Both the position numbers and the translations under genes were made by a program. A stretch of 64,000 nucleotides of DNA from Candidatus Borrarchaeum weybense (GTDB taxonomy: Archaea > Asgardarchaeota > Sifarchaeia > Borrarchaeales > Borrarchaeaceae), in the NCBI GenBank assembly GCA_019057385.1, contig JAHQJS010000007.1, forward strand, positions 747,685-811,684, written 5' to 3'. How positions within the stretch are numbered: position 1 is the first letter of the stretch; the number at the start of each line of letters is the position of its first letter. Shown here one piece after another: positions 1 through 64,000 of this stretch. The notes beneath the pieces are model-generated. The model was not told where the DNA came from and did not search any database. It worked only from the letters and a program-made list of their open reading frames with translations.

Positions 1-508
1 GAATGAATACAATATAGATGATCCAATTACCTTAAAATTGGCTTTAACTGAATTGCAAGACCAAGAGTTAGAAGTTCATCCTACTTATGAAGATTATCTT
101 TCTATTCAGTCTTTAGAATACTATTTCAAAGAAATACTCTTTAAGTTAGACATCTTTTTAGCAGAATTGAAGGAAAAACCAATTACAGAACAGTTAGAGA
201 GAGAGTCAATTAAAGATCGATATAATGAATTTGGGAGTATTATAACCTCTGAAGTTTCAGATCTATTGAAAGACGCTCCATCGATCTTTATAGATCGGAT
301 TGAAATAGTGTTTATTGACAACTCGCAGCTTAAGATTTATTATCCTACAGATTTAGAATATTCTTTTTATTGGTCCAAAGGCGAAGAGATGTTTAATGTA
401 AATGATACTGTTCCGAATACTATTGCAAGTCCTGAAATTACGCCGAAAGAAAATATTATAAATTTCTTGAACGAATTACGTAATAGAATTGTAATACCTC
501 CAAAATAG
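1..508 (+). CDS. Hypothetical protein, 5'-truncated by the window edge; weak DUF2203-like C-terminal motif
   Basis: The frame of ORF 38..508 stays open back to base 2 (NEYNIDDPITLKL...). YSFYWSKGEE loosely resembles the DUF2203 W-x-x-GE motif. Confidence 0.55.
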   Translation, partial: NEYNIDDPITLKLALTELQDQELEVHPTYEDYLSIQSLEYYFKEILFKLDIFLAELKEKPITEQLERESIKDRYNEFGSIITSEVSDLLKDAPSIFIDRIEIVFIDNSQLKIYYPTDLEYSFYWSKGEEMFNVNDTVPNTIASPEITPKENIINFLNELRNRIVIPPK

Positions 509-518
509 GAGGCATTTC

Positions 519-1091
519 TTGAAAATTTCTTTTCGAGATATTAAAAACAAGAAATTATTAATTTTAGGAGAAGTAGCAAGCGGTAAAACCCAACTTCTAA
601 TTGAATTGTTGCAGGACACCCTTCAATATGCCGATAAAATCACATTGCTTGATTTTGCTCCATCAGTAAAATTTGTGAAAGGAATGAAAATCGGTGGACG
701 TGTTAATGAAAGGATTGAAATGCCCTCTAATGTAGATTATTTATGCCCCGAGAGGGTAGAGACACCCCGATTAACGGCGGCTGAAACAAATTCTGCCAAA
801 CAGTTACTAAGACTTGCTCATACAAATGCAAAAAATATGAGTTTAAAAATCAATGAATTCTTGAAAGCTCCAACAAACATTGTGTTTATTAATGATATCT
901 CCCTGCTTTTTCAAGTTGGTAATATTGAGCCCGTCGAAAAACTCTTAGAGATCGTTAATACAGCTGTTATTACCGGCTATTACGGTAAAAAACTCGAAGA
1001 AGATCTAGGCACTGGTGTCTCAAAAAAGGAGCGGACATTAATGCAAAAATTATCTAGACAGGTTGATCTTGTTATTAATTTGAACCAGTAG
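519..1091 (+). CDS. Uncharacterised small P-loop NTPase
   Basis: Walker A GEVASGKT, Walker B-like VFIND; GGAGG SD before the TTG start. Confidence 0.75.
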   Translation: MKISFRDIKNKKLLILGEVASGKTQLLIELLQDTLQYADKITLLDFAPSVKFVKGMKIGGRVNERIEMPSNVDYLCPERVETPRLTAAETNSAKQLLRLAHTNAKNMSLKINEFLKAPTNIVFINDISLLFQVGNIEPVEKLLEIVNTAVITGYYGKKLEEDLGTGVSKKERTLMQKLSRQVDLVINLNQ

Positions 1092-1107
1092 CAAACAATA
1101 ATTGAAA

Positions 1108-1641
1108 CTATTCTTCAAGAAATTCGTCGAGTATACCCGATTTTCTTAGGATTTTTAAAATAATGAAGCCTAAAACTGATCCAGGAATACAACTTGCTGC
1201 AAATGCTATCCAAAAGAACGTAATATTCGGTGTTGCTCCAATTAAAGGAGCAAAGATCAATGCGGAAATGGTCGCACCAATTATAACAGTTCCAAGAGGC
1301 TCTGCTAGTGCAGCATAATCAGTTTTTTTAAGATATTTGTAAATTATCCCTACCACAAAACCTCCTGGAAGGCCACCAGGAAATGCAAATATTGTGCCCC
1401 ATCCTAAAGAATTTCTAATTATTCCGATTACTAACGCAATAAAAACCGCATAAAGGGGTCCAAGAAGTATTCCTGCTATAGCATTAACTATATGTTGTCC
1501 TGGGAAGACCTTGGTTGGTCCAATAGGGAACCAAAGAAAAGATGCTAACAAAACACCTAAGGCGATTAAGACTGCACTTAAGGCTATTTTTTTAGTTTCA
1601 ACGACCTCTGTATATTTATTTTTTTGTAAGCCTCTTTCCAT
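1108..1641 (-). CDS. thiW: ECF transporter S component ThiW (thiazole uptake)
   Basis: Signatures FPGQHIVNAIAGILLGP, GTIFAFPGG, EPLGT. Start moved to ATG 1641, which follows a GAGGAGG SD. Thiamine gene context. Confidence 0.9.
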   Translation of the reverse strand: MERGLQKNKYTEVVETKKIALSAVLIALGVLLASFLWFPIGPTKVFPGQHIVNAIAGILLGPLYAVFIALVIGIIRNSLGWGTIFAFPGGLPGGFVVGIIYKYLKKTDYAALAEPLGTVIIGATISALIFAPLIGATPNITFFWIAFAASCIPGSVLGFIILKILRKSGILDEFLEE

Positions 1642-1745
1642 TCCTTTTCCTCCTCGTTGAATCGTAAACGAAACAACTCTTAGATTGACTTTTATTTTGA
1701 GCAACTTCAATTGAAAGTCTATTATTATCAATCATATATATATAG

Positions 1746-1852
1746 TATAACAAAATTATATCAATTTCTAGACAATAAATGAGCCACGAAGCAAGAAAAA
1801 TAGATTAATCCAATATATTGAGATTTATTGTTTATTATAAATCAGTTATAAT
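1746..1852. promoter_or_regulatory. Two pseudo-palindromic TATAAC-N3-GTTATA boxes (candidate ThiR operators) between divergent thiW and the permease gene
   Basis: TATAACAAAATTATA at 1746-1760 and TATAAATCAGTTATA at 1836-1850, each one mismatch from a perfect palindrome. Confidence 0.55.
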
Positions 1853-1869
1853 TTGGAAGGGGATAATGT

Positions 1870-3201
1870 TTGACAAAAGCACTGTTTAAAAAGTTCAGAA
1901 TAAGCCCTCCTCCAGAATATGGAATAGAGTCCGTTCCTTCTAAATTGAAAAATTTACGTTTCCTTGATTATTTTGTATTATGGAGTTCTCTGGGAGTTGG
2001 ATTATTGGTTTTTTGGGCAGGTCTCCTTCTTGTACCAGGTCTAGGACTTGGCTTGGCGCTTTTAGCAATTCTCGTTGGACATCTTATCGGAAACTTGTTT
2101 CTAGCACTTGTTGGGACCATTGGTGCTGAAAATGGTATTCCCTCTATGGTTGCAGTTCGCCCATCATTTGGTATTCGTAGTTCATACTTGATGTCCATCT
2201 TGAATTTAATTCAATTAATCGGATGGGCATCTTTTGAGATACTCGTGATGGGACAAGCCGTCGATGCAATAATGGTTTCTACTTTTGGTTACTCTAATTA
2301 TGCCATTTGGGTTCTCGTTTTCGGATTCTTCGTTTTTTTATTAGCCTTTGGAGGTCCACTTACAGTAATAAGAGATTGGTTAAGGAAATTTGCGATTTGG
2401 CTCATTTATGGATTAGGTATTTGGATAACCATCATTGTCTTCACACAATACGATTTGGTTGCATTACTTAACGCTCCATCTACAGGCGAGTTAACATTTT
2501 CGGGAGGTATTGACCTAGTTATTGCGATGCCAATATCATGGGTTCCTCTTGTCGCAGATTATAATAGATTTTCTAAAAACTCGAAAGAAGATTTTTCAGG
2601 CACATATTTAGGTTTCCTAATCACTAGTGGCTGGTGTTATGCTCTAGGAGCTATCACGACATTAGCTACAGGTGAGCCAAACCCCGTTCTCCTTATTATG
2701 GTAATTGTAGGTCCAATTGCAGCTATTCCTTCACTATTAATAGTAGTAACTGATGAAACAGACAATGGGTTTGCAGACGTATACTCTGCTGCAATTTCCG
2801 TCCAAAACGTCTTTCCGAAGGTTAAACAGTGGAAATTAATTATTATAATCAGTATAATAAGTACAGCGCTTGCCTTAGTTTTTGGTTTATCCCCACAGTT
2901 TGAGGAGTATTATATTAATTTCTTGCTTTGGATTGGCTCAGTATTTATTCCTCTATTTGGAATTGTGATCATCGATTACTTTGTTGTGAGAAAGAAGAAG
3001 TTTGATATTTCTGCGATATATGAAAGTAAAAAAGGCGCACTATACTGGTATTGGAAGGGGATTAATCCGCGTGCAATTATTGCATGGATCTGTGGTGTAA
3101 TGATATACTGGATACTTATCTTTGCAGTTCCATGGCTTGGAGGATCACTACTTAGTTTGATAAGTGCCGCTGTTCTCTATTGGCTATTTACAAAACTCTA
3201 G
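1870..3201 (+). CDS. cytX: NCS1/cytosine-purine permease family, CytX-like hydroxymethylpyrimidine transporter
   Basis: About 12 TM segments; motifs IAMPISWVPLVADYNRF and DETDNGFADVYSAAIS; directly upstream of thiDN. Confidence 0.8.
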   Translation: MTKALFKKFRISPPPEYGIESVPSKLKNLRFLDYFVLWSSLGVGLLVFWAGLLLVPGLGLGLALLAILVGHLIGNLFLALVGTIGAENGIPSMVAVRPSFGIRSSYLMSILNLIQLIGWASFEILVMGQAVDAIMVSTFGYSNYAIWVLVFGFFVFLLAFGGPLTVIRDWLRKFAIWLIYGLGIWITIIVFTQYDLVALLNAPSTGELTFSGGIDLVIAMPISWVPLVADYNRFSKNSKEDFSGTYLGFLITSGWCYALGAITTLATGEPNPVLLIMVIVGPIAAIPSLLIVVTDETDNGFADVYSAAISVQNVFPKVKQWKLIIIISIISTALALVFGLSPQFEEYYINFLLWIGSVFIPLFGIVIIDYFVVRKKKFDISAIYESKKGALYWYWKGINPRAIIAWICGVMIYWILIFAVPWLGGSLLSLISAAVLYWLFTKL

Positions 3202-3243
3202 AACAAATATTTGGCTTTTTAGATTAGCAAACTCAAGAATAAG

Positions 3244-4608
3244 GTGAAATATATTATGAGAAAGATTCCCTGTGCTTTAACTATAGCTGGTTCCGACAGT
3301 GGGGGCGGGGCGGGTATTCAGGCAGACTTAAAAACATTTGCAGCCCTCGGTGTTCATGGAATGAGCGCAATCACAGCAGTAACAGCACAAAATACGGTTG
3401 ATGTAACCGCGATTCAAGATATATCTCCTGATTTAATAAGCGCTCAAATTAATGCAGTTTGGGACGATATTGGTGTGGATGCTGCTAAAACGGGTATGCT
3501 TCACACTGTTGAAATTATTAAAGTAGTTGCAGAGGAAATCGAAAATAAGGGATTTCCTACTGTTGTTGATCCCGTTATGATATCAAAAAGTGGTGTTCCT
3601 TTACTCAAAGAGGAAGCTGTGAATAGTTTGATCTCCCATATCCTCCCAAAAGCTGATGTTATAACTCCAAATGCTCATGAAGCAGAAAAACTCTCTGGAA
3701 TGCAGATAGAGTCCCTTGAAGACGCCAAGAAAGCGGCGATAAACCTAGCAGAATTAGGTCCAAAGGCAGTCGTGGTAAAAGGAGGACATATTTTTTCTGA
3801 GGATGGTTCAATAGATGTATTATATTATAATGAGGAATTTGTTACAGTGACCTCCGAAAGAATTGATACTAAAACGACGCATGGAACTGGATGTTGTTTT
3901 GCTGCAGCAATTGCTGCTGAAATCGCTAAAGGAAAAGATATAAACGAAGCTTTTATTGTTGCAAAAGACCTTATTACCGAAGGAATACGACATGGACTCC
4001 CACTTGGTAAAGGATATGGCCCCGTTAGTCCTATGGCCCATCTTTACAACGAAGCTGAGAGATATTATGTTCTAAAAGATGTACAAAATGCGCTTGAGAA
4101 ACTTGAGAAAAATCCAAAAATGATTCAACTCATTCCAGAAGTACGATCAAACTTAATTATGGCTACATCTTATGCTATAGACGCTAAAGATGTTGTTGGT
4201 ATTCCAGGGCGAATAACTGCTACAAAGGATGGAATAAAAGCTGTTATGTGTCCAACTTTCGGCGTATCTCAGCATGTAGCGAACACTATATTAACTGCAA
4301 AAAGATATGATCCTTTAATTAAAGCTGGAATGAATTTGCGTTATTCTGAAGAAATTCTTGAGATATGTAAAAAATCGAATTTCTTAATTTCCTGTTATGA
4401 CCGTAAAAAGGAACCTCAGGATATAAAAACGAAAGAGGGCAAAACAACAGCTTGGGGCGCTGAGCAAGCGATTGAAGCTGTTGGAAGAGTGCCAGACGTT
4501 ATCTACCACACCGGTGACTTGGGAAAAGAACCAATGATAACAATATTGGGCAATTCAGCATTAGCTGTTGCCCAAAAGGTCTTAAGAATTTCAAAAAATC
4601 TGCCCTAA
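3244..4608 (+). CDS. thiDN: Bifunctional HMP/HMP-P kinase - thiamine-phosphate synthase ThiDN
   Basis: ALTIAGSDSGGGAGIQAD, DPVM, THGTGC (ThiD); C-terminal LIPEVRSN...PDVIYHTGDLGKEPM (ThiN). Confidence 0.95.
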   Translation: MKYIMRKIPCALTIAGSDSGGGAGIQADLKTFAALGVHGMSAITAVTAQNTVDVTAIQDISPDLISAQINAVWDDIGVDAAKTGMLHTVEIIKVVAEEIENKGFPTVVDPVMISKSGVPLLKEEAVNSLISHILPKADVITPNAHEAEKLSGMQIESLEDAKKAAINLAELGPKAVVVKGGHIFSEDGSIDVLYYNEEFVTVTSERIDTKTTHGTGCCFAAAIAAEIAKGKDINEAFIVAKDLITEGIRHGLPLGKGYGPVSPMAHLYNEAERYYVLKDVQNALEKLEKNPKMIQLIPEVRSNLIMATSYAIDAKDVVGIPGRITATKDGIKAVMCPTFGVSQHVANTILTAKRYDPLIKAGMNLRYSEEILEICKKSNFLISCYDRKKEPQDIKTKEGKTTAWGAEQAIEAVGRVPDVIYHTGDLGKEPMITILGNSALAVAQKVLRISKNLP

Positions 4609-4750
4609 AATTTACATGGATTATGCGAAGGTTTAAAGCGGAAAATAGAGGGTACCTTCAAGAAAAATTATAAAAAGAAGGAGCTTCATACAGAACGTTT
4701 TACCTATAGATATGATGTATATAGTCTACTTCAATAGAAGGTGAGTAAGT

Positions 4751-4984
4751 TTGCAACCTCCACCACCAGAAATTCTATTCGGTTTTGGTATTTTAGCACT
4801 TATGATAGCCATTGGAGTTATATGGTTTGTAGTTGCTATATTGATTGCAGTCTGGGTGTATAGAGATGCCGAAAAGAGGGGCGAGAGCGGAGCATTGTGG
4901 TTAATTATCGTATTGATTACGGGGATAATCGGTTTGATAATTTGGCTGATTGTCAGGGGAGACAAGCCTGAGATAAAATCATAA
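4751..4984 (+). CDS. Small membrane protein, PLDc_N/cardiolipin synthase N-terminal-like
   Basis: WVYRDAEKRG...LWLIIVLITGIIGLIIWLIVR pattern; AGGTGA SD. Confidence 0.75.
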   Translation: MQPPPPEILFGFGILALMIAIGVIWFVVAILIAVWVYRDAEKRGESGALWLIIVLITGIIGLIIWLIVRGDKPEIKS

Positions 4985-5014
4985 AAACAATCACAATAAA
5001 AAAAAGAAGATAAA

Positions 5015-5542
5015 CTAAACGAAATCGATGTACACTGTTGCAGTGAAGTCTGGGATTGTCTCAAAGTTAAAAATCACATCAAGTCGAACTGATTGACCTC
5101 TTACTTCTTCTTTATACTCTGCGATTTCTTCAGCAGCTACAGTAAAACTATCAGTTTCGTCCAGTCCAGCAAGGATATCAAACCCTTCTTTTCCATCACC
5201 ATCATCATCAGCATTATCGACATCGATGTTGTGCGTATAGATCTTAACTTCCCAGTCCCAGATTCCTAGAATCCTTTGGACAGAATAAATCTCCATGGAC
5301 ATATCCGTGAGATGGACCGTCTCACCGTTATTTTGAATAGCGAGGTCTACACTGATAGCATTGTCAACGTTTATTGTAAGTGGGTTATCCTTAGTATTGT
5401 ACTGAGATACATCATTGCCGTTTATTAAAACTGTCATCGATAGATCCTGGTGTGTGTATGCTGCATTAGATAGCGGAGCGAACGTACTAAGTGCAAATAG
5501 AGCTACAAGCAATAAACCAATTATTGATGTAGATTTCCTCAA
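5015..5542 (-). CDS. Secreted beta-rich (Ig-like?) protein with an acidic DxDGDG loop; stand-alone copy 1 of the local ectodomain family
   Basis: Signal peptide ending LSNA; aligns with the N-terminal domains of 6590, 7983 and 9648 (YTH[QH]D, GE[TS][VI]HL, GDG[KR]EGFDI, TVY). Confidence 0.85.
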   Translation of the reverse strand: MRKSTSIIGLLLVALFALSTFAPLSNAAYTHQDLSMTVLINGNDVSQYNTKDNPLTINVDNAISVDLAIQNNGETVHLTDMSMEIYSVQRILGIWDWEVKIYTHNIDVDNADDDGDGKEGFDILAGLDETDSFTVAAEEIAEYKEEVRGQSVRLDVIFNFETIPDFTATVYIDFV

Positions 5543-5589
5543 AATAATTCACCTTTCCTAAAGTCTTTTCTCATTATCCAATTATCTGA

Positions 5590-5793
5590 GTGAGCTACCT
5601 CGTGCTTAAGCCTTGAGGCTTCCTGCTTCTACGACAGACTCGATCCCCTTGCGGGTTACGGAGGTCTTATCTCCACAGGCTTAACATCCCTACGCCCCGT
5701 AGGTACTCATAGACGCAAGGAGCACCAGATTATATGAACCCAACGCCATTCATCACCACGCTAAAACATTGGTGCTTTCTTGCTTGGCTTTTT
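5590..5793 (-). mobile_element. Non-autonomous IS200/IS605 mini-element (left end + TnpB omegaRNA-like right-end scaffold), copy 1
   Basis: Minus strand reads TTAC|AAAAAGCCAAGCAAGAAAGCACCAATGTTTTAGCGTGGTGATGAAT ... AAGCCTGTGGAG ... GAAGCAGGAAGCCTCAAGGCTTAAGCACGAGGTAGCTCAC. Homologous to 38042-38247; no target-site duplication. Confidence 0.85.
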
Positions 5794-5817
5794 GTAAGAT
5801 AAATAGATCTCCATCTT

Positions 5818-5836
5818 TAATAATTCTTTTAGTACA
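5818..5836 (-). promoter_or_regulatory. Promoter: TGTACTAAAA motif immediately upstream of the TTATTAAA TATA box
   Basis: Minus strand TGTACTAAAAGAATTATTAAA; same architecture at 6516-6525 and 10227-10236. Confidence 0.65.
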
Positions 5837-6057
5837 ATTTTTTCCCTTACTATAAGGTTTTTTAATTTGAAACAAAGCAAGAATGCTACCCACTTTAGTT
5901 AGAAATGAATTGCTAAAGGCAGATACTTGTGAAAAAGATTGTTTAGACTTAATAAATAAGCCTGGAAAAAGTCTAGTTTGGTAAAATAAATAATAAGATA
6001 AAAAAATGAAAAATCTGGAGTTCTTGATATCGAAATGCTACTCAATCTAAAGAGCCA

Positions 6058-6429
6058 TTATTGAGTCTTCCAGAAATATTTGAGTGCATACAAAAGATAT
6101 ATCGTTAGAACTAGGAATGAACCAAATGTAAGCCACGTAGCAGTCAAGCCTAACGCTGAAATTATTAAACCGATTACTGCGAGTACGGTAGTGGCAAACC
6201 AAGACCATTTTTTCATGTACCATAATCCACTTCCCACAGCCATCACGATAAGCGCTAGGAAAATCCAGCCAATCCCTAAAATCAACTCATTACCTACGCC
6301 CCACAACGGTGTCGTAAGTAGTGTGACTGCTATAACCCCTAGGAAGATCAATCCTCGGACTAATACAATGATACCAACGATATAGACTAGAATTGCTAAA
6401 AGGGTGATACCAATAGGTCGTTTTTCCAT
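6058..6429 (-). CDS. Small 4-TM membrane protein (RPxGxT...LW.MKKW family)
   Basis: Four hydrophobic segments; KRPIGITLLAIL N-terminus; GAGGAG SD. Confidence 0.8.
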   Translation of the reverse strand: MEKRPIGITLLAILVYIVGIIVLVRGLIFLGVIAVTLLTTPLWGVGNELILGIGWIFLALIVMAVGSGLWYMKKWSWFATTVLAVIGLIISALGLTATWLTFGSFLVLTIYLLYALKYFWKTQ

Positions 6430-6504
6430 ATTATTCTCTCCTCATTTTTTTGATTTTCATTATTTAGAATTACTTATCAGTTAAAACTGATATAATAGAG
6501 TTTA

Positions 6505-6525
6505 TTTGATAAGCCTTTTAGTACA
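6505..6525 (-). promoter_or_regulatory. Promoter with the shared TGTACTAAAA motif + TATA-like TTATCAAA
   Basis: Minus strand TGTACTAAAAGGCTTATCAAA. Confidence 0.6.
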
Positions 6526-6589
6526 CCGTTTGCACATGCCAAAAATCGATTGTGGGGCATTTTTTGCATGAAAAAAATCGAGTTCACGC

Positions 6590-7795
6590 CTAAACAAAAC
6601 TTTCAGGTAGAATTTTTCGTAAGACAAGATTCTTTTTGTTAATAAAAAACTTCTTTTGTCCATTTTCCAGTATAACGTTAATTATTTTTGCGTCTACAAG
6701 CTTTTTCATATTATATCTGATGGTTCCCTGAGATTTCCCTAATTGCTTTGCAATAAGATTCTGGTATGCCCCAGGGTTTTTTGAAATGAATTGAACTATC
6801 GCTTTAGCAGTATTGCTTTTTAATATTAATCGGGGATCCTTCGGTGAAATCTTTCTTCCAGTTGGATAATAAACTTTGTACTGCTTATATCTATGAGAGC
6901 CAATAAATCCAAAATCTTCTAGAACCTGTAAATGCCAAACTCCTGCAAAGGGTCCTATATCGATATAATCAATAATCTCACGAAAATGGGCACCCTCATT
7001 ATTGATAATATAGTCGTAAATTTTCTCTCTGGTAACATTCGTTAAAATTTCATCTTTTTTAAGATTTCTAACCGCCGGTGGACGAATTACTGTCCCAATA
7101 GCTACACAAAACGTAGCTAATTTTTTCACAACTTTGAAGGTAAATTCCCTATTTGTAAGGATAACCGCAAAAGAGACGGCTATCGCACTTATTGTAGAGA
7201 ATACAATCAATTCTGACGTTTGAATTCCTTTAAAAAGATCAAATAAGCCATTAGAACCTTCAGATGCTATTTGTCCTTCTCTTAGGTATACGGTAATAAA
7301 ATAATCTGGGATAATTTCAAAGTTAAGGTTGATATCAACACGCACTCGTTGACCTCTAATTTGCTCTTTATACTCTTTAATCTCTTCTGAATATACAACA
7401 AAATTACGGGATTCACTCATTCCCGACTCTATATCAAAACCTTCTTTTCCATCACCGTCTTCATCATTATTGTCGACATCTATGTAATGTGTAAAAACTT
7501 TCGCTTCTTGATCCCATAAGAGAATCTCTTGAACTGTATAGACATCGATTGACGCATCGATTAGGTGAACAGATTCGCCAGCGTTTGATATATCTAAATC
7601 TATTTCTATATCGTTTTCAATATCTATTACAAGCGGAGTTTCCTTAGTATTATGCAGAGATATGTCATTATCATTTACTAAAACTGTAAATGTGAGGTCG
7701 TGGTGTGTATATGAGGCGTTTAGAGACGAAACAAGAGCATTAATGGTGAAAAGCATCATAAAAATGAAAACTAGAACAGACACAGATTTTCTCAA
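6590..7795 (-). CDS. Membrane-anchored transcription regulator: signal peptide + ectodomain + TM + two winged-HTH domains (COG3398-like)
   Basis: Signal ending LNA; ectodomain shared with 5015; TM LIVFSTISAIAVSFAVIL; REKIYDYIINNEGAHFREI...WHLQVLEDFG and NPGAYQNLIAKQLGKSQGTIRYNMKKL. Confidence 0.88.
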   Translation of the reverse strand: MRKSVSVLVFIFMMLFTINALVSSLNASYTHHDLTFTVLVNDNDISLHNTKETPLVIDIENDIEIDLDISNAGESVHLIDASIDVYTVQEILLWDQEAKVFTHYIDVDNNDEDGDGKEGFDIESGMSESRNFVVYSEEIKEYKEQIRGQRVRVDINLNFEIIPDYFITVYLREGQIASEGSNGLFDLFKGIQTSELIVFSTISAIAVSFAVILTNREFTFKVVKKLATFCVAIGTVIRPPAVRNLKKDEILTNVTREKIYDYIINNEGAHFREIIDYIDIGPFAGVWHLQVLEDFGFIGSHRYKQYKVYYPTGRKISPKDPRLILKSNTAKAIVQFISKNPGAYQNLIAKQLGKSQGTIRYNMKKLVDAKIINVILENGQKKFFINKKNLVLRKILPESFV

Positions 7796-7982
7796 AATGC
7801 TTTCATCCCTTGTTTGGAAGCCAATAGACTTTTTATTGATTCTCTATATATACTTAAATTATTAAGTTTTAGAATGCATTAAAATCGATTTAATAAATAA
7901 AAAACATACTATAGAAATTCACAAATAAAAGATCCAGCAATTTGATTTAGGTAAAATGCTTTATCATTAAAAGAATTTGTAT

Positions 7983-9308
7983 TTACACTGAAAACGCATT
8001 TTCAGGGAGAATTCTACGTAAAGCTAGGTTCTTTTCGTTAATATAAAATCTCTTTTGCCCATTTTCCTTCATAATGTTGATTATTTTTGCGTCTACAAGC
8101 TTTTTCATATTATATCTAATCGCCCCTGAAGATTTCCCTAATTGCTTTGCAATAAGATTCTGGTATGCCCCAGGGTTTTTTAAAATAAAGCGAACGATCG
8201 CCTTAGCAGTCTTACTTTTTAATACTAAGCGGGGATCCTTCAGTGGAATTACTTTTCCTGCAATTAATGGATAGAAAATCTTATAGTGCTTATATCTGCG
8301 AGAGACAATGAATCCAAAGTCTTCTAGAACCTGCAAATGCCAGGTGCCCTCAAATGGACCAATATCAATGTGATTGATAATTTCGCGAAAATGAGCGCCT
8401 TCATGAGAACAAATGTAGTTATAAATTCGATCTCGGGTATCATTCGTTAATACCTCATCTTCTTTAAGATTTCTAATTGAAGGTGGACGAACTACAGTAC
8501 CAATAGCTACAATAAATGCTTCAGCACTTATAATAACAAAAAACATTTCACCAATCTTGAAAATTAGAGCTGCAAACTTGAGTGCAATTTTTTTATTCGT
8601 TTGCATTACAACAAATGAGACTAAAAGAGCGCTTGCTGTTGTATATAAAATCAATTGTGACGTTTCAACCCCTCTAAACGGGTCAAATAAGTCTATCGTA
8701 TATTCTGTATCTTGTGTAACTCCATTATCACTAATACCTTCCGTATTTCCGTCTGTTTCCGTTTTATTGGAGGCTTCTGGTGAAACTACACCTTCTTCTA
8801 TATAAACAGTAATAGTATAGTCAGATATAGTTTCAAAATTGAAAGTTAAATCAACCCGAGCTCTTTGATCTCTCATTAGTTCCTTGTATTCTTCAATATC
8901 TTTTGACCTTAATCTAAGACTTTTTGATTCTGCCAATCCAGCAACAATATCGAAACCTTCTCTTCCATCGCCATCTTCGTCACCATTATCAACATCGATG
9001 TTGTATTTAAAGATCTTTGTTTCATAATCCCAAAAAAGTGCTTTCTGGATTGTATAGACCTCAATTGATGTGTCTATTAAATGAATTGTCTCGCCTGTGT
9101 TCGAGATATCAAAATCTATCTCGATATCGTTATCTACATCCAATAAAAGTGGGTTATTTTTAGTGTGACTTGATACTTCACTACCGTTTATCAAGACAGT
9201 TATAGTAAGGTCTTGATGTGTATAAGCAGCATTTCCAGGGGAGATAAAAGCTGATAATGTGACTAGTGTTACAAATACCAGGATAAAGATGGGCAGATTT
9301 TTTTTCAA
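7983..9308 (-). CDS. Membrane-anchored transcription regulator, paralog of 6590..7795
   Basis: Same architecture with a longer acidic S/T-rich linker; near-identical wHTH domains. Confidence 0.88.
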   Translation of the reverse strand: MKKNLPIFILVFVTLVTLSAFISPGNAAYTHQDLTITVLINGSEVSSHTKNNPLLLDVDNDIEIDFDISNTGETIHLIDTSIEVYTIQKALFWDYETKIFKYNIDVDNGDEDGDGREGFDIVAGLAESKSLRLRSKDIEEYKELMRDQRARVDLTFNFETISDYTITVYIEEGVVSPEASNKTETDGNTEGISDNGVTQDTEYTIDLFDPFRGVETSQLILYTTASALLVSFVVMQTNKKIALKFAALIFKIGEMFFVIISAEAFIVAIGTVVRPPSIRNLKEDEVLTNDTRDRIYNYICSHEGAHFREIINHIDIGPFEGTWHLQVLEDFGFIVSRRYKHYKIFYPLIAGKVIPLKDPRLVLKSKTAKAIVRFILKNPGAYQNLIAKQLGKSSGAIRYNMKKLVDAKIINIMKENGQKRFYINEKNLALRRILPENAFSV

Positions 9309-9465
9309 AATATATTCACCATTTTAATGAGGTATTATAACTTTAGTGACAAATAACTTTATTATTACCTCACAAAATACCTCACTACGCAATTGTTTTG
9401 TTTTCTAATCTATTCCTATGTATATTTTTGGACTTAATATTTGAAATTCTTTGCTCCATTCACAA

Positions 9466-9527
9466 CTTGGTACACTGGGTTTTCCATTTTAATTGATTTT
9501 ATTTTGCTAAAAATCACTTTTGGTACA
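9466..9527 (-). promoter_or_regulatory. Two variant copies of the TGTACYAA motif upstream of the 441-aa regulator
   Basis: Minus strand TGTACCAAAAG at 9517-9527 and TGTACCAAG at 9466-9474. Confidence 0.45.
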
Positions 9528-9647
9528 AATTTTGTTACTTTCCAGTTTAATCTAGAACCGCATATTATACAAGAGGGTATTGAAAAATAGTATTACATTA
9601 GAAGCACATTGAAAAATCAAATCAAAAATAAAAAGAAAAGATTAGGA

Positions 9648-10139
9648 TTAAACAAACTCCACATAAACTGTTATGACAAAGTATGGAATGCTTTCAAAAC
9701 TAAGGGTCACATCAATGCGATTGGTTTGTCCTCTAAGTGCTTCTTTATTCTCTCCGACATTGTTTAGGAACAAAGTAAAACTGGCTTTCGTTCCAAATCC
9801 TGCAGGGATGTCTTTGTCGACTTCGAATTGATTTTCGTAGAATTTTGTGTCCCAGTGCCAGAAAAGAACAGGCTGAACATTATAAAGTTCAACAGTAATG
9901 TCGTTTAGGTGGACAGTTTCCCCATTATTTGCAAATGAGAAATCTCCTTTAACATCTTCGTCTAGGTTTATTACTAGTGGATTATTAAAAGTATCATGTG
10001 TTGATACATCTGAACCGTTAAGAAATAGTGTCATTGTTATATCATGATGAGTATAGTCAGCGCTTGAAAGAGGGGCAAAGGTAGTCATTGCAAATAATGT
10101 CACAAATAGTATCGCTATGACGCTGGTATATTTTCTCAA
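9648..10139 (-). CDS. Secreted stand-alone ectodomain paralog, copy 2, lacking the acidic DxDGDG loop
   Basis: Start reassigned to TTG 10139 (AGGTGA SD; MRKYTSVIAILF...LSSA signal peptide, parallel to the paralogs); 163 aa ending VYVEFV. Confidence 0.85.
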   Translation of the reverse strand: MRKYTSVIAILFVTLFAMTTFAPLSSADYTHHDITMTLFLNGSDVSTHDTFNNPLVINLDEDVKGDFSFANNGETVHLNDITVELYNVQPVLFWHWDTKFYENQFEVDKDIPAGFGTKASFTLFLNNVGENKEALRGQTNRIDVTLSFESIPYFVITVYVEFV

Positions 10140-10215
10140 ACGTTGTTCACCTTTCTTAAGTGCTCTAAGATTTATATTTACGATTAAACTAGAGTAAGAT
10201 ACATATGCACTCATA

Positions 10216-10236
10216 TTTAATAACTTTTTTAGTACA
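10216..10236 (-). promoter_or_regulatory. Promoter with TGTACTAAAA motif + TTATTAAA TATA box
   Basis: Minus strand TGTACTAAAAAAGTTATTAAA. Confidence 0.65.
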
Positions 10237-10414
10237 GTTTTTACCATAATTAAAAACTTTGACTTAGAGGCAATTTCTTCCCTTAAAGAGGCATACTAAT
10301 CTCATAATGTACAATTAAAAACGAATTGAATTACGTGAAAGGTGCATTTAACGTAATAAAATCTGATAAGAACAAAACATGATCAAAATTAATAAAAACA
10401 GGGATTCTCTTTTC

Positions 10415-10861
10415 CTATTCTTGGTCTTCTAATTCACCATCATCTTTGCTTAAAGCGAATTCCTTAATCTCTTGCAGGTTCCTTTCCATCCATTCTTTTC
10501 CAATATTCGTCTCAAGTAATTCAACTACCTCATCTTTGCCTTTTAGTTTTAAATACCATCTTATGACCGTTACGTTCATTGCTCTTATGGCTAAACGACT
10601 CATACGGCTCAAATCAACTAACAAGGGCTCTAAGATCGGAGATATCGACCTATCATTCTCAATATAAAGTTCACAAATGTCCCTGGTCAGATTATCAAAT
10701 ATTAAGCCATAATGATGCTTTTTTTCAGCCACGGCATCAAGAACCTCCCAGATATTCTTGAGTATTTGTTCTTGCTCTTCACCATTATTCGAATACGCTA
10801 AGTCAATCATTTCTTTTCTTAGGGCATCTATCTCCTCTTGAGTCATTTCTATTTCGGTCAT
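10415..10861 (-). CDS. Hypothetical acidic alpha-helical protein
   Basis: 148-aa ORF with GGAG SD; no recognised motif. Confidence 0.65.
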   Translation of the reverse strand: MTEIEMTQEEIDALRKEMIDLAYSNNGEEQEQILKNIWEVLDAVAEKKHHYGLIFDNLTRDICELYIENDRSISPILEPLLVDLSRMSRLAIRAMNVTVIRWYLKLKGKDEVVELLETNIGKEWMERNLQEIKEFALSKDDGELEDQE

Positions 10862-11056
10862 TGTGATGCGCTCCTATTTTCTTTTGAAAGGCCTATTTGT
10901 TTCTTGTTAGTATTGTAATCGGTTCTTTGAAGTGCTCTTCCGTTATTACGTTTTCGGTTTTTTTATCTTTTCATCATAGAATATTTTCTCATTCTGCAAA
11001 ATTAAAATCTCTGTTGAACAGAGTTTATTGCAATAAGAAAGCGATGTATTACTAAT

Positions 11057-11509
11057 TTACTTCAAAATTTTGATTTGTTTGCTTCTTACGGCTGCCTCAA
11101 TCCGGCTACAAATGTTCCAAGCTTCAAAAGCATAATCAATTAAAACCACCGCGTCCCGTTTTTGAAAGATGTTACTGGTAGCGATATCGATATAACCAAA
11201 TACAGAAAAATCGTGAAACGTCTTGCTTAGTTTTGATAAGAATATGAGTCTCTGTGCACCTTCAGTGATCAGACTAAATCTTTCGGGAAGTTCAAGCTTT
11301 TTTAGTATCATATTTATTTTTGTTGTAGAATCATGCAGAGGGGGATAAGAAAGATCAACTAAACTAAAAAGCGATTTGATAGCAACTTCTATGCATGATT
11401 GAGCCGCTTGAACACTAACAGAGAAATCTTTTTTCGCTAGTAATTCTCTGCCCATCATATAATATTTATATGCTTCGGCAAGAAGTTTCGCAGCCTCTTC
11501 GATACCCAT
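11057..11509 (-). CDS. HEPN domain protein (HEPN/MNT class)
   Basis: AAQSCIEVAIKSL...YPPLHD pattern typical of archaeal HEPN proteins; no adjacent MNT gene. Confidence 0.75.
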   Translation of the reverse strand: MGIEEAAKLLAEAYKYYMMGRELLAKKDFSVSVQAAQSCIEVAIKSLFSLVDLSYPPLHDSTTKINMILKKLELPERFSLITEGAQRLIFLSKLSKTFHDFSVFGYIDIATSNIFQKRDAVVLIDYAFEAWNICSRIEAAVRSKQIKILK

Positions 11510-11700
11510 TGTTGGTCATACTCATAAAACAATATAGTATTATATACTATTTTGACCTTAAAAAATGAGATTGTAAACTCCTTTAAAAATCTAAACTAGT
11601 AAGTTAAAACTAAAAATCAAGTGTAGTTTTTCTCAATAGACCGCTTAGAGAAAAATATAAAGAGTAGGACATTGTAAGATTTTACAGGCGGGAATGTACC

Positions 11701-12381
11701 ATGAGGAAAATTTGTTGTTGGATCATACTCGCACTTTTCGTAGGCAGTGTATTCTTTGTAAGTGTAACTACTGCTCAGGAAGACATTGAACTAGAACCAA
11801 TCGCAGACACTTATATTAGAGCTACAGATCCTGATGAAAACTATGGTGACGAAACATATCTTCGTGTGGGAGACGCACGTCTAAGCAATGATTATATACG
11901 TATTACCTATCTGCTGTTTGATTTATCAGCGATTGACGGATCGATTCAAGAGGCAACGTTGAAACTTTATCTGAAATGGTCATGGGAGGCGCGATATATT
12001 GGGATTCACGAATGTGATGACACCAATTGGAATGAAGACACACTTACCTGGAACAATGCACCTTCTTATAACTCAGAGGCTGTAGACAGTTTCAATGTTA
12101 GTCGTACACTTCAATGGAATGAATGGGATGCTACAGACATTGCTAAAGGAAAGCAAGGTCAACTGGTAACAATTGTGGTAAAAGCAAGAGATCCAGTGAA
12201 TAAAATTGGTGATTGGACCGACTTCGCTTCAAAAGAAAATGATCGCAATCATCCCGTGCTAGTCATTAATCAAGGCAGTGGCGGTTTTTCGGTGTGTCTT
12301 GGCACCATTCTGCTATGCTGTACTATTCCAGTGCTTGGATTAGGTGTCCTTTCTAAACGAATTCGTACTAAAGTTCGCTAA
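11701..12381 (+). CDS. Cell-surface DNRLRE/CBM96-like domain protein with C-terminal membrane anchor
   Basis: Signal peptide; ADTYI...PDENYG, YLLFDLS, ATLKLY, WNEDTLTWNNAP, FASKE...PVL; C-terminal CLGT-TM-basic tail. Confidence 0.85.
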   Translation: MRKICCWIILALFVGSVFFVSVTTAQEDIELEPIADTYIRATDPDENYGDETYLRVGDARLSNDYIRITYLLFDLSAIDGSIQEATLKLYLKWSWEARYIGIHECDDTNWNEDTLTWNNAPSYNSEAVDSFNVSRTLQWNEWDATDIAKGKQGQLVTIVVKARDPVNKIGDWTDFASKENDRNHPVLVINQGSGGFSVCLGTILLCCTIPVLGLGVLSKRIRTKVR

Positions 12382-12549
12382 ACATCTATTAAAAATCCTT
12401 TTTTCTTTTTTCCAGTAAGTATTGGTACCTTAGGAGTATCTCAAAAGGAATTTAACTCATAAATTGTTTTGCCTAATAAATTAAAGATTTATAAGACATA
12501 AAAACAGAGTAAAAAGGATATATTGTGCGAGAATATCGAGGTGAGGATT

Positions 12550-13551
12550 TTGAAGATCGCATTTTTCGAGGTAAAGGAATGGGAGGAAAAATACCTTAGT
12601 GAAAATCTACCAGGACACGATTTAGTATTTTATTCGGAAGCTTTAACATCAGAAAACGCTGATAGAGTGAAGGATTTTGATAGTGTTTCAGTTTTTGTTT
12701 TTTCAGAGGTTTATAAAGAGGCTTTAGCAAAAATGCCGAACCTAAAATTCATTACAACGCGATCCACAGGCTTTGACCACATTGACCTGGAGGGGTGCAA
12801 GACACGAAATATCGTTGCGTGTAACGTTCCATTTTACGGAGATAATACAGTTGCCGAGCATGCTTTTGCATTGCTATTATCACTAACGCGGAAGATACAT
12901 AAAATCCGTATGACTGAACATAAGACCTTAGCCATGGAAGGGCTTAAGGGAACTGACCTTAAAGGAAAAACATTTGGAGTGGTAGGAGCCGGTCGTATTG
13001 GGTTATATGCTGTAAAATTTGCACGTGGATTTGGCATGAACGTTCTTGCGTATGATATCATCTTTAACGACTTCGCACGTGAAGTACTTGGATATAAATA
13101 TGTATCTCTTGAAGAACTGCTAAAAAATTCAGATATAATATCTCTTCATGCACCGTATAACAAATATACGCACCATATGATAAACAAAGATAACATTAAG
13201 CTAATTAAACCTGGTGCTATCCTCATAAATTCTTCAAGGGGCGGCCTTATAGACACCGATGCACTGAAATACGCGTTAGATGAAGGGATCATAAGTGCTG
13301 CTGGTCTCGATGTAATTGAGGGAGAAGAATTTCTTATTGAAGAAAAAATGAAACCCCGAGAAACATTAACAGATGAAGAGAAAAGAATCCTTCAAAGGAA
13401 TTTGGAAATTATTGAAAGAGAGAATGTCATATTTACTCCACACGTGGCATTTAATACCCAAGAAGCGGCACAAAGAATTCTGGATACTACTTTATCAAAC
13501 ATAAAAGCGTATCTAGAAGGTCATCCAGAAAATGTGATTGCAGAAATATAA
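12550..13551 (+). CDS. D-isomer-specific 2-hydroxyacid dehydrogenase (D-LDH-like)
   Basis: TRSTGFDHID, VAEH, GVVGAGRIG, INSSRG, GLDV, TPHVAF; TTG start after GAGGTGA. Confidence 0.92.
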   Translation: MKIAFFEVKEWEEKYLSENLPGHDLVFYSEALTSENADRVKDFDSVSVFVFSEVYKEALAKMPNLKFITTRSTGFDHIDLEGCKTRNIVACNVPFYGDNTVAEHAFALLLSLTRKIHKIRMTEHKTLAMEGLKGTDLKGKTFGVVGAGRIGLYAVKFARGFGMNVLAYDIIFNDFAREVLGYKYVSLEELLKNSDIISLHAPYNKYTHHMINKDNIKLIKPGAILINSSRGGLIDTDALKYALDEGIISAAGLDVIEGEEFLIEEKMKPRETLTDEEKRILQRNLEIIERENVIFTPHVAFNTQEAAQRILDTTLSNIKAYLEGHPENVIAEI

Positions 13552-13573
13552 GATATGATGATTTTCTTTCAAC

Positions 13574-14146
13574 CTATTCATCTTTTTTTAATTGATCCTC
13601 AAACATCTTGAAATCACGTTTTTCTTGTTCTTTAATGATAGACACTTCGTCCTCTGGTGAAAGTATAGAGATGCCTACGGAATCCTCTAAAACCTCTATA
13701 AAAACAATTTTATCTGCCTGTTTAAGATCTACTTTTCGATCTATGTTGGAGGCTGCTGCAGTAATTAGGTCATTTCTGGCAACATTTGTAAATCGTCTCT
13801 CTAGAGTGATACGAAAGGTTTCATCATTCTTAATTTTCTTTTCCGCTAGTTTCGAACACACCTGCTTGATTTCATCTAAATCTGCTTCAACAACACTTTC
13901 AATAGGCCTTAGTTTAAGGATTAAAAAATAGCGAAACTTATCCTTCTGAATTAATTCCTTTATTTTCTTAATCACAATAAATGGGTCAAGATTTGTATAC
14001 GCAAGTATTATTCCTTGCGCTACGGAGGTCGTTACTTGTGGGTTTGTATCTCCGAGTTGTTCTAATAAATCTTTCATTTCTTCGCAAGCTGGTATTTCGA
14101 AACCTTTCATAACCGATACAAATAAGTTAAATTTCATTAAATCCAC
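13574..14146 (-). CDS. THUMP domain RNA-binding protein (Tan1-like)
   Basis: TFRITLERR...KVDLKQADKIVFIEVL...GISI THUMP signature. Confidence 0.85.
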   Translation of the reverse strand: MDLMKFNLFVSVMKGFEIPACEEMKDLLEQLGDTNPQVTTSVAQGIILAYTNLDPFIVIKKIKELIQKDKFRYFLILKLRPIESVVEADLDEIKQVCSKLAEKKIKNDETFRITLERRFTNVARNDLITAAASNIDRKVDLKQADKIVFIEVLEDSVGISILSPEDEVSIIKEQEKRDFKMFEDQLKKDE

Positions 14147-14230
14147 TTATTGAAACTTATTGAGCTGCATATATTAAAAGTTTTAAACTTAGTTAAAGTA
14201 GTACATTTGAAATTAGCCAATTTGGAGGAC

Positions 14231-14536
14231 ATGACAATTCTCATAAGAGACCTCCTCAATAAATTAATCTGGGATTCGAAGGAAGACATCAAAGACTATG
14301 TCATCATCTATATCCATCGTGGAGCGTTGAATGATCAAAGACAAATTCTGGCACATCTTATAGAAAAGGTTTATGTTGGAAGTTTTCTCTGTACTATCGA
14401 CGATGAAGAGACGATTATACCCTTCCATCGAATTCTTGAAATCAGAAATATTCGTACTCAAGAAATAGTATATAAAAAGAGAAGTTCTCAGAAAAAGGAA
14501 GTTGAGTGTAAAGATAAGAGTAAAAACGACCACTAG
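14231..14536 (+). CDS. DUF504/MJ1316-like protein (RNA repair-associated family)
   Basis: RDLLNKLIWD, YIHRGA, IPFHRILEI; ATG 14231 after GGAGG. Confidence 0.85.
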   Translation: MTILIRDLLNKLIWDSKEDIKDYVIIYIHRGALNDQRQILAHLIEKVYVGSFLCTIDDEETIIPFHRILEIRNIRTQEIVYKKRSSQKKEVECKDKSKNDH

Positions 14537-14553
14537 CGTTTCTTTGTCACATT

Positions 14554-15312
14554 TTATACACTCTTTGCACTGATTGATCTTTCAACAACAAACCAACCCA
14601 CGCCATAACGATAAAGATAATCATGTACTTCAAAATTTGACTGTTGTAGTAGCCTTATCCAATCATCTTTTTTCAAAAGCATCCAGAATGCAAAAGGTGT
14701 GAATGTGAAAAAGCCTCTCAAGTTTCTTAAAGGTTCTACAAGAAGAAACCGTCCACCGGGTTTCGTTACTCTATAGATTTCTTCTAAGGCATTAAGTTTT
14801 TCATCTATACTATTTAAATTATTCAGGACGCTAGAACTGGCCACCAAATCAAAGCTTGTATCAGGAAAGGGTATATCCAGAACATTGCCGAAAGAAAATT
14901 CAACCTTATCTCTAACACCTTCTATTGCAGCGTTTTCATAGGCTTTTTCAGCTGAGTTGCCAGGTATCTCCATTTTATCCCAAATATCAATTCCAATAAC
15001 TTTACCATCATTCAATTGCTTCGCAATTCCGTTTGTCAGTTTACCCAATCCACAGCCGACATCAAGAACATTTTCGTTGCCCGCTAGTTTAAGAATTTCA
15101 GAAACATCTTCAGCTCTATCCTGCCTCATGAAATGAATGGAGATGCCATAAGATGCCACTAGATATACTCCAAATGCAAGGATGATAATCCCAATTATTT
15201 GCATGGCAAATAGGAACACCAAAATACCTGCTAGTATTATAAGTGCTGATAAGCCAGTCATAATGGGTAGGGCGTAATAGCCGTAATGGGGCTTATCCTT
15301 CACTTTTTTCAC
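14554..15312 (-). CDS. Membrane-anchored class I SAM-dependent methyltransferase
   Basis: Two N-terminal TMs; VLDVGCGLG, GIDIW, FPDTSFDLV, KPGGRF. Confidence 0.9.
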   Translation of the reverse strand: MKKVKDKPHYGYYALPIMTGLSALIILAGILVFLFAMQIIGIIILAFGVYLVASYGISIHFMRQDRAEDVSEILKLAGNENVLDVGCGLGKLTNGIAKQLNDGKVIGIDIWDKMEIPGNSAEKAYENAAIEGVRDKVEFSFGNVLDIPFPDTSFDLVASSSVLNNLNSIDEKLNALEEIYRVTKPGGRFLLVEPLRNLRGFFTFTPFAFWMLLKKDDWIRLLQQSNFEVHDYLYRYGVGWFVVERSISAKSV

Positions 15313-15566
15313 CTATTTTCGCCCTTCTTTTTGACTCCGAATTTTTCTGTAACATACCCCACGCCTTCCAAAATTTTTAGTGCAAAATTTTTCATCAAAT
15401 CAGCCTTTACGATAGCCAATCCTTTTTCTTCATCTCCAACCACGAGCAAACTATCTCCAGCTTTTATGTCGAACATCTCTCTTGCTTCTTTTGGAATAAC
15501 AATCTGTCCTCTTGCTCCTACTTTGGCTATTCCGAATATATGCTTGCCTTCTTTTATTTCAACCAT
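15309..15566 (-). CDS. AbrB/MazE/SpoVT family DNA-binding protein
   Basis: KVGARGQIVIPKEAREMFDIKAGD; 4-bp overlap with the methyltransferase gene. Confidence 0.9.
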   Translation of the reverse strand: MVEIKEGKHIFGIAKVGARGQIVIPKEAREMFDIKAGDSLLVVGDEEKGLAIVKADLMKNFALKILEGVGYVTEKFGVKKKGENR

Positions 15567-15722
15567 TTTGATCTCTCATGTAATTCATATTTTTCATACT
15601 AATCATATCAATGTGATGATTCATATTTAAAGTTGTTGGTTTTGGTTTAAAACGGAATCATAATATAAAGAAGACAACAGCCGCTGGAATGGTTTACGAA
15701 ATTAAGTTGATTATATGAGATC

Positions 15723-16058
15723 TTAATCGGCTTCTATGATTCGGATATCGTTTTGGGTAAGTTCAGAAAATAAGGAATAGATTTCTTGATTGATCCTTAG
15801 TTCAACCTCATTTATTTTTTCAATTATTCGCGTATATTCAATATAATTACCTACCCATTTTTTAGAGTCATTTTGATTAGATTCGAGTTGATTTTTTTCC
15901 TGTAAAAGTGAAATCAACTCGATTACAAGTTCGGTAATTCTATCATGTTTTGTTTTTTCTTTAGGATCTGAGAGATCTATCTTTTTTATGAGTATTCTGC
16001 TTAAGGGTGTGGTGAAATATTCATTCGTACCACTCTTTGCTTTTTTTGTCGTAATCAT
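15723..16058 (-). pseudogene. Orphan C-terminal segment of a type IIG RM enzyme (alternative tail or remnant)
   Basis: KAKSGTNEYFTTPLSRILIKKID matches KAKGGMNEYFTTPLSRIPIREID of the 1289-aa enzyme; ends in the typical INQEIYSLF..LT..DIRIIE tail. Confidence 0.8.
15992..16019 (-). repeat. 28-bp inverted repeat, copy A
   Basis: Minus strand TATTTCACCACACCCTTAAGCAGAATAC; 27/28 identical to 19249-19276. Confidence 0.9.
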
Positions 16059-16119
16059 TTTTAATAAAAAGGTAGATAATAAAATGTAAAATGTTTTATA
16101 GGCGACAAAAATTTAATGA

Positions 16120-19100
16120 ATGTATTATTCAACTTTGAAGAAAATTTTTATTGATCGATCAATCCGGTCTCGGGTTGTTGTTCTAATGACTGATGAGATT
16201 CGTCGTACATTTGAAGCTACCATTCACGAACTAATCACAAAATACGATCAATGGATTCACGAAAAGGGTGAAAAAGGACTAAAAGAAATAAGTGAGGCAA
16301 ATATCAGAAAAGATTTTGTTGATCCCCCCTTTGAGGCATTAGGATGGCAAGTTAGAGACGCCCACGAGTACGACGCTGAAAAATATGTTCGACCAGGTCA
16401 TGCTGATGTTATGATTAAATTAAATGAAGAGCCAGTTATGATTATTGAAGCTAAAAGATTTCGCGGAATTCCAGAAAGGGCATTTCAGCAAACAATAAAT
16501 GGGATTTCTATACGGACGGATTGGTATGATGAAGAGCGACAAGTCCTGAACTATGCTTATCGTACAGGTGTAAAATGGGCCATTTTAACTAACTTTGAAA
16601 AGTTTAGAGTCTTTAATGCTTTTAATGGGATAACTGTACTAAATATAGAAAAACCTATTGAGTATATTGATAGAATTAACGAAATGTTGCTTTTGACGAA
16701 AAGTTCAGTGGAATCTGGACAATTAGATAAAATAGAAGAAAGAAGAGAATTACCAGATATCGACTTAGGCTTTTTAGAATTGTTAAAAGATTGGAGACTA
16801 AAGTTGGCACGAAGGATCTATGAATTGAATGTTGGGAAGACCGTTGAAATAGATGGGAAACAGATAGTCTTCTCTTTTGATACTGAAGAGCTTATGAAGA
16901 AAAATCTCGAATTAATAAAATCAGCAACTCAAAGGTTGCTGGATCGACTCATAATAATGCGATTCGCAGAGGATAAATTAATCACAGAACATCCAGACTT
17001 ACTTAAAATTATAAACGATAATTGGATACAGACAAGAGGATATCGTGATATCAATTTCTTGAAAAACTCTCTCAATGATATATTTGCGGGATTCTACAAA
17101 AAGCATAATAGTAAAATTTTTGAGAAAGGACATATCTGTGAAAAATTAGAGATAGATAATGAAGTTTTAAGTGAAATAATAACTGCGCTTTATGGAATTT
17201 GTTTTAGAAAATTCACGTCGGACATCTTAGGAAATACGTATGAGAGTTATTTGGGGCACGAATTTTTCTTTAGAGGTAGTACACTTGATCTAAGAGCCAA
17301 TCTACGGCTGCAGAAGATGGGAGGGATATATTACACACCTATAGATATTGTTCAGTTCATTGTGGATTATACTCTGGGTATTAAATTAGAAAAAATATGG
17401 GAACGTACAGAAGAACTACTCGGTGAAGGCCAGCATGAAGAAGCGATTGGCTTTTTTATTGAAGTCTTTGACATAAAAACGTTAGATGCAGCATGTGGAT
17501 CTGGTACATTCTTAATCAAAGTTCTGGAATTATTTGAAGAATATTACAGAAAATTCAAAGAAAAAATCAGAGGAATCAGAAAACTAGAACAACTAGATAA
17601 AATAAGTAGTTATTTGAAGTTGCCAGACGGCATTTCAAACTATACGGTGGCTATCCTAAAGAAAAGCATATATGGCAATGATTTAGATCCTTCAGCATCC
17701 GAGATAACTTCGGTGAATTTAGTTTTGCAGTCTTTAGAAAGAGAAAAGAAATTACCTCTAATTCTTTATGAAAATATCAAAATTGGAAATTCGTTAATTT
17801 CAGGTGTGACTTCAGAGAAAGATCTTGATAGATTCCAAAATGAAATTGAAAAGTTAACAGAGTTAAGAGAACAATTAAAAGAAGTTGAAGATGTGGAAGA
17901 AAAAAAGGAACTTGAAAAAGAAGAATCAACTCTTAGAGAAAAAATTTATTCCGAACTCAATAGAAATCTGAAACCTTACTTTGATAACCTAGACGATTTA
18001 ATGAAACCATTTGTCTGGGAGATAGAGTTTCCTGAAATATTTTCAAATGGCGGATTCGATGTAGTTATAGGAAACCCTCCGTATTTTACAATTGAAGGAC
18101 GTCGAGAAAGGGAACAAACTATTTATTACGAGTATTTCAAGAATTTTGAGGTTTGGAAACCATACTTTAGAGCAAATTCGGATATCTATTACTATTTCAT
18201 CATTCAGGCAATAAGATTATTGAATAAGGGAGGACTATTTGGCTTTATCATAGAAAATTACTTTTTAGAAAATGATTTTGCAGACCGCTTGAGAGAGTTT
18301 ATTTTGAAAAACACAACAGTAGAAAAGATAATCCATTTCGGCGACATTAAGATATTTCCTACTGCGGATAATGATACATGCATCTTAATCTTAAAGAAAG
18401 AAGACAATGAAAAGATTAGAAAAGAAAACAAAATAAAGGTTGTTCGCTGCAAAAAAACGCCAGAATTAAATGAAAACCTAATTCAGCAATTGCAAGAAAT
18501 GATATCAAAAGAGTTTTTCGAGAAAAAGGTTCAGCAGGAACGAAACAAAAAACTAGTTGAACACATAAGAGAGCATATCTCAAAAGAAGAATACTCAGAT
18601 GACCTCATCGATGTTTTTTGGGTACAACAGAATAGCCTAAATGAAAACAAATGGGTTCTTTCAATACAAGAGGAGATAATAGATAAAATTGAGAACGTAG
18701 ATTTTACATTAGCCGATTGTTGCTACATAGGAGAAGGATTCAAAACCGGATTAAATGAAGCATTTATCGTAGATGAAACTACCATCAATAAATTTGGATT
18801 AGAAAGCGAAATATTAGTCCCTCTCTTGAGAAACAGCCATATTTCCCGTTATTATGCAAATTATAGGGATCTCCATTTGATTTACGCCACTAATGAAACC
18901 GATATAGATGCCTATGAAAATGTTAAAGATTATCTAGACGGATTTCGAGAGAAGTTAGAAAATAGGTTCCAATTTAAGGATGAAACCTGTAAATGGTATA
19001 GTCTCAGTATTCCCCAAAGCCAAGAACTCTTTGATAACGCGTCCGAAAAAATCTTTTGTCCCTATAGAGCCGAAAGGAATACATTTGCATATGATAACGA

Positions 19101-19989
19101 AATGCATTATGGTTTGACAGATACCTATATAATCGTTCCAATAGCGGAATATGAAATGGATATCAGGTATCTTCTTGCCTTATTAAATTCTCAAGTGCTT
19201 GATTTCTGGTATAATCATGCGGGAAAGGCAAAAGGCGGCATGAACGAGTATTTCACCACACCATTAAGCAGAATACCTATACGAGAAATCGATTTCACAA
19301 ACCCTGAAGACGTGTCGATGCATGATGAACTTGTTAAATTGGTAACGCAGTTGATTGTTTTATTTAAAATAAAAGACTGGGTTCGCTCAACTATCAAAAA
19401 TTTACTAACTATTTTCAGTATGCTTAAAAAAGAATCTCTTGACTATTATTTTAATCTAAACGAGCCTTCCTGGATAGAAAGATACGGCATAGAACTTTTA
19501 AAGAGCAAAAAGATCGAAACCAATGAAGAAGTCCTTATTAAAGAATATAACGTAGATTTAGAAGACAATTACATTATTATCAAGACAAAGATTGATGAAG
19601 AAAAGATATTCAGAGAAGTATTGCGATTATATTTTAATAACCAACATTTCAGAGATTATTTCTATTTAAACTTAATAGAAAATGAAGGAAAAAGAAATTA
19701 TAAAAAAAAGAAGCCCTTATACACTACTACATTGAAAGATATGGTAGTTCGAAGATATTCTGAGTCTAATCTAATTAATGATAATGTTTCAACAATTCTA
19801 AACTTGATGGAAGTTCTGAATAAAGAATTCAGGAAAGAACATGATGAAATAAAAATAAAATTAGATTTATCAAAAGTAAAAAAGGAGATAGCTGAACTTC
19901 AAGTAAAAATAGATCATCTGGTTTATAGACTTTATGACGCCCTTACCTACGAAGATTCTAAAATTATAAAGGGTGAATTGATAGAATAG
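16120..19989 (+). CDS. Type IIG (Eco57I-like) fused restriction endonuclease/N6-adenine methyltransferase with TaqI_C-like specificity domain
   Basis: N-terminal AD...IIEAK...WAILTNF nuclease; GIYYTP, LDAACGSGTFL, FDVVIGNPPY; YLLALLNS...PLSRIPI. Start may be ATG 16186. Confidence 0.93.
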   Translation: MYYSTLKKIFIDRSIRSRVVVLMTDEIRRTFEATIHELITKYDQWIHEKGEKGLKEISEANIRKDFVDPPFEALGWQVRDAHEYDAEKYVRPGHADVMIKLNEEPVMIIEAKRFRGIPERAFQQTINGISIRTDWYDEERQVLNYAYRTGVKWAILTNFEKFRVFNAFNGITVLNIEKPIEYIDRINEMLLLTKSSVESGQLDKIEERRELPDIDLGFLELLKDWRLKLARRIYELNVGKTVEIDGKQIVFSFDTEELMKKNLELIKSATQRLLDRLIIMRFAEDKLITEHPDLLKIINDNWIQTRGYRDINFLKNSLNDIFAGFYKKHNSKIFEKGHICEKLEIDNEVLSEIITALYGICFRKFTSDILGNTYESYLGHEFFFRGSTLDLRANLRLQKMGGIYYTPIDIVQFIVDYTLGIKLEKIWERTEELLGEGQHEEAIGFFIEVFDIKTLDAACGSGTFLIKVLELFEEYYRKFKEKIRGIRKLEQLDKISSYLKLPDGISNYTVAILKKSIYGNDLDPSASEITSVNLVLQSLEREKKLPLILYENIKIGNSLISGVTSEKDLDRFQNEIEKLTELREQLKEVEDVEEKKELEKEESTLREKIYSELNRNLKPYFDNLDDLMKPFVWEIEFPEIFSNGGFDVVIGNPPYFTIEGRREREQTIYYEYFKNFEVWKPYFRANSDIYYYFIIQAIRLLNKGGLFGFIIENYFLENDFADRLREFILKNTTVEKIIHFGDIKIFPTADNDTCILILKKEDNEKIRKENKIKVVRCKKTPELNENLIQQLQEMISKEFFEKKVQQERNKKLVEHIREHISKEEYSDDLIDVFWVQQNSLNENKWVLSIQEEIIDKIENVDFTLADCCYIGEGFKTGLNEAFIVDETTINKFGLESEILVPLLRNSHISRYYANYRDLHLIYATNETDIDAYENVKDYLDGFREKLENRFQFKDETCKWYSLSIPQSQELFDNASEKIFCPYRAERNTFAYDNEMHYGLTDTYIIVPIAEYEMDIRYLLALLNSQVLDFWYNHAGKAKGGMNEYFTTPLSRIPIREIDFTNPEDVSMHDELVKLVTQLIVLFKIKDWVRSTIKNLLTIFSMLKKESLDYYFNLNEPSWIERYGIELLKSKKIETNEEVLIKEYNVDLEDNYIIIKTKIDEEKIFREVLRLYFNNQHFRDYFYLNLIENEGKRNYKKKKPLYTTTLKDMVVRRYSESNLINDNVSTILNLMEVLNKEFRKEHDEIKIKLDLSKVKKEIAELQVKIDHLVYRLYDALTYEDSKIIKGELIE
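19249..19276 (+). repeat. 28-bp inverted repeat, copy B (inside the RM gene)
   Basis: TATTTCACCACACCATTAAGCAGAATAC. Confidence 0.9.
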
Positions 19990-20299
19990 ATTGAAATTGA
20001 ATACACATATTGATTTTTCAACAGGTACGATAAGACTAAACATAAGGGATTCATGCGTTTTATCAAGAAAAAGGTAGTTTCAAACGAGGAAGCAGAGGGG
20101 TAAGGAGAGTTTTAAGATGCTCTCCTTAAATTAAATCGTCGATATCGGCAAAATCGTTGTCAAGAAACTAGTAGGCAACTATTAAGCCAAGATATCCTTT
20201 GTTTTTTTCGTTACGACCTTTCTCGTCCTCTGCGAGTCATCCCTGCCCATCAAAGGCGTCAGACCTTTATGGATGAGTGATTTCATGCACAAGAACGTG

Positions 20300-20752
20300 C
20301 TACACGCTGAAAGCGGATAGCATACCGTCTTGCAAGTCATCAAGATAGAGATTCACTGTTAATAAGAGATGATTTTTCAAAGAAGAGAAACCAAATTCGA
20401 GAGATTCATTGATCTTATCAAGCGCTTGACATTTTTTAACAAAGGAATAGAGTGCATAAGGCGAATATTGGCACAGTTCAATCTCTCTCTTGAGTGCATC
20501 GAAATCTATAGCTTCGGTTTCTGCTGCGCCGTAGCGCGAGTACGTTGTCCACCTGAATTTTCGAGAAATGGCTGCAGCAAGTCTATCATAGTATTGAAGC
20601 AGGGAAAGGATAGGCAGTTTTCTTTCATCTATATCATAGTTACAATGGTTTTTCACAAGATTATGAACGTCTTCATCAATTAATGCCTTTTTTAATGAGG
20701 AATCACCAACATATCTAGAGACAAGATATGAGGATTCGTAACTAGTATGCAC
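20300..20752 (-). pseudogene. Probable truncated HD-like domain fragment (permuted HD of Cas10 type or a Cas1 C-terminal extension)
   Basis: LVKNHC...LLQYYDRLAAAISR and SSLKNHLLLT resemble the HD-domain HH/D and SLxxH motifs; the HD dyad itself is absent. Confidence 0.4.
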
Positions 20753-20842
20753 AACCTCCGATGCGTGTTTATTGGGTTGGCGAGTGTTATCCCTCCAAAA
20801 CGCTCTTTTTCCTTTTTTGTATTTCTGGAGTATCTTCTATGG

Positions 20843-21613
20843 TTACAACAATCTGATCATCCGATTTACCACATCGATGCACAAACCGAATAAATCCTGC
20901 ACTTCTTCAATATCATATATCTTCTCGGGATGCTGTGTAGGGTTTCTAAATGAGCGGCGAATATTATCTAAATTATTAAGAAGCACATCAGGTGGTTTAT
21001 TTCTACGTTTTTTGAGATGTTCGGTCATTGGTCCCCAGAGCATACCTTTAACACGATTTCTTTTTACAAAAGAACAGTAAAAATATCGTAAGACGGCTTC
21101 AGTTCCTCGTAGCAAGTGAAATGCCGCTGCTGTAGGACGTCCAAACGCAATACACTTGCCAGCTTCACCGAAGTCGTACTGGGCGATGTCAGGTAGAGCG
21201 TCAAAGACATTAGGAGCCATTAAAGCGGGCATATCATAAAGGACTTTATTGACATCAAGTCTCTTATCAGTAACGATAAAGGCTATGTTTCCCTCGGCTT
21301 CCGCTAAAAGTGTTTTTTTTAAATCATCCATAATTTCTTTAAGATCAGACGCTTCATCGGCTGTAAGGTTATGATCTGGATCTGTCTGTGCCAATTTATC
21401 GCTAAATTTTTTTAGCCTTTTTGTTGCGCCTGCACGTTGAGTGACTGGCAGATTAAATTCATTTAAGCTTTCAAAAATCAGATCTATGATAGGCAATACA
21501 CACCTTTCTCCGTGCACAGGATATGCATAATCTTCAAAAGATGTTATTGCATCATTAAGATACCTTATGTTTGCTCCAAAAATTATGTAGTCACATATTG
21601 GTTTTGATTGCAT
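20843..21613 (-). CDS. HEPN (DUF4145-like) domain defence protein
   Basis: EAGKCIAFGRPTAAAFHLLRGTEAVLR and an RxxxxH motif RNPTQH. Confidence 0.8.
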   Translation of the reverse strand: MQSKPICDYIIFGANIRYLNDAITSFEDYAYPVHGERCVLPIIDLIFESLNEFNLPVTQRAGATKRLKKFSDKLAQTDPDHNLTADEASDLKEIMDDLKKTLLAEAEGNIAFIVTDKRLDVNKVLYDMPALMAPNVFDALPDIAQYDFGEAGKCIAFGRPTAAAFHLLRGTEAVLRYFYCSFVKRNRVKGMLWGPMTEHLKKRRNKPPDVLLNNLDNIRRSFRNPTQHPEKIYDIEEVQDLFGLCIDVVNRMIRLL

Positions 21614-21886
21614 TTTTCTCCCCTCACCACAGTTTAACGTATGGCAGTTATATGTAACTTTTGCACAAAATTAGGAATCAAAACTTTTAGAACTATTAAA
21701 CATATTAAACTTAAAATACACGTCATTTTCGGTCGAGATGTTTAAAAGACCAAGGATTGAGTAGGTGAAAAAGATGAATATTGATCCACTAGGTTCTTTG
21801 ATCCAAAATTCGCACATCAAAGTGATAGGTTTGAAATAAATTCGCAACATTTATGAACCAACGGACCTGATATATCTGGAGGAACA

Positions 21887-22840
21887 ATGGGAACTTTTGA
21901 TACGTATTCGAAACGCAAAAAACGAATTGAAAATGCTGGGCAACCTGATGTCTATATTTATGATAAGTTACCAATGCGTTTACGCGTTCAGATTATCCAT
22001 ATATGGAACTCGGCTATTGGACCATTTTTGTCCAGAGAACGTCGGCTCCCTTTTCAACCTCCGCCACACTCCAATAAATTGTGGTGGAGACTACACACTA
22101 CAATATGTCGCGAGCTTAGTTTATTAACACTAGGAGATAGTAGTTCAGATCCATTTAATCGATGCCAACAGTTCCTACTAAAAGAAGAAGAAGTCGACAA
22201 TGTCTTAGATATTATTGAAGTATCATTTTGGGTTATTAATACTATTGTTCGCAAGATGATCCCCTCTGAACGAAGCGACTCAAACATTATACAATCGCCT
22301 GATGATGCTATTGAAGAATTAAATTATAGGTTTAGAGAGAATAGTGTCGGTTATCAGTATGTAAAAGGTAAAATTATCAAAGCAAACTCCCAGTATATTC
22401 AAGCGGAAGTTGTGCGTCCCACAATCTCACTCCTATCAGATGTAAAGTTCAAAGGTGCTGAAGAGGAGTTCCTAAAGGCTCACGAACATTATCGAAAAGG
22501 TAGAAATAAGGAAGCTATTGCCGAGGCAAATAAAGCGTTTGAAAGCACAATGAGGTCAATTTGCTCCGCTAAGAGCTGGAATGTTCCTGCCAATGCCACC
22601 GCAAGCCGTTTGATCCAAGCCTGTTTTGACAATGAATTAATTCCATCCAGTTTGCAAAGTCATTTCGGTGCATTTCAATCAACTCTTAAAGACGGTCTTC
22701 CAACAGTCAGGAACAAATTAGCAGGACACGGACAAGGACCGACACCAATTCAAGTACCAGATTATCTTGCTGCCTACGCATTACACCTTGCTGCCACGAA
22801 TATCGTTTTCTTGGTCAAGGCTTTTTTGAACTTAAAATGA
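21887..22840 (+). CDS. AbiJ-type N-terminal domain + Abi_C/HEPN protein (abortive-infection-like)
   Basis: FDTYSKR...DVYIYD..P..LRVQI; IEELNYRFRE..VGYQY; EAIAEANKAFESTM; RNKLAGHGQG. Confidence 0.85.
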   Translation: MGTFDTYSKRKKRIENAGQPDVYIYDKLPMRLRVQIIHIWNSAIGPFLSRERRLPFQPPPHSNKLWWRLHTTICRELSLLTLGDSSSDPFNRCQQFLLKEEEVDNVLDIIEVSFWVINTIVRKMIPSERSDSNIIQSPDDAIEELNYRFRENSVGYQYVKGKIIKANSQYIQAEVVRPTISLLSDVKFKGAEEEFLKAHEHYRKGRNKEAIAEANKAFESTMRSICSAKSWNVPANATASRLIQACFDNELIPSSLQSHFGAFQSTLKDGLPTVRNKLAGHGQGPTPIQVPDYLAAYALHLAATNIVFLVKAFLNLK

Positions 22841-23013
22841 TGCTCTAAACATCTTTGCGAATTTGTCTATGAATTCACAAATTTAGCCCACAAAAAATTA
22901 CATGCTCGATTCACAAAAATCGAAAATCCTTCAACCACGATTCGTTTTTTCGAACCGTAAGCTGGGCCTTTTTAAATCTAATTACGTTAAAAATATGAAG
23001 GAGGTGAAATGAA

Positions 23014-23550
23014 GTGGAAGTTGCTGAAGAGATTGTGACGTCTTGGCTTAAGCAAAAGGGATATTTTACAATGAACGAGATCAAGGTAGGTCTAAAAGAA
23101 ATTGATATTTTAGCCGTAAATCCTATCACCAACATAAAACAGCACGTAGAAGTTAAAGTCGCCATCACACCCCTTGGTGGACTACGACTTTGGGGCGCAG
23201 CGAAATATGCCAAAGAACCATTACCAGATAGGATCAGAGATTTTTGCCAGGGCAAATTTATTGGTTCGGTAAACAAGGAAACAAGGGAACTTAAGAATAG
23301 AAGCGTTGAAGAAGAAGCAATATCAATTTTCGGTGATAAGGATTATGATAAAATACTAGTTTGTGGCAAGTTAGACAAAACTGATCTACCGAAAGAAAAG
23401 CTCGAAACTGAATTAACCAAATATCACGTTAGATTGATCCCTATAACCGAGATCTTAGTTGATCTACAACAAAGCTTAAAGATTACCTTCATGGATCACC
23501 CAAGGCGCTATCTCCAGATCTTTACCACTTTTTTAGGAAGCGAGCGATGA
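23014..23550 (+). CDS. PD-(D/E)XK nuclease-fold protein
   Basis: AEEIVTSWLKQKGY...EIDILA...VEVK. Confidence 0.8.
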   Translation: MEVAEEIVTSWLKQKGYFTMNEIKVGLKEIDILAVNPITNIKQHVEVKVAITPLGGLRLWGAAKYAKEPLPDRIRDFCQGKFIGSVNKETRELKNRSVEEEAISIFGDKDYDKILVCGKLDKTDLPKEKLETELTKYHVRLIPITEILVDLQQSLKITFMDHPRRYLQIFTTFLGSER

Positions 23551-23699
23551 GGATTAGCGTCCTTCTTTTTTTTTCCTATTTTTCCAAAAATACTTTGTAA
23601 AAATCAAACTGTCCTTTCATGTTGTTAGATTGCTTTTTAGTACGATCTTTAGATATAGTAGAACCATTTATTCAAAATGAAAATTGGGAAGAGGAAAAA

Positions 23700-23825
23700 A
23701 TGGAGATTTATTGTGCAAAATGTGACGGTAATAGGTTTACTATCCGTGTTGACGAATTACTTCAGACCATACTTGTGTGCAACAGTTGTAAGACCGCATT
23801 TACTCTATTTTCACGTGAAACGTAG
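23700..23825 (+). CDS. Small zinc-ribbon protein (41 aa)
   Basis: CAKC...CNSC; ATG 23700 after GAGGA. Confidence 0.6.
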   Translation: MEIYCAKCDGNRFTIRVDELLQTILVCNSCKTAFTLFSRET

Positions 23826-24061
23826 GTTTCATTATTTTGCAGGGAAGAAAGAGATCACCATAGTGGGTGATGGTTCTTCCTTTCATTTAGGTAGAACGTC
23901 ACAGAAGAGAATTAACTTAGTAGGTACTTTCCTACTTTTTGCTGTAGAATACCAAAATTCTTCAGGTGTCCTATCCACTTCACAGGCTCCATTCTTTTGT
24001 AACCAAACCGCTCTAGGATAACGTGAAAATTTATGCCTGATATGTGTTCGGTGTTCAAGTA

Positions 24062-24730
24062 TTACTCGCAGTTTCGATACATTTGATGATTCCACACAGT
24101 GTGGAACCGTTTGGTGGAAGTTGTACTACTCTGTTTTAATAGATGTTTTTTGATACTAAGAGCCAATTTTTCTAGAGTAATAGGTATAGCCTCCCAATCA
24201 ATCCCTAGTTTCTTGTCAGGTAGACAGAATAACCGCTCTCCTTTGGGCGCCCCGGGGTATCGTGGCAGCAAGTGAAAGTGCAAATGTTCTGTAGTATCCT
24301 TTTCCTCTGTTTTTAGTTCCCGCTTTTCAAAGTGATCGCACATCGAATAGACATATACCTTTTCAGCACGTAGTTCTTCCTTGAGCCTTCGTGAATAACG
24401 TGAAAGGACTTCACCTATTTGCTCATGTGTCGCCTTAGATGCATTGGTTATGTCACATATGTCGTCATAAGGATATTTCCATATAACCAATGTATGTCCA
24501 GCAACTTTGGGGTCTCGTGAAAGAAGGACGATATACTCTATTGAATCTAAGGACATCTCGTTTTCGGGGTAAATTAGTCTATATTTCTCTTTTTCTAAGA
24601 AATCTCGCCACCCATCTTCGCCAGAATTTAGCCATTCGCAGAAGACACATTTTCTTTTTTTATGACGCTTGACATTTTCATCATCATTATTCATGATTTT
24701 CCCTCCATCAGTTTTAAATGTATAATTCAA
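24062..24730 (-). CDS. HIT family nucleotide hydrolase
   Basis: CVFC, GHTLVI, HLHFHLLPRY. Confidence 0.85.
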   Translation of the reverse strand: MNYTFKTDGGKIMNNDDENVKRHKKRKCVFCEWLNSGEDGWRDFLEKEKYRLIYPENEMSLDSIEYIVLLSRDPKVAGHTLVIWKYPYDDICDITNASKATHEQIGEVLSRYSRRLKEELRAEKVYVYSMCDHFEKRELKTEEKDTTEHLHFHLLPRYPGAPKGERLFCLPDKKLGIDWEAIPITLEKLALSIKKHLLKQSSTTSTKRFHTVWNHQMYRNCE

Positions 24731-25016
24731 AGTATAATAATGTTCAAACCTCTGATCTCTGCGTCTCCATTGATGAGATGCGTGAATTCAACACATTCAA
24801 CCGTGATCAATTCAGAGAAGGAAAATTCAACTTCACCTTTCAAAACATCGGAATACTTTAATCGTAATTCTAGTTGAAGATCAGTGAACACATTACTACC
24901 CAAATGTGTAACAACTTTTTGATATTACTAAGTATTTAATAAAAACATTGATCTTATCGTGGTATCGAGTTTACTAAAATCACAAACACGTTCAAGGATA
25001 TGCGGATGGTAAAAAA

Positions 25017-26288
25017 ATGCATGAAGAATATGTAAAGGATATGTACGATCATGTAAAGAAGCAAAATACATGGCGTAAGAAAGAATGTATAAATTTAATT
25101 GCGAGTGAAAATGTTTCAAGTCCTTTAGTCGACGATATACGTATTTCAGATTTTATGCATAGGTATGCTGAAGGATTACCATACCAGAGGTATTACCAAG
25201 GCACGAAATATATAGACTATATCGAAAATAAAGTAGTTGAATTAGCAAAAAAAATCTTTGACGTCAATTTCGTTGAACCGAGAGCAATTTCAGGAACTGT
25301 AGCTAATTTAGCAGTATTTAGTGCTCTAACAAACCATGGTGACAATATAGCTACCCTTAGTATTCCTGCGGGTGCCCACATAAGTCATTTAGGGGTTGGT
25401 TGCGCGGGTATTTGTGGACTAAAACAATTTGATTTGCCCTTTGATGAAAAAGAGATGAATATTGATGTTGATAAAACAATTACACTTCTCGATACCAATA
25501 ATTTTAGTCTTATTGTCTTAGGTACAAGTTTGTTTCTATTTCCAGCCCCCGTAAAAGAATTGAAAGAAGCTATAGGCAAAGAGACGAAAATTGTTTATGA
25601 CGCAGCACACGTACTCGGATTGATCGCGGCAAAAGAATTTCAAGATCCGATAAGGGAAGGTGCGGATGTTATCTCTTCCTCAACACATAAAACACTGCCT
25701 GGACCGCAAGGTGGCATTATTCTAACAAACAATGCAGAGCATTACAAGAAAATATCGAGGGCTGTATTTCCTGGTATTGTATCTAATCATCATTTAGCGA
25801 GGCTTCCAGGTCTAGTAATTGCACTTGCTGAAATGTTAGATTTTGGTAAAGAATACGCAACGCAAATGATAGTCAATGCCAAAAAATTAGCTGAATGTCT
25901 TTATGAACGAGGGTTTCAGGTGTTGTGTGAACACAAGAATTTCACAAAGTCGCATCAAGTCGCTGTTGATGTTCAGAATTATGGTGGTGGAACTAAAGTA
26001 GCGACAAAATTGGAAAAAGCAAATATCATCTGCAACAAAAATCTGTTACCTTGGGATAAACCGAAAAAATCCCTAAATCCTTCTGGGATCAGAATAGGTA
26101 CAACAGAAATGACACATGTAGGTATGAAAGAAAAAGAAATGGAGAGAATAGCTGAATTCATTACAGATACAATTATTAAAGAAAAAGATACAGAAAAAAT
26201 CAAAAAAGAGATAACTGAATTTAAACAGGACTTTTTGGAAGTCAAATATACCTATAAACTCAGCAATATGAGTCCAAATAGCATCTAG
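25017..26288 (+). CDS. glyA: Serine hydroxymethyltransferase (archaeal type)
   Basis: INLIASEN, RYAEG, YDAAH, SSTHKTLPGPQGG, SNHH, PSGIRIGT. Confidence 0.97.
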   Translation: MHEEYVKDMYDHVKKQNTWRKKECINLIASENVSSPLVDDIRISDFMHRYAEGLPYQRYYQGTKYIDYIENKVVELAKKIFDVNFVEPRAISGTVANLAVFSALTNHGDNIATLSIPAGAHISHLGVGCAGICGLKQFDLPFDEKEMNIDVDKTITLLDTNNFSLIVLGTSLFLFPAPVKELKEAIGKETKIVYDAAHVLGLIAAKEFQDPIREGADVISSSTHKTLPGPQGGIILTNNAEHYKKISRAVFPGIVSNHHLARLPGLVIALAEMLDFGKEYATQMIVNAKKLAECLYERGFQVLCEHKNFTKSHQVAVDVQNYGGGTKVATKLEKANIICNKNLLPWDKPKKSLNPSGIRIGTTEMTHVGMKEKEMERIAEFITDTIIKEKDTEKIKKEITEFKQDFLEVKYTYKLSNMSPNSI

Positions 26289-26409
26289 TTTCTCCCAGGA
26301 TGACCTGTCCATCGGGTATTTTGCGATCGGGTCATATTACCTCTATTGACCGCTCATATGGTTTTGATGATGCATTCGTAGGATGACCTATCCTTTAAGA
26401 AAAGATAGT

Positions 26410-27339
26410 TCAATCCGGAGCGTGTCCTGCATTAAGTGTAAGACTATCTAATTCTACTGTGGTACAGTAGGGAATATATCCTTTCTCCTTTGCAAGTGTA
26501 TAAGCTTCATCAATATAATCCTGCTTATTACAATAGTCAACTGTCAAGACAAGTTTATTTTCAGCTACAACCAGATCCAGATACGTCTCGATTGCGTCCC
26601 TATGATGTGTAGAAGTTCGAATATTTGTAGCCTCAAAGTATACTTCTTCTCGCCCTATTCCAGTCAATGCATTGAGATAATTCATATTTTCGACGAGTTC
26701 TTCTGCATTTTGGGCAAAAATTCCAAAATCTTTCGCACCTTTCGTCCTATGAGCATAATCTGCAATGGCAATAATAAAATTGATCATATCTTCTCGTGCA
26801 TTTGAATATCCCTTTTCTTCATAATATTGGTACGCGTCAATAATGTCTAAGTACACACCATCAAATCCTGCATCTATGATCTTATCTAAATAGCTATTTG
26901 GCGAGCCAAAAATAATATTTTGCCATTTCTCGTCCCAATATTTCACCTTGTAATTTCCTTCCCAATTGGGATTTACTTTATCTAACCATTCAGGTGCGCC
27001 CGGTTTCCAACCATCTTGCCAATAATATCGATAATCCTCAGCTTCACCGATGCTTAGATATGCGATGATTAACTTAGAGCCTCCAGGACCTCCTTGTAAA
27101 GAAATTATATCATTTCGGGTAAATTCACCAGAAGCCTCCCCATTAACAGAATAGTCTAAAACAAGCAAGTCAAATTTTGTCGTACGTGTTTCATCTATAT
27201 TGATATTCTGTAGTTGATACCCCCAGTCATTTATACCCTTCCATTTATTTGAGACTTGTATTTCTTGTACAATATGATAAGATGTTAATATGAGTGAAAA
27301 AATTGCTAAGAAAAGGATGATTGGGTATCTTCGTTTCAT
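26410..27339 (-). CDS. GH114/MJ1477-TM1410 family extracellular glycoside hydrolase
   Basis: WGYQLQ, AYLSIGEAEDYRYYW, NPNWEGNYKVKYW, GFDGVYLDIID, QNAEEL; N-terminal anchor. Confidence 0.9.
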   Translation of the reverse strand: MKRRYPIILFLAIFSLILTSYHIVQEIQVSNKWKGINDWGYQLQNINIDETRTTKFDLLVLDYSVNGEASGEFTRNDIISLQGGPGGSKLIIAYLSIGEAEDYRYYWQDGWKPGAPEWLDKVNPNWEGNYKVKYWDEKWQNIIFGSPNSYLDKIIDAGFDGVYLDIIDAYQYYEEKGYSNAREDMINFIIAIADYAHRTKGAKDFGIFAQNAEELVENMNYLNALTGIGREEVYFEATNIRTSTHHRDAIETYLDLVVAENKLVLTVDYCNKQDYIDEAYTLAKEKGYIPYCTTVELDSLTLNAGHAPD

Positions 27340-27660
27340 TAATTTTCCCTATTCATTTTTTAAGATAAATATATATCAGAGAATTATATGAGAGAGAATT
27401 GAGATTTTTTTCATATAAAAGCAACAAAATATTAACGCCTTTTATTCCTGTAGGCAACGTAAAGGCACTTTCACGAAAGCGCGCTCTTATTTACTACAGC
27501 TTATAGTTTTCTTAATATCAGTATTTCAAGGCATAAGTTCTTATAAAGCTAGCTGAGACTTATATTCCATTAAATTACATAGCACAAAATGCTAGATTTC
27601 GTCAAACGGGTCAGCGACAAAGAAATATAATGCAAGGTTGTATCTGAGGGGGTTGCCAAG

Positions 27661-28785
27661 TTGATGATCTTCATAAGAGATTTTACCAAGAGGATTATTT
27701 CAGGGGTTGCATTCTTAAGAAAAAAGATTAATCAATATATTGAAATATGGATTTCGATAGTCACAATAACATACATTATTATAATGCTATTCATCACTAG
27801 AAGAGCGCTTATCCTTCACGATTTGAATACAGCGATTTTATATCTATCTTTATTTGCGATTTGGCTACCAGTTGTGTGTATTATTGCGCTTTCAATCACA
27901 AATAGAGGTTTTTTTATCAAGATTCTAAAGACTAAAATATTTATAAACCAAATCAGTGCTGCAGCAACTTATCTTGCTCTATTTTATGGATTTTTAAATG
28001 ATATTGTTATTTTCGCTCTGTCTCCGCCTTTCAATTTATATTTACTTTCCGTATTTTACGGAATGGCTGCTATAACTTTTTTTAAAGGGTTTTATGACCT
28101 TTATACTGAAAGACATTGTCTTTTAAGAGAATATATCCTTTCTAAAATTTCGGACATTATTTTGAAAATGAAACGACATGTTGTTATTATAGGACTCGGA
28201 ACTCTTTGTCAGATGACAATTCTTGAGTTAATTCGCCGACAGATTCCTTACTTCTCTAAAAGTCCGAAAAAGGGAGTCTTTAATAGAATTTTAAATCGGC
28301 TAATTAGTTTCAAAAATCCTATTGAAACGACGATTTACATCAGTCCTCAAGAAAAACGAAAAATTTTAACAAAGGTCCTCATTGTTGATGAGAAATCGAA
28401 AGATGTTACATCAATCGGAAGACATGGTGTACTAGACATGATTGGATATGCCGAGGTAGGTGATTCTGAACATTGCGCACCTGTTCTAATCGGTAATATG
28501 GATACTGAAACGATTAAGTATAGATCAAATATTAGCACTGCAAAATTCGTTATATTAACAGCCGACAGTTTTCAAACTGGTTTATATCTAGCTAGATTAA
28601 TAGAAGAAACCGATAAAATTAAAGGAATAATCCGTGCAACCTCAGCTAGTCAAATTGAATTGCTTTACAAATATGCAGAAGAGGCGATTCAGTCACAAAG
28701 ATTGCACATATTCTATCCACAACAATTTCTTGGAATGAGACTTGCGGCAAAAGCAAAATTATTGTACGCTGGGGATAAAATATGA
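27661..28785 (+). CDS. 4-TM membrane protein with C-terminal RCK/TrkA-N-like Rossmann domain
   Basis: Four hydrophobic helices, then MKRHVVIIGLGTL, VLIVD, VLIGN, SNISTAKFVIL, IIRA, FYPQ. Confidence 0.7.
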   Translation: MMIFIRDFTKRIISGVAFLRKKINQYIEIWISIVTITYIIIMLFITRRALILHDLNTAILYLSLFAIWLPVVCIIALSITNRGFFIKILKTKIFINQISAAATYLALFYGFLNDIVIFALSPPFNLYLLSVFYGMAAITFFKGFYDLYTERHCLLREYILSKISDIILKMKRHVVIIGLGTLCQMTILELIRRQIPYFSKSPKKGVFNRILNRLISFKNPIETTIYISPQEKRKILTKVLIVDEKSKDVTSIGRHGVLDMIGYAEVGDSEHCAPVLIGNMDTETIKYRSNISTAKFVILTADSFQTGLYLARLIEETDKIKGIIRATSASQIELLYKYAEEAIQSQRLHIFYPQQFLGMRLAAKAKLLYAGDKI

Positions 28786-30782
28786 ATTTTGAAATAGAAG
28801 CCAATGGAAATGGATATGAATCCTCCCTCGAAAAAACTGTAGCGTACGAAATTTTAAATGCTCTTATTAAAATTGATCTAAATCAATTGACACCCACAGA
28901 AGTGATGTGCAAACTCAGTGAATTAAAGGAAAGACTAAAAAAAGAAGATCGCATAAAAGAAACTAAAGTTGGCATCCCAAACCTTCTACCCATTTTTGGC
29001 TATGGAACTCTGACTCATTATCTACTAGAGACTCTAATTTGTCAAGAATGGATCTCAACTAAAGAGCTTAAAATAGTGCCTATTATAGTCTCGCAATCGG
29101 ATATCTTAAGAACAAGAAAATTAAATTCCGAAACTAAGAACTTTATTGATTTAGGAAGTTCATTAAAGCCAGAATTAAAAATACCATGGAAATTAGAACG
29201 TTTTGTCACTAGATTTTATAAAGCGGGAATGTTCGGTATTCCTTTGTTATTTCAGAAACCTTACCGAAATACAGTAATCCGAGAAATCCTAGTTTGGGAT
29301 AAGATTAAGCTAGCAATAATTTCAGCAGTTAATACTCAATCTATTTCAGAAATCTTTCAGAAAATTTCAAGCATGAGAGAAATAAGTGAAATGCATCATT
29401 TTGAAATTTTAATCTCTCCAAGAGGTTTTGATGATGAAAAACTTGCTGAATCGGCGTTATTCACAAATAATACTGACTGTAATCTATGGCACTCAAATTT
29501 TATCTCTTCAAATTATGCAGAAACAGCTAAAGAATTAAGTGAACTGGTTCATGTATATATACCTCAAACTGGTCAAAAGGAAAAGATATCACGTCGTAAA
29601 TTTGCTTGTTATATGTGCATAGATGATGTTCCAGGCAGTCTTGAATGTATTTTATTAAAGCTCTTACATCCTAACCTTCAAATCATAGACGAATCAAAAA
29701 AGAAAGATCTTTATCCTATTATTCATTATTTAAGAGTGCAGTTCTGCGGCAATCGGTATTTTTGCGGAGATGATAGAAGTGGTTTTGTAGATGGTTTTTT
29801 GTCTTTTATGCCTTTAAAGGAACCCATAAATTACAGATATACGCTTTCAACAGAAAAAGATCGGAAAGAAATATCGTCTATCTTTAAAGAACGGCTTGAA
29901 CGGCAACTTGAACCGCAATTCTCAGAAGAGGCAGAAGAAAAAAGTATGAAAACAAATCTTAATTCTGAAAAGAGACCTTCCTTACAAGAAAATTGGTCTA
30001 AGCGGAATCTAGAATGTAAAGAACAACCCCACTGTATAATCAATTTTTCAAAGCCTTCATTCAAGGGAACAGTTGAAAAAATTCTAAAAGATTCCTCTAG
30101 AGATGATTCAAAAGAAATTGTTGCTCATATAATGGCTTGTGTTAATGGAGATCCTGGTGCCTTTCTTACATTTCTTTTAGCCTTAAATCAAAAGTCTATC
30201 AAAGAAGACGAAAAACATACGAAAGATATAATGAACATCGAATATCTTACCTCTGCGAATTGTGCGTTTCCAGGCAAAACAGTTAATCTTCAAATAATCG
30301 GAACTCTAGAATCCGTAGAAAAAGGGGTTATAAAGGATTTGAAAGAAGCTCTTAATGCCGTTTACATTTTTACTCACAAAGATAACAGCGAATATATAGA
30401 AGAGAATCTTATAAAAGATTTATACGAACTTCTTAAAAAGAATGAAAATGAAACAGGAGAAGCTGCCAACAATTATAACGAGAATCTAGCTTTTGAATTG
30501 CATTTTCTAATGTATCCTGAAAAGTTAAGCGATAAATATCATGTTTATGCTGCTTATAAAAAACAAAATCAAAGTATGAACAAAACTGAAACCAGAGAAC
30601 AATATGATTGTATCTCAAAATATGAAAAGATCTTAAATTCTAATAAAGAAGAAAAAACAAAACGATCCCATGACAAAAGAACGATTTGTAAATTAACTAG
30701 AATAATCAATGCATTAATTGAAAAACTTGAAAAGATCAAAAGAAGAAAAGAAATTCATGATGGGGAATTCATCAAATTATAA
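28782..30782 (+). CDS. Multidomain protein: MutS-tail-like helix pair + degenerate RCK-like domain + two ACT-like motifs
   Basis: IDLNQLTPTEVMCKLSELKERL; IFGYGTLT; DDVPGSLECIL and NGDPGAFLTFL; ATGA overlap with the upstream gene. Confidence 0.55.
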   Translation: MNFEIEANGNGYESSLEKTVAYEILNALIKIDLNQLTPTEVMCKLSELKERLKKEDRIKETKVGIPNLLPIFGYGTLTHYLLETLICQEWISTKELKIVPIIVSQSDILRTRKLNSETKNFIDLGSSLKPELKIPWKLERFVTRFYKAGMFGIPLLFQKPYRNTVIREILVWDKIKLAIISAVNTQSISEIFQKISSMREISEMHHFEILISPRGFDDEKLAESALFTNNTDCNLWHSNFISSNYAETAKELSELVHVYIPQTGQKEKISRRKFACYMCIDDVPGSLECILLKLLHPNLQIIDESKKKDLYPIIHYLRVQFCGNRYFCGDDRSGFVDGFLSFMPLKEPINYRYTLSTEKDRKEISSIFKERLERQLEPQFSEEAEEKSMKTNLNSEKRPSLQENWSKRNLECKEQPHCIINFSKPSFKGTVEKILKDSSRDDSKEIVAHIMACVNGDPGAFLTFLLALNQKSIKEDEKHTKDIMNIEYLTSANCAFPGKTVNLQIIGTLESVEKGVIKDLKEALNAVYIFTHKDNSEYIEENLIKDLYELLKKNENETGEAANNYNENLAFELHFLMYPEKLSDKYHVYAAYKKQNQSMNKTETREQYDCISKYEKILNSNKEEKTKRSHDKRTICKLTRIINALIEKLEKIKRRKEIHDGEFIKL

Positions 30783-30877
30783 TATTTCAACATATGAAGA
30801 AGACTATTTAAATATATGTATACAAATAATTATGTATGAGGTATATTTCATACTAGACTCTCTGAAATATTTGTGAT

Positions 30878-31090
30878 GTGTTTAAAATGGGAAAATTTCT
30901 TTTTGTCTACGTATCTCCTGTGTTTGCATTAATCACATTTCTCTTGATAATATTTTCAATTCCGACATTTCCAAACCCTTTACCTATGCTTTCACTTTCA
31001 GGTTTTATTGTCGATGTCAAAATTTTCTTTTATGCTACAATTGCTATGCTTGTTGTATTCTCATTTATCATGATCTTTATTAGACGATAA
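30878..31090 (+). CDS. Small 2-TM membrane protein
   Basis: Two hydrophobic segments; upstream TTTAAATA TATA-like box. Confidence 0.5.
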   Translation: MFKMGKFLFVYVSPVFALITFLLIIFSIPTFPNPLPMLSLSGFIVDVKIFFYATIAMLVVFSFIMIFIRR

Positions 31091-31358
31091 TCTTTTAGTT
31101 TTAATTTGTAAAAAAATCACTTTTCGTAGATTTGTAAATGAAATGCCCAGTTATTTGTACTTTTCCATTTATTTGAATCATGTTTTTCTTGTACAAGAAG
31201 ACAAGATGTCAGTATAAGCGAAATTAACCAATACGTGAATGAATGAATCCGCTTCCTTTTTAAGGCCTCTGCCACTTTCAAGAGAATTAGTCAAAATGGA
31301 TTTATGTTTTTAGAGATTATATGATATTAATCAATCATAGTAAATAGGAGAATAAAAG

Positions 31359-31655
31359 GTGAAGGAGAAAAAGAAGGGATACATGCTCCTGGCAGATGGA
31401 AGTATTCATTCAGATTTGGAAGGACCACCAAAGGGACTCTTTGCTCGTGGGTACTTTCAAGATGATAAATTTTTCCCAGAAGGTAACATTGAAGGCGAAG
31501 GACCTCTTGGGGCTTCTGGCTCACCTGGATGGATGGAATTCTTTACAGGCACTTTTTATGGAATGCAGACAAGCCGCCCACCATTTCCACCTTATGTGGA
31601 GGGATATATGACACCTGATGGATTCCAACCATCTTCTAGGCGTGTTGTCTACTAG
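31359..31655 (+). CDS. Small Gly/Pro/aromatic-rich hypothetical protein with an internal duplication
   Basis: GYMLLADGSIH...PP...RGYFQDDKFFP parallels GWMEFFTGTFY...PP...EGYMTPDGFQP. Confidence 0.7.
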   Translation: MKEKKKGYMLLADGSIHSDLEGPPKGLFARGYFQDDKFFPEGNIEGEGPLGASGSPGWMEFFTGTFYGMQTSRPPFPPYVEGYMTPDGFQPSSRRVVY

Positions 31656-31692
31656 GAGATCCAAGGATATAATCTGTAGGATACGATTTAGT

Positions 31693-33546
31693 TCATCTGG
31701 CAAACTCTACTCCCAGTTCCTTTAGCAACTTTGGAGTGGGTATTCCGTTCTCATCCCAGCCTCGAACCTTATAAAACTCGGCAATCATGTGATCAAGCGT
31801 TTCTTGCGGGATTCTTTCTTTGTGATCTTTGAATGACAGTGTTTCTTCCTTAAAACGAGATGGGAGGTCGTCATCAGCACGTGTCAATCCTTGTCGAATA
31901 CTGAATAGGCGACCTAAATTGTAATTACGCTCACCAATTTTTAACATTTCATCTCTATCAATTTCGTATCCAGTCACTGCATTCAATACCTCTCTAATTT
32001 CGGCGAAATTCTGTTCGGCAAACCCACGAAATGTATTCACAACAAAGAAGCAAAGTACTAACGAATTGACAAATGATACCACATCATTAAAGTTTTTGAC
32101 TATTTTTGCTTTACCTTCAGTGGCAAACCGACTGATACCCTTTATAACGCCTAATTCTGCAGCGGCATTATCTTTCTCTATTGAGGTGTCGTGTAAGCCT
32201 TCTAAATGCGTGCATCCTCGATATGACGTGGCATAATCCAAACCCAAGCCCTTTTTGCCGCGTGGTTCATGCATTGGTGTCTCCAAGCCTTTTGTATGTA
32301 GCGCAAATGATTCACCGTTTATCGAGTCCGCGAAACGTTTTACCCCTTCTGCAAGTTTATCTCCAATTCCTTCACGGACCGTAATTTTATCAAGTAATTT
32401 GGAAATCCCTTCTTTCGAGCCCCAAGTTATTCCTTCTTGCCCCTTAACTAAGCCCCGCTCAGTAGCTTCCATCAGATACGCAATTACATTACCCGTGCTT
32501 ATAGTATCCAGACCATAAGCATTACATTTTTGGTTTGCTAGTGCAATAAATGAGAGATCGTCATTTAAATGCAAAGATCCGAAAGCAGCAACAGTCTCAT
32601 ACTCAGGTCCCCCATATTCTGGAACTACTTCTTCTCCAAGTGATGTTGTTCGAACTTCTCGTTTGCAACGGATAGGGCATGCTGTACAAGATGCTCTTCC
32701 TACAAGGATCGTTTTGTTCATTGTGGTGCCAGTAATCTTCTCGACTCCTTCAAAACTTCCAAATTGATAATTTTTTGTTGGCAAAATACCCAAGAAACTT
32801 AAAGCAGCAGCTCCCCCTGATGTTCCGTATTCACCCCACTCAATGGACTTGCTAAGCGTTTTTATGAAGCGGCGTCGTGCCTCATTGAAGCGTTTTTCAT
32901 CAAATATAGGAATCTTAAGTTTAGGAGTCTCAAGCAATACGATGGCTTTAAGGTTTTTAGAACCCATTACCGCACCATGTCCACATCTACCCGCGGCACG
33001 ATTTCGGTCATTGATAATACATGCGATTCGAACGAGATTTTCTCCAGCGGGACCAATGCACGCAACTTTAGCATTTCGATATTTTTCCCGAAGTAGGTCT
33101 TGGGTTTCTCCCACTGTTTTGCCCCATAAAAAGCTTCCATCCTTTAACTCAGCAGTACCATCAATCACTGCAAGATATGTAGGGTGATCAGTCCTCCCAC
33201 GGATAATGATTCCATCGTAACCAGTTCTTTTAAGCTCATTGCCGAAATACCCACCTGCATAACTTTCACCTAGAAATCCTGTCAGTGGCGATTTTGACAT
33301 AACAGCATGACGCCCACTGCCTGCGACAGGTAAACCGTTCAGGGGCCCAGTCATAACGATCAGAAGATTATCACGAGAGAAAGCATCCCCCTCTTTAAAC
33401 TCTTCTAACATGATCTTGATTGCTATCCCTCGGCCTCCTAGATACTTTCTGAGGCTTTCATCTGAGACAGAATAGTCTTTGATTTTATCATTGCCTAAAT
33501 CAATATCCAAAAGTCTCCCAAACATCCCGCCAGGCATCTCAAACAC
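31693..33546 (-). CDS. aor: Tungsten-containing aldehyde:ferredoxin oxidoreductase family protein
   Basis: YLGGRG, KSPLTG, CIGPAGEN, GAVMGSKNLKA, CTACPIRC, GPEYET, GLDTIS, RGWDENGIP. Confidence 0.93.
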   Translation of the reverse strand: MFEMPGGMFGRLLDIDLGNDKIKDYSVSDESLRKYLGGRGIAIKIMLEEFKEGDAFSRDNLLIVMTGPLNGLPVAGSGRHAVMSKSPLTGFLGESYAGGYFGNELKRTGYDGIIIRGRTDHPTYLAVIDGTAELKDGSFLWGKTVGETQDLLREKYRNAKVACIGPAGENLVRIACIINDRNRAAGRCGHGAVMGSKNLKAIVLLETPKLKIPIFDEKRFNEARRRFIKTLSKSIEWGEYGTSGGAAALSFLGILPTKNYQFGSFEGVEKITGTTMNKTILVGRASCTACPIRCKREVRTTSLGEEVVPEYGGPEYETVAAFGSLHLNDDLSFIALANQKCNAYGLDTISTGNVIAYLMEATERGLVKGQEGITWGSKEGISKLLDKITVREGIGDKLAEGVKRFADSINGESFALHTKGLETPMHEPRGKKGLGLDYATSYRGCTHLEGLHDTSIEKDNAAAELGVIKGISRFATEGKAKIVKNFNDVVSFVNSLVLCFFVVNTFRGFAEQNFAEIREVLNAVTGYEIDRDEMLKIGERNYNLGRLFSIRQGLTRADDDLPSRFKEETLSFKDHKERIPQETLDHMIAEFYKVRGWDENGIPTPKLLKELGVEFAR

Positions 33547-33706
33547 CAGACTTTAATTATGTTAAGACAATTTTTTGCTGTTATCACAGTTATTGAATAT
33601 ATGCTACGACAGGTGAATTTTTAAATACAACTTCACTCTACATTCAGTTAAGAAAATTGTTTCACGAGTTACACCGCATCTTTATGCTTATGGAGGATAA
33701 TGAATA

Positions 33707-34468
33707 ATGTTTGCTCCACCTGAAACCGGCTACGACCGGGCAATTACAATCTTTTCTCCTGATGGGAGACTATTCCAAGTAGAATATGCTATAGAAGCCG
33801 TGAGGCGTGGAACCACTGCTATTGGACTTAGAGCTGCTAATGGTGTAGTGTTAGCAGTTGAAAAACGTATTCTTAGCAAACTTGTGGAAGAATTTACAAT
33901 TGAAAAAATCTTCAAAATAGATGAACATTCGGGCTGTGCGATAGCTGGATTAACGGCCGATGCTCGAATTCTTATTAACCAAGCTCGCGTGCAAGCTCAG
34001 ATTAATCGACTTACCTATGATGAAGATATCCCTATTGAGACTTTGACACGATATATAGGAGATTTAAAACAAAGATATACACAGACTGCTGGAGTAAGAC
34101 CCTTCGGTGTGAAACTATTGATCGCAGGAGTTGATGCAACCGGACCAAAATTGTATGTGACTGACCCAAGTGGGACCTACATAGGTTATCAGGCTGTCGC
34201 TATTGGTTCGGGCGAACAAACAGTTACAGAATTTTTGGAGAAGGAATTTAAGGAAAATGCTGATATCAACGATAATATTAAACTTGCTTTAAATGCATTG
34301 GCTCTAGTTGTTGAAAATGGACTAGAAGGAGGAGACGCGGCTCAAAAAGTCGAAGCAGCGATAATAGACACAGAAACAAGAACTTTCACCAAACTTTCTG
34401 ATGAAGAAATAAAAAAATTCGTTGATGCAGCTCAAAATGAGCGTCCAGATACTACTACTCCAATCTAA
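33707..34468 (+). CDS. psmA: Proteasome subunit alpha
   Basis: GYDRAITIFSPDGRLFQVEYA, GLTADAR, RPFGV, TDPSG. Confidence 0.97.
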   Translation: MFAPPETGYDRAITIFSPDGRLFQVEYAIEAVRRGTTAIGLRAANGVVLAVEKRILSKLVEEFTIEKIFKIDEHSGCAIAGLTADARILINQARVQAQINRLTYDEDIPIETLTRYIGDLKQRYTQTAGVRPFGVKLLIAGVDATGPKLYVTDPSGTYIGYQAVAIGSGEQTVTEFLEKEFKENADINDNIKLALNALALVVENGLEGGDAAQKVEAAIIDTETRTFTKLSDEEIKKFVDAAQNERPDTTTPI

Positions 34469-34539
34469 AATATTTTTCTTCTTTTGCAAGAGTTTTATCA
34501 TTTCATTTTTTGCTCAAAAACAATTTCTATTATTTTTGT

Positions 34540-35319
34540 TTAATTATGGCTTAGTTCTTCGATTATTTCTTTTAATCGCAACAGAATTTGTCCAAGCGGA
34601 TTCTTAGCTAGAAACGCAGTTGTAAGTGTTTCAGAAAGTTTACACACATACAATTTTATATCACTCTCTAAAGTCTTTCTAATGAAATCAGAAACATTGA
34701 AACTAGAGACGTGTTGCTGCACAAGGTCTAGTGCCATTTTTTCGTATTCTTTATCAACGTCAGCAAAGTTTCCAAAGACAAATTTATCTCCTTCAAAAAA
34801 TAGAATCTCAATTGTTCCTAGGTGTTTAATCTTTTCAAAAATTCTCTTCACAGTTTTGCATAAAACTTCATCTTGAATTTCATGTACATTAAAATCAATT
34901 GGTCGATCAGAATCGTTTCTAGGTGTCTTAGAATTTGGAAATGCTTTCTCAAGTTGTTTATGATACTTCTTAACGATCGTATTCAAATTCACTAAAACAG
35001 TTCCAATTGACTCATTTGTTATCAAGCTCACTACAACATCTTCAGCAATTTTGAAGACATAAAGTTGAGAATTAAGGTCAGTTAGTCCTCTTTGAATGAA
35101 GTCAGAGACATCCATGTTGGCAAAACTTCTCTTTACTATATCTACAGCAAGACTTTCATGTTCTTCATTGGTAAAAGATCCATGAAGAATCTCACCATTT
35201 GATGCTAAAAACATCACGCCAAAAGAGCTTAACGGCCCTAAATCTGATAAAATATTCACTAAAATATCCTTTGGAGATGACATGTGGCTCACTAAATAAG
35301 TAAACTCATTTAAAGGCAA
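34540..35319 (-). CDS. Protein with two tandem Roadblock/longin/profilin-like domains
   Basis: Internal duplication: LAVDIV..MDVSDFIQR..LYVFKI..SIGTVLVNL versus MALDLV..FNVSDFIRK..LYVCKL..PLGQILLRL. Confidence 0.6.
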   Translation of the reverse strand: MPLNEFTYLVSHMSSPKDILVNILSDLGPLSSFGVMFLASNGEILHGSFTNEEHESLAVDIVKRSFANMDVSDFIQRGLTDLNSQLYVFKIAEDVVVSLITNESIGTVLVNLNTIVKKYHKQLEKAFPNSKTPRNDSDRPIDFNVHEIQDEVLCKTVKRIFEKIKHLGTIEILFFEGDKFVFGNFADVDKEYEKMALDLVQQHVSSFNVSDFIRKTLESDIKLYVCKLSETLTTAFLAKNPLGQILLRLKEIIEELSHN

Positions 35320-35472
35320 GATTTCATCTTTGAAATATCATAAGTTAAAAGACAATATACTATATTAAGTATTTATACATGTCTTCAAAACACTTAATTC
35401 CTCTTCTATATATTCTATGGGCACAAACGAATCTAAAAATAAAAAAAAGAAAAGTAAAATTGAAAAAAGAGA

Positions 35473-35810
35473 TTACCAGAAACTGCGCGAATCTTTAAAC
35501 ATCTCTTCTAAATCTTTCGCAGTTACAGGTCTCGGCGAACAAGACAGAGTTCTTTGTTGTTCTAAAGTTCCTTGTACCAATTGAGGAATCTCTGATTCGT
35601 TATATCAGCTTTAATATCTTCATTCTCGATTATTGCCTTCACTTTCTCTGCAAGCCCAATTTCAACAATGTTTTTATCGGTAATAATTAGTGTATTCTTT
35701 ACGCCAAGTCTCTTTAATTCATAGCCCAGTTCATTTGTAGCGCCTATACCAAATTTAATAGAAGATGCAGATGTTGTAAAAATAATGTCTAATCCTGTAT
35801 CAATTGCCAT
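35473..35810 (-). pseudogene. Internally deleted Fe-ADH/hydroxyacid-oxoacid transhydrogenase pseudogene
   Basis: The N-terminus (IKFGIGATNELGYELKRLGVKNTLIITD) is joined out of frame to the family C-terminus (IPQLVQGTLEQQRTLSCSPRPVTAKDLEEMFKDSRSFW*). Confidence 0.85.
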
Positions 35811-35998
35811 TTTTTTCCCTCTAAATCTTATAATTAGCAAATTACCCTTTGTGGTTTTATAATATTTCGTGTTAGAGCACTAGAATACGGTACAAGACTC
35901 TGAAAAACAATATTAGGAGTGAGTGCCTCAGTTATTTCACTTAAAAGAATTGAAAAATGAACGACTTTTAAGAAGGAACACATCTAAATGTCATTAAA

Positions 35999-36367
35999 TT
36001 ATGATTTGAGGAGCATATCAATTTCTTTAGGATCTAATTTTGGGCCTGCAGTTTCTCCAAACCAATATGGTTCCATTTGTGCTGATGGATCCTGTGAGGC
36101 TTCATACAAACGTTCAGATACCCATGTGTGATACGCTATATTCAACCATTCATTCGTATTCAATAGCTCATTTGTGAATTCGGTCATTTGAATCTTTAAC
36201 TTTATACCTACTTCTTCCCACTCTTCATAAACTGTTAATATCTTTTCATGGCTACCTTCACATGCTTCATAAGCTTTTTTGAGTTTATATTTCCATGCAA
36301 TGCCAACAATAATACCAAAAACCAGTCCTATGAGTCCTCCGTAAATTAATGACTCAATAGATACCAT
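35999..36367 (-). CDS. Hypothetical single-pass membrane protein
   Basis: N-terminal TM followed by a helical region. Confidence 0.65.
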   Translation of the reverse strand: MVSIESLIYGGLIGLVFGIIVGIAWKYKLKKAYEACEGSHEKILTVYEEWEEVGIKLKIQMTEFTNELLNTNEWLNIAYHTWVSERLYEASQDPSAQMEPYWFGETAGPKLDPKEIDMLLKS

Positions 36368-36588
36368 TTTATCGCCTTTGTTTTACAAGAAAATTGAAGT
36401 TCTGCTTTTCCTAATTAATTTGCATTAAGAAAATTTGAGTGTATCGGTATGAAAATTCTAAAATATATTAAAATAAAATAGACTGATGCCTTTCTTTTTA
36501 GTTAGAATTAGGTAGTTTTGATTCAAAGTCAATCAATTTGATATATACAGGTATCTAAGATAATTATCAGTTCAATTTTGAAAAAAAC

Positions 36589-37824
36589 TTGGGCTGTGAT
36601 CATTTGAACAATAGTTTAAAGACAATACTTGAAGCAATTGAAGATAATAAAGAAGAATTAATTGAATTCTGTCGCGAAATCGTCAAAATTCCAAGTTATA
36701 GCGGCAAAGAAGAAACACTTGCTAAAGTAATCGCCAAATGGATGCATGAGTTCGAGTTTGATAATGTGATGACAGATGAACTTGGAAGTGTCATTGGATT
36801 TATTGAAGGAAAAGCAGGTAATGATCATCTACTTTTATTTGATGCCCATATGGATCATGTGAATGTTGGAAGGCGTGATGTTTGGGATTGTGAGCCTTTT
36901 GGAGCGATAATAAAAGATAATGCGATTTATGGACGTGGTGTAGTAGATATGAAGGGAGCACTTGCAAGCCAAATCTTTGCTCTCGGAATGATACGGAGAT
37001 ACGGAATTACACCACCAACTGATTTATGTATGGCTGCAGTGGTTTTTGAAGAATTAAACGAAGGACTGGCTGTAAAACATATTATAGAAAATATCGGAAT
37101 TACACCAAATTGTGTTATTCTTGGTGAGCCCTCAAATCTGAATCTATCGATAGGACAACGGGGTAGAGCAGAAATTGAAATAGTTACAAAAGGTAAAACG
37201 AGTCATGGTAGTATGCCTGAACTCGGAAAAAATGCGATTTATCCTATGACTTCTATTATCAATGAAATAAAAAAGTTAAATGAAAGACTTTCGTCACATC
37301 CGTTCCTAGGTAAAGGATCGGTAACCATAATTGATATTTCTAGTTCGCCAGGGGGAAATGTAGTACCTGATAAATGTCGAATTGTTGTCGATCGCCGTAT
37401 TATCCCTGGTGAAACAGAAGAAGTAGTAATCAACGAGATGCATGATGTAATAGAAAGTGTAAGAGAACAAATATCTGATGTGGAAGTTTCTGTTAGTATT
37501 ATTGATGAACCTGTGCAATTTTTTACGAAAAAAACACTCATTGATCATAAATATTTCCCTACATGGTATTTTGACCCTTCTACTCCTTTGATTCAAAAAG
37601 CAAAAGAGGTTCTTGAAAAATCAGTTGGTCAACATGTTAAAATCATAAAATGGCTTTTTTCAACTGATGGAGTCTACACAGCGGGCATAGCTAATATACC
37701 AACAATTGGATTTGGTCCAGGAGAAGAAGAACAGGCCCATACACCAAACGAGCATTTATCAATAGATGAATTAATTAAATCGGCTAAAGGCTACGCAGCA
37801 CTTGCATTGAGACTTCTACCTTAA
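36589..37824 (+). CDS. M20 family metallo-hydrolase (YgeY/ArgE/DapE-like)
   Basis: DAHMDHV, GRGVVDMKG, FEE, GEPS, GQRGR, STDG, AHTPNE. Confidence 0.92.
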   Translation: MGCDHLNNSLKTILEAIEDNKEELIEFCREIVKIPSYSGKEETLAKVIAKWMHEFEFDNVMTDELGSVIGFIEGKAGNDHLLLFDAHMDHVNVGRRDVWDCEPFGAIIKDNAIYGRGVVDMKGALASQIFALGMIRRYGITPPTDLCMAAVVFEELNEGLAVKHIIENIGITPNCVILGEPSNLNLSIGQRGRAEIEIVTKGKTSHGSMPELGKNAIYPMTSIINEIKKLNERLSSHPFLGKGSVTIIDISSSPGGNVVPDKCRIVVDRRIIPGETEEVVINEMHDVIESVREQISDVEVSVSIIDEPVQFFTKKTLIDHKYFPTWYFDPSTPLIQKAKEVLEKSVGQHVKIIKWLFSTDGVYTAGIANIPTIGFGPGEEEQAHTPNEHLSIDELIKSAKGYAALALRLLP

Positions 37825-37966
37825 AAAAATGATATCTGGTAATATTTGACCTTTTTAAACAAAGATATTTATTTCTCTTCCCTCATCGACAGATTATTTG
37901 ATTTATATAATACTTGAAAAGTAAGAAGAAAAAAAATTGTCATATCCTAAGAAGGATAGCATTTAG

Positions 37967-38009
37967 AACGCAATTCCTCTCCCCCGTAAAAGGGGAGTTT
38001 CCTTGCGTT
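37967..38009 (-). mobile_element. Isolated IS200/IS605-type left-end hairpin
   Basis: Plus strand AACGCAATTCCTCTCCCCCGTAAAAGGGGAGTTTCCTTGCGTT: nested AACGCAA/TTGCGTT and CTCCCC/GGGGAG stems. Confidence 0.6.
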
Positions 38010-38041
38010 GATTCTTTGAACATTTGGCTATAGATCAACTA

Positions 38042-38247
38042 ATGAGCTACCTCATGTTTAAGTTATGAGGCTTCCTGCTTCAACCACAGACTCGATCCCC
38101 CATGTTGGGGTTACGGAGGTCTTATGTCCACAGGCGTGAATTCCCTACGCACCATAGGTACTTAATTACCCGCTTACCAAAAAATTATATAAACCCAACT
38201 TAATTTATCCCCATACTAAAGCGCTTGTACTTTCTTGCTTAGTTTTC
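38042..38247 (-). mobile_element. Non-autonomous IS200/IS605 mini-element, copy 2
   Basis: Shares GAGCTACCTC, GAGGCTTCCTGCTTC, ACAGACTCGATCCCC, GGGTTACGGAGGTCTTAT, TCCACAGGC, CCCTACGC and CTTTCTTGCTT with copy 1; preceded by TTAC and ends TCAT on the minus strand. Confidence 0.85.
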
Positions 38248-38367
38248 GTAAAATCCGCTAAAGGTTATGCAGCTCTTGCTTTGGGATTATTATCATCTTG
38301 AATGAATTTCTAAACCCCGATTAGATCGTGTGTAAACAGAATCTAAAGAGTAGAAAAAAGAGTAAAA

Positions 38368-38613
38368 TTAGTTTATCGTTCTGTAAATATTCTGTCTCAT
38401 ATCCTGCAAGTTTGGCAAACGCTGAATTAGATGTGCATCTAAAAGGATCTTTAAAGCGTAACGAACTGTTCTGGGAGCAAGTTTACATCCATTTTGAATA
38501 TCTTTTGCGGTAATTGGGCCCTGGTTCTTTATTAAATTATACACCGTTTTGGCACTTGGGGGGATACTCCTGGAAACATCTAATTCCTGTTTCACAACAG
38601 CCTCTGCAATCAT
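38368..38613 (-). CDS. Small winged-HTH transcription regulator (MarR/TrmB-like)
   Basis: PPSAKTVYNLI...GPITAKDI...LAPRTVRYALKIL...PNLQDMRQ. Confidence 0.85.
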   Translation of the reverse strand: MIAEAVVKQELDVSRSIPPSAKTVYNLIKNQGPITAKDIQNGCKLAPRTVRYALKILLDAHLIQRLPNLQDMRQNIYRTIN

Positions 38614-38807
38614 TATCTTTCAACACCATAAAATTATTTTTTTATTAGGTTTTCATCGAATGTTCGCTTTTTTACGAACAATATTATTCGGTGACGACCG
38701 AATATATATAGTTTTTTGTTACGCGCGCGAAAAAGCGTAATAAGAGGGGGATGAAAACGTGATTATTTATAAAGAAATCAGACACTCGCAATACTAGCGC
38801 GCCATAT

Positions 38808-40373
38808 CTAGACCATCTTTTTACTTTTCCCTTGAAATCGTTGAAGTGCAATTAGTTTATTGATTCCTGTAAGCAGAGCTCTAATACTTGCCATGACAAT
38901 GTCATTATCCACACTTGTTGCACTTGCCTCTGTATCGTTAATTTCATCTCTTAGTTTCACCTGTACATCCACAGCTGATGATGTCCCCCCAGTAATTGCA
39001 TCAACATGATATTCTTCAAGTTTAATTCCTTCAAGAAGACCACCTTTTTCAATTGCTTTCATTGCTGCATCAACAGGTCCAACTCCTGAAGCAGTATGGA
39101 TTCTTTCTTCTCCGCGTACACTAAGAACCACAGATGATGTCGGAGTGATTTTGTTTCCAGTGAATGCAGTCAATGTCTTTAGCGTAAGGAAGTCCTCGCT
39201 TGGTAAATGAAGCACATCTTTTACAATGTCCCAGACATTTGAATCCGTGACTTTTTTTCCTTGATCACCATATTCTTTGATGCGTCGAAAGATGTGTTCT
39301 TCCTGCTCAGCAGTTACATGCAACCCTAACTCTGTTAAAATCGATTGGACAGCATGCCTTCCAGCATGTTTACCCAAGACAAATTGTCTTTTCCTGCCGA
39401 AAAATCCAGGATCCATTGGCTCGTAACATGCTTTATGGGCTAGTACGCCATGGACATGAATGCCAGATTCGTGAAGAAACGCATTTTTACCAACAATCGG
39501 CGCATTTAGTGGTAGATGGAATTTCATTAATCGTTCAATCTTCCGAGAGACTTCTGCAATAAGGTGTGGTTTGATATTACATGATATATTATGAAATCCA
39601 AGTAAACATGCTGCGACTTGCTCCAAACTAGCGTTTCCAGCACGTTCACCCATTCCATTGATACACACTTGTACAGTTTCTGCTCCCGCTTCCACAGCTG
39701 CTAGAGAATTGGCAGTTGCAAGTCCAAAGTCATTATGAGCATGGATGCTAAGGGGAACAAGAATAACCTTTTTTAGAGCATGAATATATGCATTGATTAC
39801 ACGTGGATTACACCTACCCGTTGTGTCAGGTAGCATAATTCGATCTGCGCCAGCGTCAACACCAGTCTTGTAAAACGTCTTTAAGAAATCAAGAGAGGTA
39901 CCGGTCGCATCTTCTGCACATAATTCAACCAATAAGCCATGATCCTTAGCATATTCGATGCATGTAACTATTTTATCCAGAACGGTTTCTTGAGTCATTT
40001 TGAGTTTATATTTGACATGCCACTCGCTAGTTGCAATGAAAGTAAGAACTGAATCAACATCACAACTAAGCACTGCATCAATATCCTTTTGAATTGCTCG
40101 AGCAAAGCCACAAATTTCTGCTTGTAGACCACAGTTAGCAATTGCTTTTACAGCTTCTATCTCGCCTTTTGACACAATAGGAAATCCAGCTTCTATTATA
40201 TCTACACCAAGCTGATCTAATTCTTGAGCTATTGCTACCTTCCGTTCAACATCGAGCGCAATTCCTGGTGTTTGTTCACCATCTCTTAAGGTTGTATCAA
40301 AAAAATTGACGTGTTTAGGAAGGGTAACAGCTGCAACTGATTCTTTAGATGCCACTTCATTTAATGGACTCAA
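38808..40373 (-). CDS. 2-isopropylmalate synthase / (R)-citramalate synthase family (LeuA/CimA) with C-terminal regulatory domain
   Basis: DTTLRDGEQTPG, HAHNDFGLATAN, GMGERAGN, HESGIH, GKHAG, GVGPVDA. Confidence 0.92.
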   Translation of the reverse strand: MSPLNEVASKESVAAVTLPKHVNFFDTTLRDGEQTPGIALDVERKVAIAQELDQLGVDIIEAGFPIVSKGEIEAVKAIANCGLQAEICGFARAIQKDIDAVLSCDVDSVLTFIATSEWHVKYKLKMTQETVLDKIVTCIEYAKDHGLLVELCAEDATGTSLDFLKTFYKTGVDAGADRIMLPDTTGRCNPRVINAYIHALKKVILVPLSIHAHNDFGLATANSLAAVEAGAETVQVCINGMGERAGNASLEQVAACLLGFHNISCNIKPHLIAEVSRKIERLMKFHLPLNAPIVGKNAFLHESGIHVHGVLAHKACYEPMDPGFFGRKRQFVLGKHAGRHAVQSILTELGLHVTAEQEEHIFRRIKEYGDQGKKVTDSNVWDIVKDVLHLPSEDFLTLKTLTAFTGNKITPTSSVVLSVRGEERIHTASGVGPVDAAMKAIEKGGLLEGIKLEEYHVDAITGGTSSAVDVQVKLRDEINDTEASATSVDNDIVMASIRALLTGINKLIALQRFQGKSKKMV

Positions 40374-40448
40374 AAATAAAGTGATCCCTCATTTTTAGAC
40401 CTCTTTCGAGAAACTGGACTGAGTGTATAAAAAACTTTGGCTAAAAAT

Positions 40449-40487
40449 TGTTGACCATGTTTACCTTTGACTACCTTTGTTTACGTA
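40449..40487. promoter_or_regulatory. Four tandem TGTTTACC-like direct repeats in the divergent promoter region
   Basis: TGTTGACCA TGTTTACCTT TGACTACCTT TGTTTACGTA, 9-10 bp period. Confidence 0.5.
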
Positions 40488-40659
40488 AATGGCAAGATTT
40501 TTAAGGAGACATATTATCTTTGATAAAAAAATATCATCAAAAAATACAGAAAAGAAGAGCATATTTTTACAAATGTCAAATTATTCTGAGTATTTTCATT
40601 CCTTCGTAAAGTGAGATCAGATTATTTCCAAAATTAAAAAGTTACAGATTAAGGAAAAG

Positions 40660-42387
40660 GTGAAAACGATTCAATTAGAAGCCATTGAGGAAACACAAAC
40701 AGATTCACCAGAATCGAAAGAGAGTATCATCCAAAATATGGAGGATATATGTAAAAGAATCGATCTAAATCGAGTTAGAAAAACAATTGAAGAATTATTT
40801 AATCAACCAAATGTTGCACATATTTCACCTGAACAAATCAAAGTAAAAGCAGAAGTATGTGGTAGAAAAACGAAATACCGTAATTACAATTTTATCTCTG
40901 CTGTAAAAAATCGGTCAGCCGGTCTTACGGTTTATCTTGGTAGTGCGGATGTGATTCAATCCGAATTAACTCCAAAACAGAGAGAAATATTAGCTCATGC
41001 TCCTGAAACGATTGATACTGTGTTAAAATATCTGCAGAAAGCACCGTTATTGTGTAACGTCAGAACTATGGGAAATAATCCAGAATTCACACCGACTTGT
41101 ACTCTTTATGTTTCTTTAGCTCGACCAGATTCCGTACGATTAGCTCACATGATGAACGGATCTTTGTTTGAAAATAGAGAAATGAAACCTCCGAGTCTGT
41201 ATATAATAGATCTTCCAGAATGGCATGAGAAAGATAGACAAGTAATTTGTCTACCTGAGATTGGCGTGACCTTCGTTTTAGGATCCGATTATTTTGGTGA
41301 AGTTAAGAAAGGGTTTTTGCGAATGGCTATGTGGTATGCCAAACAAAAGGGAATGCTAGGACTTCATGCAGGCGCGAAGTTAATAAAGGCGAGAGATCAC
41401 AAGACAGGAAGAATTAATAGATTTAATATGCTTATTTTTGGTTTAACCGCTACGGGCAAGACAACACATTCCTGCCATACACATGACTTGAATGAGCTTG
41501 GAGAAGGCATTGAGATAGCGCAGGATGATTTTGTCGCTGTAAAAAAAGATGGGTCAGTATTGGGAACTGAATGTGGCTTTTTCCTTAAAACAGAGGGGCT
41601 TACCTTACAGGATCAACCTTTGCTTTACAATGCGCTTATAAAGCCTCATACGACACTTGAAAATGTTTTAATTGATTATTTTGATGATGTTGATTTCTTA
41701 GACAACACTATCACAGGGAATGGACGCGCAGTAATCTTAAGGGAGGATTTAGATAAAGATTATATTAGTTCAGAAATCAACTTACCACCGCTTTCGAACG
41801 TTGATGGTGTGATCATACTGATGATCACTAGACGAAATACAGTAGTTCCAATCGTCTCAAAATTAAATGTAGAACAAACTGCTGCCGTTTTCATGCTTGG
41901 TGAATCAATAGAAACTTCTGGAAGTAATCCAGAAAGGGCTGGTGAATCTATTAGAGAAGTAGGGACAAACCCTTTCATAATCGGCAACAAGGCCGAAGAA
42001 GGCAATCGATTCTATGATATCCTCAAAAAATACCCAGGTAAAATCCATTGTTACTTAGCCAACACAGGTGGCGTAGGTGAAATAATGGAAAAAGATGCAA
42101 ACGGGAAGAAGATAATAAAACAAAAAGTATTGCGCGTCGAAATTTCAGAAATGGCAGCAATAATTCGAGGAATTGCAAGAAATTCCATTGAATGGGAAGA
42201 TGAACCATATTTCGGAGTTCAAGTACCCAAAAATGTACCAGACATTGATATTCGGAAATTTAATTTAGAACGATTTTACGCCAAAGAGCAGATTCTCACT
42301 TTAGTTCAAAATTTAAAACGAGAAAGGAAGAAATATATAGAGAAATTTCCAGAGCTTTACGAACAAATTAAAAACGCATTTATATAG
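40660..42387 (+). CDS. pckA: Phosphoenolpyruvate carboxykinase (ATP-type family)
   Basis: GSDYFGEVKKGFLR, LGLHAG, FGLTATGKTT, QDD, ENV, NGRA, NPF, NTG. Confidence 0.88.
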   Translation: MKTIQLEAIEETQTDSPESKESIIQNMEDICKRIDLNRVRKTIEELFNQPNVAHISPEQIKVKAEVCGRKTKYRNYNFISAVKNRSAGLTVYLGSADVIQSELTPKQREILAHAPETIDTVLKYLQKAPLLCNVRTMGNNPEFTPTCTLYVSLARPDSVRLAHMMNGSLFENREMKPPSLYIIDLPEWHEKDRQVICLPEIGVTFVLGSDYFGEVKKGFLRMAMWYAKQKGMLGLHAGAKLIKARDHKTGRINRFNMLIFGLTATGKTTHSCHTHDLNELGEGIEIAQDDFVAVKKDGSVLGTECGFFLKTEGLTLQDQPLLYNALIKPHTTLENVLIDYFDDVDFLDNTITGNGRAVILREDLDKDYISSEINLPPLSNVDGVIILMITRRNTVVPIVSKLNVEQTAAVFMLGESIETSGSNPERAGESIREVGTNPFIIGNKAEEGNRFYDILKKYPGKIHCYLANTGGVGEIMEKDANGKKIIKQKVLRVEISEMAAIIRGIARNSIEWEDEPYFGVQVPKNVPDIDIRKFNLERFYAKEQILTLVQNLKRERKKYIEKFPELYEQIKNAFI

Positions 42388-42543
42388 AAGGAAAATATTT
42401 TTCGCCCTTATTCAGGCGTCCATTTTTTTCTAATATTTGATACTTGTGCTGCTTTTCAATATTGTATCCATAAGTATACCGCAGTATACCGATTAATTCC
42501 CTTAAATTGGTATCTTATAGGATAGTTCCAATTTAGGATTAAC

Positions 42544-43398
42544 TCAGTCTTTTAAATGTTCAATGACATAATCTAGTATTAGTTCTGGAATTTCAACGAA
42601 AGTTGTTTCCATCAATCCTTTAAATTCTACTGTATGGTTGATCTCATTGACAACTAATCCTTCTTTATCTTCCAATAGATCAACGCCAAGAATTCCGCCT
42701 CCAACAACTTTCGCAGCCTTTAAACTCAATTCTTTAATCTCTGGAGTAATTTCGCAAATCTTTGCTGTGCCACCTCTCGCAATATTTGTCCGCCAGTCGC
42801 CACCATTTGCTTTTCTATACATAGCAGCAACCACATCATCTCCGATAACAAAAGCCCTGATATCTCTTTTTGAGGGAACCTTTTCCTGAATATAATGAAT
42901 TTTATGAAGTGGTCCTAACATTTCTTTATGCTCTATAACTGATGTTGCTACGATTTCATCGTTAATCAAAGAAACGAGACGCCCCCAAGAGCCTACTAAA
43001 GGCTTAATAACAGCAGGATAACCTACATCATTCAAGGATTCAAGAGCAGAATCTTCTGCGAATGACACCAAAGTTTTTGGAGTTGGGATATTTGCTTTTG
43101 TTAACGCTAAAGTTGTCAAGAGTTTATTACCACAGGTTTGTGCTGTTTCAAAGGAATTGATGACATGTAATCCTTTGTTTTCAAGGATTGCTGATAGATA
43201 TAACCCTCTAAAATAACTTACGCTTCTTTGGAGTAAAACATCATATTCCTGTAAATCCGAATTACAATCGGTTGCCGTTAGAGAGAGCCTTTTGGCATCA
43301 ATCAAGTTCAAATCTATTTTTTTCTTCGCTGCAGCCTTTACAAGTTGCTTTTCATTCCAGCTAATTCTATCATATATTAATCCAATTTTCAGTTTCAA
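42544..43398 (-). CDS. LysX/ArgX-type ATP-grasp [LysW]-amino acid ligase (RimK family); the Arg leader suggests an ArgX role
   Basis: LQRSVSYFRG, CGNKLLT, KPLVGSWGRLV, RDIRAFVIG, WRTN, EINHTVEFKG. Confidence 0.88.
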   Translation of the reverse strand: MKLKIGLIYDRISWNEKQLVKAAAKKKIDLNLIDAKRLSLTATDCNSDLQEYDVLLQRSVSYFRGLYLSAILENKGLHVINSFETAQTCGNKLLTTLALTKANIPTPKTLVSFAEDSALESLNDVGYPAVIKPLVGSWGRLVSLINDEIVATSVIEHKEMLGPLHKIHYIQEKVPSKRDIRAFVIGDDVVAAMYRKANGGDWRTNIARGGTAKICEITPEIKELSLKAAKVVGGGILGVDLLEDKEGLVVNEINHTVEFKGLMETTFVEIPELILDYVIEHLKD

Positions 43399-43620
43399 AA
43401 CCCCCTTTAGAGGTATTAAATCAAAAAACTTCCAAGAGGGTCGTTAATAGGTGAAAGAACGAATTTTAGAACAACTACAGAGCCCACATGATTTGACTCT
43501 ATAAGATTTATCTAAAACAAGTCTTGGCTTACACGAGTTGAAACCAAGTTTTCAACTTTAGCCTATTAACGACGATTTTCCAATGCAAATTTTTTTCATC
43601 GTCGTCGTCGTCGTCGTCGG
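43399..43620 (-). promoter_or_regulatory. Structured attenuator-like 5' leader with mutually exclusive helices
   Basis: Perfect 12-bp helix between 43562-43573 and 43440-43451; competing 8-bp helix between 43569-43576 and the Arg codons; internal hairpins at 43536-43557 and 43464-43517; U6 tract at 43423-43428. Confidence 0.7.
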
Positions 43621-43691
43621 ATCCCCACATCTAAAACAAGATATTCGTTTTCAAAAACAGAGTTTCCCATAAAAACTTCATCATAATCCAT
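43596..43691 (-). CDS. Leader peptide MDYDEVFMGNSVFENEYLVLDVGIRRRRRRR (31 aa, seven CGA codons before the stop)
   Basis: GAGGTG SD at 43698-43703, 6 nt before ATG; open frame to (CGA)7 TGA; lies ~200 nt upstream of lysX/argX on the same strand; below the ORF-track length cutoff. Confidence 0.8.
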   Translation of the reverse strand: MDYDEVFMGNSVFENEYLVLDVGIRRRRRRR

Positions 43692-43848
43692 ATAATCCAC
43701 CTCTAGATCCGACTTTTTATTTTGTTGCACATTGCTCTTATGGTTTTTAAGATTTTTGTTTTTGTATATTTAGTGTGAAGTTCAATACAGCAAAAAAATG
43801 AAAAAAATCAAGATTTGGATTGAGTCATATCAAAAAGTGAAGAAAAAG

Positions 43849-45111
43849 TTAAGTTGGAGTCCAATTTTTCATTGCTCTTCGAAACATTTTATTTAGATCG
43901 TCTTCTTTAATAGGAACCGGATTTAAATAGAGTAATCGTTGTATTTTGAACGTATCTGCGGCTAAACGAGCAATATATTCTTCCTTTACGTTAAATGGTG
44001 GCGCTTCAAGGCCATATGGAATTCCAATATCCTTTGATAATTGAATAATTGCGTTTACGCTTTTTTGTGCAGCATCCATAAGCGAAAGATCTTTCACATT
44101 TTCACCTAGTAACTGGGCTATACGTGCAAAACGCTCTGGTGCACCTGGTATATTGAATTCCACAACTGCAGGAAGTATTACAGCGTTAGTAATGCCGTGT
44201 GGTGTATGCCATTGACCCCCCACGGGATAAGCCATGGCATGAACAGTACAAACTCCCGCGTTTGTGAACGCTGCACCAGCTAGGAACGACGCTAATAACA
44301 TGCCACTCCTTGCCTCTAGGTTGTTACCATTATTAACAGCTAGACGTAAGTACTTTCCAATTAGTTCGATAGACTTTTCGGCAAATATATCCGTTAGTTC
44401 AGTTGAGCCCGTAAAAACAGGTCTTTCTGGTGGAGTTGCTGGCTTGGGTCGTGTCGTATATGGTCTAACGAAATATGCTTCAATGGCGTGAACAAGGGCA
44501 TCCATGCCTGTTGCTGCTGTAATGGAGGGGGGCATCGTAATGGTCAACAGAGGATCTAAAATCCCAAGTGTGGGTCTGCCACAGAATAGTGCCCCCTTTA
44601 CTAATTTTTCTGGGAAAGTTATAACTGAAGAAGGAGAGGTCTCACTACCGGTTCCTGCAGTAGTAGGAACAGCTATCAGTGGTTTAAATGGTCCTGGAAT
44701 TTTTTTTCCTTCGCCAAAAGGTGCTGGCATGTAGTCGAGAATTTTGCCACCGTGTGTGAGCACTAAAGCAATTACTTTAGCTGAATCTATAGCACTTCCA
44801 CCACCCAAAGCTACAAATCCATCAAAATTACTATCTTTAAAGTTGTCAATACAGTCTTGCATAGATTTTAACGAAGGTTCTGGTTCCACTTTGTCCCAGA
44901 CCGTAAAAGTGATATTTTGCTCTTTAATAGGTTGCACAATTTTGTCAACAAGACCAATTTTAACCATTACAGAATCAGTCACGATAAGACAATTCTCTAT
45001 TCCTAATTTTTTTAGATCCCAACCAATTTCCGATGCAACATCTAGTCCAAATTTGATATTAGACATAGCAAATTGCCAGGCAGTATCTATTGGTAAGCTA
45101 TCTATCGGCAT
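43849..45111 (-). CDS. Iron-containing ADH family, hydroxyacid-oxoacid transhydrogenase-like
   Basis: GGGSAIDSAK, PTTAGTGSE, GMDALVHAIEAY, insertion RPKPATPPERPVFTG, HAMAYP, PHG. Confidence 0.88.
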   Translation of the reverse strand: MPIDSLPIDTAWQFAMSNIKFGLDVASEIGWDLKKLGIENCLIVTDSVMVKIGLVDKIVQPIKEQNITFTVWDKVEPEPSLKSMQDCIDNFKDSNFDGFVALGGGSAIDSAKVIALVLTHGGKILDYMPAPFGEGKKIPGPFKPLIAVPTTAGTGSETSPSSVITFPEKLVKGALFCGRPTLGILDPLLTITMPPSITAATGMDALVHAIEAYFVRPYTTRPKPATPPERPVFTGSTELTDIFAEKSIELIGKYLRLAVNNGNNLEARSGMLLASFLAGAAFTNAGVCTVHAMAYPVGGQWHTPHGITNAVILPAVVEFNIPGAPERFARIAQLLGENVKDLSLMDAAQKSVNAIIQLSKDIGIPYGLEAPPFNVKEEYIARLAADTFKIQRLLYLNPVPIKEDDLNKMFRRAMKNWTPT

Positions 45112-45301
45112 TTTATGCCTCCTTTAAGAATTTATTTCGGATTAAATGCTTGCTATATGTAAAAGACCTTAATAAAAGTGACGTAAAAATATAAGAGCAT
45201 TAGCCCGAAACGACTAACTTCACCCGTAATTAATAAGCTGCTATTTAAATCAATTTTTCAAGTAATCATATAGTTATTTGGAACAAGAAAGTAGAAAAAA
45301 T

Positions 45302-46558
45302 CTACTTAAGTGTCCAATTTCGCATGGCTTTTCGAAATAACTTTTTCAGATCATCCTCGATTATCGGAACTGGATTTGCACCCAAAAGCCGTTGTACTTT
45401 GAATGTATCTGCGGCTAAACGTGGAATGTCTTCTTCTTTTACACCAATCGCTTCGAGGCCGTATGGAATGCCAATATCTTTTGACAATTGGATAATTGCA
45501 TTTACGCTCTTTTGTGCAGCATCCATAGCCGAAAGATTTTCAATATTTTCACCTAGTAAATGGGCTATACGTTTAAAACGTTCTAGTGCACCGGGTATAT
45601 TGAATTCAACAGATGCAGGAAGTAAAACTGCATTTGTTACACCATGCGGAGTATGAAATTGTCCACCAACTATAAGAGCCATTGCATGAACTACGGAAAC
45701 ACCTGCATTACTAAAAGCGACACCAGCGAGGAAAGAGGCTAATAACATACTACTTCTAGCTTCTAGATCATTACCATTAAAAACAGCTCTACGTAGATGT
45801 TTCCCAATTAATTCGATGGCACGTTCAGCAAACAGATCCGTCAGTTCTGTAGCTCCTGTATACACCGGCCTCTCAAGAGGCGTCTTGGGTTTCGGTCGAG
45901 AAGTATACGGTCGCACCCAATATGCTTCGATTGCGTGAACTAGAGCGTCCATACCTGTGCTTGCTGTAACAGAAGGGGGCATTGTCACCGTCAATAGAGG
46001 ATCCAAAATACCAAGCGTTGGTATTCCGCAGAACAAAGCTCCTTTCACTTGTTTTTCCGGAAATGAGATAACTGACACAGGAGTAGTTTCACTACCAGTG
46101 CCTGCTGTAGTAGGAACAGCAATCAATGGTTTAGAAGGACCTGGAATTTTTTTTCCTTCTCCAAATGGAGGTGCCATGTAATCAAGAATTTTACCACCGT
46201 GCGTGAGCACCAAGTCAATTACTTTGGCGGAATCGATGCTCGAACCACCACCTACCGCTACAAAACCATCAAAATTACTATCTTTCAAGCTGCCAATACA
46301 GTCTTGCATAGAATTCAGGGAAGGTTCTGGCTCTACCTTATTCCAGATCATTACATCTATATCTTGTTCTTCAATAACGTGCTTAATTTTATCCACTGTA
46401 CCAATTTGAGCCAATACAGGGTCTGTAATGATAAGGCAATTCCTTATTTCTAAACGTTTTAGATCGTATCCAATTTCAGACGCAACTCCATATCCAAACT
46501 TTATTCGAGACATCTGTAAATCCCAAACGGTATCAGTAGGTAATTCTGATAGTGACAT
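45302..46558 (-). CDS. Iron-containing ADH family, HOT-like; tandem paralog
   Basis: Highly similar to 43849..45111; start ATG 46558 after GGAGG. Confidence 0.88.
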   Translation of the reverse strand: MSLSELPTDTVWDLQMSRIKFGYGVASEIGYDLKRLEIRNCLIITDPVLAQIGTVDKIKHVIEEQDIDVMIWNKVEPEPSLNSMQDCIGSLKDSNFDGFVAVGGGSSIDSAKVIDLVLTHGGKILDYMAPPFGEGKKIPGPSKPLIAVPTTAGTGSETTPVSVISFPEKQVKGALFCGIPTLGILDPLLTVTMPPSVTASTGMDALVHAIEAYWVRPYTSRPKPKTPLERPVYTGATELTDLFAERAIELIGKHLRRAVFNGNDLEARSSMLLASFLAGVAFSNAGVSVVHAMALIVGGQFHTPHGVTNAVLLPASVEFNIPGALERFKRIAHLLGENIENLSAMDAAQKSVNAIIQLSKDIGIPYGLEAIGVKEEDIPRLAADTFKVQRLLGANPVPIIEDDLKKLFRKAMRNWTLK

Positions 46559-46584
46559 ACTTACGCCTCCTCTAAAACGGCAGT

Positions 46585-46926
46585 TTACTTCGCTCTCCAA
46601 GAGTGAACTAATGATTTCAATTGTTGCAATATGTTTCCAAGATCTCTTCCTTTTTGAGTGAGAGAATACTCTACCCTTACGGGTGTGGTCGGGATGACGT
46701 CTCTAACGATTAACTCCATTTTTTCAAATTGCTTCAATCGTTTGGATAGAGTTTTAGGACTTAAACTATTCAGTACGTCTAAAAACTCATTGAATCGCAT
46801 TATTTCAGACTTCATAAGGTGCATTATAAGGAATATGCTCCATCTTTTTCCAAGAAGGGACAAGAGTTCACACCCACAACCAGGAAAACAATCCTCCATT
46901 CCACACTCGCAACTCAATTCTGTCAA
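46585..46926 (-). CDS. HxlR family winged-helix regulator with Cys-rich N-terminus
   Basis: LLGKRWSIFLI, RFNEF, SPKTLSKRLK, PVRVEYSLTQKG. Confidence 0.9.
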   Translation of the reverse strand: MTELSCECGMEDCFPGCGCELLSLLGKRWSIFLIMHLMKSEIMRFNEFLDVLNSLSPKTLSKRLKQFEKMELIVRDVIPTTPVRVEYSLTQKGRDLGNILQQLKSLVHSWRAK

Positions 46927-47025
46927 TGAGACTAACTCCGATTAGCTATATTAGGTTACATTTTGGGAACTACTAATTCTATATACTAAGTATAATAAGT
47001 AAATTAACTATAAAATGTTTTTCAA

Positions 47026-47901
47026 ATGGTAGGGAACGGAATGAATAAAAGAATACAAGGGTTAATTGCGGCTGTCATCGTTGTAATCTGTTTGGTTGGT
47101 GCATATAGTTATATCAGTCCACAAATAACGGAAACTAGCGAAGGAAAAATAGGCGTTGTTGTCACCATTGTTCCGCAGACCGAATTTGTTGAGAGTGTGG
47201 CGGGTGATAGAGTAACAGTAACAGTAATGGTTCCTTCTGGAGCAAGTCCACATACTTATGAACCTACACCGAGTCAACTAGAAGCGGTTAGTAAGGCACA
47301 GATATACTTTAAGGTGGGATCTGGGGTAGAATTTGAGACTGCTTGGTGGGATAAGATTATCGCTGCAAATCCGAACATATATGTTATTGACAGTTCAGAG
47401 GGCATAGAACTAATAGGGACTGATCCACATATTTGGAATTCTCCAATTAATGCAAAGAAAATGGTAGAAAACTTTTACAACGGTCTTACACAGGTAGACC
47501 CAGATCATAAAGATGAATACAAAGCAAACAAAGATATTTATCTACAACAGCTTGACGAACTTGACAATTACATTCGAGAGCTCTTTGTCGACTTTACAAA
47601 CAGGGTTTTTCTAATATATCATCCATCATTTGGATATTTTGCTGAGGAATATGGTCTGACACAAATTGCAATAGAGCACGGAGGTAAAGAACCGACTCCA
47701 CAAGTCATTCAAGAAAGTATAGATGCTGCGAACACCTACAATTTATCATACGTCTATGTGGCACCACAATTTTCAACGATACATGCAAAAACAATTGCCA
47801 ACGAAATTGGTGGGAAAATTCTATACATTGATCCTCTCGCTGAAAACTATATTGATAACATGAGTAATGTAGCTGACGCGCTTGCTTTGGAGTTTGAATG
47901 A
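47026..47901 (+). CDS. znuA: Zn/Mn ABC transporter substrate-binding protein
   Basis: SPHTYEPTP, DPHIWNSP, HPSFGYF. Confidence 0.88.
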   Translation: MVGNGMNKRIQGLIAAVIVVICLVGAYSYISPQITETSEGKIGVVVTIVPQTEFVESVAGDRVTVTVMVPSGASPHTYEPTPSQLEAVSKAQIYFKVGSGVEFETAWWDKIIAANPNIYVIDSSEGIELIGTDPHIWNSPINAKKMVENFYNGLTQVDPDHKDEYKANKDIYLQQLDELDNYIRELFVDFTNRVFLIYHPSFGYFAEEYGLTQIAIEHGGKEPTPQVIQESIDAANTYNLSYVYVAPQFSTIHAKTIANEIGGKILYIDPLAENYIDNMSNVADALALEFE

Positions 47902-47940
47902 TACGTATACAGATACATACGATGGATGGATGGATGAAAA

Positions 47941-48687
47941 ATGAATGCAGAAATTGTTAGCCTCAAGAATGTATCAGTTTATTTCAATGATGTTTCCGTT
48001 CTTGAGGACATCACTTTTTCTATAAAGCAAAACGATTTTCTTGCTATAATAGGCCCCAATGGGGGTGGAAAAACTACACTATTAAAAGTAATCCTTGGCT
48101 TGATTAAACCAAATAGAGGCGAAGTTGCAGTTTTTGGAAAAACCCCAGAAGAAGGGCGAAAATTAATTGGATATCTGCCGCAATACACATCCTTTGATTT
48201 GAAATTTCCCATAAACGTGTTCAACGTAGTTCTTATGGGGCGATATAATGGAATTTTCAAAAGATATTCGAAAGAAGATAAAGAAGCTGTCATTAACGCC
48301 CTGAAAATTGTCGAAATGCTCGAATTCAGGGATAGACAGATCGGAAAATTATCGGGAGGGCAGTTACAGAGGGTTCTTTTGGCCAGAGCACTTGCAAGAG
48401 AACGTAAATTGCTTGTGCTTGATGAACCAATGACAAACATCGATCCAGAGATGCAACAGTCATTTTATGAGTTACTCGTAGAACTCAAAAAAGAGATGAC
48501 AATAGTTTTAGTAACTCATGATATTGGCGTTGTTTCTGTGTATGTCGATGAAATTGCGTGCTTAAATCGCAAGTTGGTGTATCATGGTTCAAAAGAAACG
48601 GCATTGAAAAAACTTGAAGACCTATATAAATGCCCGGTAGAACTAATAGCGCATGGAATTCCCCATAGAGTATTAAAGAGGCACTAA
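47941..48687 (+). CDS. znuC: Zn/Mn ABC transporter ATPase
   Basis: [24 protein letters not shown]; His-containing tail. Confidence 0.9.
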
Positions 48688-48689
48688 GA

Positions 48690-49496
48690 ATGATAGAAAT
48701 TCTTCAGTACACATTTATGAGAAATGCGCTGATGGCAGCCGTTTTGGTAAGCATAGTTTGTGGAATCATCGGCACCTATGTAGTTATAAAAAGAATTGTC
48801 TTTATTAGTGGTGGCATTTCTCATGCCGCATTTGGGGGAATTGGGTTAGGCTTTCTGCTTGGAATAAATCCAGTTCTGGCTGCTATCCCTTTTAGCATAT
48901 TAGCTGCACTTAGTATTGGAACTATTAGTAAAAAAGTAAAAGTGAGTGAAGATACCGCTATTGGAATAATATGGACAGTAGGTATGGCATTAGGTATCCT
49001 ATTTATTCAGTTAAGTCCAGGCTATGCACCAGATCTGTTTAGCTATCTGTTTGGAAGTATCCTTACAGTTCCTTCTTCTGACTTGATTATGATGCTAATT
49101 TTAGATATAATAATTATTCTGACCACACTAGTACTCTACAAGGAATTTTCAGCAATATCATTCGACGAAGAATATTCAACGGTTATTGGTGTTCCAACGA
49201 AATTATCATATTTGCTGCTCATGTGTTTGGTCGGACTGAGTGTTGTTGTCCTAATAAGAGTCGTCGGAGTGATATTGGTTATCGCTTTGTTAACAATTCC
49301 AGCAGCGATAAGTAGACAATTTGTCTATAACGTTAAAAACTTAATGCTCCTTTCAATCATTATTGGACTTGTTCTAACTGTAACTGGTTTATGGCTCTCT
49401 TACGTACTCGATTTAGCTTCAGGAGCAGTCATTGTTTTAGTTTTAGGTGCATCTTTTCTTATATCTTCGTTTTTAAAACATTCTGTGCAAAGTTAA
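48690..49496 (+). CDS. znuB: Zn/Mn ABC transporter permease
   Basis: [37 protein letters not shown]. Confidence 0.9.
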
Positions 49497-49663
49497 GAGA
49501 CGCCTGATGAAGCAATTTCTCCAAGTGAGGTATCTCACCTTACCTCTTCAAGGAAGAGGTATAATTTACTCTCCTCTATGAATTAACCTTGCCAAGTCAT
49601 AAAAGAAGTTCTATAAAATAAAATTAATCATATAAACGATTTTGTACTTTGTTTTCTATTTGA

Positions 49664-50233
49664 CTATATAAAGAGGAAATATCGAGGAACACGTTGTTTA
49701 TATCGCAAGAAAGATTCCCCGTATTTCTTCTCCAGGAATGATTCTTCAAGTAGAACAGCTTTGTGACTAAGTATTATCCACCAAATTAGTATAACAAGAA
49801 GCAAAATACCTGATACTGATAGCGTCCAACCCATCAAACAAAGTGCTAAATAAAACAATGATGCGCCTAAATACATTGGATTCCTCGAATATCGATAAAT
49901 TCCCGTGGTATTTACCCCTTTAGTGAATTGCGCAAATGAGTACATAGCAATTACATTCAAGACAATTCCTATGATATAAACCGGTAATCCAAGCCAAAAT
50001 AGTGGTCCAATGTTAATTGGCGTTAAAATACTGATAATTAAAATTACTAAGAGAAATATCCTACTAATTAATCCGCATTTCTTGCCACTAGGGGATTCAT
50101 AAAAGTCAGGATCTTCAATAGGGCTTCCTCGCTTTCGATCAGTAAGTATCATTAAAGCCCATATTAGACCGTATCCCACAACAAGGAAGATCCACAAGTT
50201 GTAAAGACCTAATTTTAGATTCAATTCTATCAT
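49664..50233 (-). CDS. Isoprenylcysteine carboxyl methyltransferase/PEMT family membrane protein
   Basis: TTGIYRYSRNPMYLG, EESFL..KYG..F..YK..VPRY. Confidence 0.88.
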   Translation of the reverse strand: MIELNLKLGLYNLWIFLVVGYGLIWALMILTDRKRGSPIEDPDFYESPSGKKCGLISRIFLLVILIISILTPINIGPLFWLGLPVYIIGIVLNVIAMYSFAQFTKGVNTTGIYRYSRNPMYLGASLFYLALCLMGWTLSVSGILLLVILIWWIILSHKAVLLEESFLEKKYGESFLRYKQRVPRYFLFI

Positions 50234-50333
50234 AGAATCTCCTCAATTTATATTTAGGGGAATTCTCAAACCAATGGACATCAATGAGGAGTTAACCAAT
50301 TCTGTTATAAAAAATTTTGGAATGTGGAGTTTT

Positions 50334-50978
50334 CTAACGCTCAGTTCGATTACGATATAAAATCATTAACGTTCCAGCTACACCAACTACTACTTCACCA
50401 ATGTCTGCCCAGACGTGGAAAGTCGTCACAGCATAAATCCCCGTCAGTGACCAAATAAGGGGAATCACTAAAACAAATAGAGAGATCCTTTTATTTGTCC
50501 CTAACAGCAGTCCGAAGGTGAAAATACAAATCGGACAAGGAGCACCGAAAATTGGTCCAGAAGGATAGCTATGCCCAGTAAAATATCCTATAAGTGGATA
50601 AATGACTAATGCGTATATTATGAAAATCGTCCCGACAAGGGAATATTTGTTTCCCTCGATTTTGAAAGATAAGGATGGTTTATATATACCGAAAACCAAG
50701 AATATCAAGCCTTGCAGGATGAATAGTGCGCCAAATAGAGAATATAAAGGAAAAATTGGGCTAAAGAATATTATGAAAAAGACGATTCCTGCCCACAACC
50801 AAAGAAAAGCTAGCATACCAGAAATGGTTTTATCAGAATAACTGGTTTTCTTTATAGCTAGGATCACTACGGCTACTCCTATCAAATAAATGATGATTAC
50901 CATCGGCCAAGTGGCCTCATGATACGTTTTAAACCCTTCAAAAAATGCTTCAGGACTAACAGAAGGGAATTCAGCCAT
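50334..50978 (-). CDS. DUF6064-like polytopic membrane protein
   Basis: LWLWAGIVFF, GALFILQG, YPLIG...GAPCPICIFTFGLL, IPLIWS. Confidence 0.75.
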   Translation of the reverse strand: MAEFPSVSPEAFFEGFKTYHEATWPMVIIIYLIGVAVVILAIKKTSYSDKTISGMLAFLWLWAGIVFFIIFFSPIFPLYSLFGALFILQGLIFLVFGIYKPSLSFKIEGNKYSLVGTIFIIYALVIYPLIGYFTGHSYPSGPIFGAPCPICIFTFGLLLGTNKRISLFVLVIPLIWSLTGIYAVTTFHVWADIGEVVVGVAGTLMILYRNRTER

Positions 50979-51068
50979 TTACTAATCCTCCTATTGAACT
51001 GGGAAATTTAGGTTGCCTAAAGTTTAGGATCCTCATATTTAACATTTTGAAAACTTTACTCCTACTCT

Positions 51069-51701
51069 TTAGGGTGAGGTCGTTGACGTTTGTCTTGTGA
51101 GCTTCGGAAAGAATTTTCCTACTCTCTGTTTATAGTTTTCATATTTTTCTTTATGCACTTTTAATAAATATTGCTCCTCAAAATTAGCCTTTGAATTGTA
51201 TACAAGGACATTGCACACCAAGTTAACCAATGACAATAGATTCGGTACAATGAAAAAAAGTCCAATTACGAACAAGATCACTGATAAACCTATTGGATGC
51301 CGAATATGGGCATATATTCCATGAGTAACTAAATTAGTTCTCTCTTTGGGAAGCATCATCCTAAAATTAACACCTAAAGTCAGGATGCCAACTGTTTCGA
51401 GCACAAATCCAAAGCCAATTATAGCCATCCCCATAATTTGAAAAAATTCATTGAATATTAAAGGAATTTTCAAAAACCAATTGGCACTATCCTCATTGAT
51501 CACATAAAGAATTATTATACCTATAAACAGCAAACTACTTAAACTCGCAAATATCCTTTTTCCGCTAGGATATCCACCAGCTACGCCTTTTGAATCTTTT
51601 CCAGCACGTTTTGGTATGATTAAAGATATTAAAAATAAAACTAGATATAAGACTAAGTACCCCAGAAGAAATATTTGAATATAACTTAAATTCATCTTCA
51701 T
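51069..51701 (-). CDS. ICMT/PEMT family membrane protein
   Basis: LVTHGIYAHIRHP, EEQYL...YENYKQRVGKFFP. Confidence 0.88.
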   Translation of the reverse strand: MKMNLSYIQIFLLGYLVLYLVLFLISLIIPKRAGKDSKGVAGGYPSGKRIFASLSSLLFIGIIILYVINEDSANWFLKIPLIFNEFFQIMGMAIIGFGFVLETVGILTLGVNFRMMLPKERTNLVTHGIYAHIRHPIGLSVILFVIGLFFIVPNLLSLVNLVCNVLVYNSKANFEEQYLLKVHKEKYENYKQRVGKFFPKLTRQTSTTSP

Positions 51702-51994
51702 TGCCGCGTCCTTTTGTAAAAATTCTTCAAAATAACACTGTAGTGCTCCTAAAAGCTGATTTAATCGTAGTCTCTTCTTTTTTCCAACTAAGAAGAATTA
51801 GGTTTACCTAAAATTTAAAATGACGTGTATATAAATTTTTGGTATGCTTAAAATATATCTTAGCCTCGCAAGAAGACTCCATCCGCCTAATGATCTTTAT
51901 TACACTATATCAAATGATTTCTTATTATACTTCAATAAAAATAAGAAAAAGAGACTAAACGCTTATTTTATTTCCCAATTTTTTCTTAAAGGGA

Positions 51995-52189
51995 TTATTT
52001 ATAGCAACTGATGAATCTTTCGATTGTCCTGTCATATGTTTTTTCGACTTCTGGGGGAAATAAACAACCTGGCAATTCTCCACGGGCTTTGTGATAACTT
52101 ATGCATTCACAACAAAGACCTTTTTTCGAGCAAGGATAAGTACATCCACAATGTTCAATATTCTTGGATATGTTACAATCACGTTTCAT
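51995..52189 (-). CDS. Small Cys-rich protein (DUF6485-like)
   Basis: [20 protein letters not shown]...LPGCLFP...EKTYDR; GAGGT SD. Confidence 0.8.
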
Positions 52190-53048
52190 TTAGTTTAACC
52201 TCTGAAAAATAATTTTGTGAGAACTCGTAAAGGATCCGTTTTAAAAACTTATCTTAGTTACAGTTACAGATTTGAACTATATCACAGCTTCAAGTCTTAG
52301 TTAGCTACAATGTCCTTATTGACAACGCGTTCTGTCAATTACATTAAAATGGAACTGGAAAAAAATCTTCTTGTTGGAAAGGATATCTATTTTTATTTTC
52401 TTTTTTATTTGTTCTTTTTCTATTTTCATCCGTTTTCACGTAAACTCAAACTCCTAAAGGTGCTACTTACATCTGTTAACAGAAACTAAGGAAACGATGG
52501 TAGAGTTCCAGAAAGAAGTTCTTGAGCGAGTTTTACAAGTTTCGATCTAAAATGAGGAGAGTCGAACTTATTTCGTCTTGCCCTTCTCAAAAGAAAGTAA
52601 CAAATAGATTCTACACGATCTTTTTTCGAATTAACATTCACTTTCAAAGCACCTCATAGATAAATACAGCAAAAGGTGTAATATAGAGAGGCAGAGGGTA
52701 AGATGAAACTGAATTCTTCATAAAAAGCGCGATTTAATTGCTATCTTAAATTATTAGAACTATCTGCCAATGATATTCTTAGAGGTTGCAAAGTAGTCAA
52801 AAAAATAGTGAGAACACTAAGAAAATACAAAAGAGAAGTCCATTACGATGAAGTCGTCCAATAAACGACGTTATTCGTTGTCCAAAAGGACGAAACATTA
52901 CTATCTGCTTGATAGCAATAACACGTACTAATAAATTCTTAGATTGCGGATAAAAACCTCAGAATCTATAAAAATATGATATACAACATCAAAGATAGAT
53001 ACAGTAGTAGATCGAATTCTTATTATCTGTATGTAGACATTATCGCCA

Positions 53049-53519
53049 GTGAGGAGCCTTTTTTGTATGAGAGAGGAACCAAATAAAGGGGACTTATGTA
53101 AACCGCAATGCTATATGCCATGTCCGTGTCTTAAGCATGAAAGTGACCAAGAAACGCTCTGTATCAATGGAGAAGAAGTTAAAGATGTCCAATTTGTGGA
53201 TCTCGGTTTCATACCAACCTGTATGTTTACTGATAAGGTTCCAGATAACTCACTTTGTTTAAACATAGTTTACTCAGACGAAAATGGCTTTATTAGATGT
53301 GGAACAAGTAAAAGACGCATCAAAGTTAGAAATAATCACATATCCACTGAAGACTATTTAAATGCACTAACACAAGTAAAAGAACTTTATAATGGAAATT
53401 CAATCAAGATTAATTCGTGTCCAGAATGTCTCTACAAAATCATTGTTAGTCAACTCGAACTGCAAGAAGAACAAAGAACCGAGGAGAAAGAGTATGTTAA
53501 CGCGTCTAGCAATTGTTGA
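53049..53519 (+). CDS. Cys-rich hypothetical protein
   Basis: CKPQCYMPCPC, further single Cys residues, CPEC; overlaps the next gene. Confidence 0.65.
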   Translation: MRSLFCMREEPNKGDLCKPQCYMPCPCLKHESDQETLCINGEEVKDVQFVDLGFIPTCMFTDKVPDNSLCLNIVYSDENGFIRCGTSKRRIKVRNNHISTEDYLNALTQVKELYNGNSIKINSCPECLYKIIVSQLELQEEQRTEEKEYVNASSNC

Positions 53520-53904
53520 TCTCACAAATAATGATATTTTGCTCCCAGTTTCATTTTTAGAAGATTTTAGGAAAAATAATTCACAAAAAGTAGCTATGGT
53601 TTATTCAAATCAGTCAAAAACAATACACTTTTTTTCTTTGAGGAATGGGACTGATTGGATCCTAAAAATCCAGATTGAGTTCTTTCCACCTATTCGATCC
53701 TCTAACGTTACAAAACTTCTAGAAATCTTAAAAGAACGTTTTGATCGAATTGTGTTTTCTACTGGGATCTGTAATTACGAAGATGATTGTTTATGGGAAG
53801 GTTATGCAACAAATCACTTATTACCAGATCTAGAAGTAGTTAAACAGGAACTTTCAGAAGTCCCAGAATTGAAAAAAATTGAATTAAATATACAAGAAGC
53901 ATAG
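53494..53904 (+). CDS. AbrB-like N-terminal + ACT-like C-terminal domain protein
   Basis: Start ATG 53494 after GAGGAG; DILLPVSFL...KVAMVY...IHF (swapped-hairpin-like); IVFSTGIC....CLWEGY ferredoxin-like half. Confidence 0.55.
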   Translation: MLTRLAIVDLTNNDILLPVSFLEDFRKNNSQKVAMVYSNQSKTIHFFSLRNGTDWILKIQIEFFPPIRSSNVTKLLEILKERFDRIVFSTGICNYEDDCLWEGYATNHLLPDLEVVKQELSEVPELKKIELNIQEA

Positions 53905-54407
53905 CTCTGATTATTCTTAGACCTATATGAAAAACCATTTTTTAGTGATTTTAGATTTCGTTATTAGATTTTTTTGTATAATATCTTTTTTGTCGGGTTA
54001 TTTCTCGTAAACCGAAATACGCGATGAGTGCGCGCAGATATAAATATATTGTTTTTCAAAATAAAGGTAAAATATGAATTTTTTTAAAATTTTAATTTTT
54101 TAATCGGATTCTTTTTCGAAATAAAGTTTTCAATAATAAAACATTTGTATTTTAAACTATCTTTTTATACAAATAAAAGTATTCTTAGTGACATCATTTT
54201 CATTATATTAAGTTTTTAACTGATATACATTAAATAAATGGCTATTTTTGTCTCTTATACCCTAGAAATAGTAATATAACTGATTTAAGAAAACTTTACT
54301 TTGTAATTAAGTGGGTTTGCATAAACAATAGTAATTTACTGGTAACTCAAGACATTGAAGTCAATTAAGTTTTTCTTGTTTGCGCGCTCAAAATAGATCT
54401 CAAACTG

Positions 54408-54449
54408 TTCGAACTATTTTTTATCTTCGAAGTATTCGAAGCATTCGAA
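54408..54449. promoter_or_regulatory. Four TTCGAA palindromes on a 9-bp grid abutting a TATA-like box
   Basis: TTCGAA at 54408, 54426, 54435 and 54444, followed by ATATTTAT. Confidence 0.6.
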
Positions 54450-54536
54450 ATATTTATGAATAGGAACAGAATAATTGTATAATTAGAACAACAGCTTATC
54501 TGAAATCCTATTTAATTATCTTGAAGGTATAAAAAA

Positions 54537-55694
54537 TTGCCCCCTATTAACAATAAAACTATATTGGAAGGGTTCAAAAAGGGGCAAGCTTTAGGTCGAA
54601 AAGCACTTTCGTCTTATGTAAGGTGGGGCTTTTCAGATCAACCGTTTCAAAAAGATCTCGTTTACTCATTTGATGAGTTCTATGTTGATTTTCAGACTCA
54701 AGATTTTTCTGTATGGCTTGGGGCAATTAGCAAACTCTCCAAAGAAGTAAATAAAAAAGCAGCGCTTATGATAGGTCCCATGTATATTGGAAAAACTACG
54801 CTCATTAGAAAAGTAGCGAACGTATTAAATAGAGAATATATCCCTACAAAATGCATTTCTGTTCCTAAAACAATAAATGGCTTTATCCTCCAATTAAGAC
54901 GTGAGGATCTAATTGACACACAACTGATTTTTTTGGATGATTCAGATATACTATTTAATGACATCTCAATGATTATAGATGAGATTTCTCAGAATATTGA
55001 GGCAGAATACACAATAATACTTGCCATTTCGCCATCTACATACTTATGGCTTTGGAAAAATGAACCTGCCATGCTGGATCAACATATTCTTGACTCTTAC
55101 AAATTAAGGACTTTTGATCAGGATACGACTATAGATCTTCTTCAAAGAAGAATTGACCATTTTAAAGAAGGAACTAGCCCACAGGCATTTTCTAACGATG
55201 CTTTAGCAAAAATAGCTTATTATGCAATGGGATTACCGGGCTTGGCACTAGAACTAGCAGAGAGTTGTCTTGATTTTGAAATTGAAACCATCACAACAGA
55301 TTATGTTGATGGAAGGGCAAAAGAACTCAATTATGAAATCGCAAAAAGAATTGCAGAAGGAGATCATGAGTATTGGAAAGGATCACGTGGCGAGATATTA
55401 AGAGAACTAGCAATTTCACTTAGCCCAGTTGAACAACAACAATTGAAAGAGTTACGGGGTGCTCGTAAAAAAGAGAATTTAATTGAATTAGAAGGAACGA
55501 GTAGTGCTGAATTAGTTGAGCGAATTAGTCTATCGAGTCAAGGAACAACTTCATATCATCTCAAAAAATTGATTGAAGGAGGAATTGTAAAACAAACCAA
55601 AGTAGGACGTAATCAAATATACACGATTCACTCTACAATAAGCAACGCTGTTGAGTTAGCCTTAATGTCATCAGCAATGATCAATTCATCTTAA
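54537..55694 (+). CDS. AAA+-like P-loop ATPase with C-terminal winged HTH (Cdc6/Orc1-like or STAND-like architecture)
   Basis: GPMYIGKTT, LIFLDD, FSNDALAKIAYYAMGLPGLALELA; HTH SQGTTSYHLKKLIEGGIV. Confidence 0.8.
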   Translation: MPPINNKTILEGFKKGQALGRKALSSYVRWGFSDQPFQKDLVYSFDEFYVDFQTQDFSVWLGAISKLSKEVNKKAALMIGPMYIGKTTLIRKVANVLNREYIPTKCISVPKTINGFILQLRREDLIDTQLIFLDDSDILFNDISMIIDEISQNIEAEYTIILAISPSTYLWLWKNEPAMLDQHILDSYKLRTFDQDTTIDLLQRRIDHFKEGTSPQAFSNDALAKIAYYAMGLPGLALELAESCLDFEIETITTDYVDGRAKELNYEIAKRIAEGDHEYWKGSRGEILRELAISLSPVEQQQLKELRGARKKENLIELEGTSSAELVERISLSSQGTTSYHLKKLIEGGIVKQTKVGRNQIYTIHSTISNAVELALMSSAMINSS

Positions 55695-55754
55695 TAAAGA
55701 AATATGATGTTCCATTGTTATGAAATTTTGGGAGAGAAAAGAAGAGGTTTATAA

Positions 55755-57023
55755 ATGGCAATTATTGATCAAAAAAAGTTCCTCGCTTCAATAAAGAAAG
55801 GATTAACTCTTGGAACAAAAGCTCTCTCCCTGTATCAATTATTTGGTTTTCGTGAACGACCTTTTAAGGAAGATTTGATTGAAAGAAATAGTTACTTATT
55901 TGTCCCTCCGCAATTATTTTACGAACATAGCCAAAGTCTAGCATCATGGATCACAGCCTGTCATTCCGCTGGCAAGAATGGACTGATAATAGGACCGCCC
56001 GATGTTGGAAAATCAACCTTAGCAAAATTTTTTGTTGAGGAATTGGTCAAACTTGCAGAAGAAATAAGGATTAAATGTCACTATATTCAATTAAAGGGTT
56101 TGACGGAAGCTTCTGAAACAAATCAAAACCCAGAAGAAGTTGTTATAGGTAGTCCACATTCAATTGGGTTAATAGCTGAACTAGAGAATAGAAATTTAAC
56201 TGAAACTGATATTCTCTTAATTGATGATATTGAAACAGGTTTACAAAAAGAAAACTTCATAGACGAACTCTTACGATATATGCGATCCAAAAACCAAACC
56301 ATTATTGGTATTACAACTCCTTCAGTGCCTTCAGAACTTATTGATATTTTTGATGATGTTTACAAGATAAAGTCTATTGAATTCGATACCATTGTAAAAA
56401 TATTGAAGACAAGAATATTGTATTACAAGGAAAATGATGATAAAAGAAATAACACCTCGGATTTGACTCCTTTTACTGATGCGGCAATTAATAAGATTGC
56501 AGAGTATTCAATGGGGTTGCCAGGTCTCGCTCTAGATTTGGCAGATTCATGTTTACGAGGAATCTCTAATGCGAAAGAAATTACCCCAGAAAGTGTTGAT
56601 CTCATAGCTGAAGAATTACAATACCCAATTGCTAAAGATATAGAAATGGGGCAAGGTATAGGCTATTTTGAAGTGGAAGGTGGAGAAAAGAAAAGAAAAG
56701 AATTGAATTTGAGTCTAACTGATAGTAAGGCAAGTATTTTGAAAGAAATTCTTTTTCAATCACGAATACATCCTGAAAAACCAGGAATTACAAATACTAA
56801 ACTCTCAAAGAGCACCAGGATTTCTATTCAAGCTCACACAATTTCTTATCATACAAACATCTTGGAAAAATGTAAGATCTTAGAAGTTCAAGAGGGGCTG
56901 CGGGAAAAGAAAAGAGGAAATTTCAGATATTTTACAGTAAAAAAGCCGATAATGAATGCTATCGAATTAAAAATTCTATCTCAAAAACCACCGACATCTT
57001 CAGAGGTGATAGTAAAGCGTTAA
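55755..57023 (+). CDS. AAA+-like ATPase with C-terminal wHTH; tandem paralog
   Basis: GPPDVGKST, ILLIDD, FTDAAINKIAEYSMGLPGLALDLA; TISYHTNILE. Confidence 0.8.
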   Translation: MAIIDQKKFLASIKKGLTLGTKALSLYQLFGFRERPFKEDLIERNSYLFVPPQLFYEHSQSLASWITACHSAGKNGLIIGPPDVGKSTLAKFFVEELVKLAEEIRIKCHYIQLKGLTEASETNQNPEEVVIGSPHSIGLIAELENRNLTETDILLIDDIETGLQKENFIDELLRYMRSKNQTIIGITTPSVPSELIDIFDDVYKIKSIEFDTIVKILKTRILYYKENDDKRNNTSDLTPFTDAAINKIAEYSMGLPGLALDLADSCLRGISNAKEITPESVDLIAEELQYPIAKDIEMGQGIGYFEVEGGEKKRKELNLSLTDSKASILKEILFQSRIHPEKPGITNTKLSKSTRISIQAHTISYHTNILEKCKILEVQEGLREKKRGNFRYFTVKKPIMNAIELKILSQKPPTSSEVIVKR

Positions 57024-57075
57024 TTTGTATCATTGGAAAGTCAAATTGAAAAATCGTAGGTTTGAATGATAAAGA

Positions 57076-57182
57076 GGGCCAACTGGGTGAGTTAGCCAAC
57101 CCCAATGGCTAACCCAGTTTCCCCAATAAAAATGTATCGATTAGAAACAATCTATGGTTAACACTGTCCTACCAGTTAGCCC
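57076..57182 (-). ncRNA. Candidate ~107-nt structured small RNA
   Basis: 5' GGGCUAACUGG pairs with 3' CCAGUUGGCCC (11 bp; the G-U pair works only on the minus strand); inner GUUAGCCA/UGGCUAAC hairpin; TTTATGCA box at 57206-57213 about 24 nt upstream. Confidence 0.45.
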
Positions 57183-57330
57183 ATTTTATATTTAGTATAC
57201 TTCTATGCATAAATATCTTATCGTTCTGGTTAACTACGGGCGCGCTGAAGAGGGGTAACGGGGGACCGTTTAAACCACTTAAACATTAATAAATTAAATA
57301 TTAAAATTAGAAAAGAAAATTAAGTTTGTC

Positions 57331-57525
57331 TTGAAGTGTTTAAAAACCGATAAAAAAGTGGTACATATGGAAAAAAAGAAAAAAAGCAATTTCTATAAGA
57401 AAAGCAAAGAGAAATTGGATTTAAACAAGTTCAAATTACGTTTGAGGGAAATAAGAACACGTACTCAAGTAGAAGTAGAAATCGCTGACTTATGGGAAAT
57501 TGCAATGTGGACCGGACAAAAATAA
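57331..57525 (+). CDS. Small basic hypothetical protein
   Basis: Lys-rich ORF; likely start ATG 57367 after GTGG. Confidence 0.35.
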   Translation: MKCLKTDKKVVHMEKKKKSNFYKKSKEKLDLNKFKLRLREIRTRTQVEVEIADLWEIAMWTGQK

Positions 57526-57570
57526 TTAACTGCCCCTAAATTAAGAACTGCCTCCTCTCGGTGTTTTAAC

Positions 57571-58068
57571 GTGAAAATAACCGATAAGAGATTTGAAGAG
57601 ACGATCGAAAGAAGAGTAATAGTAGAAGAAACGATCGAAAGAAAGATTATCGAAAACTCAATCGAAGAAAGAGTTGCGATGTTAGAAAACAAATTTGAGG
57701 AATATATATTTCTTTCAGATGAACAAATTAAGGAAATTAGAGATTTAATTCAGTTATATTATGATATCTATGGTAATAAAAGAATCTGGAGCATACTAAG
57801 ACATGAATGTAAGTTCAGTAAATTAGAAAGAGCCCCAAGATATAAGTTTCCAATAATAACAAAAATTCTATATGATTTTGTAGGCTATCATGAACCTAAA
57901 CAAGAAGATCATCCCAATAATAAACAGAATTACTACGTGGGCGATAATGGGAAATTCATGGAAGATAAAAACTCGTTTTTGGCAAATAAAAAGAAAAAGC
58001 ACCATAAAAAGAGAGTTGTAGACACTTCAGGATGCCCAAGCATTTTAAGTTTTACTTTTCAAGAATAA
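57571..58068 (+). CDS. ORF6C-like (phage antirepressor C-terminal) domain protein with repeated coiled N-terminus
   Basis: EERVAMLE...LSDEQIKEIRDLI...IWSILRHECKFSKLERAPRYKF resembles ORF6C; EETIER repeated. Confidence 0.5.
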   Translation: MKITDKRFEETIERRVIVEETIERKIIENSIEERVAMLENKFEEYIFLSDEQIKEIRDLIQLYYDIYGNKRIWSILRHECKFSKLERAPRYKFPIITKILYDFVGYHEPKQEDHPNNKQNYYVGDNGKFMEDKNSFLANKKKKHHKKRVVDTSGCPSILSFTFQE

Positions 58069-58156
58069 GAATTCTGTCTAAACAATAGACTTTTATCTCT
58101 ATCTAGTTTTGTTTGAAACTAAGGATTTAGACTTTAGTAATCAGGGAGGAAATTAC

Positions 58157-58987
58157 TTGCATAAAGTTTCAGTAGAATTGATATTTACTGGAAATGAGCT
58201 CCTCATTGGGAAAACTCTGAATACAAACAGCCAGTGGTTAGCAAAACGAATTTATTCATTGGGAGCTCAAATCACCCGGATGATGAGTATTGGAGATACA
58301 CTAGATGATATTTCAACAGCTCTCTTAGAAGTAATAGGGAGAAAACCTGATATTGTAATTACGTCCGGAGGTTTAGGACCTACCTTTGATGATTTAACAT
58401 TGGATGCCGTAGCAAGAGCCACTAAGAGACCGCTAGAGCTGTCGCAAGAGGTATTAACTCTCCTTTACCAAATATACGAAGAAAAATACAAAAAAGGAAT
58501 TTCAAAAGAAAAAAAACTTTCAAAATATAAACGAAAAATGGCATATCTTCCCAAAGGAAGCATACCTCTGCCAAATAATGTAGGAACTGCACCTGGCGTT
58601 TTATTAGAGCTGGGAGAGGATAAGGGTATCAAATTGTTTTGTCTGCCAGGAGTCCCTGCTGAATTAAAAGCCATTTTTAACCAGAGCATTGCGGAAATAA
58701 TAGTGAAAATGACTGGAGATATTGAAATGGCTGAAGCACGATTTAAGACAGAGCAATTTATAGAATCAGAAATGGCAGCTTTGGTAGACAAAGTGACAAC
58801 AGCTTATCCTACCGTGTATATCAAAAGTCACCCACTCGGTTGGGAAGATACTGCTCGTGTAGAATTTCATCTTACATCAAAAGGGGAAAAGATTGAACAT
58901 ATTACAGAGAATGTAGAAAAGGCTACAGCTATGTTGAAGAAACTTGTTGTGAATGGTGGCGGAAAAATAATCGAAGAAACTGAGTAA
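58157..58987 (+). CDS. CinA N-terminal/COG1058 molybdopterin-binding-domain protein (ADP-ribose/FAD pyrophosphatase-like)
   Basis: GNELLIGKTLNTN, SGGLGPTFDDLT, GTAPG, LPGVPAE, VYIKSHP; TTG start after GGAGG. Confidence 0.88.
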   Translation: MHKVSVELIFTGNELLIGKTLNTNSQWLAKRIYSLGAQITRMMSIGDTLDDISTALLEVIGRKPDIVITSGGLGPTFDDLTLDAVARATKRPLELSQEVLTLLYQIYEEKYKKGISKEKKLSKYKRKMAYLPKGSIPLPNNVGTAPGVLLELGEDKGIKLFCLPGVPAELKAIFNQSIAEIIVKMTGDIEMAEARFKTEQFIESEMAALVDKVTTAYPTVYIKSHPLGWEDTARVEFHLTSKGEKIEHITENVEKATAMLKKLVVNGGGKIIEETE

Positions 58988-59039
58988 GAAAAATTAATTT
59001 CAAGATATTAGTGAAGAAATAATTGAATGAGGAACTAAG

Positions 59040-59879
59040 ATGACTGTCAATATTGAATTATTATTTACTGGAAATGAACTCCTTATCGGAAAAACGCTTA
59101 ACACCAATGCTCAGTGGTTAGCAAAACGTATCTATTCACTTGGAGCACAAGTAACCCGTATGGCTAATGTAATGGACGATCTACAAGAGATCTCTGATGA
59201 GCTACTATATATGATCAAAAGACAACCAGATATCATTATTACCTCAGGAGGTCTTGGTGCATCTTTTGATGACATGACATTAGAAGCTGTAGCTAAAGCA
59301 ACGAATAGACCACTTATTCTCGTCCAAGAGATCCTAAACGAAATTAAACGAGTTCATAAACTATTTTACGAGCGTGGCGACATCAAAGAAAACAAGGTAT
59401 CTGAATATGCAAGAAAAATGGCTTATCAGCCAAAAGATAGCAAAATGCTTGAAAATCCGGAAGGTGGAATACCAGGAGTTTTGTTAGAACTGGAAAAAAA
59501 CGTGAATATAATCTGTTTACCAGGAGTACCCGCAGAATTAAAAGCCATGTTTGATCAGATCGTCGCTGATATCATTTCTAAAATGGTTGGAGGAGATATC
59601 GCCACAGCTGGTGTTAAATTTCTAGTAGACCTAATAGAATCTGAAATTGCGATTTTAATTGAAAAGGTGATGAAGGCATATCCAAGTGTGTACATTAAGA
59701 GCAATCCATTAAGTTGGCAAGATGCTGTACGTGTTGAAATTCATCTTACATCCAGAGGGGAAGTAAATCAAGTGAATGAAAATGTAAATAATGCTGCTGA
59801 GATGCTGAAGAATCTGATTTTAAACTATGGAGGAAAAATAGAAGAAAATTCTATTATTTCTGCAAACAAGAAACAATAA
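59040..59879 (+). CDS. COG1058 tandem paralog with diverged motifs
   Basis: SGGLGASFDDMT, GGIPG, YIKSNP. Confidence 0.85.
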   Translation: MTVNIELLFTGNELLIGKTLNTNAQWLAKRIYSLGAQVTRMANVMDDLQEISDELLYMIKRQPDIIITSGGLGASFDDMTLEAVAKATNRPLILVQEILNEIKRVHKLFYERGDIKENKVSEYARKMAYQPKDSKMLENPEGGIPGVLLELEKNVNIICLPGVPAELKAMFDQIVADIISKMVGGDIATAGVKFLVDLIESEIAILIEKVMKAYPSVYIKSNPLSWQDAVRVEIHLTSRGEVNQVNENVNNAAEMLKNLILNYGGKIEENSIISANKKQ

Positions 59880-59949
59880 ATAATTTAAGAAGAATAAATC
59901 TACACTAAAATGTAAATGAAAATAATAAAAGCCACATGGAGGGGAAAAA

Positions 59950-61644
59950 ATGGAAGAAGAACCTACAGAACCTTCAATACCAGAAGAAACCGAGACGACA
60001 GGGGAAGTAGAAATATTTCCGTATTTGCTTGATGATCCTTCATCATCTCTTGATGTAGAACTTGCAGTTGCGTTTATGGTGGCTGAAGTAAATCGTGAGA
60101 AAGGCGGCGGCCTAATTAGGAAAACACCAGAAGAAGTTATTATGCTTTTTTCAAAAATTGGATGGCCTTATTGGTTTATGAAAACTAAAGAAGGATCGGT
60201 GATCGCTGATGGACAAGGATTATCTGAACAGAAACTCACATTTAGTCAAGTACCTAAACCAGAAGAAATTGATAATATCCTATCTAGTAGTGAGATTGCG
60301 ACAGACTATGTAAATTCCCTAAAAAGAACTATTGAACTTCTGACAAGTCTTCCAACACAAAGCGTGCCCATTACTGCATTAGTGGAACCCGAGTTAGCAC
60401 AAAATATTGCAACACACAAGAAAAGTATAGAAAAGAAACGCCCTTTAGAGATAAAAGTAGCGATACTAGAACCTGAGATAACTAAAAATGATGCAAGAAC
60501 AATTGCGACAAATTTTGATGAACTAATGGCGGATAGAGATAATGAACTGAAGAAATTTGATGAAATAAAGAAGACTATTGAAAAAAATACGAGTACCCAC
60601 TTCAAAAAATTAGACGATAAAACGAGAGAAACACTAACAACTTATTCTGATACTGTAACAAAACTGAAAGAGGATGTCGATCAAGAAATAGTCCGTTTGA
60701 AGAGGAAAAAAGATGAAGAGCTAAAAAACACAGATATAATAAAAGAAGAGGAAGGTAAACGTATCGTAAAAAAACTCCGGACTACATTTGACCCCGTCCA
60801 AACATCCTTTTCAAATGCACAAAAGGCTGTCGAAGATTATGTTGAAAGTAAAATTCCTCCTGGTAAAGAGCCAGAGTTAGCCTTTGATTTAGCTGGTGGT
60901 GCTATTAATTACATTAAAAGTCAAATCGATTCGATTGGGGAATCACTTAAAGCGACGGAAAAAGACATCAATAATTTAAAAGAGGATTGGAAAAAGTTAA
61001 TAGCAGATGTTGAAGCGAAGAAAAAAGCAATTGTAAATAAAACTGAAGAAGAAATTGCTAATCAAAATAAGAGAATCAAAGATAAAGAAGTTGAACGCGA
61101 TAAAAAAATAAATGAGCTAAAAGAGTTTCAAAAGACAATTGAGAATTTAATCAAAGAACTATTCACTAAAATCGATGAACAAAAAAAGAGACTTCTTGAA
61201 GAAAATTCCATGCCTAAGAAATTTTTAATCCCGGAAACAGTTGCACCGATGTATCAAGAGATTAATGCAACATATTTGCCACTTTATATCACTAAATATT
61301 CTAATGAGAAACAAGAAACACGCTTTATTGTCCTTCCTGCCATTGCTTCACTGAAGGAGAAGAAAGAAATCGGTATTGACATTGGTGACAAAAAGTTACA
61401 TTCAATGATTTATACATCATTTAATGAATATGTCAAGAAGAGAATTGAGGACGCATTAAGTAAAAACAAGAATTTAAGAGATAATATCGAGCGAATCATG
61501 AATGCTAATAACTTCATTAAGGAAAAGACGATAGAATCAACGATTCAAGACGGAATAAAAACTTTAGAGGCGAAAAAAGTAATCAAAGACAAAGATGCTG
61601 AAGAATTTGCACTGGCTACCATAGAAGCATTTAGAGGTGCATAG
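59950..61644 (+). CDS. Long coiled-coil protein with globular N- and C-terminal segments
   Basis: Heptad-rich K/E region at about aa 180-420 between SKIGWPYWF and YLPLYITKY strands. Confidence 0.8.
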   Translation: MEEEPTEPSIPEETETTGEVEIFPYLLDDPSSSLDVELAVAFMVAEVNREKGGGLIRKTPEEVIMLFSKIGWPYWFMKTKEGSVIADGQGLSEQKLTFSQVPKPEEIDNILSSSEIATDYVNSLKRTIELLTSLPTQSVPITALVEPELAQNIATHKKSIEKKRPLEIKVAILEPEITKNDARTIATNFDELMADRDNELKKFDEIKKTIEKNTSTHFKKLDDKTRETLTTYSDTVTKLKEDVDQEIVRLKRKKDEELKNTDIIKEEEGKRIVKKLRTTFDPVQTSFSNAQKAVEDYVESKIPPGKEPELAFDLAGGAINYIKSQIDSIGESLKATEKDINNLKEDWKKLIADVEAKKKAIVNKTEEEIANQNKRIKDKEVERDKKINELKEFQKTIENLIKELFTKIDEQKKRLLEENSMPKKFLIPETVAPMYQEINATYLPLYITKYSNEKQETRFIVLPAIASLKEKKEIGIDIGDKKLHSMIYTSFNEYVKKRIEDALSKNKNLRDNIERIMNANNFIKEKTIESTIQDGIKTLEAKKVIKDKDAEEFALATIEAFRGA

Positions 61645-61682
61645 CCGGTTTTATAATTTGCTATATATCCTTGCAACGACAT

Positions 61683-61780
61683 ATAGTCGACTATCCCACT
61701 CTAAAGTAACAGGCTTCTAGAAGCGGGAGTTTTGACTATTTTATTTCATTTTTTTTTGTCGATGAACTACCTCGCCCCCC
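61683..61780. mobile_element. Degenerate IS200/IS605-type end sequences between convergent genes
   Basis: GTCGACTATCCCACTCTAAAG...GGCTT...TTGAC hairpin, and GATGAACTACCTCGCCCC resembling the right end of the mini-elements. Confidence 0.4.
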
Positions 61781-61821
61781 AAGAGAATCGCATTTTAGTA
61801 TAAGAGCAGTGGAACTAGAAA

Positions 61822-63726
61822 CTACATAGAAACGAAAGTAGGTCTCCTAGAAAGTCGTTTTAATGATGGAGATAATGGGACAAAGACTCTTTCCTTTATT
61901 AGAGATGTGATTTCCTTGATAAGGTCATCGAAACGGATATTATTTCGTGATTCTCCGTCAGCCCTTGTTCGGACAGAAACTGTATTATTTTCTATTTCTT
62001 TATCACCAATAACAATTATATAGGGAATCCATTCTCGCTCTGCTTGTCGAATCTTTTTACTTAAAGTTTCATCTCGATCATCTAAGTCAACTCTAATTTT
62101 AGCACTTTCCACTTTTTGCATTAGTGTTTCACAATAGGAAACGTGACGATCTGTAATAGGAATAACTCTCACTTGAGTTGGTGACAACCATAGAGGAAAC
62201 ATGGGAGTTTTGCCTTTTTTCTGATCGATTGCTGCCCCCTCTAATAATGCATATACAATTCGTTCAACTGCACCAGACGGTGAACTGTGAGTAATGATTG
62301 GAAAAACCTTCTCGCCCTTCTCATTTATATAAGTGATATCATATCGTTTTGCTGACTCCACATCAATTTGAACAGTGGAGAGTGCTGCTACCTTTTTGAC
62401 AAAGTCAACGAAATTAAATTCAAATTTAAGAATCCAATAAAAGTATCTGGCAGGAAATAATTCAATTAATGCAGGTTTTTTTAGTGCCTTAGCAATCAGA
62501 GTTACCAACCAATCGCGATGCTCTTCGAAAAATTCTTGACTCATACGAAATGCTGCTTCATATTCAAAGTTAAAATCAGCCATTAATGATGCTGCAAGAA
62601 AATATTGCTCTTCAAATTCTTGGAGAACTGAAGTGATATCCGCCGCACATGCATGTAAATCAGGCATTGTAAAAGCTCTCAGTCTCCTTAAAGCGACTAC
62701 CTCTCCACGTTTTTCTCTTCTAAAACTCGGAGCTAGTTCATAGATTCTTAAAGGCAAGTTTTTGTAGCTAAGATTAGTATCTGCCAAAAGAAAGAACTGA
62801 CCGAAATCAGAAGCGTATCGAAGGAAAAGTTCTTTATCCCCTGAATGGACACGATATTGACGTGCAGGGAACCTAGAAACTTGTTCTCTAAGTACTGGAT
62901 TTTCAAGGTCATACATGAGCGGTGTATCCAAGGGCAGTGCACCGAACTCATTCACAACCTTATTATAAACATGTTCTTCAACTATATGGCGTAATGTCGT
63001 GCCCTTAGCATACCACCGCATGTTACCAGGATCAGCTCCAGGTTCATAATCAGCAAATTCATGTCGTCTCATAAGATCAATGTGTGGTGGTTTACCTTTT
63101 TCCTCTCTTTCTTTGGCAAGTTCATAAAGTAAGAAGTCCCTTAGATTCTCATGTTCCCTAAAATTAAAAGGGATTTCTGTTCTTAGTTTTCTTGATTCTC
63201 CTTCGTCTTTTATTTCGACTTTTATAAGTTGATTATTCGGAGTTAATACGTAAAAGTCGGAGGGTGGATGTTCTTCAACAATAATTTCTTCTTTTTCCTT
63301 CTGAGTGATATCTACAACTCGTAGAGTTTCTGCTCGTGGATGACCAATACAATTCACATTGAAAGCCTTATACCATCCAAATGGTGATCTTATTACATTA
63401 TAGCCTTTTTCAGAGAGTAATTCACTTAAACGTTTCAAAATTTGCTTAGCTGCTGCCGGTGATGATAGTTGTGAGCTTAAGTGAGCATAAGGATAAATTA
63501 CGATATTTGACTCCCCTAGTTCTTCAGCTAATTCTCGAATTTTCTCTGAAGCTTGCTCTATTGCCATTTCAGTATTTTCTTCATCAGATTTTTCTACAGA
63601 AATGAAAATAACCAGTACGCGTTCAGAAGTCTCATATTGTCCATATTCAATTTCTTCTGCATCTTTAGTCGCTTTTTGCTTCACCTCATAGCTGAAACCA
63701 TTCGAATGGATTGACAATAGTTTCAA
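61822..63726 (-). CDS. thrS: Threonine--tRNA ligase, archaeal type with N-terminal editing domain
   Basis: YPYAHLS, PFGWYKAF, GHP, SFRREKRGE, RLRAFTMPDLH, ALSTVQID, HSSPSGAVER, LWLSPTQVR. Confidence 0.97.
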   Translation of the reverse strand: MKLLSIHSNGFSYEVKQKATKDAEEIEYGQYETSERVLVIFISVEKSDEENTEMAIEQASEKIRELAEELGESNIVIYPYAHLSSQLSSPAAAKQILKRLSELLSEKGYNVIRSPFGWYKAFNVNCIGHPRAETLRVVDITQKEKEEIIVEEHPPSDFYVLTPNNQLIKVEIKDEGESRKLRTEIPFNFREHENLRDFLLYELAKEREEKGKPPHIDLMRRHEFADYEPGADPGNMRWYAKGTTLRHIVEEHVYNKVVNEFGALPLDTPLMYDLENPVLREQVSRFPARQYRVHSGDKELFLRYASDFGQFFLLADTNLSYKNLPLRIYELAPSFRREKRGEVVALRRLRAFTMPDLHACAADITSVLQEFEEQYFLAASLMADFNFEYEAAFRMSQEFFEEHRDWLVTLIAKALKKPALIELFPARYFYWILKFEFNFVDFVKKVAALSTVQIDVESAKRYDITYINEKGEKVFPIITHSSPSGAVERIVYALLEGAAIDQKKGKTPMFPLWLSPTQVRVIPITDRHVSYCETLMQKVESAKIRVDLDDRDETLSKKIRQAEREWIPYIIVIGDKEIENNTVSVRTRADGESRNNIRFDDLIKEITSLIKERVFVPLSPSLKRLSRRPTFVSM

Positions 63727-63861
63727 GAGATTCACCTATCTATTTTGGATAGTCGTTTTCATTAGCCTATTTAACTTTGTCGGCGGAAAGTCTTAATTAT
63801 TAAATCTAAGTTGTACTCTAGTGAATCATAGGAAGAGTGTCTGAACCGTAAGATTTTTAAC

Positions 63862-63908
63862 TTGTGCGACGAGAAGTCCCCTTGCGACAGCTGGAAGATG
63901 AAAGCCGC
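63862..63908 (+). mobile_element. IS200/IS605-type left-end hairpin preceding a probable tnpB
   Basis: GCGACGAGAAGTCCCCTTGCGACAGCTGGAAGATGAAAGCCGC follows the GAA-stem-GATGAA left-end pattern. Confidence 0.5.
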
Positions 63909-63965
63909 TAGCTTTATATTGTTTTTTGAGGTAGAAGTATTGGTAAAAGAGTCTGCGTGAAGCCC

Positions 63966-64000
63966 ATGAAACTGACACAGAAAATTCGGATCTTTCCGAC
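63966..64000 (+). CDS. tnpB: Probable TnpB N-terminus, truncated by the window edge
   Basis: MKLTQKIRIFPT matches the K-x-R-[IL]-[YF]-P-T start of IS605-family OrfB proteins; only 12 codons are visible. Confidence 0.55.
   Translation, partial: MKLTQKIRIFP

Follow-up and report, generated by a model that had tools for sequence, protein, structure and literature searches.

The window analysed here is a stretch of 64,000 nucleotides from the genome of the Asgard archaeon Candidatus Borrarchaeum weybense. Its minus strand carries four paralogous ectodomains of about 150 amino acids (aa), which are 51-60% identical to one another. They belong to genes A to D: A and D encode free secreted proteins, B and C transmembrane regulators, and a gene for a small membrane protein lies among them. 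All open reading frames of the cluster, and the features described below within them, are on the minus strand. Across the common ~150 aa, B, C and D are 51-57% identical to A, and the four-way alignment contains 46 invariant columns. A Shine-Dalgarno sequence, GGTGA (GGGATGA in B), is found 7 nt upstream of each TTG start. All four proteins begin with a signal peptide in which K/R at the N-terminus is followed by a hydrophobic stretch of some 18 aa, and a small-x-small site comes before a conserved x-Y-T-H; this matches the Sec/SPase I pattern at the level of sequence. The preliminary description of this DNA had proposed a domain occurring four times, each copy behind a signal peptide and a TTG start, and coordinates, alignment and Shine-Dalgarno sequences bear this out.

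Two of the copies stand alone and share their C-termini, as had been noted. Gene A (5015-5542, 175 aa; signal peptide 5462-5542) ends in VYIDFV, and gene D (9648-10139, 163 aa; signal peptide 10059-10139) ends in VYVEFV. Orthologs of A occur on many metagenome contigs at 83-93% identity, with a dN/dS of 0.13 against L006; orthologs of D are present in L006, G004 and L030. The start of D is likely the TTG at 10139, since the ATG version (9648-10247) would contain D's own promoter box and TATA box. A fifth free copy, gene E, is located on another contig of the genome (G000:C5:190468-190905), unlinked to the cluster. Decay of the free copies from longer genes, already doubted in the preliminary description, is ruled out by their conservation under purifying selection and by their ancestral position in the tree, in which the fused clade is nested among them.

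In the other two copies, the domain is joined through a transmembrane (TM) helix to tandem winged helix-turn-helix (wHTH) domains. Gene B (6590-7795, 401 aa) encodes a signal peptide (7715-7795), the ectodomain (7268-7714), a TM helix (7151-7219), and two wHTH domains matching PF24266 (6860-7033) and HTH_24 (6680-6811). Gene C (7983-9308, 441 aa) encodes a signal peptide (9228-9308), the ectodomain (8781-9227), an acidic linker, a TM helix (8598-8660), an amphipathic or hydrophobic juxtamembrane segment (8484-8588), and the same pair of wHTH domains (PF24266, 8268-8444; HTH_24, 8079-8213). PF24266 scores 50.2 bits in B and 58.1 bits in C (cut-off 31), and HTH_24 scores 35.4 bits in both (cut-off 21.9). 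The fusion and the COG3398-like double-wHTH architecture recognised earlier are thus both present, with PF24266 above its gathering score and a second wHTH behind it. PF24266 (HTH_HVO_0163_N) also matches the Methanocaldococcus, Haloferax and Methanosarcina controls. Orthologs of C are 80-98% identical, and the gene as a whole has a dN/dS of 0.15. The ectodomains are acidic (pI 4.05-4.35), and the tails of B and C are basic (pI 9.9-10).

Hydrophobicity was followed with a Kyte-Doolittle window of 19 residues. B has one peak, of 2.39 (aa 193-215), with a K/R-rich flank downstream. Its HTH tail is predicted to lie inside the cell, because it follows a single TM helix after a cleaved signal peptide, with a positive-inside flank and a pI of 10. 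C has two peaks, of 1.69 (aa 217-237) and 2.37 (aa 241-275); the second stretch has a mean hydrophobicity of 0.80, and the TM region is modelled by AF2 at a pLDDT below 50. A second hydrophobic segment before the HTHs, which had been pointed out for the regulators in general, is long and TM-like only in C (aa 241-275), and in B it measures about 12 residues. If this stretch of C crosses the membrane once, the tail of C would sit outside; by parity with B, we infer that it is inside.

It is quite improbable that B and C have no role as transcription factors, their tails acting instead as protein-binding scaffolds similar to ScpB or ESCRT-II, or lying outside the cell. Tandem winged helices can bind proteins. 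The wHTH domains model at pLDDT 80-87 (AF2) and resemble ArsR-type and tandem-WH proteins, and the tail's best fold matches include the tandem WH domains of ESCRT-II, ScpB and SelB. The second TM-like stretch in C would also suit an external tail. By sequence, however, the tail matches HTH families of regulators (PF24266 and HTH_24, and further ArsR-type HTH_20/HTH_5 and MarR_2), its pI is about 10, and the single TM helix of B cannot put it outside.

The ectodomain is modelled with modest confidence (pLDDT 67) as a closed beta-sandwich of about nine strands. Its fold matches are weak (Z at most 6.8, TM at most 0.58) and comprise beta-sandwich carbohydrate-binding modules and arrestin/Spo0M-like sandwiches; VIA-align gives Z of 5.5-5.9 to CBM15, CBM27 and SGBP-B, among many unrelated sandwiches. 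The ectodomain has no Pfam match. With fold matches this weak and a model of such confidence, the likeness to carbohydrate-binding modules is a lead only. A DxDxDG motif, read as DDDGDG in A (5192-5209) and DEDGDG in B (7448-7465) and C (8964-8981), lies where the model shows no regular structure and is, by motif match, a candidate calcium-binding loop. E also has the motif; D lacks it, owing to an 11-residue gap. One earlier suggestion, that the receptors monitor a pilin-like fibre by strand exchange, finds no footing here, as the signal peptides are of the Sec/SPase I type and not class III, and the modelled sandwich is closed (pLDDT 67).

The domain family is tiny, with 12 matches in 1.84 billion representatives, and it occurs in 6 of 400 genomes of the phylum. 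The regulators with neighbouring secreted twins described here come from one Asgard genus. The fused ectodomains form a single clade (100/99) within the free ones. The ectodomain was thus captured once from an older secreted family and placed on a pre-existing TM-wHTH module; the same module carries another ectodomain in P0017-P0021, and in relatives an acidic helical one. Every contig with a fused gene that is long enough has an adjacent free copy (L006-L008, G004, L030-L033 and the P0014 contig). L030 also has a second, unrelated ectodomain type, an acidic helical repeat, which again occurs as an adjacent free and fused pair (BLASTP E 2e-12). Both module types are combined in one chain in the free protein P0067 (hhalign probability 95%).

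The small membrane-protein gene (6058-6429, 123 aa) encodes about four hydrophobic segments and sits inside the cluster, as previously reported. The protein has no Pfam or NCBIfam match, and its 12 homologs are all close. The gene travels with B: it adjoins B-type genes in L032, L033 and the P0014 contig, and both genes are missing from L006 and G004.

A box with the consensus TGTACYAAAA, standing beside a TATA box, precedes genes A, C, D and the 4-TM gene. It reads TGTACTAAAA upstream of A (5827-5836), where the TATA-like ATTATTAAAG follows, and TGTACTAAAA again upstream of the 4-TM gene (6516-6525) and of D (10227-10236, then the TATA-like GTTATTAAATA). About 210 nt upstream of C it reads TGTACCAAAA (9518-9527), followed by GTGATTTTTAG. 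All four matches in the window lie inside the cluster (0.42 expected), and there are 31 in the 4.18 Mb of the genome. Orthologous promoters keep the box although their flanks diverge. No TGTAC box was found upstream of B, and E has none. Between the box and TATA of A and its Shine-Dalgarno sequence lies a 204-bp repeated mini-element (5590-5793), of which the genome holds about 18 full-length copies and many partial ones; the site is empty in L006 and G004, and the insertion is also found in L032 and L033.

The promoters of A, D and the 4-TM gene are partly paralogous to one another, and that of the 4-TM gene resembles the A promoter of L006, so box sharing within the window is not fully independent evidence. 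At the L030 locus, nine matches all lie on the coding strand (0.26 expected), and the 22-nt box module of the C promoter also precedes non-paralogous genes. Together with the second free and fused pair of L030, the shared box strengthens the case for one functional module. Some boxes in L030 occur in tandem without a TATA box of their own. This bears on the idea that the tails do not bind DNA, under which the box, which occupies the BRE position, would be a promoter variant recognised by a general factor, for example an alternative TFB; the tandem boxes resemble operators more than BREs.

These promoters also bear on a further explanation, which we consider unlikely: that the sensors and the free proteins are not coupled. 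The ectodomain on B and C would then be only a surface or structural module, for example one that places or clusters the regulator. The actual signal would come from the membrane or the cytoplasm, perhaps through the 4-TM protein, and the free copies would amount to ordinary proteins of the surface or matrix that happen to have been duplicated nearby. Tandem duplication by itself leaves paralogs side by side, the cluster promoters are partly paralogous, and B has no box. The stimulus of the archaeal regulators ArnR and ArnR1 is likewise thought to be membrane-associated (PMC6396743). Against this explanation, adjacency is retained in all related contigs and for two ectodomain types, the box stands before non-paralogous genes in L030, and purifying selection acts on the ectodomain of the fused genes, as the whole-gene value for C indicates.

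The explanation we favour, at a probability of roughly 40%, is that the locus is a lineage-specific, self-contained Asgard surface-sensing regulon in which the sensor reports an external target that it shares with the free proteins. B and C would be single-chain transmembrane transcription regulators whose Sec signal peptide is cleaved. Outside they would display the acidic (pI ~4.1) beta-sandwich with its DxDxDG loop, followed by one membrane helix and a hydrophobic juxtamembrane segment, and in the cytoplasm the basic (pI ~10) tandem winged-helix tail. We infer that they bind the box beside the BRE/TATA of C, D, A and the 4-TM gene, and the sign of regulation is likewise presumed; a receptor gene and free paralogs would thus be switched together. 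The input would be the target of the free proteins, for which a divalent cation, a mineral or a glycan surface is the likeliest candidate, as the sensor and the secreted proteins have one binding module in common. This logic would be that of RsgI anti-sigma sensors, which display carbohydrate-binding modules at the surface (PMC6852018). Unlike RsgI regulons, the present one includes no enzyme or transporter for an outside substrate, and the absence of the box from B and E also speaks against our explanation.

Alternatively, the free paralogs may themselves be the signal and bind the receptor ectodomain, perhaps via Ca2+ at the DxDxDG loop, as the preliminary description had envisaged. The receptor could gauge the cell's own secreted pool or surface assembly, as an inventory feedback, or that of neighbours, as a quorum-like protein autoinducer. 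This is possible, if doubtful. The regulon consists only of receptors, their free paralogs of a single domain, and small proteins, membrane-bound or not, with the box common to receptor and free genes. Free and fused ectodomains have stayed 57-60% identical, and the residues invariant in the family are retained in both. The second pair of L030 fits as well, since acidic helical repeats often oligomerise, as does the joining of both module types in P0067. Product sensing has a precedent in PilS of Pseudomonas aeruginosa, which senses the pool of PilA, the product of its own target gene (Kilmury and Burrows 2016, as cited in PMC6058289). In that account the sensor gauges an exported structural protein whose gene it controls, which is the same logic; PilS is described there as a histidine kinase that touches pilin within the membrane, and the two are not paralogs. 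On the other hand, C's conserved neighbour D is without the loop, and in known cases of paralogous sensors and secreted proteins the ligand is common and the partners do not bind each other. Free and fused forms co-occur as neighbours in all sufficiently long related contigs; free copies are also found without a receptor, in the unlinked and boxless E, in remote relatives and in a sister-family genome that has free copies only. Such copies imply that the free proteins have an independent role, such as binding, and this accords at least equally well with a sensor for a shared ligand. A shared external ligand is therefore at least as likely as a paralog acting as the ligand of its receptor.

As transmembrane one-component regulators, B and C belong to a class already known, in agreement with the layout first proposed. 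TTRs are one-component membrane-bound regulators such as ToxR, TcpP and CadC, most commonly single-pass, and are defined by a predicted DNA-binding domain and at least one predicted transmembrane region (PMC10269533), both of which B and C possess. Like TTRs, they combine in one chain, presumed to act at the membrane, an outside sensor, a membrane helix and a DNA-binding domain, which in B and C is predicted to be cytoplasmic. Compared with ToxR and CadC, the order is reversed, with signal peptide and ectodomain first and the tail C-terminal, and the tandem archaeal wHTH (PF24266 and HTH_24) takes the place of an OmpR-type domain. Since B and C have no Trans_reg_C match at E <= 1 and their HTHs are not N-terminal, assignment to the ToxR/CadC type was rejected. 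Their ectodomain also sets them apart: it represents a new family, and free secreted paralogs of it belong to the regulon as well.

The closest archaeal comparison is with ArnR and ArnR1 of Sulfolobus acidocaldarius, also a paralog pair of membrane-bound one-component regulators, which control surface-structure genes through promoter boxes (PMC6396743). ArnR has an N-terminal HTH, a cytoplasmic HAMP-like and sensor region, and two C-terminal TM helices (PMC6396743), and unlike B and C it has no signal peptide, large ectodomain or secreted paralogs. This type was rejected for B and C because the domain order is opposite and a HAMP match is absent. In Clostridium thermocellum, the surface sensory elements of RsgI proteins are carbohydrate-binding modules, PA14 or glycoside-hydrolase elements (PMC6852018, PMC10328401). 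RsgI resembles B and C as a membrane sensor showing a binding module otherwise known from secreted proteins, and it regulates genes for secreted (cellulosomal) proteins. It is, however, an anti-sigma factor of bacteria, which operates together with a separate sigma factor and involves proteolysis, whereas B and C are archaeal single chains, and the proteins it regulates are multi-domain enzymes, whereas the free proteins here are the bare module. Pfam and NCBIfam scans of B and C gave no anti-sigma-I domain, so an RsgI-type sensor, which has this domain at its N-terminus and acts with SigI, was rejected; the analogy is one of logic alone.

Among known organisms, Asgard archaea are the nearest relatives of eukaryotes, and to our knowledge almost nothing is known of how they perceive their environment or one another. 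The locus offers a small, experimentally tractable circuit composed of a 150-aa secreted protein, a defined promoter box and a one-chain receptor-regulator that carries the module of the secreted protein. The origin of such a receptor is documented as well, by the placing of a secreted protein's ectodomain onto a reusable TM-wHTH cassette. If an outside ligand is shared, the RsgI-type principle, in which a sensor carries the binding module of its regulon, would extend to archaeal one-component regulators. If instead the ligands are the free proteins themselves, the locus would represent a self-sensing protein system without a described prokaryotic counterpart. Asgard archaea would then have a protein-based self-recognition or quorum-like circuit that reads the extracellular concentration or assembly state of the receptor's paralogs, and the same principle would have been used twice, with beta-sandwich and with acidic helical modules.

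On the minus strand, five genes occupy positions 5015-10250. Genes A (5015-5542, 175 aa) and D (9648-10139, 163 aa counted from its TTG) encode free secreted proteins, B (6590-7795, 401 aa) and C (7983-9308, 441 aa) encode the same ectodomain fused to a DNA-binding type of tail, and a membrane-protein gene (6058-6429, 123 aa; the 4-TM gene) is embedded among them, as reported in the preliminary description. Open reading frames and alignment likewise bear out its four paralogous domains of about 150 aa, each behind a signal peptide and a TTG start: A, B, C and D share a segment of that length with 46 invariant columns and 51-57% identity to A. Each TTG lies 7 nt 3' of GGTGA (GGGATGA in B), and each protein begins with a Sec-type signal peptide and a small-x-small site, followed by a conserved x-Y-T-H. 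The predicted mature N-termini are encoded at 5462-5470 (A), 7715-7723 (B), 9228-9236 (C) and 10059-10067 (D).

The longest reading frame of D (9648-10247, 199 aa, ATG) spans that gene's own promoter box (10227-10236) and TATA element. Because the ATG form would include its own promoter, the TTG is the better start. The 199-aa call is probably over-extended, as is the 471-aa version of C in several database entries.

The residues after cleavage, x-Y-T-H-x-D-L, are nearly invariant in free and fused copies and disordered in the model. The idea that this N-terminus is an ATCUN-type metal site (histidine at mature position 3) was rejected, since the likely cleavage sites place the histidine at position 4 in most copies.

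The two free proteins stop 2-3 residues past the last strand, A with VYIDFV and D with VYVEFV. Beyond the ectodomain, B and C continue through a linker and a hydrophobic helix into two winged helix-turn-helix (wHTH) domains. This division into two free and two fused copies, described earlier, is upheld by matches to PF24266 (50 bits in B and 58 in C; cut-off 31) and HTH_24 (35 bits in both; cut-off 21.9). No Pfam or NCBIfam family covers the ectodomain, the free proteins or the 4-TM protein. Other PF24266 matches in the same genome were considered as further receptors and rejected; they are soluble regulators.

In the AF2 model of full-length C the wHTH domains are confident (pLDDT 80-87), and the membrane region, residues 149-254 of the mature chain, falls below 50. 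The tail folds like ArsR-type single wHTHs and like generic tandem-WH proteins, including ones that do not bind DNA. Hydropathy gives B a single transmembrane helix at aa 193-215, followed by NREFTFKVVKK and then only about 12 hydrophobic residues; judged from its sequence, the B tail is probably cytoplasmic. The homologous helix of C lies at aa 217-237. B and C share a conserved junction, AIGTV-RPP-x-[IV]RNLK, and conserved tails, so the tail of C is predicted to be cytoplasmic too. The second hydrophobic segment noted earlier in front of the wHTH domains is TM-like only in C; there aa 240-257 are amphipathic (hydrophobic moment 0.48) and aa 252-272 TM-like (mean hydrophobicity 0.80). With a cytoplasmic tail, this extra segment of C would be peripheral or re-entrant. 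Ectodomains have a pI of 4.05-4.35 and tails one of 9.9-10.0.

Transmembrane transcription regulators occur widely in archaea, and B and C fall within their operational definition (PMC10269533). Domain order and domain families both set the two apart from ArnR/ArnR1 (PMC6396743) and from ToxR/CadC.

From an alignment of 29 sequences, AF2 models the mature ectodomain as a beta-sandwich with roughly nine strands plus a single helix (mean pLDDT 67). A DxDxDG motif, present in A, B and C and replaced in D by an 11-residue gap, forms an unstructured loop in this model. Weak fold matches include arrestin/Spo0M-like sandwiches (TM 0.54-0.60), birnavirus VP2 (Z 6.8) and several carbohydrate-binding modules (Z 5.5-5.9); a Foldseek search of the PDB returned no match at E <= 0.001. 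In a protein-language-model atlas, CARDB, DUF11 and NPCBM-type Ig-like domains came up, all below threshold (0.80-0.84). As modelled, the fold matches indicate a generic sandwich and establish no family membership.

Flanking genes include a thiamine salvage block at 1108-4608 (a ThiW-type transporter, a cytosine/purine-family permease and a ThiD-ThiN fusion). At 4751-4984, convergent with A, is the gene of a 77-aa protein with two TM segments that matches PLDc_N weakly; it holds the same place in a relative's contig, L006. A secreted CBM96-domain protein (11701-12381, E 1e-34), whose C-terminus forms a hydrophobic anchor, is also a conserved neighbour in L006; its gene lacks the TGTAC box.

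The window contains four matches to this box, TGTACYAAAA, where 0.42 would be expected, and 0 of 100 shuffles had as many. Each of the four falls inside the cluster, on the coding strand: one upstream of A, one of the 4-TM gene, one of C and one of D. A TATA-like element follows the box after 5-6 nt; the box itself is at the BRE position or just upstream of it. Of the 31 matches genome-wide, almost none beyond the cluster has a TATA-like element after it. The clearest such case, TGTACCAAAA at G000:C4:423907, precedes genes for a Cys-rich protein (95 aa) and a membrane protein (247 aa) that have no apparent connection with the cluster; a weaker example lies at G000:C8:13236. Neither B nor E, a fifth free copy on another contig of the genome, has a box.

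D, C and A each retain an upstream box in L006 and in a congeneric genome, G004, even as the A promoter diverges in its flanks. Another relative's contig, L030, carries the 9-mer TGTACYAAA nine times, always on the coding strand (0.26 expected), upstream of the genes for the secreted protein P0067 and the coiled-coil receptor P0021, of D and C, and of two small ORFs that are not paralogous. Among these are tandem boxes, 39 nt apart. The promoter of A is visibly homologous to that of D, and that of the 4-TM gene to that of A in L006, so the boxes there are not independent. We infer that the box is the operator of B/C-type regulators; on that prediction, C would be autoregulated and co-expressed with the free paralogs. 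Public runs containing the stretch are sediment or soil metagenome DNA runs, with no RNA runs listed.

A 204-bp repeated mini-element (5590-5793) lies between the box and TATA of gene A and its Shine-Dalgarno sequence. The genome holds about 18 full-length copies and many partial ones, mostly of the first ~118 nt. Its site is empty in L006 and G004 and filled in the contigs L032 and L033. Since gene A is intact, the element is probably transcribed within the A leader.

Co-occurrence of free and HTH-fused copies elsewhere, proposed earlier as a check, was found in relatives: at least one free copy adjoins a fused gene in G004, L006-L008, L032, L033, the contig of the homolog P0014, and L030/L031. 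(The contig location of P0013 was not found.) At the core the order D-C-A is conserved. B never occurs without the 4-TM gene, nor the reverse: the window, L032, L033 and the P0014 contig have both, and G004 and L006 have neither.

P0021, a third receptor in L030, has the same TM-wHTH cassette and an acidic helical repeat as ectodomain. In P0067, encoded just upstream, the same acidic helical repeat (BLASTP E 2e-12, 41% identity over 124 columns) precedes a domain that belongs, as a divergent member, to the beta-sandwich family (hhalign probability 95%). Free and fused pairing thus occurs twice, with two unrelated modules, which P0067 links in one secreted protein. A search of five genomes of the genus with P0067 found no similar protein.

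L030 further contains small non-secreted ORFs of 61, 51 and 52 aa within 600-2140 and 3292-3450; two of them, at 864-1049 and 1322-1477, each have tandem TGTACCAAA boxes 39 nt apart upstream. The window showed no counterparts. A 1581-1585-aa protein with faint Big_3/Big_7/Big_13 matches (L030:6010-10755, minus strand; also on the P0014 contig) separates the D-type gene from the C-type receptor in relatives and is absent from the window's cluster.

The preliminary description proposed that the free paralogs are themselves sensed by the receptor, for which PilS-PilA inventory sensing is a functional analogue. The self-contained gene content, the helical-repeat module and the joining of both modules in P0067 speak for this, and it is a possible if doubtful explanation. 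Prediction of a complex between the C ectodomain and free A, with alignments for both and without controls, scored 0.27 (mark 0.32) and speaks neither for binding nor against it.

The occurrence and history of the free copies weigh slightly against it. The ectodomain family as a whole is very small: its profile matched 12 of 1.84 billion representative proteins. Two of these are giant repeat proteins (P0051, P0054) in which just a short N-terminal stretch was matched, many times, and which look like low-complexity noise. Close homologs carry the names Candidatus Borrarchaeum sp. or Promethearchaeota archaeon, which marks the source as an Asgard archaeon. Only six of 400 genomes in the phylum have the domain: four of one genus, one of a sister family and one with a marginal match. 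In the genome under study (4.18 Mb, 8 contigs), copy E (G000:C5:190468-190905) adjoins an aminopeptidase-like gene with no regulator nearby. In a maximum-likelihood tree of 35 ectodomains, all nine fused copies form a single clade (support 100/99) that lies within the free proteins; the most distant members of the tree, P0048 and P0052, are free. One fusion event followed by duplication into B and C explains this tree; the free copies predate the receptors.

Decay of the free copies into truncations, raised earlier as an objection, is ruled out: many metagenome contigs carry intact A-, D- and E-type orthologs with the same C-termini, and dN/dS against L006 is 0.13 for A (0.15 for C; 0.53 for D, on very few changes, dS 0.06). 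Remote free members stand in unrelated contexts, one adjoining TFIIB and another between GAPDH-like and hydrolase genes. Since free copies occur there without a receptor, the free protein has a role independent of it.

A receptor sensing an outside ligand that the free proteins also bind is therefore ranked slightly higher, at a tentative probability of about 40%. Besides the greater age and receptor-free occurrence of the free copies, precedent favours it: RsgI sensors share binding modules with secreted proteins and sense an outside ligand, not those proteins (PMC6852018). The third reason is that both module types are extremely acidic, one with a calcium-type loop.

What is observed is a small, conserved, co-located gene set bearing one promoter box. 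It encodes receptors and free secreted proteins that are made of shared modules; no other product has an obvious function. A limited literature search found no described archaeal receptor with free secreted ectodomain paralogs in the same box-marked set. The 4-TM gene, which always accompanies B and carries the box, may encode a co-sensor. For the shared ligand, the acidity and the calcium-type loop point to cations or to mineral or glycan surfaces as candidates.

Follow-up and report, generated by a model that had tools for sequence, protein, structure and literature searches.

Leader-peptide attenuation is a textbook mechanism of Bacteria, in which, as in trpL, hisL, thrL, leuL and pheL, a short ORF led by a Shine-Dalgarno (SD) sequence carries a run of codons for the end product and contains segment 1 of a series of complementarities (1:2, 2:3 and 3:4); stalling of the ribosome shifts the pairing from 1:2 plus 3:4 to 2:3, helix 3:4 being a GC hairpin with a U run directly 3' of it. 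Arginine control in enterobacteria is exerted by the ArgR repressor. In the translational attenuation of ermC and cat, a ribosome stalled in the leader remodels the mRNA and frees a downstream SD, in response to an antibiotic and with a specific nascent peptide. The fungal arginine attenuator peptide (AAP), encoded by the uORF of arg-2 and CPA1, is a conserved peptide without an Arg run, which halts the ribosome when free arginine is abundant. In Sulfolobus, the lysW-lysX genes are controlled by LysM, an Lrp-type DNA-binding protein acting at the promoter. LysW-dependent arginine/lysine synthesis starts with a LysX/ArgX-type ligase.

The leader of Salmonella speF contains orf34, where ribosomes short of arginine pause at consecutive Arg codons and thereby steer the mRNA into an alternative fold, and this uORF also opens a structure hiding the downstream ribosome-binding site (PMC6386406). 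Poly-cysteine uORFs of mycobacteria are described as cysteine-responsive attenuators of downstream biosynthetic genes (bioRxiv 10.1101/834739). A full-text literature search found no archaeal leader-peptide attenuator, including for the lineage considered here; a preliminary description of the locus, made from the letters alone, had called such elements essentially uncharacterised in Archaea.

The element reported here precedes a LysX/ArgX-family gene in a 64,000-nt stretch of DNA (the window) from a Borrarchaeum-like Asgard archaeon that is congeneric with Ca. Borrarchaeum yapensis, the archaeal host having been rightly presumed beforehand. The lineage is uncultured. With a probability of about 0.6, the element is a leader-peptide attenuator reading the supply of charged tRNA-Arg by means of ribosome stalling; its parts are the following.

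43744-43752, minus strand: candidate BRE/TATA-like promoter element TCTTAAAAA, proposed from its place in a conserved block
43706-43713, minus strand: 5'UTR segment GUCGGAUC, the 5' arm of helix P0, whose complement is the first part of the CGA run
43697-43702, minus strand: SD of the uORF, GAGGTG, 5-6 nt 5' of the ATG, invariant in 9/9 leaders
43596-43691, minus strand: leader ORF of 31 codons plus TGA (ATG at 43691, TGA at 43598-43596)
43629-43640, minus strand: CUUGUUUUAGAU within the uORF, a direct repeat identical to the P2 5' arm at 43510-43521
43599-43619, minus strand: segment A, the candidate sensor, seven CGA (Arg) codons, (TCG)7 on the plus strand
43556-43576, minus strand: segment B, identified from inverted repeats, invariant in 9/9 leaders
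43536-43557, minus strand: hairpin 1, AGTTGAAA/TTTCAACT, enclosed by B:C, with an 8-bp stem and a 6-nt loop
43458-43523, minus strand: helix P2 and hairpin 2, from the RNAalifold consensus
43434-43457, minus strand: segment C running into the anti-SD-like C', GACCCUCUU (43442-43434), invariant in 9/9 leaders
43423-43428, minus strand: U6 tract, which may serve as an oligo-U terminator of the archaeal kind, within the C':SD loop
43399-43414, minus strand: local anti-SD ACCUCU (43414-43409) and lysX SD AAGGGGGUU (43407-43399)
42544-43398, minus strand: monocistronic LysX/ArgX-family ATP-grasp ligase gene, from Pfam and NCBIfam

The positions given in the preliminary description for the SD, the ATG, the 31 codons with their seven CGA, the TGA and the ligase gene some 200 nt further on are all exact; the distance from the uORF stop to the ligase gene is 197 nt, and the uORF translates as MDYDEVFMGNSVFENEYLVLDVGIRRRRRRR. 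Its SD is complementary to the 16S 3' end of its own genome, GGATCACCTCCT, and many genes of the organism are initiated from an SD, with a genome-wide peak of SD-to-start spacing at 6-8 nt. Trinucleotide repeats of at least five units are rare, only 16 being present in the 4.18-Mb genome, and the whole layout is kept in eight other homologous loci; thus, the arrangement exceeds chance. A tRNA-Arg(UCG) gene was not located by ARAGORN, which found 17-32 tRNAs in this intron-rich genome, a search from which the decoding of CGA is not judgeable. An ORF in another frame, encoding a poly-Asp stretch (MWGSDDDDDDD..., 43630-43529), was discarded: its tail shifts frame in the homolog G004 and it is startless in L060.

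The aligned set comprised nine homologous leaders, of genomic or metagenomic origin, which form a narrow clade with lysX 86-99% identical. None of the nine has lost the SD, the ATG or the open frame, and in each the uORF, of 28-31 codons, closes with 5-7 CGA codons to which the stop is directly joined (seven TGA, two TAA). The Arg codons are exclusively CGA and the stop always adjoins the run; the poly-Arg uORF expected upstream of orthologs is therefore found in each, the repeat being nowhere out of frame or absent. Each of the other two frames contains 0-5 stops, with at least one in every leader. The only indel inside the uORF is a 6-nt in-frame deletion, while indels that are not multiples of three fall just outside it. 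Conversely, the uORF body is variable at 53% of its columns (13, 15 and 10 by codon position), without codon periodicity, as compared with 61% for the four-fold sites of lysX, which indicates that the frame is kept and the peptide is not. Since SD, ATG, frame, CGA run and stop are preserved while the body drifts near the synonymous-site rate, the uORF fits a leader peptide rather than a protein. Length variants of the CGA run, of -3 and -6 nt, are also found in fragmented metagenome contigs from four DNA runs, and divergent short contigs in the metagenome runs X5 and X9 match only 43556-43616. The noncoding leader 3' of the uORF stop has about 17% variable columns, far below the lysX synonymous sites, and B, the junction and C together have no variable column among 68.

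Upstream of the uORF, the block CAAAAATCTTAAAAACCATAA.AGCAATGTGCAA is conserved even next to a different upstream gene (Fe-ADH or DUF2461); in three of the nine homologs the upstream gene is different or none is called. The putative promoter would place the transcription start near 43722, and a similar TTAAAA/TTTATAAA box is located 5' of the other cognate-codon leaders in the genus. P0 is a perfect 8-bp inverted repeat (43706-43713/43616-43623), and its 5' arm adjoins the SD in 7/9 aligned leaders; a MITE insertion displaces it in G004, and this displacement is seen also in L073 and is absent in A3.

The pairings noticed in the preliminary description were all recovered. Segment B can pair in two ways, as its part B1 (AUCGUCGU) complements the end of the CGA run and its CGUCGUUAAUAGG complements C: A:B1 is an 8-bp inverted repeat (43598-43605/43569-43576), and B:C an 18-nt inverted repeat of 89% identity (43440-43457/43556-43573) with a perfect 12-bp core, the two having GUCGU in common. 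C' (GACCCUCUU) can in turn pair with AAGGGGGUU over 9 bp including G-U, a complementarity kept in 9/9 leaders, and the U6 tract is present as well. The stem of hairpin 1 is invariant except for its top pair, and its loop differs in most homologs; P2 and hairpin 2 contain several G-U pairs, a few mismatches and a single compensatory change, from G-C to A-U. The uORF copy of CUUGUUUUAGAU (43629-43640) could compete for UCUAAAAU. The covariation proposed as a check of B:C is uninformative for this helix, as for A:B and C':SD, because the three are invariant across the nine leaders and the sole compensatory pair sits in hairpin 2.

Folding calculations reproduced the proposed switch as a model. 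When the run was left free, the B:C probability was at most 0.21 in 6/9 leaders and that of C':SD was 0.88-1.0 in 5/9; when the run was masked, B:C reached 0.58-1.0 in six of seven leaders. Recoding CGA to AGA had a similar effect, with B:C at 0.57-1.0 in 7/9 and C':SD falling from 0.88-1.0 to 0-0.5. Thus, the predicted state is A:B with C':SD for a free run, and B:C for a covered or recoded one; that a CGA run, and not an AGA run, keeps B from C in these folds would account for the exclusive use of CGA as the Arg codon. In folds containing B:C, the lysX SD pairs solely with the local ACCUCU, and its mean predicted accessibility rises only modestly, from about 0.1-0.25 to 0.23-0.40. B:C and C':SD share just three nucleotides, and both are present in the minimum-free-energy fold of the leader G000; in G000, L060 and L106 the free-state preference is weak or different. 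The fold z-score is -2.5 to -3.0.

B:C would close a three-way domain of 144 nt (43577-43434), whose junction and single-stranded parts are as invariant as its helices. About 100 nt of invariant RNA are thereby placed between B and C, which a simple attenuator would not need and which hint at a further ligand or protein. Rfam 15 gave no match at E ≤1 within 42000-45500; a covariance model of the domain found no second genomic copy and no copy in 149 other genomes of the phylum, its matches being confined to this locus in 2/151 genomes.

The assignment of the downstream gene to the LysX family, made at first sight, was borne out by the equivalog model TIGR02144 (322.5 bits, cut-off 275.6), PF22626 (LysX pre-ATP-grasp, 4.7e-17) and PF08443 (RimK ATP-grasp, 3.1e-34). 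Its best solved relatives are LysX/ArgX entries with non-discriminating scores (3vpd, 222 bits; 1uc8, 208; 3vpb, 197), and genomic context suggests that the ligase serves arginine (ArgX) rather than lysine. A PEPCK gene lies convergently downstream, and the canonical cluster, with two lysW, lysX, Y, Z, J and K and an Lrp-family gene at its head, is located elsewhere in the genome, which makes the stand-alone ligase paralog a natural point for arginine-specific control. The annotated TTG start at 43398, assumed in the preliminary description, had to be given up, as it is not conserved (TTA in two homologs, TAG in three). The conserved CTG at 43392-43390, six bases after TTG, is probably the start; it follows GGGGG by 8 nt, within the usual SD spacing of the genome, and would give MKIGLIYDR, resembling MKTIGLLFDR of the paralog.

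According to the mechanism proposed, the transcript of the lysX/argX paralog would carry a leader of about 330 nt, and ribosomes would bind the strong SD and translate the 31-codon uORF, as its conservation suggests. With plentiful Arg-tRNA, the ribosome would cross the seven CGA codons, stop at the adjoining UGA and leave; the bare run could then pair with the 5'UTR and B1 and, with B occupied, C' would pair with the lysX SD, turning the gene off, with a possible contribution of termination at U6. With scarce Arg-tRNA, the ribosome would stall on the run and cover it, so that the freed B could pair with C (12-18 bp) and close the three-way domain; C':SD would be lost, leaving the SD held by the weak local hairpin alone, and the ligase would be translated, probably from the weak CUG. 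The response to arginine and the kind of output are here what we infer.

The layout resembles the bacterial attenuators in its short SD-led ORF with a codon run for the presumed end product, in the location of segment 1 within this ORF and in the predicted chain of alternative pairings. It differs from them in the Asgard host, in the amino acid, which is arginine, in the invariant domain of 100 nt between segments 2 and 3, in the regulatory codons adjoining the stop, and in its helix 3:4, which would mask an SD and carries the U tract in its loop. Indeed, because U6 lies in the C':SD loop and only U3-4 follow the helix, the bacterial terminator layout is not found; the element would act as an attenuator, though its anatomy sets it apart from the terminator class of bacteria. 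The proposed freeing of a downstream SD by a ribosome stalled in the leader is closer to ermC and cat, although the signal would be a shortage of charged tRNA-Arg and the peptide is unconserved. Unlike the Borrarchaeum leader, speF orf34 is bacterial, has two Arg codons, acts with Rho and RNase G and concerns polyamine synthesis (PMC6386406). The mycobacterial uORFs similarly sense an amino acid through a run of its codon in a very short ORF, but they are described as leaderless, bacterial and cysteine-specific. The fungal AAP also precedes an arginine-biosynthesis gene; its hallmark, a conserved peptide, is absent here, where the body is variable and it is the Arg codons that are conserved. 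LysM likewise provides amino-acid-responsive control of the LysW pathway in an archaeon, whereas a translated leader with alternative RNA folds would serve at this locus.

Four more conserved cognate-codon leaders were found in the same genus.

Before the aspartate kinase gene (ask): Thr leader TTTT(Y) followed by a stop, with synonymous Thr-codon changes, in five genomes
Before argG: Arg leader RTRTR followed by a stop, with a CGC to CGT change
Before a ComB-family phosphatase gene: poly-Ser leader
Before a TrpB2-like gene: leader with four Trp codons

None of these four contains a domain of the 144-nt type. The expectation of Arg leaders before other arg genes is thus realized for argG, while carA and three genes of the OTCase/ATCase family showed no leader with an Arg run; as to analogous leaders for other amino acids, Trp was found as foreseen, along with Thr and Ser, whereas inspection of the canonical lysW-lysX cluster revealed no leader with a Lys run and the Leu candidates precede unrelated genes. 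A leuA-like gene in the window has no leader before it. Matches in the genome-wide scan for codon-run uORFs were mostly noise: MFTHHHH sits in a MITE, and the Leu, Ile, Met and Trp candidates of the scan are followed by unrelated genes (transposases, a carboxyltransferase, a tRNA synthetase). It is an even bet that Borrarchaeum-like Asgard archaea run a set of leader-peptide attenuators, in which translating ribosomes would sense tRNA charging and the output would be SD masking and/or oligo-U termination, the candidate members being the Arg leaders of argX and argG, the Thr leader of aspartate kinase, the Ser leader of the ComB-family phosphatase and the Trp leader of the TrpB2-like gene.

The same stalling on Arg codons could have a different output, namely premature transcription termination at U6 instead of SD masking, by an oligo-U mechanism possibly aided by aCPSF1/FttA, with the stalled ribosome or B:C deciding read-through. 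This is unlikely. In its favour, six or seven T occupy the U6 position in 9/9 leaders, all four other cognate-codon leaders have a T5-T8 tract between uORF and gene, archaeal polymerases terminate at oligo-T without a hairpin, and the constant proximity of regulatory codons and stop recalls the tnaC-type control of a termination factor. However, T5 runs are found also within the uORF, so that oligo-T alone is not decisive; moreover, no stable hairpin lies directly 5' of U6, and the conserved, strong C':SD pairing would be left without a role. Slightly less probable again is a riboswitch-like function of the invariant 144-nt domain as the real sensor of a metabolite, a tRNA or a protein, the uORF serving only to have the leader translated and held open, with a secondary place for the Arg codons. 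The invariance of its junction and single-stranded parts, the z-score, the stretch between segments 2 and 3 that is superfluous for a plain attenuator and the example of the Salmonella speF uORF, which joins several such roles (PMC6386406), agree with it. Such a sensor would leave unexplained the 5-7 Arg codons complementary to B and the sister leaders for Thr, Ser, Trp and Arg, which are devoid of the domain, and both the lack of an Rfam match and the restriction of the domain to one locus speak against it.

A role at the DNA level is improbable: the 18-nt inverted copies and the invariant blocks would be operators, for example of an Lrp/LysM-type regulator looping 116 bp, and the RNA pairings incidental. 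Perfect Watson-Crick, invariant B and C would be equally expected of protein-binding DNA, an Lrp-family gene heads the canonical cluster and LysM controls lys genes in Sulfolobus; still, operators do not account for the conserved SD, ATG, frame and stop or for the complementarity of the Arg run with B1 and of C' with the SD, and the conserved G-U pairs of hairpin 2 and P2 can form only in RNA of this strand. A shade more improbable is arrest at the stop codon by the nascent poly-arginine peptide itself, possibly in response to free arginine as for the fungal AAP or TnaC, stalling then signalling arginine excess. The Arg run directly 5' of the stop, the slowing of eukaryotic ribosomes by polybasic nascent chains and CGA repeats and the position of Asgard archaea as closest relatives of eukaryotes would suit this explanation, but the stalled state loses C':SD in the folds and would turn the gene on, the opposite of what feedback by an arginine excess requires; outside the Arg run the peptide is unconserved, unlike AAP or TnaC, and the sister Thr, Ser and Trp runs fit tRNA-charging sensors. 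Finally, the slippage of (CGA)n length among homologs (5-7 units) and within metagenome contigs is what a neutral, functionless microsatellite in a long intergenic spacer would exhibit; this explanation is disfavoured as very improbable by the retention of repeat, frame, SD/ATG and stop in 9/9 loci, by a flanking leader far below neutral divergence and by the rarity of such repeats (16 in the genome).

The probable CUG start of the ligase means that start-codon calls need care in this lineage, and the Ser leader hints that the ComB-family phosphatase acts in serine synthesis. If the whole set of attenuators exists, attenuation mediated by the ribosome would have its first archaeal case, and the prokaryotes closest to eukaryotes would functionally couple translation to the folding of mRNA or to transcription. 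If the attenuator reading of the present element is true, Archaea too would read tRNA charging through ribosome stalling, and its compact RNA parts (uORF, B, C and anti-SD) would serve for studying how archaeal translation is coupled to mRNA folding and transcription. It would also suggest how a single LysW pathway can be placed under separate lysine and arginine control, by regulating the committing ligase only.

On the minus strand of the window, a short upstream open reading frame (uORF) that ends in a run of arginine codons lies 197 nt ahead of a LysX/ArgX-family ligase gene. The Shine-Dalgarno sequence (SD), ATG, 31-codon frame, seven CGA codons and adjoining TGA claimed in the preliminary description are all present:

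43702-43697, minus: uORF SD GAGGTG, 5-6 nt before the ATG
43691, minus: uORF start ATG, opening the 31-codon frame MDYDEVFMGNSVFENEYLVLDVGIRRRRRRR
43619-43599, minus: seven CGA codons, the last seven of the uORF
43598-43596, minus: uORF stop TGA, directly after the CGA run
43398..42544, minus: LysX/ArgX-family ATP-grasp ligase, 284 aa, with LysX pre-ATP-grasp and RimK domains

The assignment of the downstream gene to lysX/argX also holds, the ligase's score exceeding the LysX equivalog cut-off; the gene stands alone, because a PEP carboxykinase gene converges downstream.

Nine leaders were aligned: that of the window's genome (G000), that of a relative of the same genus (G004, ligase with 98% protein identity) and seven loci (L058, L059, L060, L061, L065, L106 and L107; ligases 86-90% identical to the window's), obtained by protein and DNA-pattern searches of NCBI and JGI assemblies. 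No ligases were found by protein search between 86% identity and the canonical paralogs at about 55%, and paralog and leader are therefore confined to a narrow clade. Poly-Arg uORFs, proposed earlier as something to look for before orthologs, occur in all nine leaders: SD and ATG do not vary, the frame stays open for 28-31 codons, there are 5-7 CGA codons and the stop directly abuts them (TGA in seven, TAA in two). The remaining two frames contain 0-5 stops each and at least one in every leader; the single indel within the uORF measures 6 nt, and single-base indels are found just 5′ of the ATG and in the A-run past the stop. In the 24 codons preceding the run, 53% of columns are variable (13/15/10 by codon position), and in lysX of the same sequences 61% of four-fold sites and 51% of third positions; since the uORF value is close to these and even over codon positions, it is translation and the Arg codons that are conserved, not the peptide, the pattern in an alignment that marks a leader peptide. 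An alternative poly-Asp frame was considered and fails. The genome's only other (GAC/CGA)n repeat, of 12 units (L001:1491-1604 and 1902-2066, on G000 contig C4 near 1118300), codes for the poly-Asp centre of a protein of 37 aa whose N-terminus is rich in Lys and which has acidic motifs with Trp (…EDWDDDD…EDW); other small ORFs of this D/E/W-rich sort occur close by and elsewhere.

The leader moves with the ligase gene, the upstream neighbour being an Fe-alcohol dehydrogenase or a DUF2461 gene, with none called in L060. Similarity between loci begins about 60 nt 5′ of the ATG, in a block with TCTTAAAAA, the likely BRE/TATA candidate of the leader. In the window, the upstream Fe-alcohol dehydrogenase gene ends at 43849; tandem paralogs of 420 and 432 aa occupy 43849-46926, and ahead of them lies a gene for an HxlR-type regulator, overlapping the start of the second. 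In G004 (L039:1894-2211) and in L073, a locus resembling it, a MITE-like insertion of about 318 nt separates the promoter-like block from the uORF SD; it is flanked by a target duplication, ATGAGGT, which restores the SD ahead of the uORF. The window's genome holds a copy on contig C7 near 356240-356420, and an MFTHHHH mini-ORF on C7 is a spurious product of it.

Past the stop, about 17% of leader columns vary, none of them within the B block (19 nt), a junction (25 nt) or the C block (24 nt); with neutral variability at 61%, these 68 invariant columns are not due to chance. Every pairing named in the preliminary description is found in the sequence. The RNAalifold consensus is a three-way domain, where the 12-bp helix of segments B and C encloses hairpin 1 (stem unchanging except for the top pair, loop variable) as well as the long helix P2, which carries hairpin 2; for single sequences, the fold z-scores are -2.5 and -3.0. 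The covariation sought for B:C gave little, as the helices are near-invariant, with one compensatory pair and some G-U in hairpin 2 only, and are thus neither confirmed nor refuted by covariation. The domain has no matching Rfam family, and its covariance model, searched in 151 genomes of the phylum, matches solely this locus in G000 and G004. By repeat search, two uORF stretches, CTTGTTTTAGAT and TTGAAAAC, exactly duplicate the 5′ arms of downstream helices; by inverted-repeat search, the 5′UTR at 43713-43706 has its complement in the eight bases that open the GATC-CGA run.

The end of the Arg run (segment A) with the U of the stop codon (ACGACGAU) pairs with B1 (AUCGUCGU), a part of B, and AACGAC within C pairs with the same GUCGUU of B; being both complementary to this motif, the CGA run and C compete for B. 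This competition would account for the Arg codons being always CGA, while the Thr and Ser leaders described below use mixed codons. In partition-function folds with the run free, B:C has a probability of at most 0.21 in six of nine leaders, and the helix between C′, the anti-SD-like segment into which C runs, and the lysX SD reaches 0.88-1.0 in five of nine. When the run is masked, mimicking a stalled ribosome, B:C rises to 0.58-1.0 in six of seven leaders; when CGA is recoded to AGA, seven of nine reach 0.57-1.0 for B:C, and C′:SD falls to 0-0.5. Minimum-free-energy structures display the identical swap, from A:B plus C′:SD to B:C. Folding thus reproduces the proposed A:B to B:C switch upon masking or recoding, with three reservations. 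B:C and C′:SD have no more than GAC in common and occur side by side in the G000 fold; switching is less clean in G000, L060 and L106 in the partition-function folds. Moreover, once B:C has formed, a short local ACCUCU hairpin continues to pair the SD, so that its mean accessibility rises only to 0.23-0.40.

The TTG at 43398, the annotated ligase start picked by ORF finders, is not conserved: the position reads TTA in two loci (L059, L060) and TAG in three (L065, L106, L107). This TTG also leaves a gap of just 2 nt to the GGGGG of the SD. The CTG at 43392-43390, six bases further on, is invariant and lies 8 nt after GGGGG, which fits the genome's usual spacing, and a start there yields MKIGLIYDR, which agrees with how the canonical paralog begins. 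From the sequence, this CTG is the likely start, implying non-canonical CUG initiation; such a weak start, if used, would make the ligase especially reliant on SD access. SD-led initiation is in use in this genome (4.18 Mb, 37% GC, window on a 905-kb contig; 16S 3′ end GGATCACCTCCT), as the motif precedes about 29% of crude gene calls, with a spacing peak at 6-8 nt. In L073 (1756-2046, minus), a metagenome contig, a 39-nt deletion takes the U6 tract, local anti-SD, SD and TTG but spares the CTG; this is a natural variant, deregulated or dead, or else a misassembly. A tRNA with anticodon CUA, labelled Pyl by ARAGORN, is called at G000 C7:143743-143811, so read-through of amber codons might occur at times in this lineage.

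A genome scan for codon-run uORFs returned the lysX/argX uORF as a clear outlier and mostly noise otherwise; four further cases stand, bearing out the idea of analogous leaders genome-wide:

L086:326-412 (G000 C4:137125-137211), plus: Thr leader, 28 codons, ending …PGTTTTY and stop, 97 nt before aspartate kinase
L099:256-300 (G000 C5:407505-407549), minus: uORF MTGMRYPGDRTRTR and stop, ending DRTRTR, about 160 nt before argG
L110:167-253 (G000 C5), minus: poly-Ser leader, ending in 6-9 mixed Ser codons, before a ComB-family (2-phosphosulpholactate phosphatase) gene
L109:191-244 (G000 C5), minus: Trp leader, 17 codons, four conserved TGG, before a 454-aa PALP (TrpB2-like) gene

Each of the genus's five genomes retains the Thr leader, with 4-5 Thr codons and synonymous ACG/ACA/ACT changes. 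Behind the leader come a hairpin, GGAGG and T5, as well as a second conserved uORF, of 15 codons, whose stop overlaps the aspartate kinase SD. The argG uORF, possibly a second arginine leader, is shared by five genomes with a single synonymous change among them, CGC to CGT; a conserved TTTATAAA box precedes it and T8 follows. Conservation of the Ser and Trp leaders extends to 3-4 genomes, with TTA in place of the Trp leader's TTG start in G004. All five leaders have a TATA-like box, C-terminal cognate codons and T5-T8 before the gene's SD, and an arginine sensor becomes more probable a priori on that account; their shared output may be oligo-U termination, instead of or beside SD masking.

Regarding the pathway, the canonical LysW cluster lies on another contig:

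G000 C8:49643-56127: Lrp-family regulator, two tandem lysW, lysX, lysY, lysZ, lysJ, lysK

Both lysW genes end in EDWGE, and an agmatinase/arginase-like gene adjoins the cluster. The window's ligase, at 56% identity to the canonical LysX, is an additional paralog. In the LysW pathway, known from Sulfolobus, the later enzymes are common to lysine and arginine synthesis, and arginine-specific control must therefore act on the glutamate-LysW ligase, ArgX; the paralog is a plausible ArgX candidate, while PDB similarities do not discriminate ArgX from LysX.

Conservation, complementarity and modelled folding make an arginine-sensing leader-peptide attenuator the best explanation, with a probability of roughly 0.6. 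The identical sensor with termination as output has a much smaller probability, which comes on top of this. The closest known systems in sensor logic and four-segment layout are the bacterial trp/his/thr-type attenuators; the leader is without a hairpin-plus-U terminator, and so it is not a strict member of that type. The mode of action of the proposed attenuator would be nearer to the translational attenuation of erm/cat. For arginine, the closest precedent is orf34 of Salmonella speF, in which a pause at two Arg codons brings about an alternative mRNA fold (PMC6386406); in the fungal arginine attenuator peptide, unlike here, the peptide is conserved. Literature searches found no archaeal leader-peptide attenuator, in agreement with the earlier statement that these are essentially uncharacterised in archaea. 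The leader would be a variant, in Archaea, of a kind of mechanism known from bacteria.
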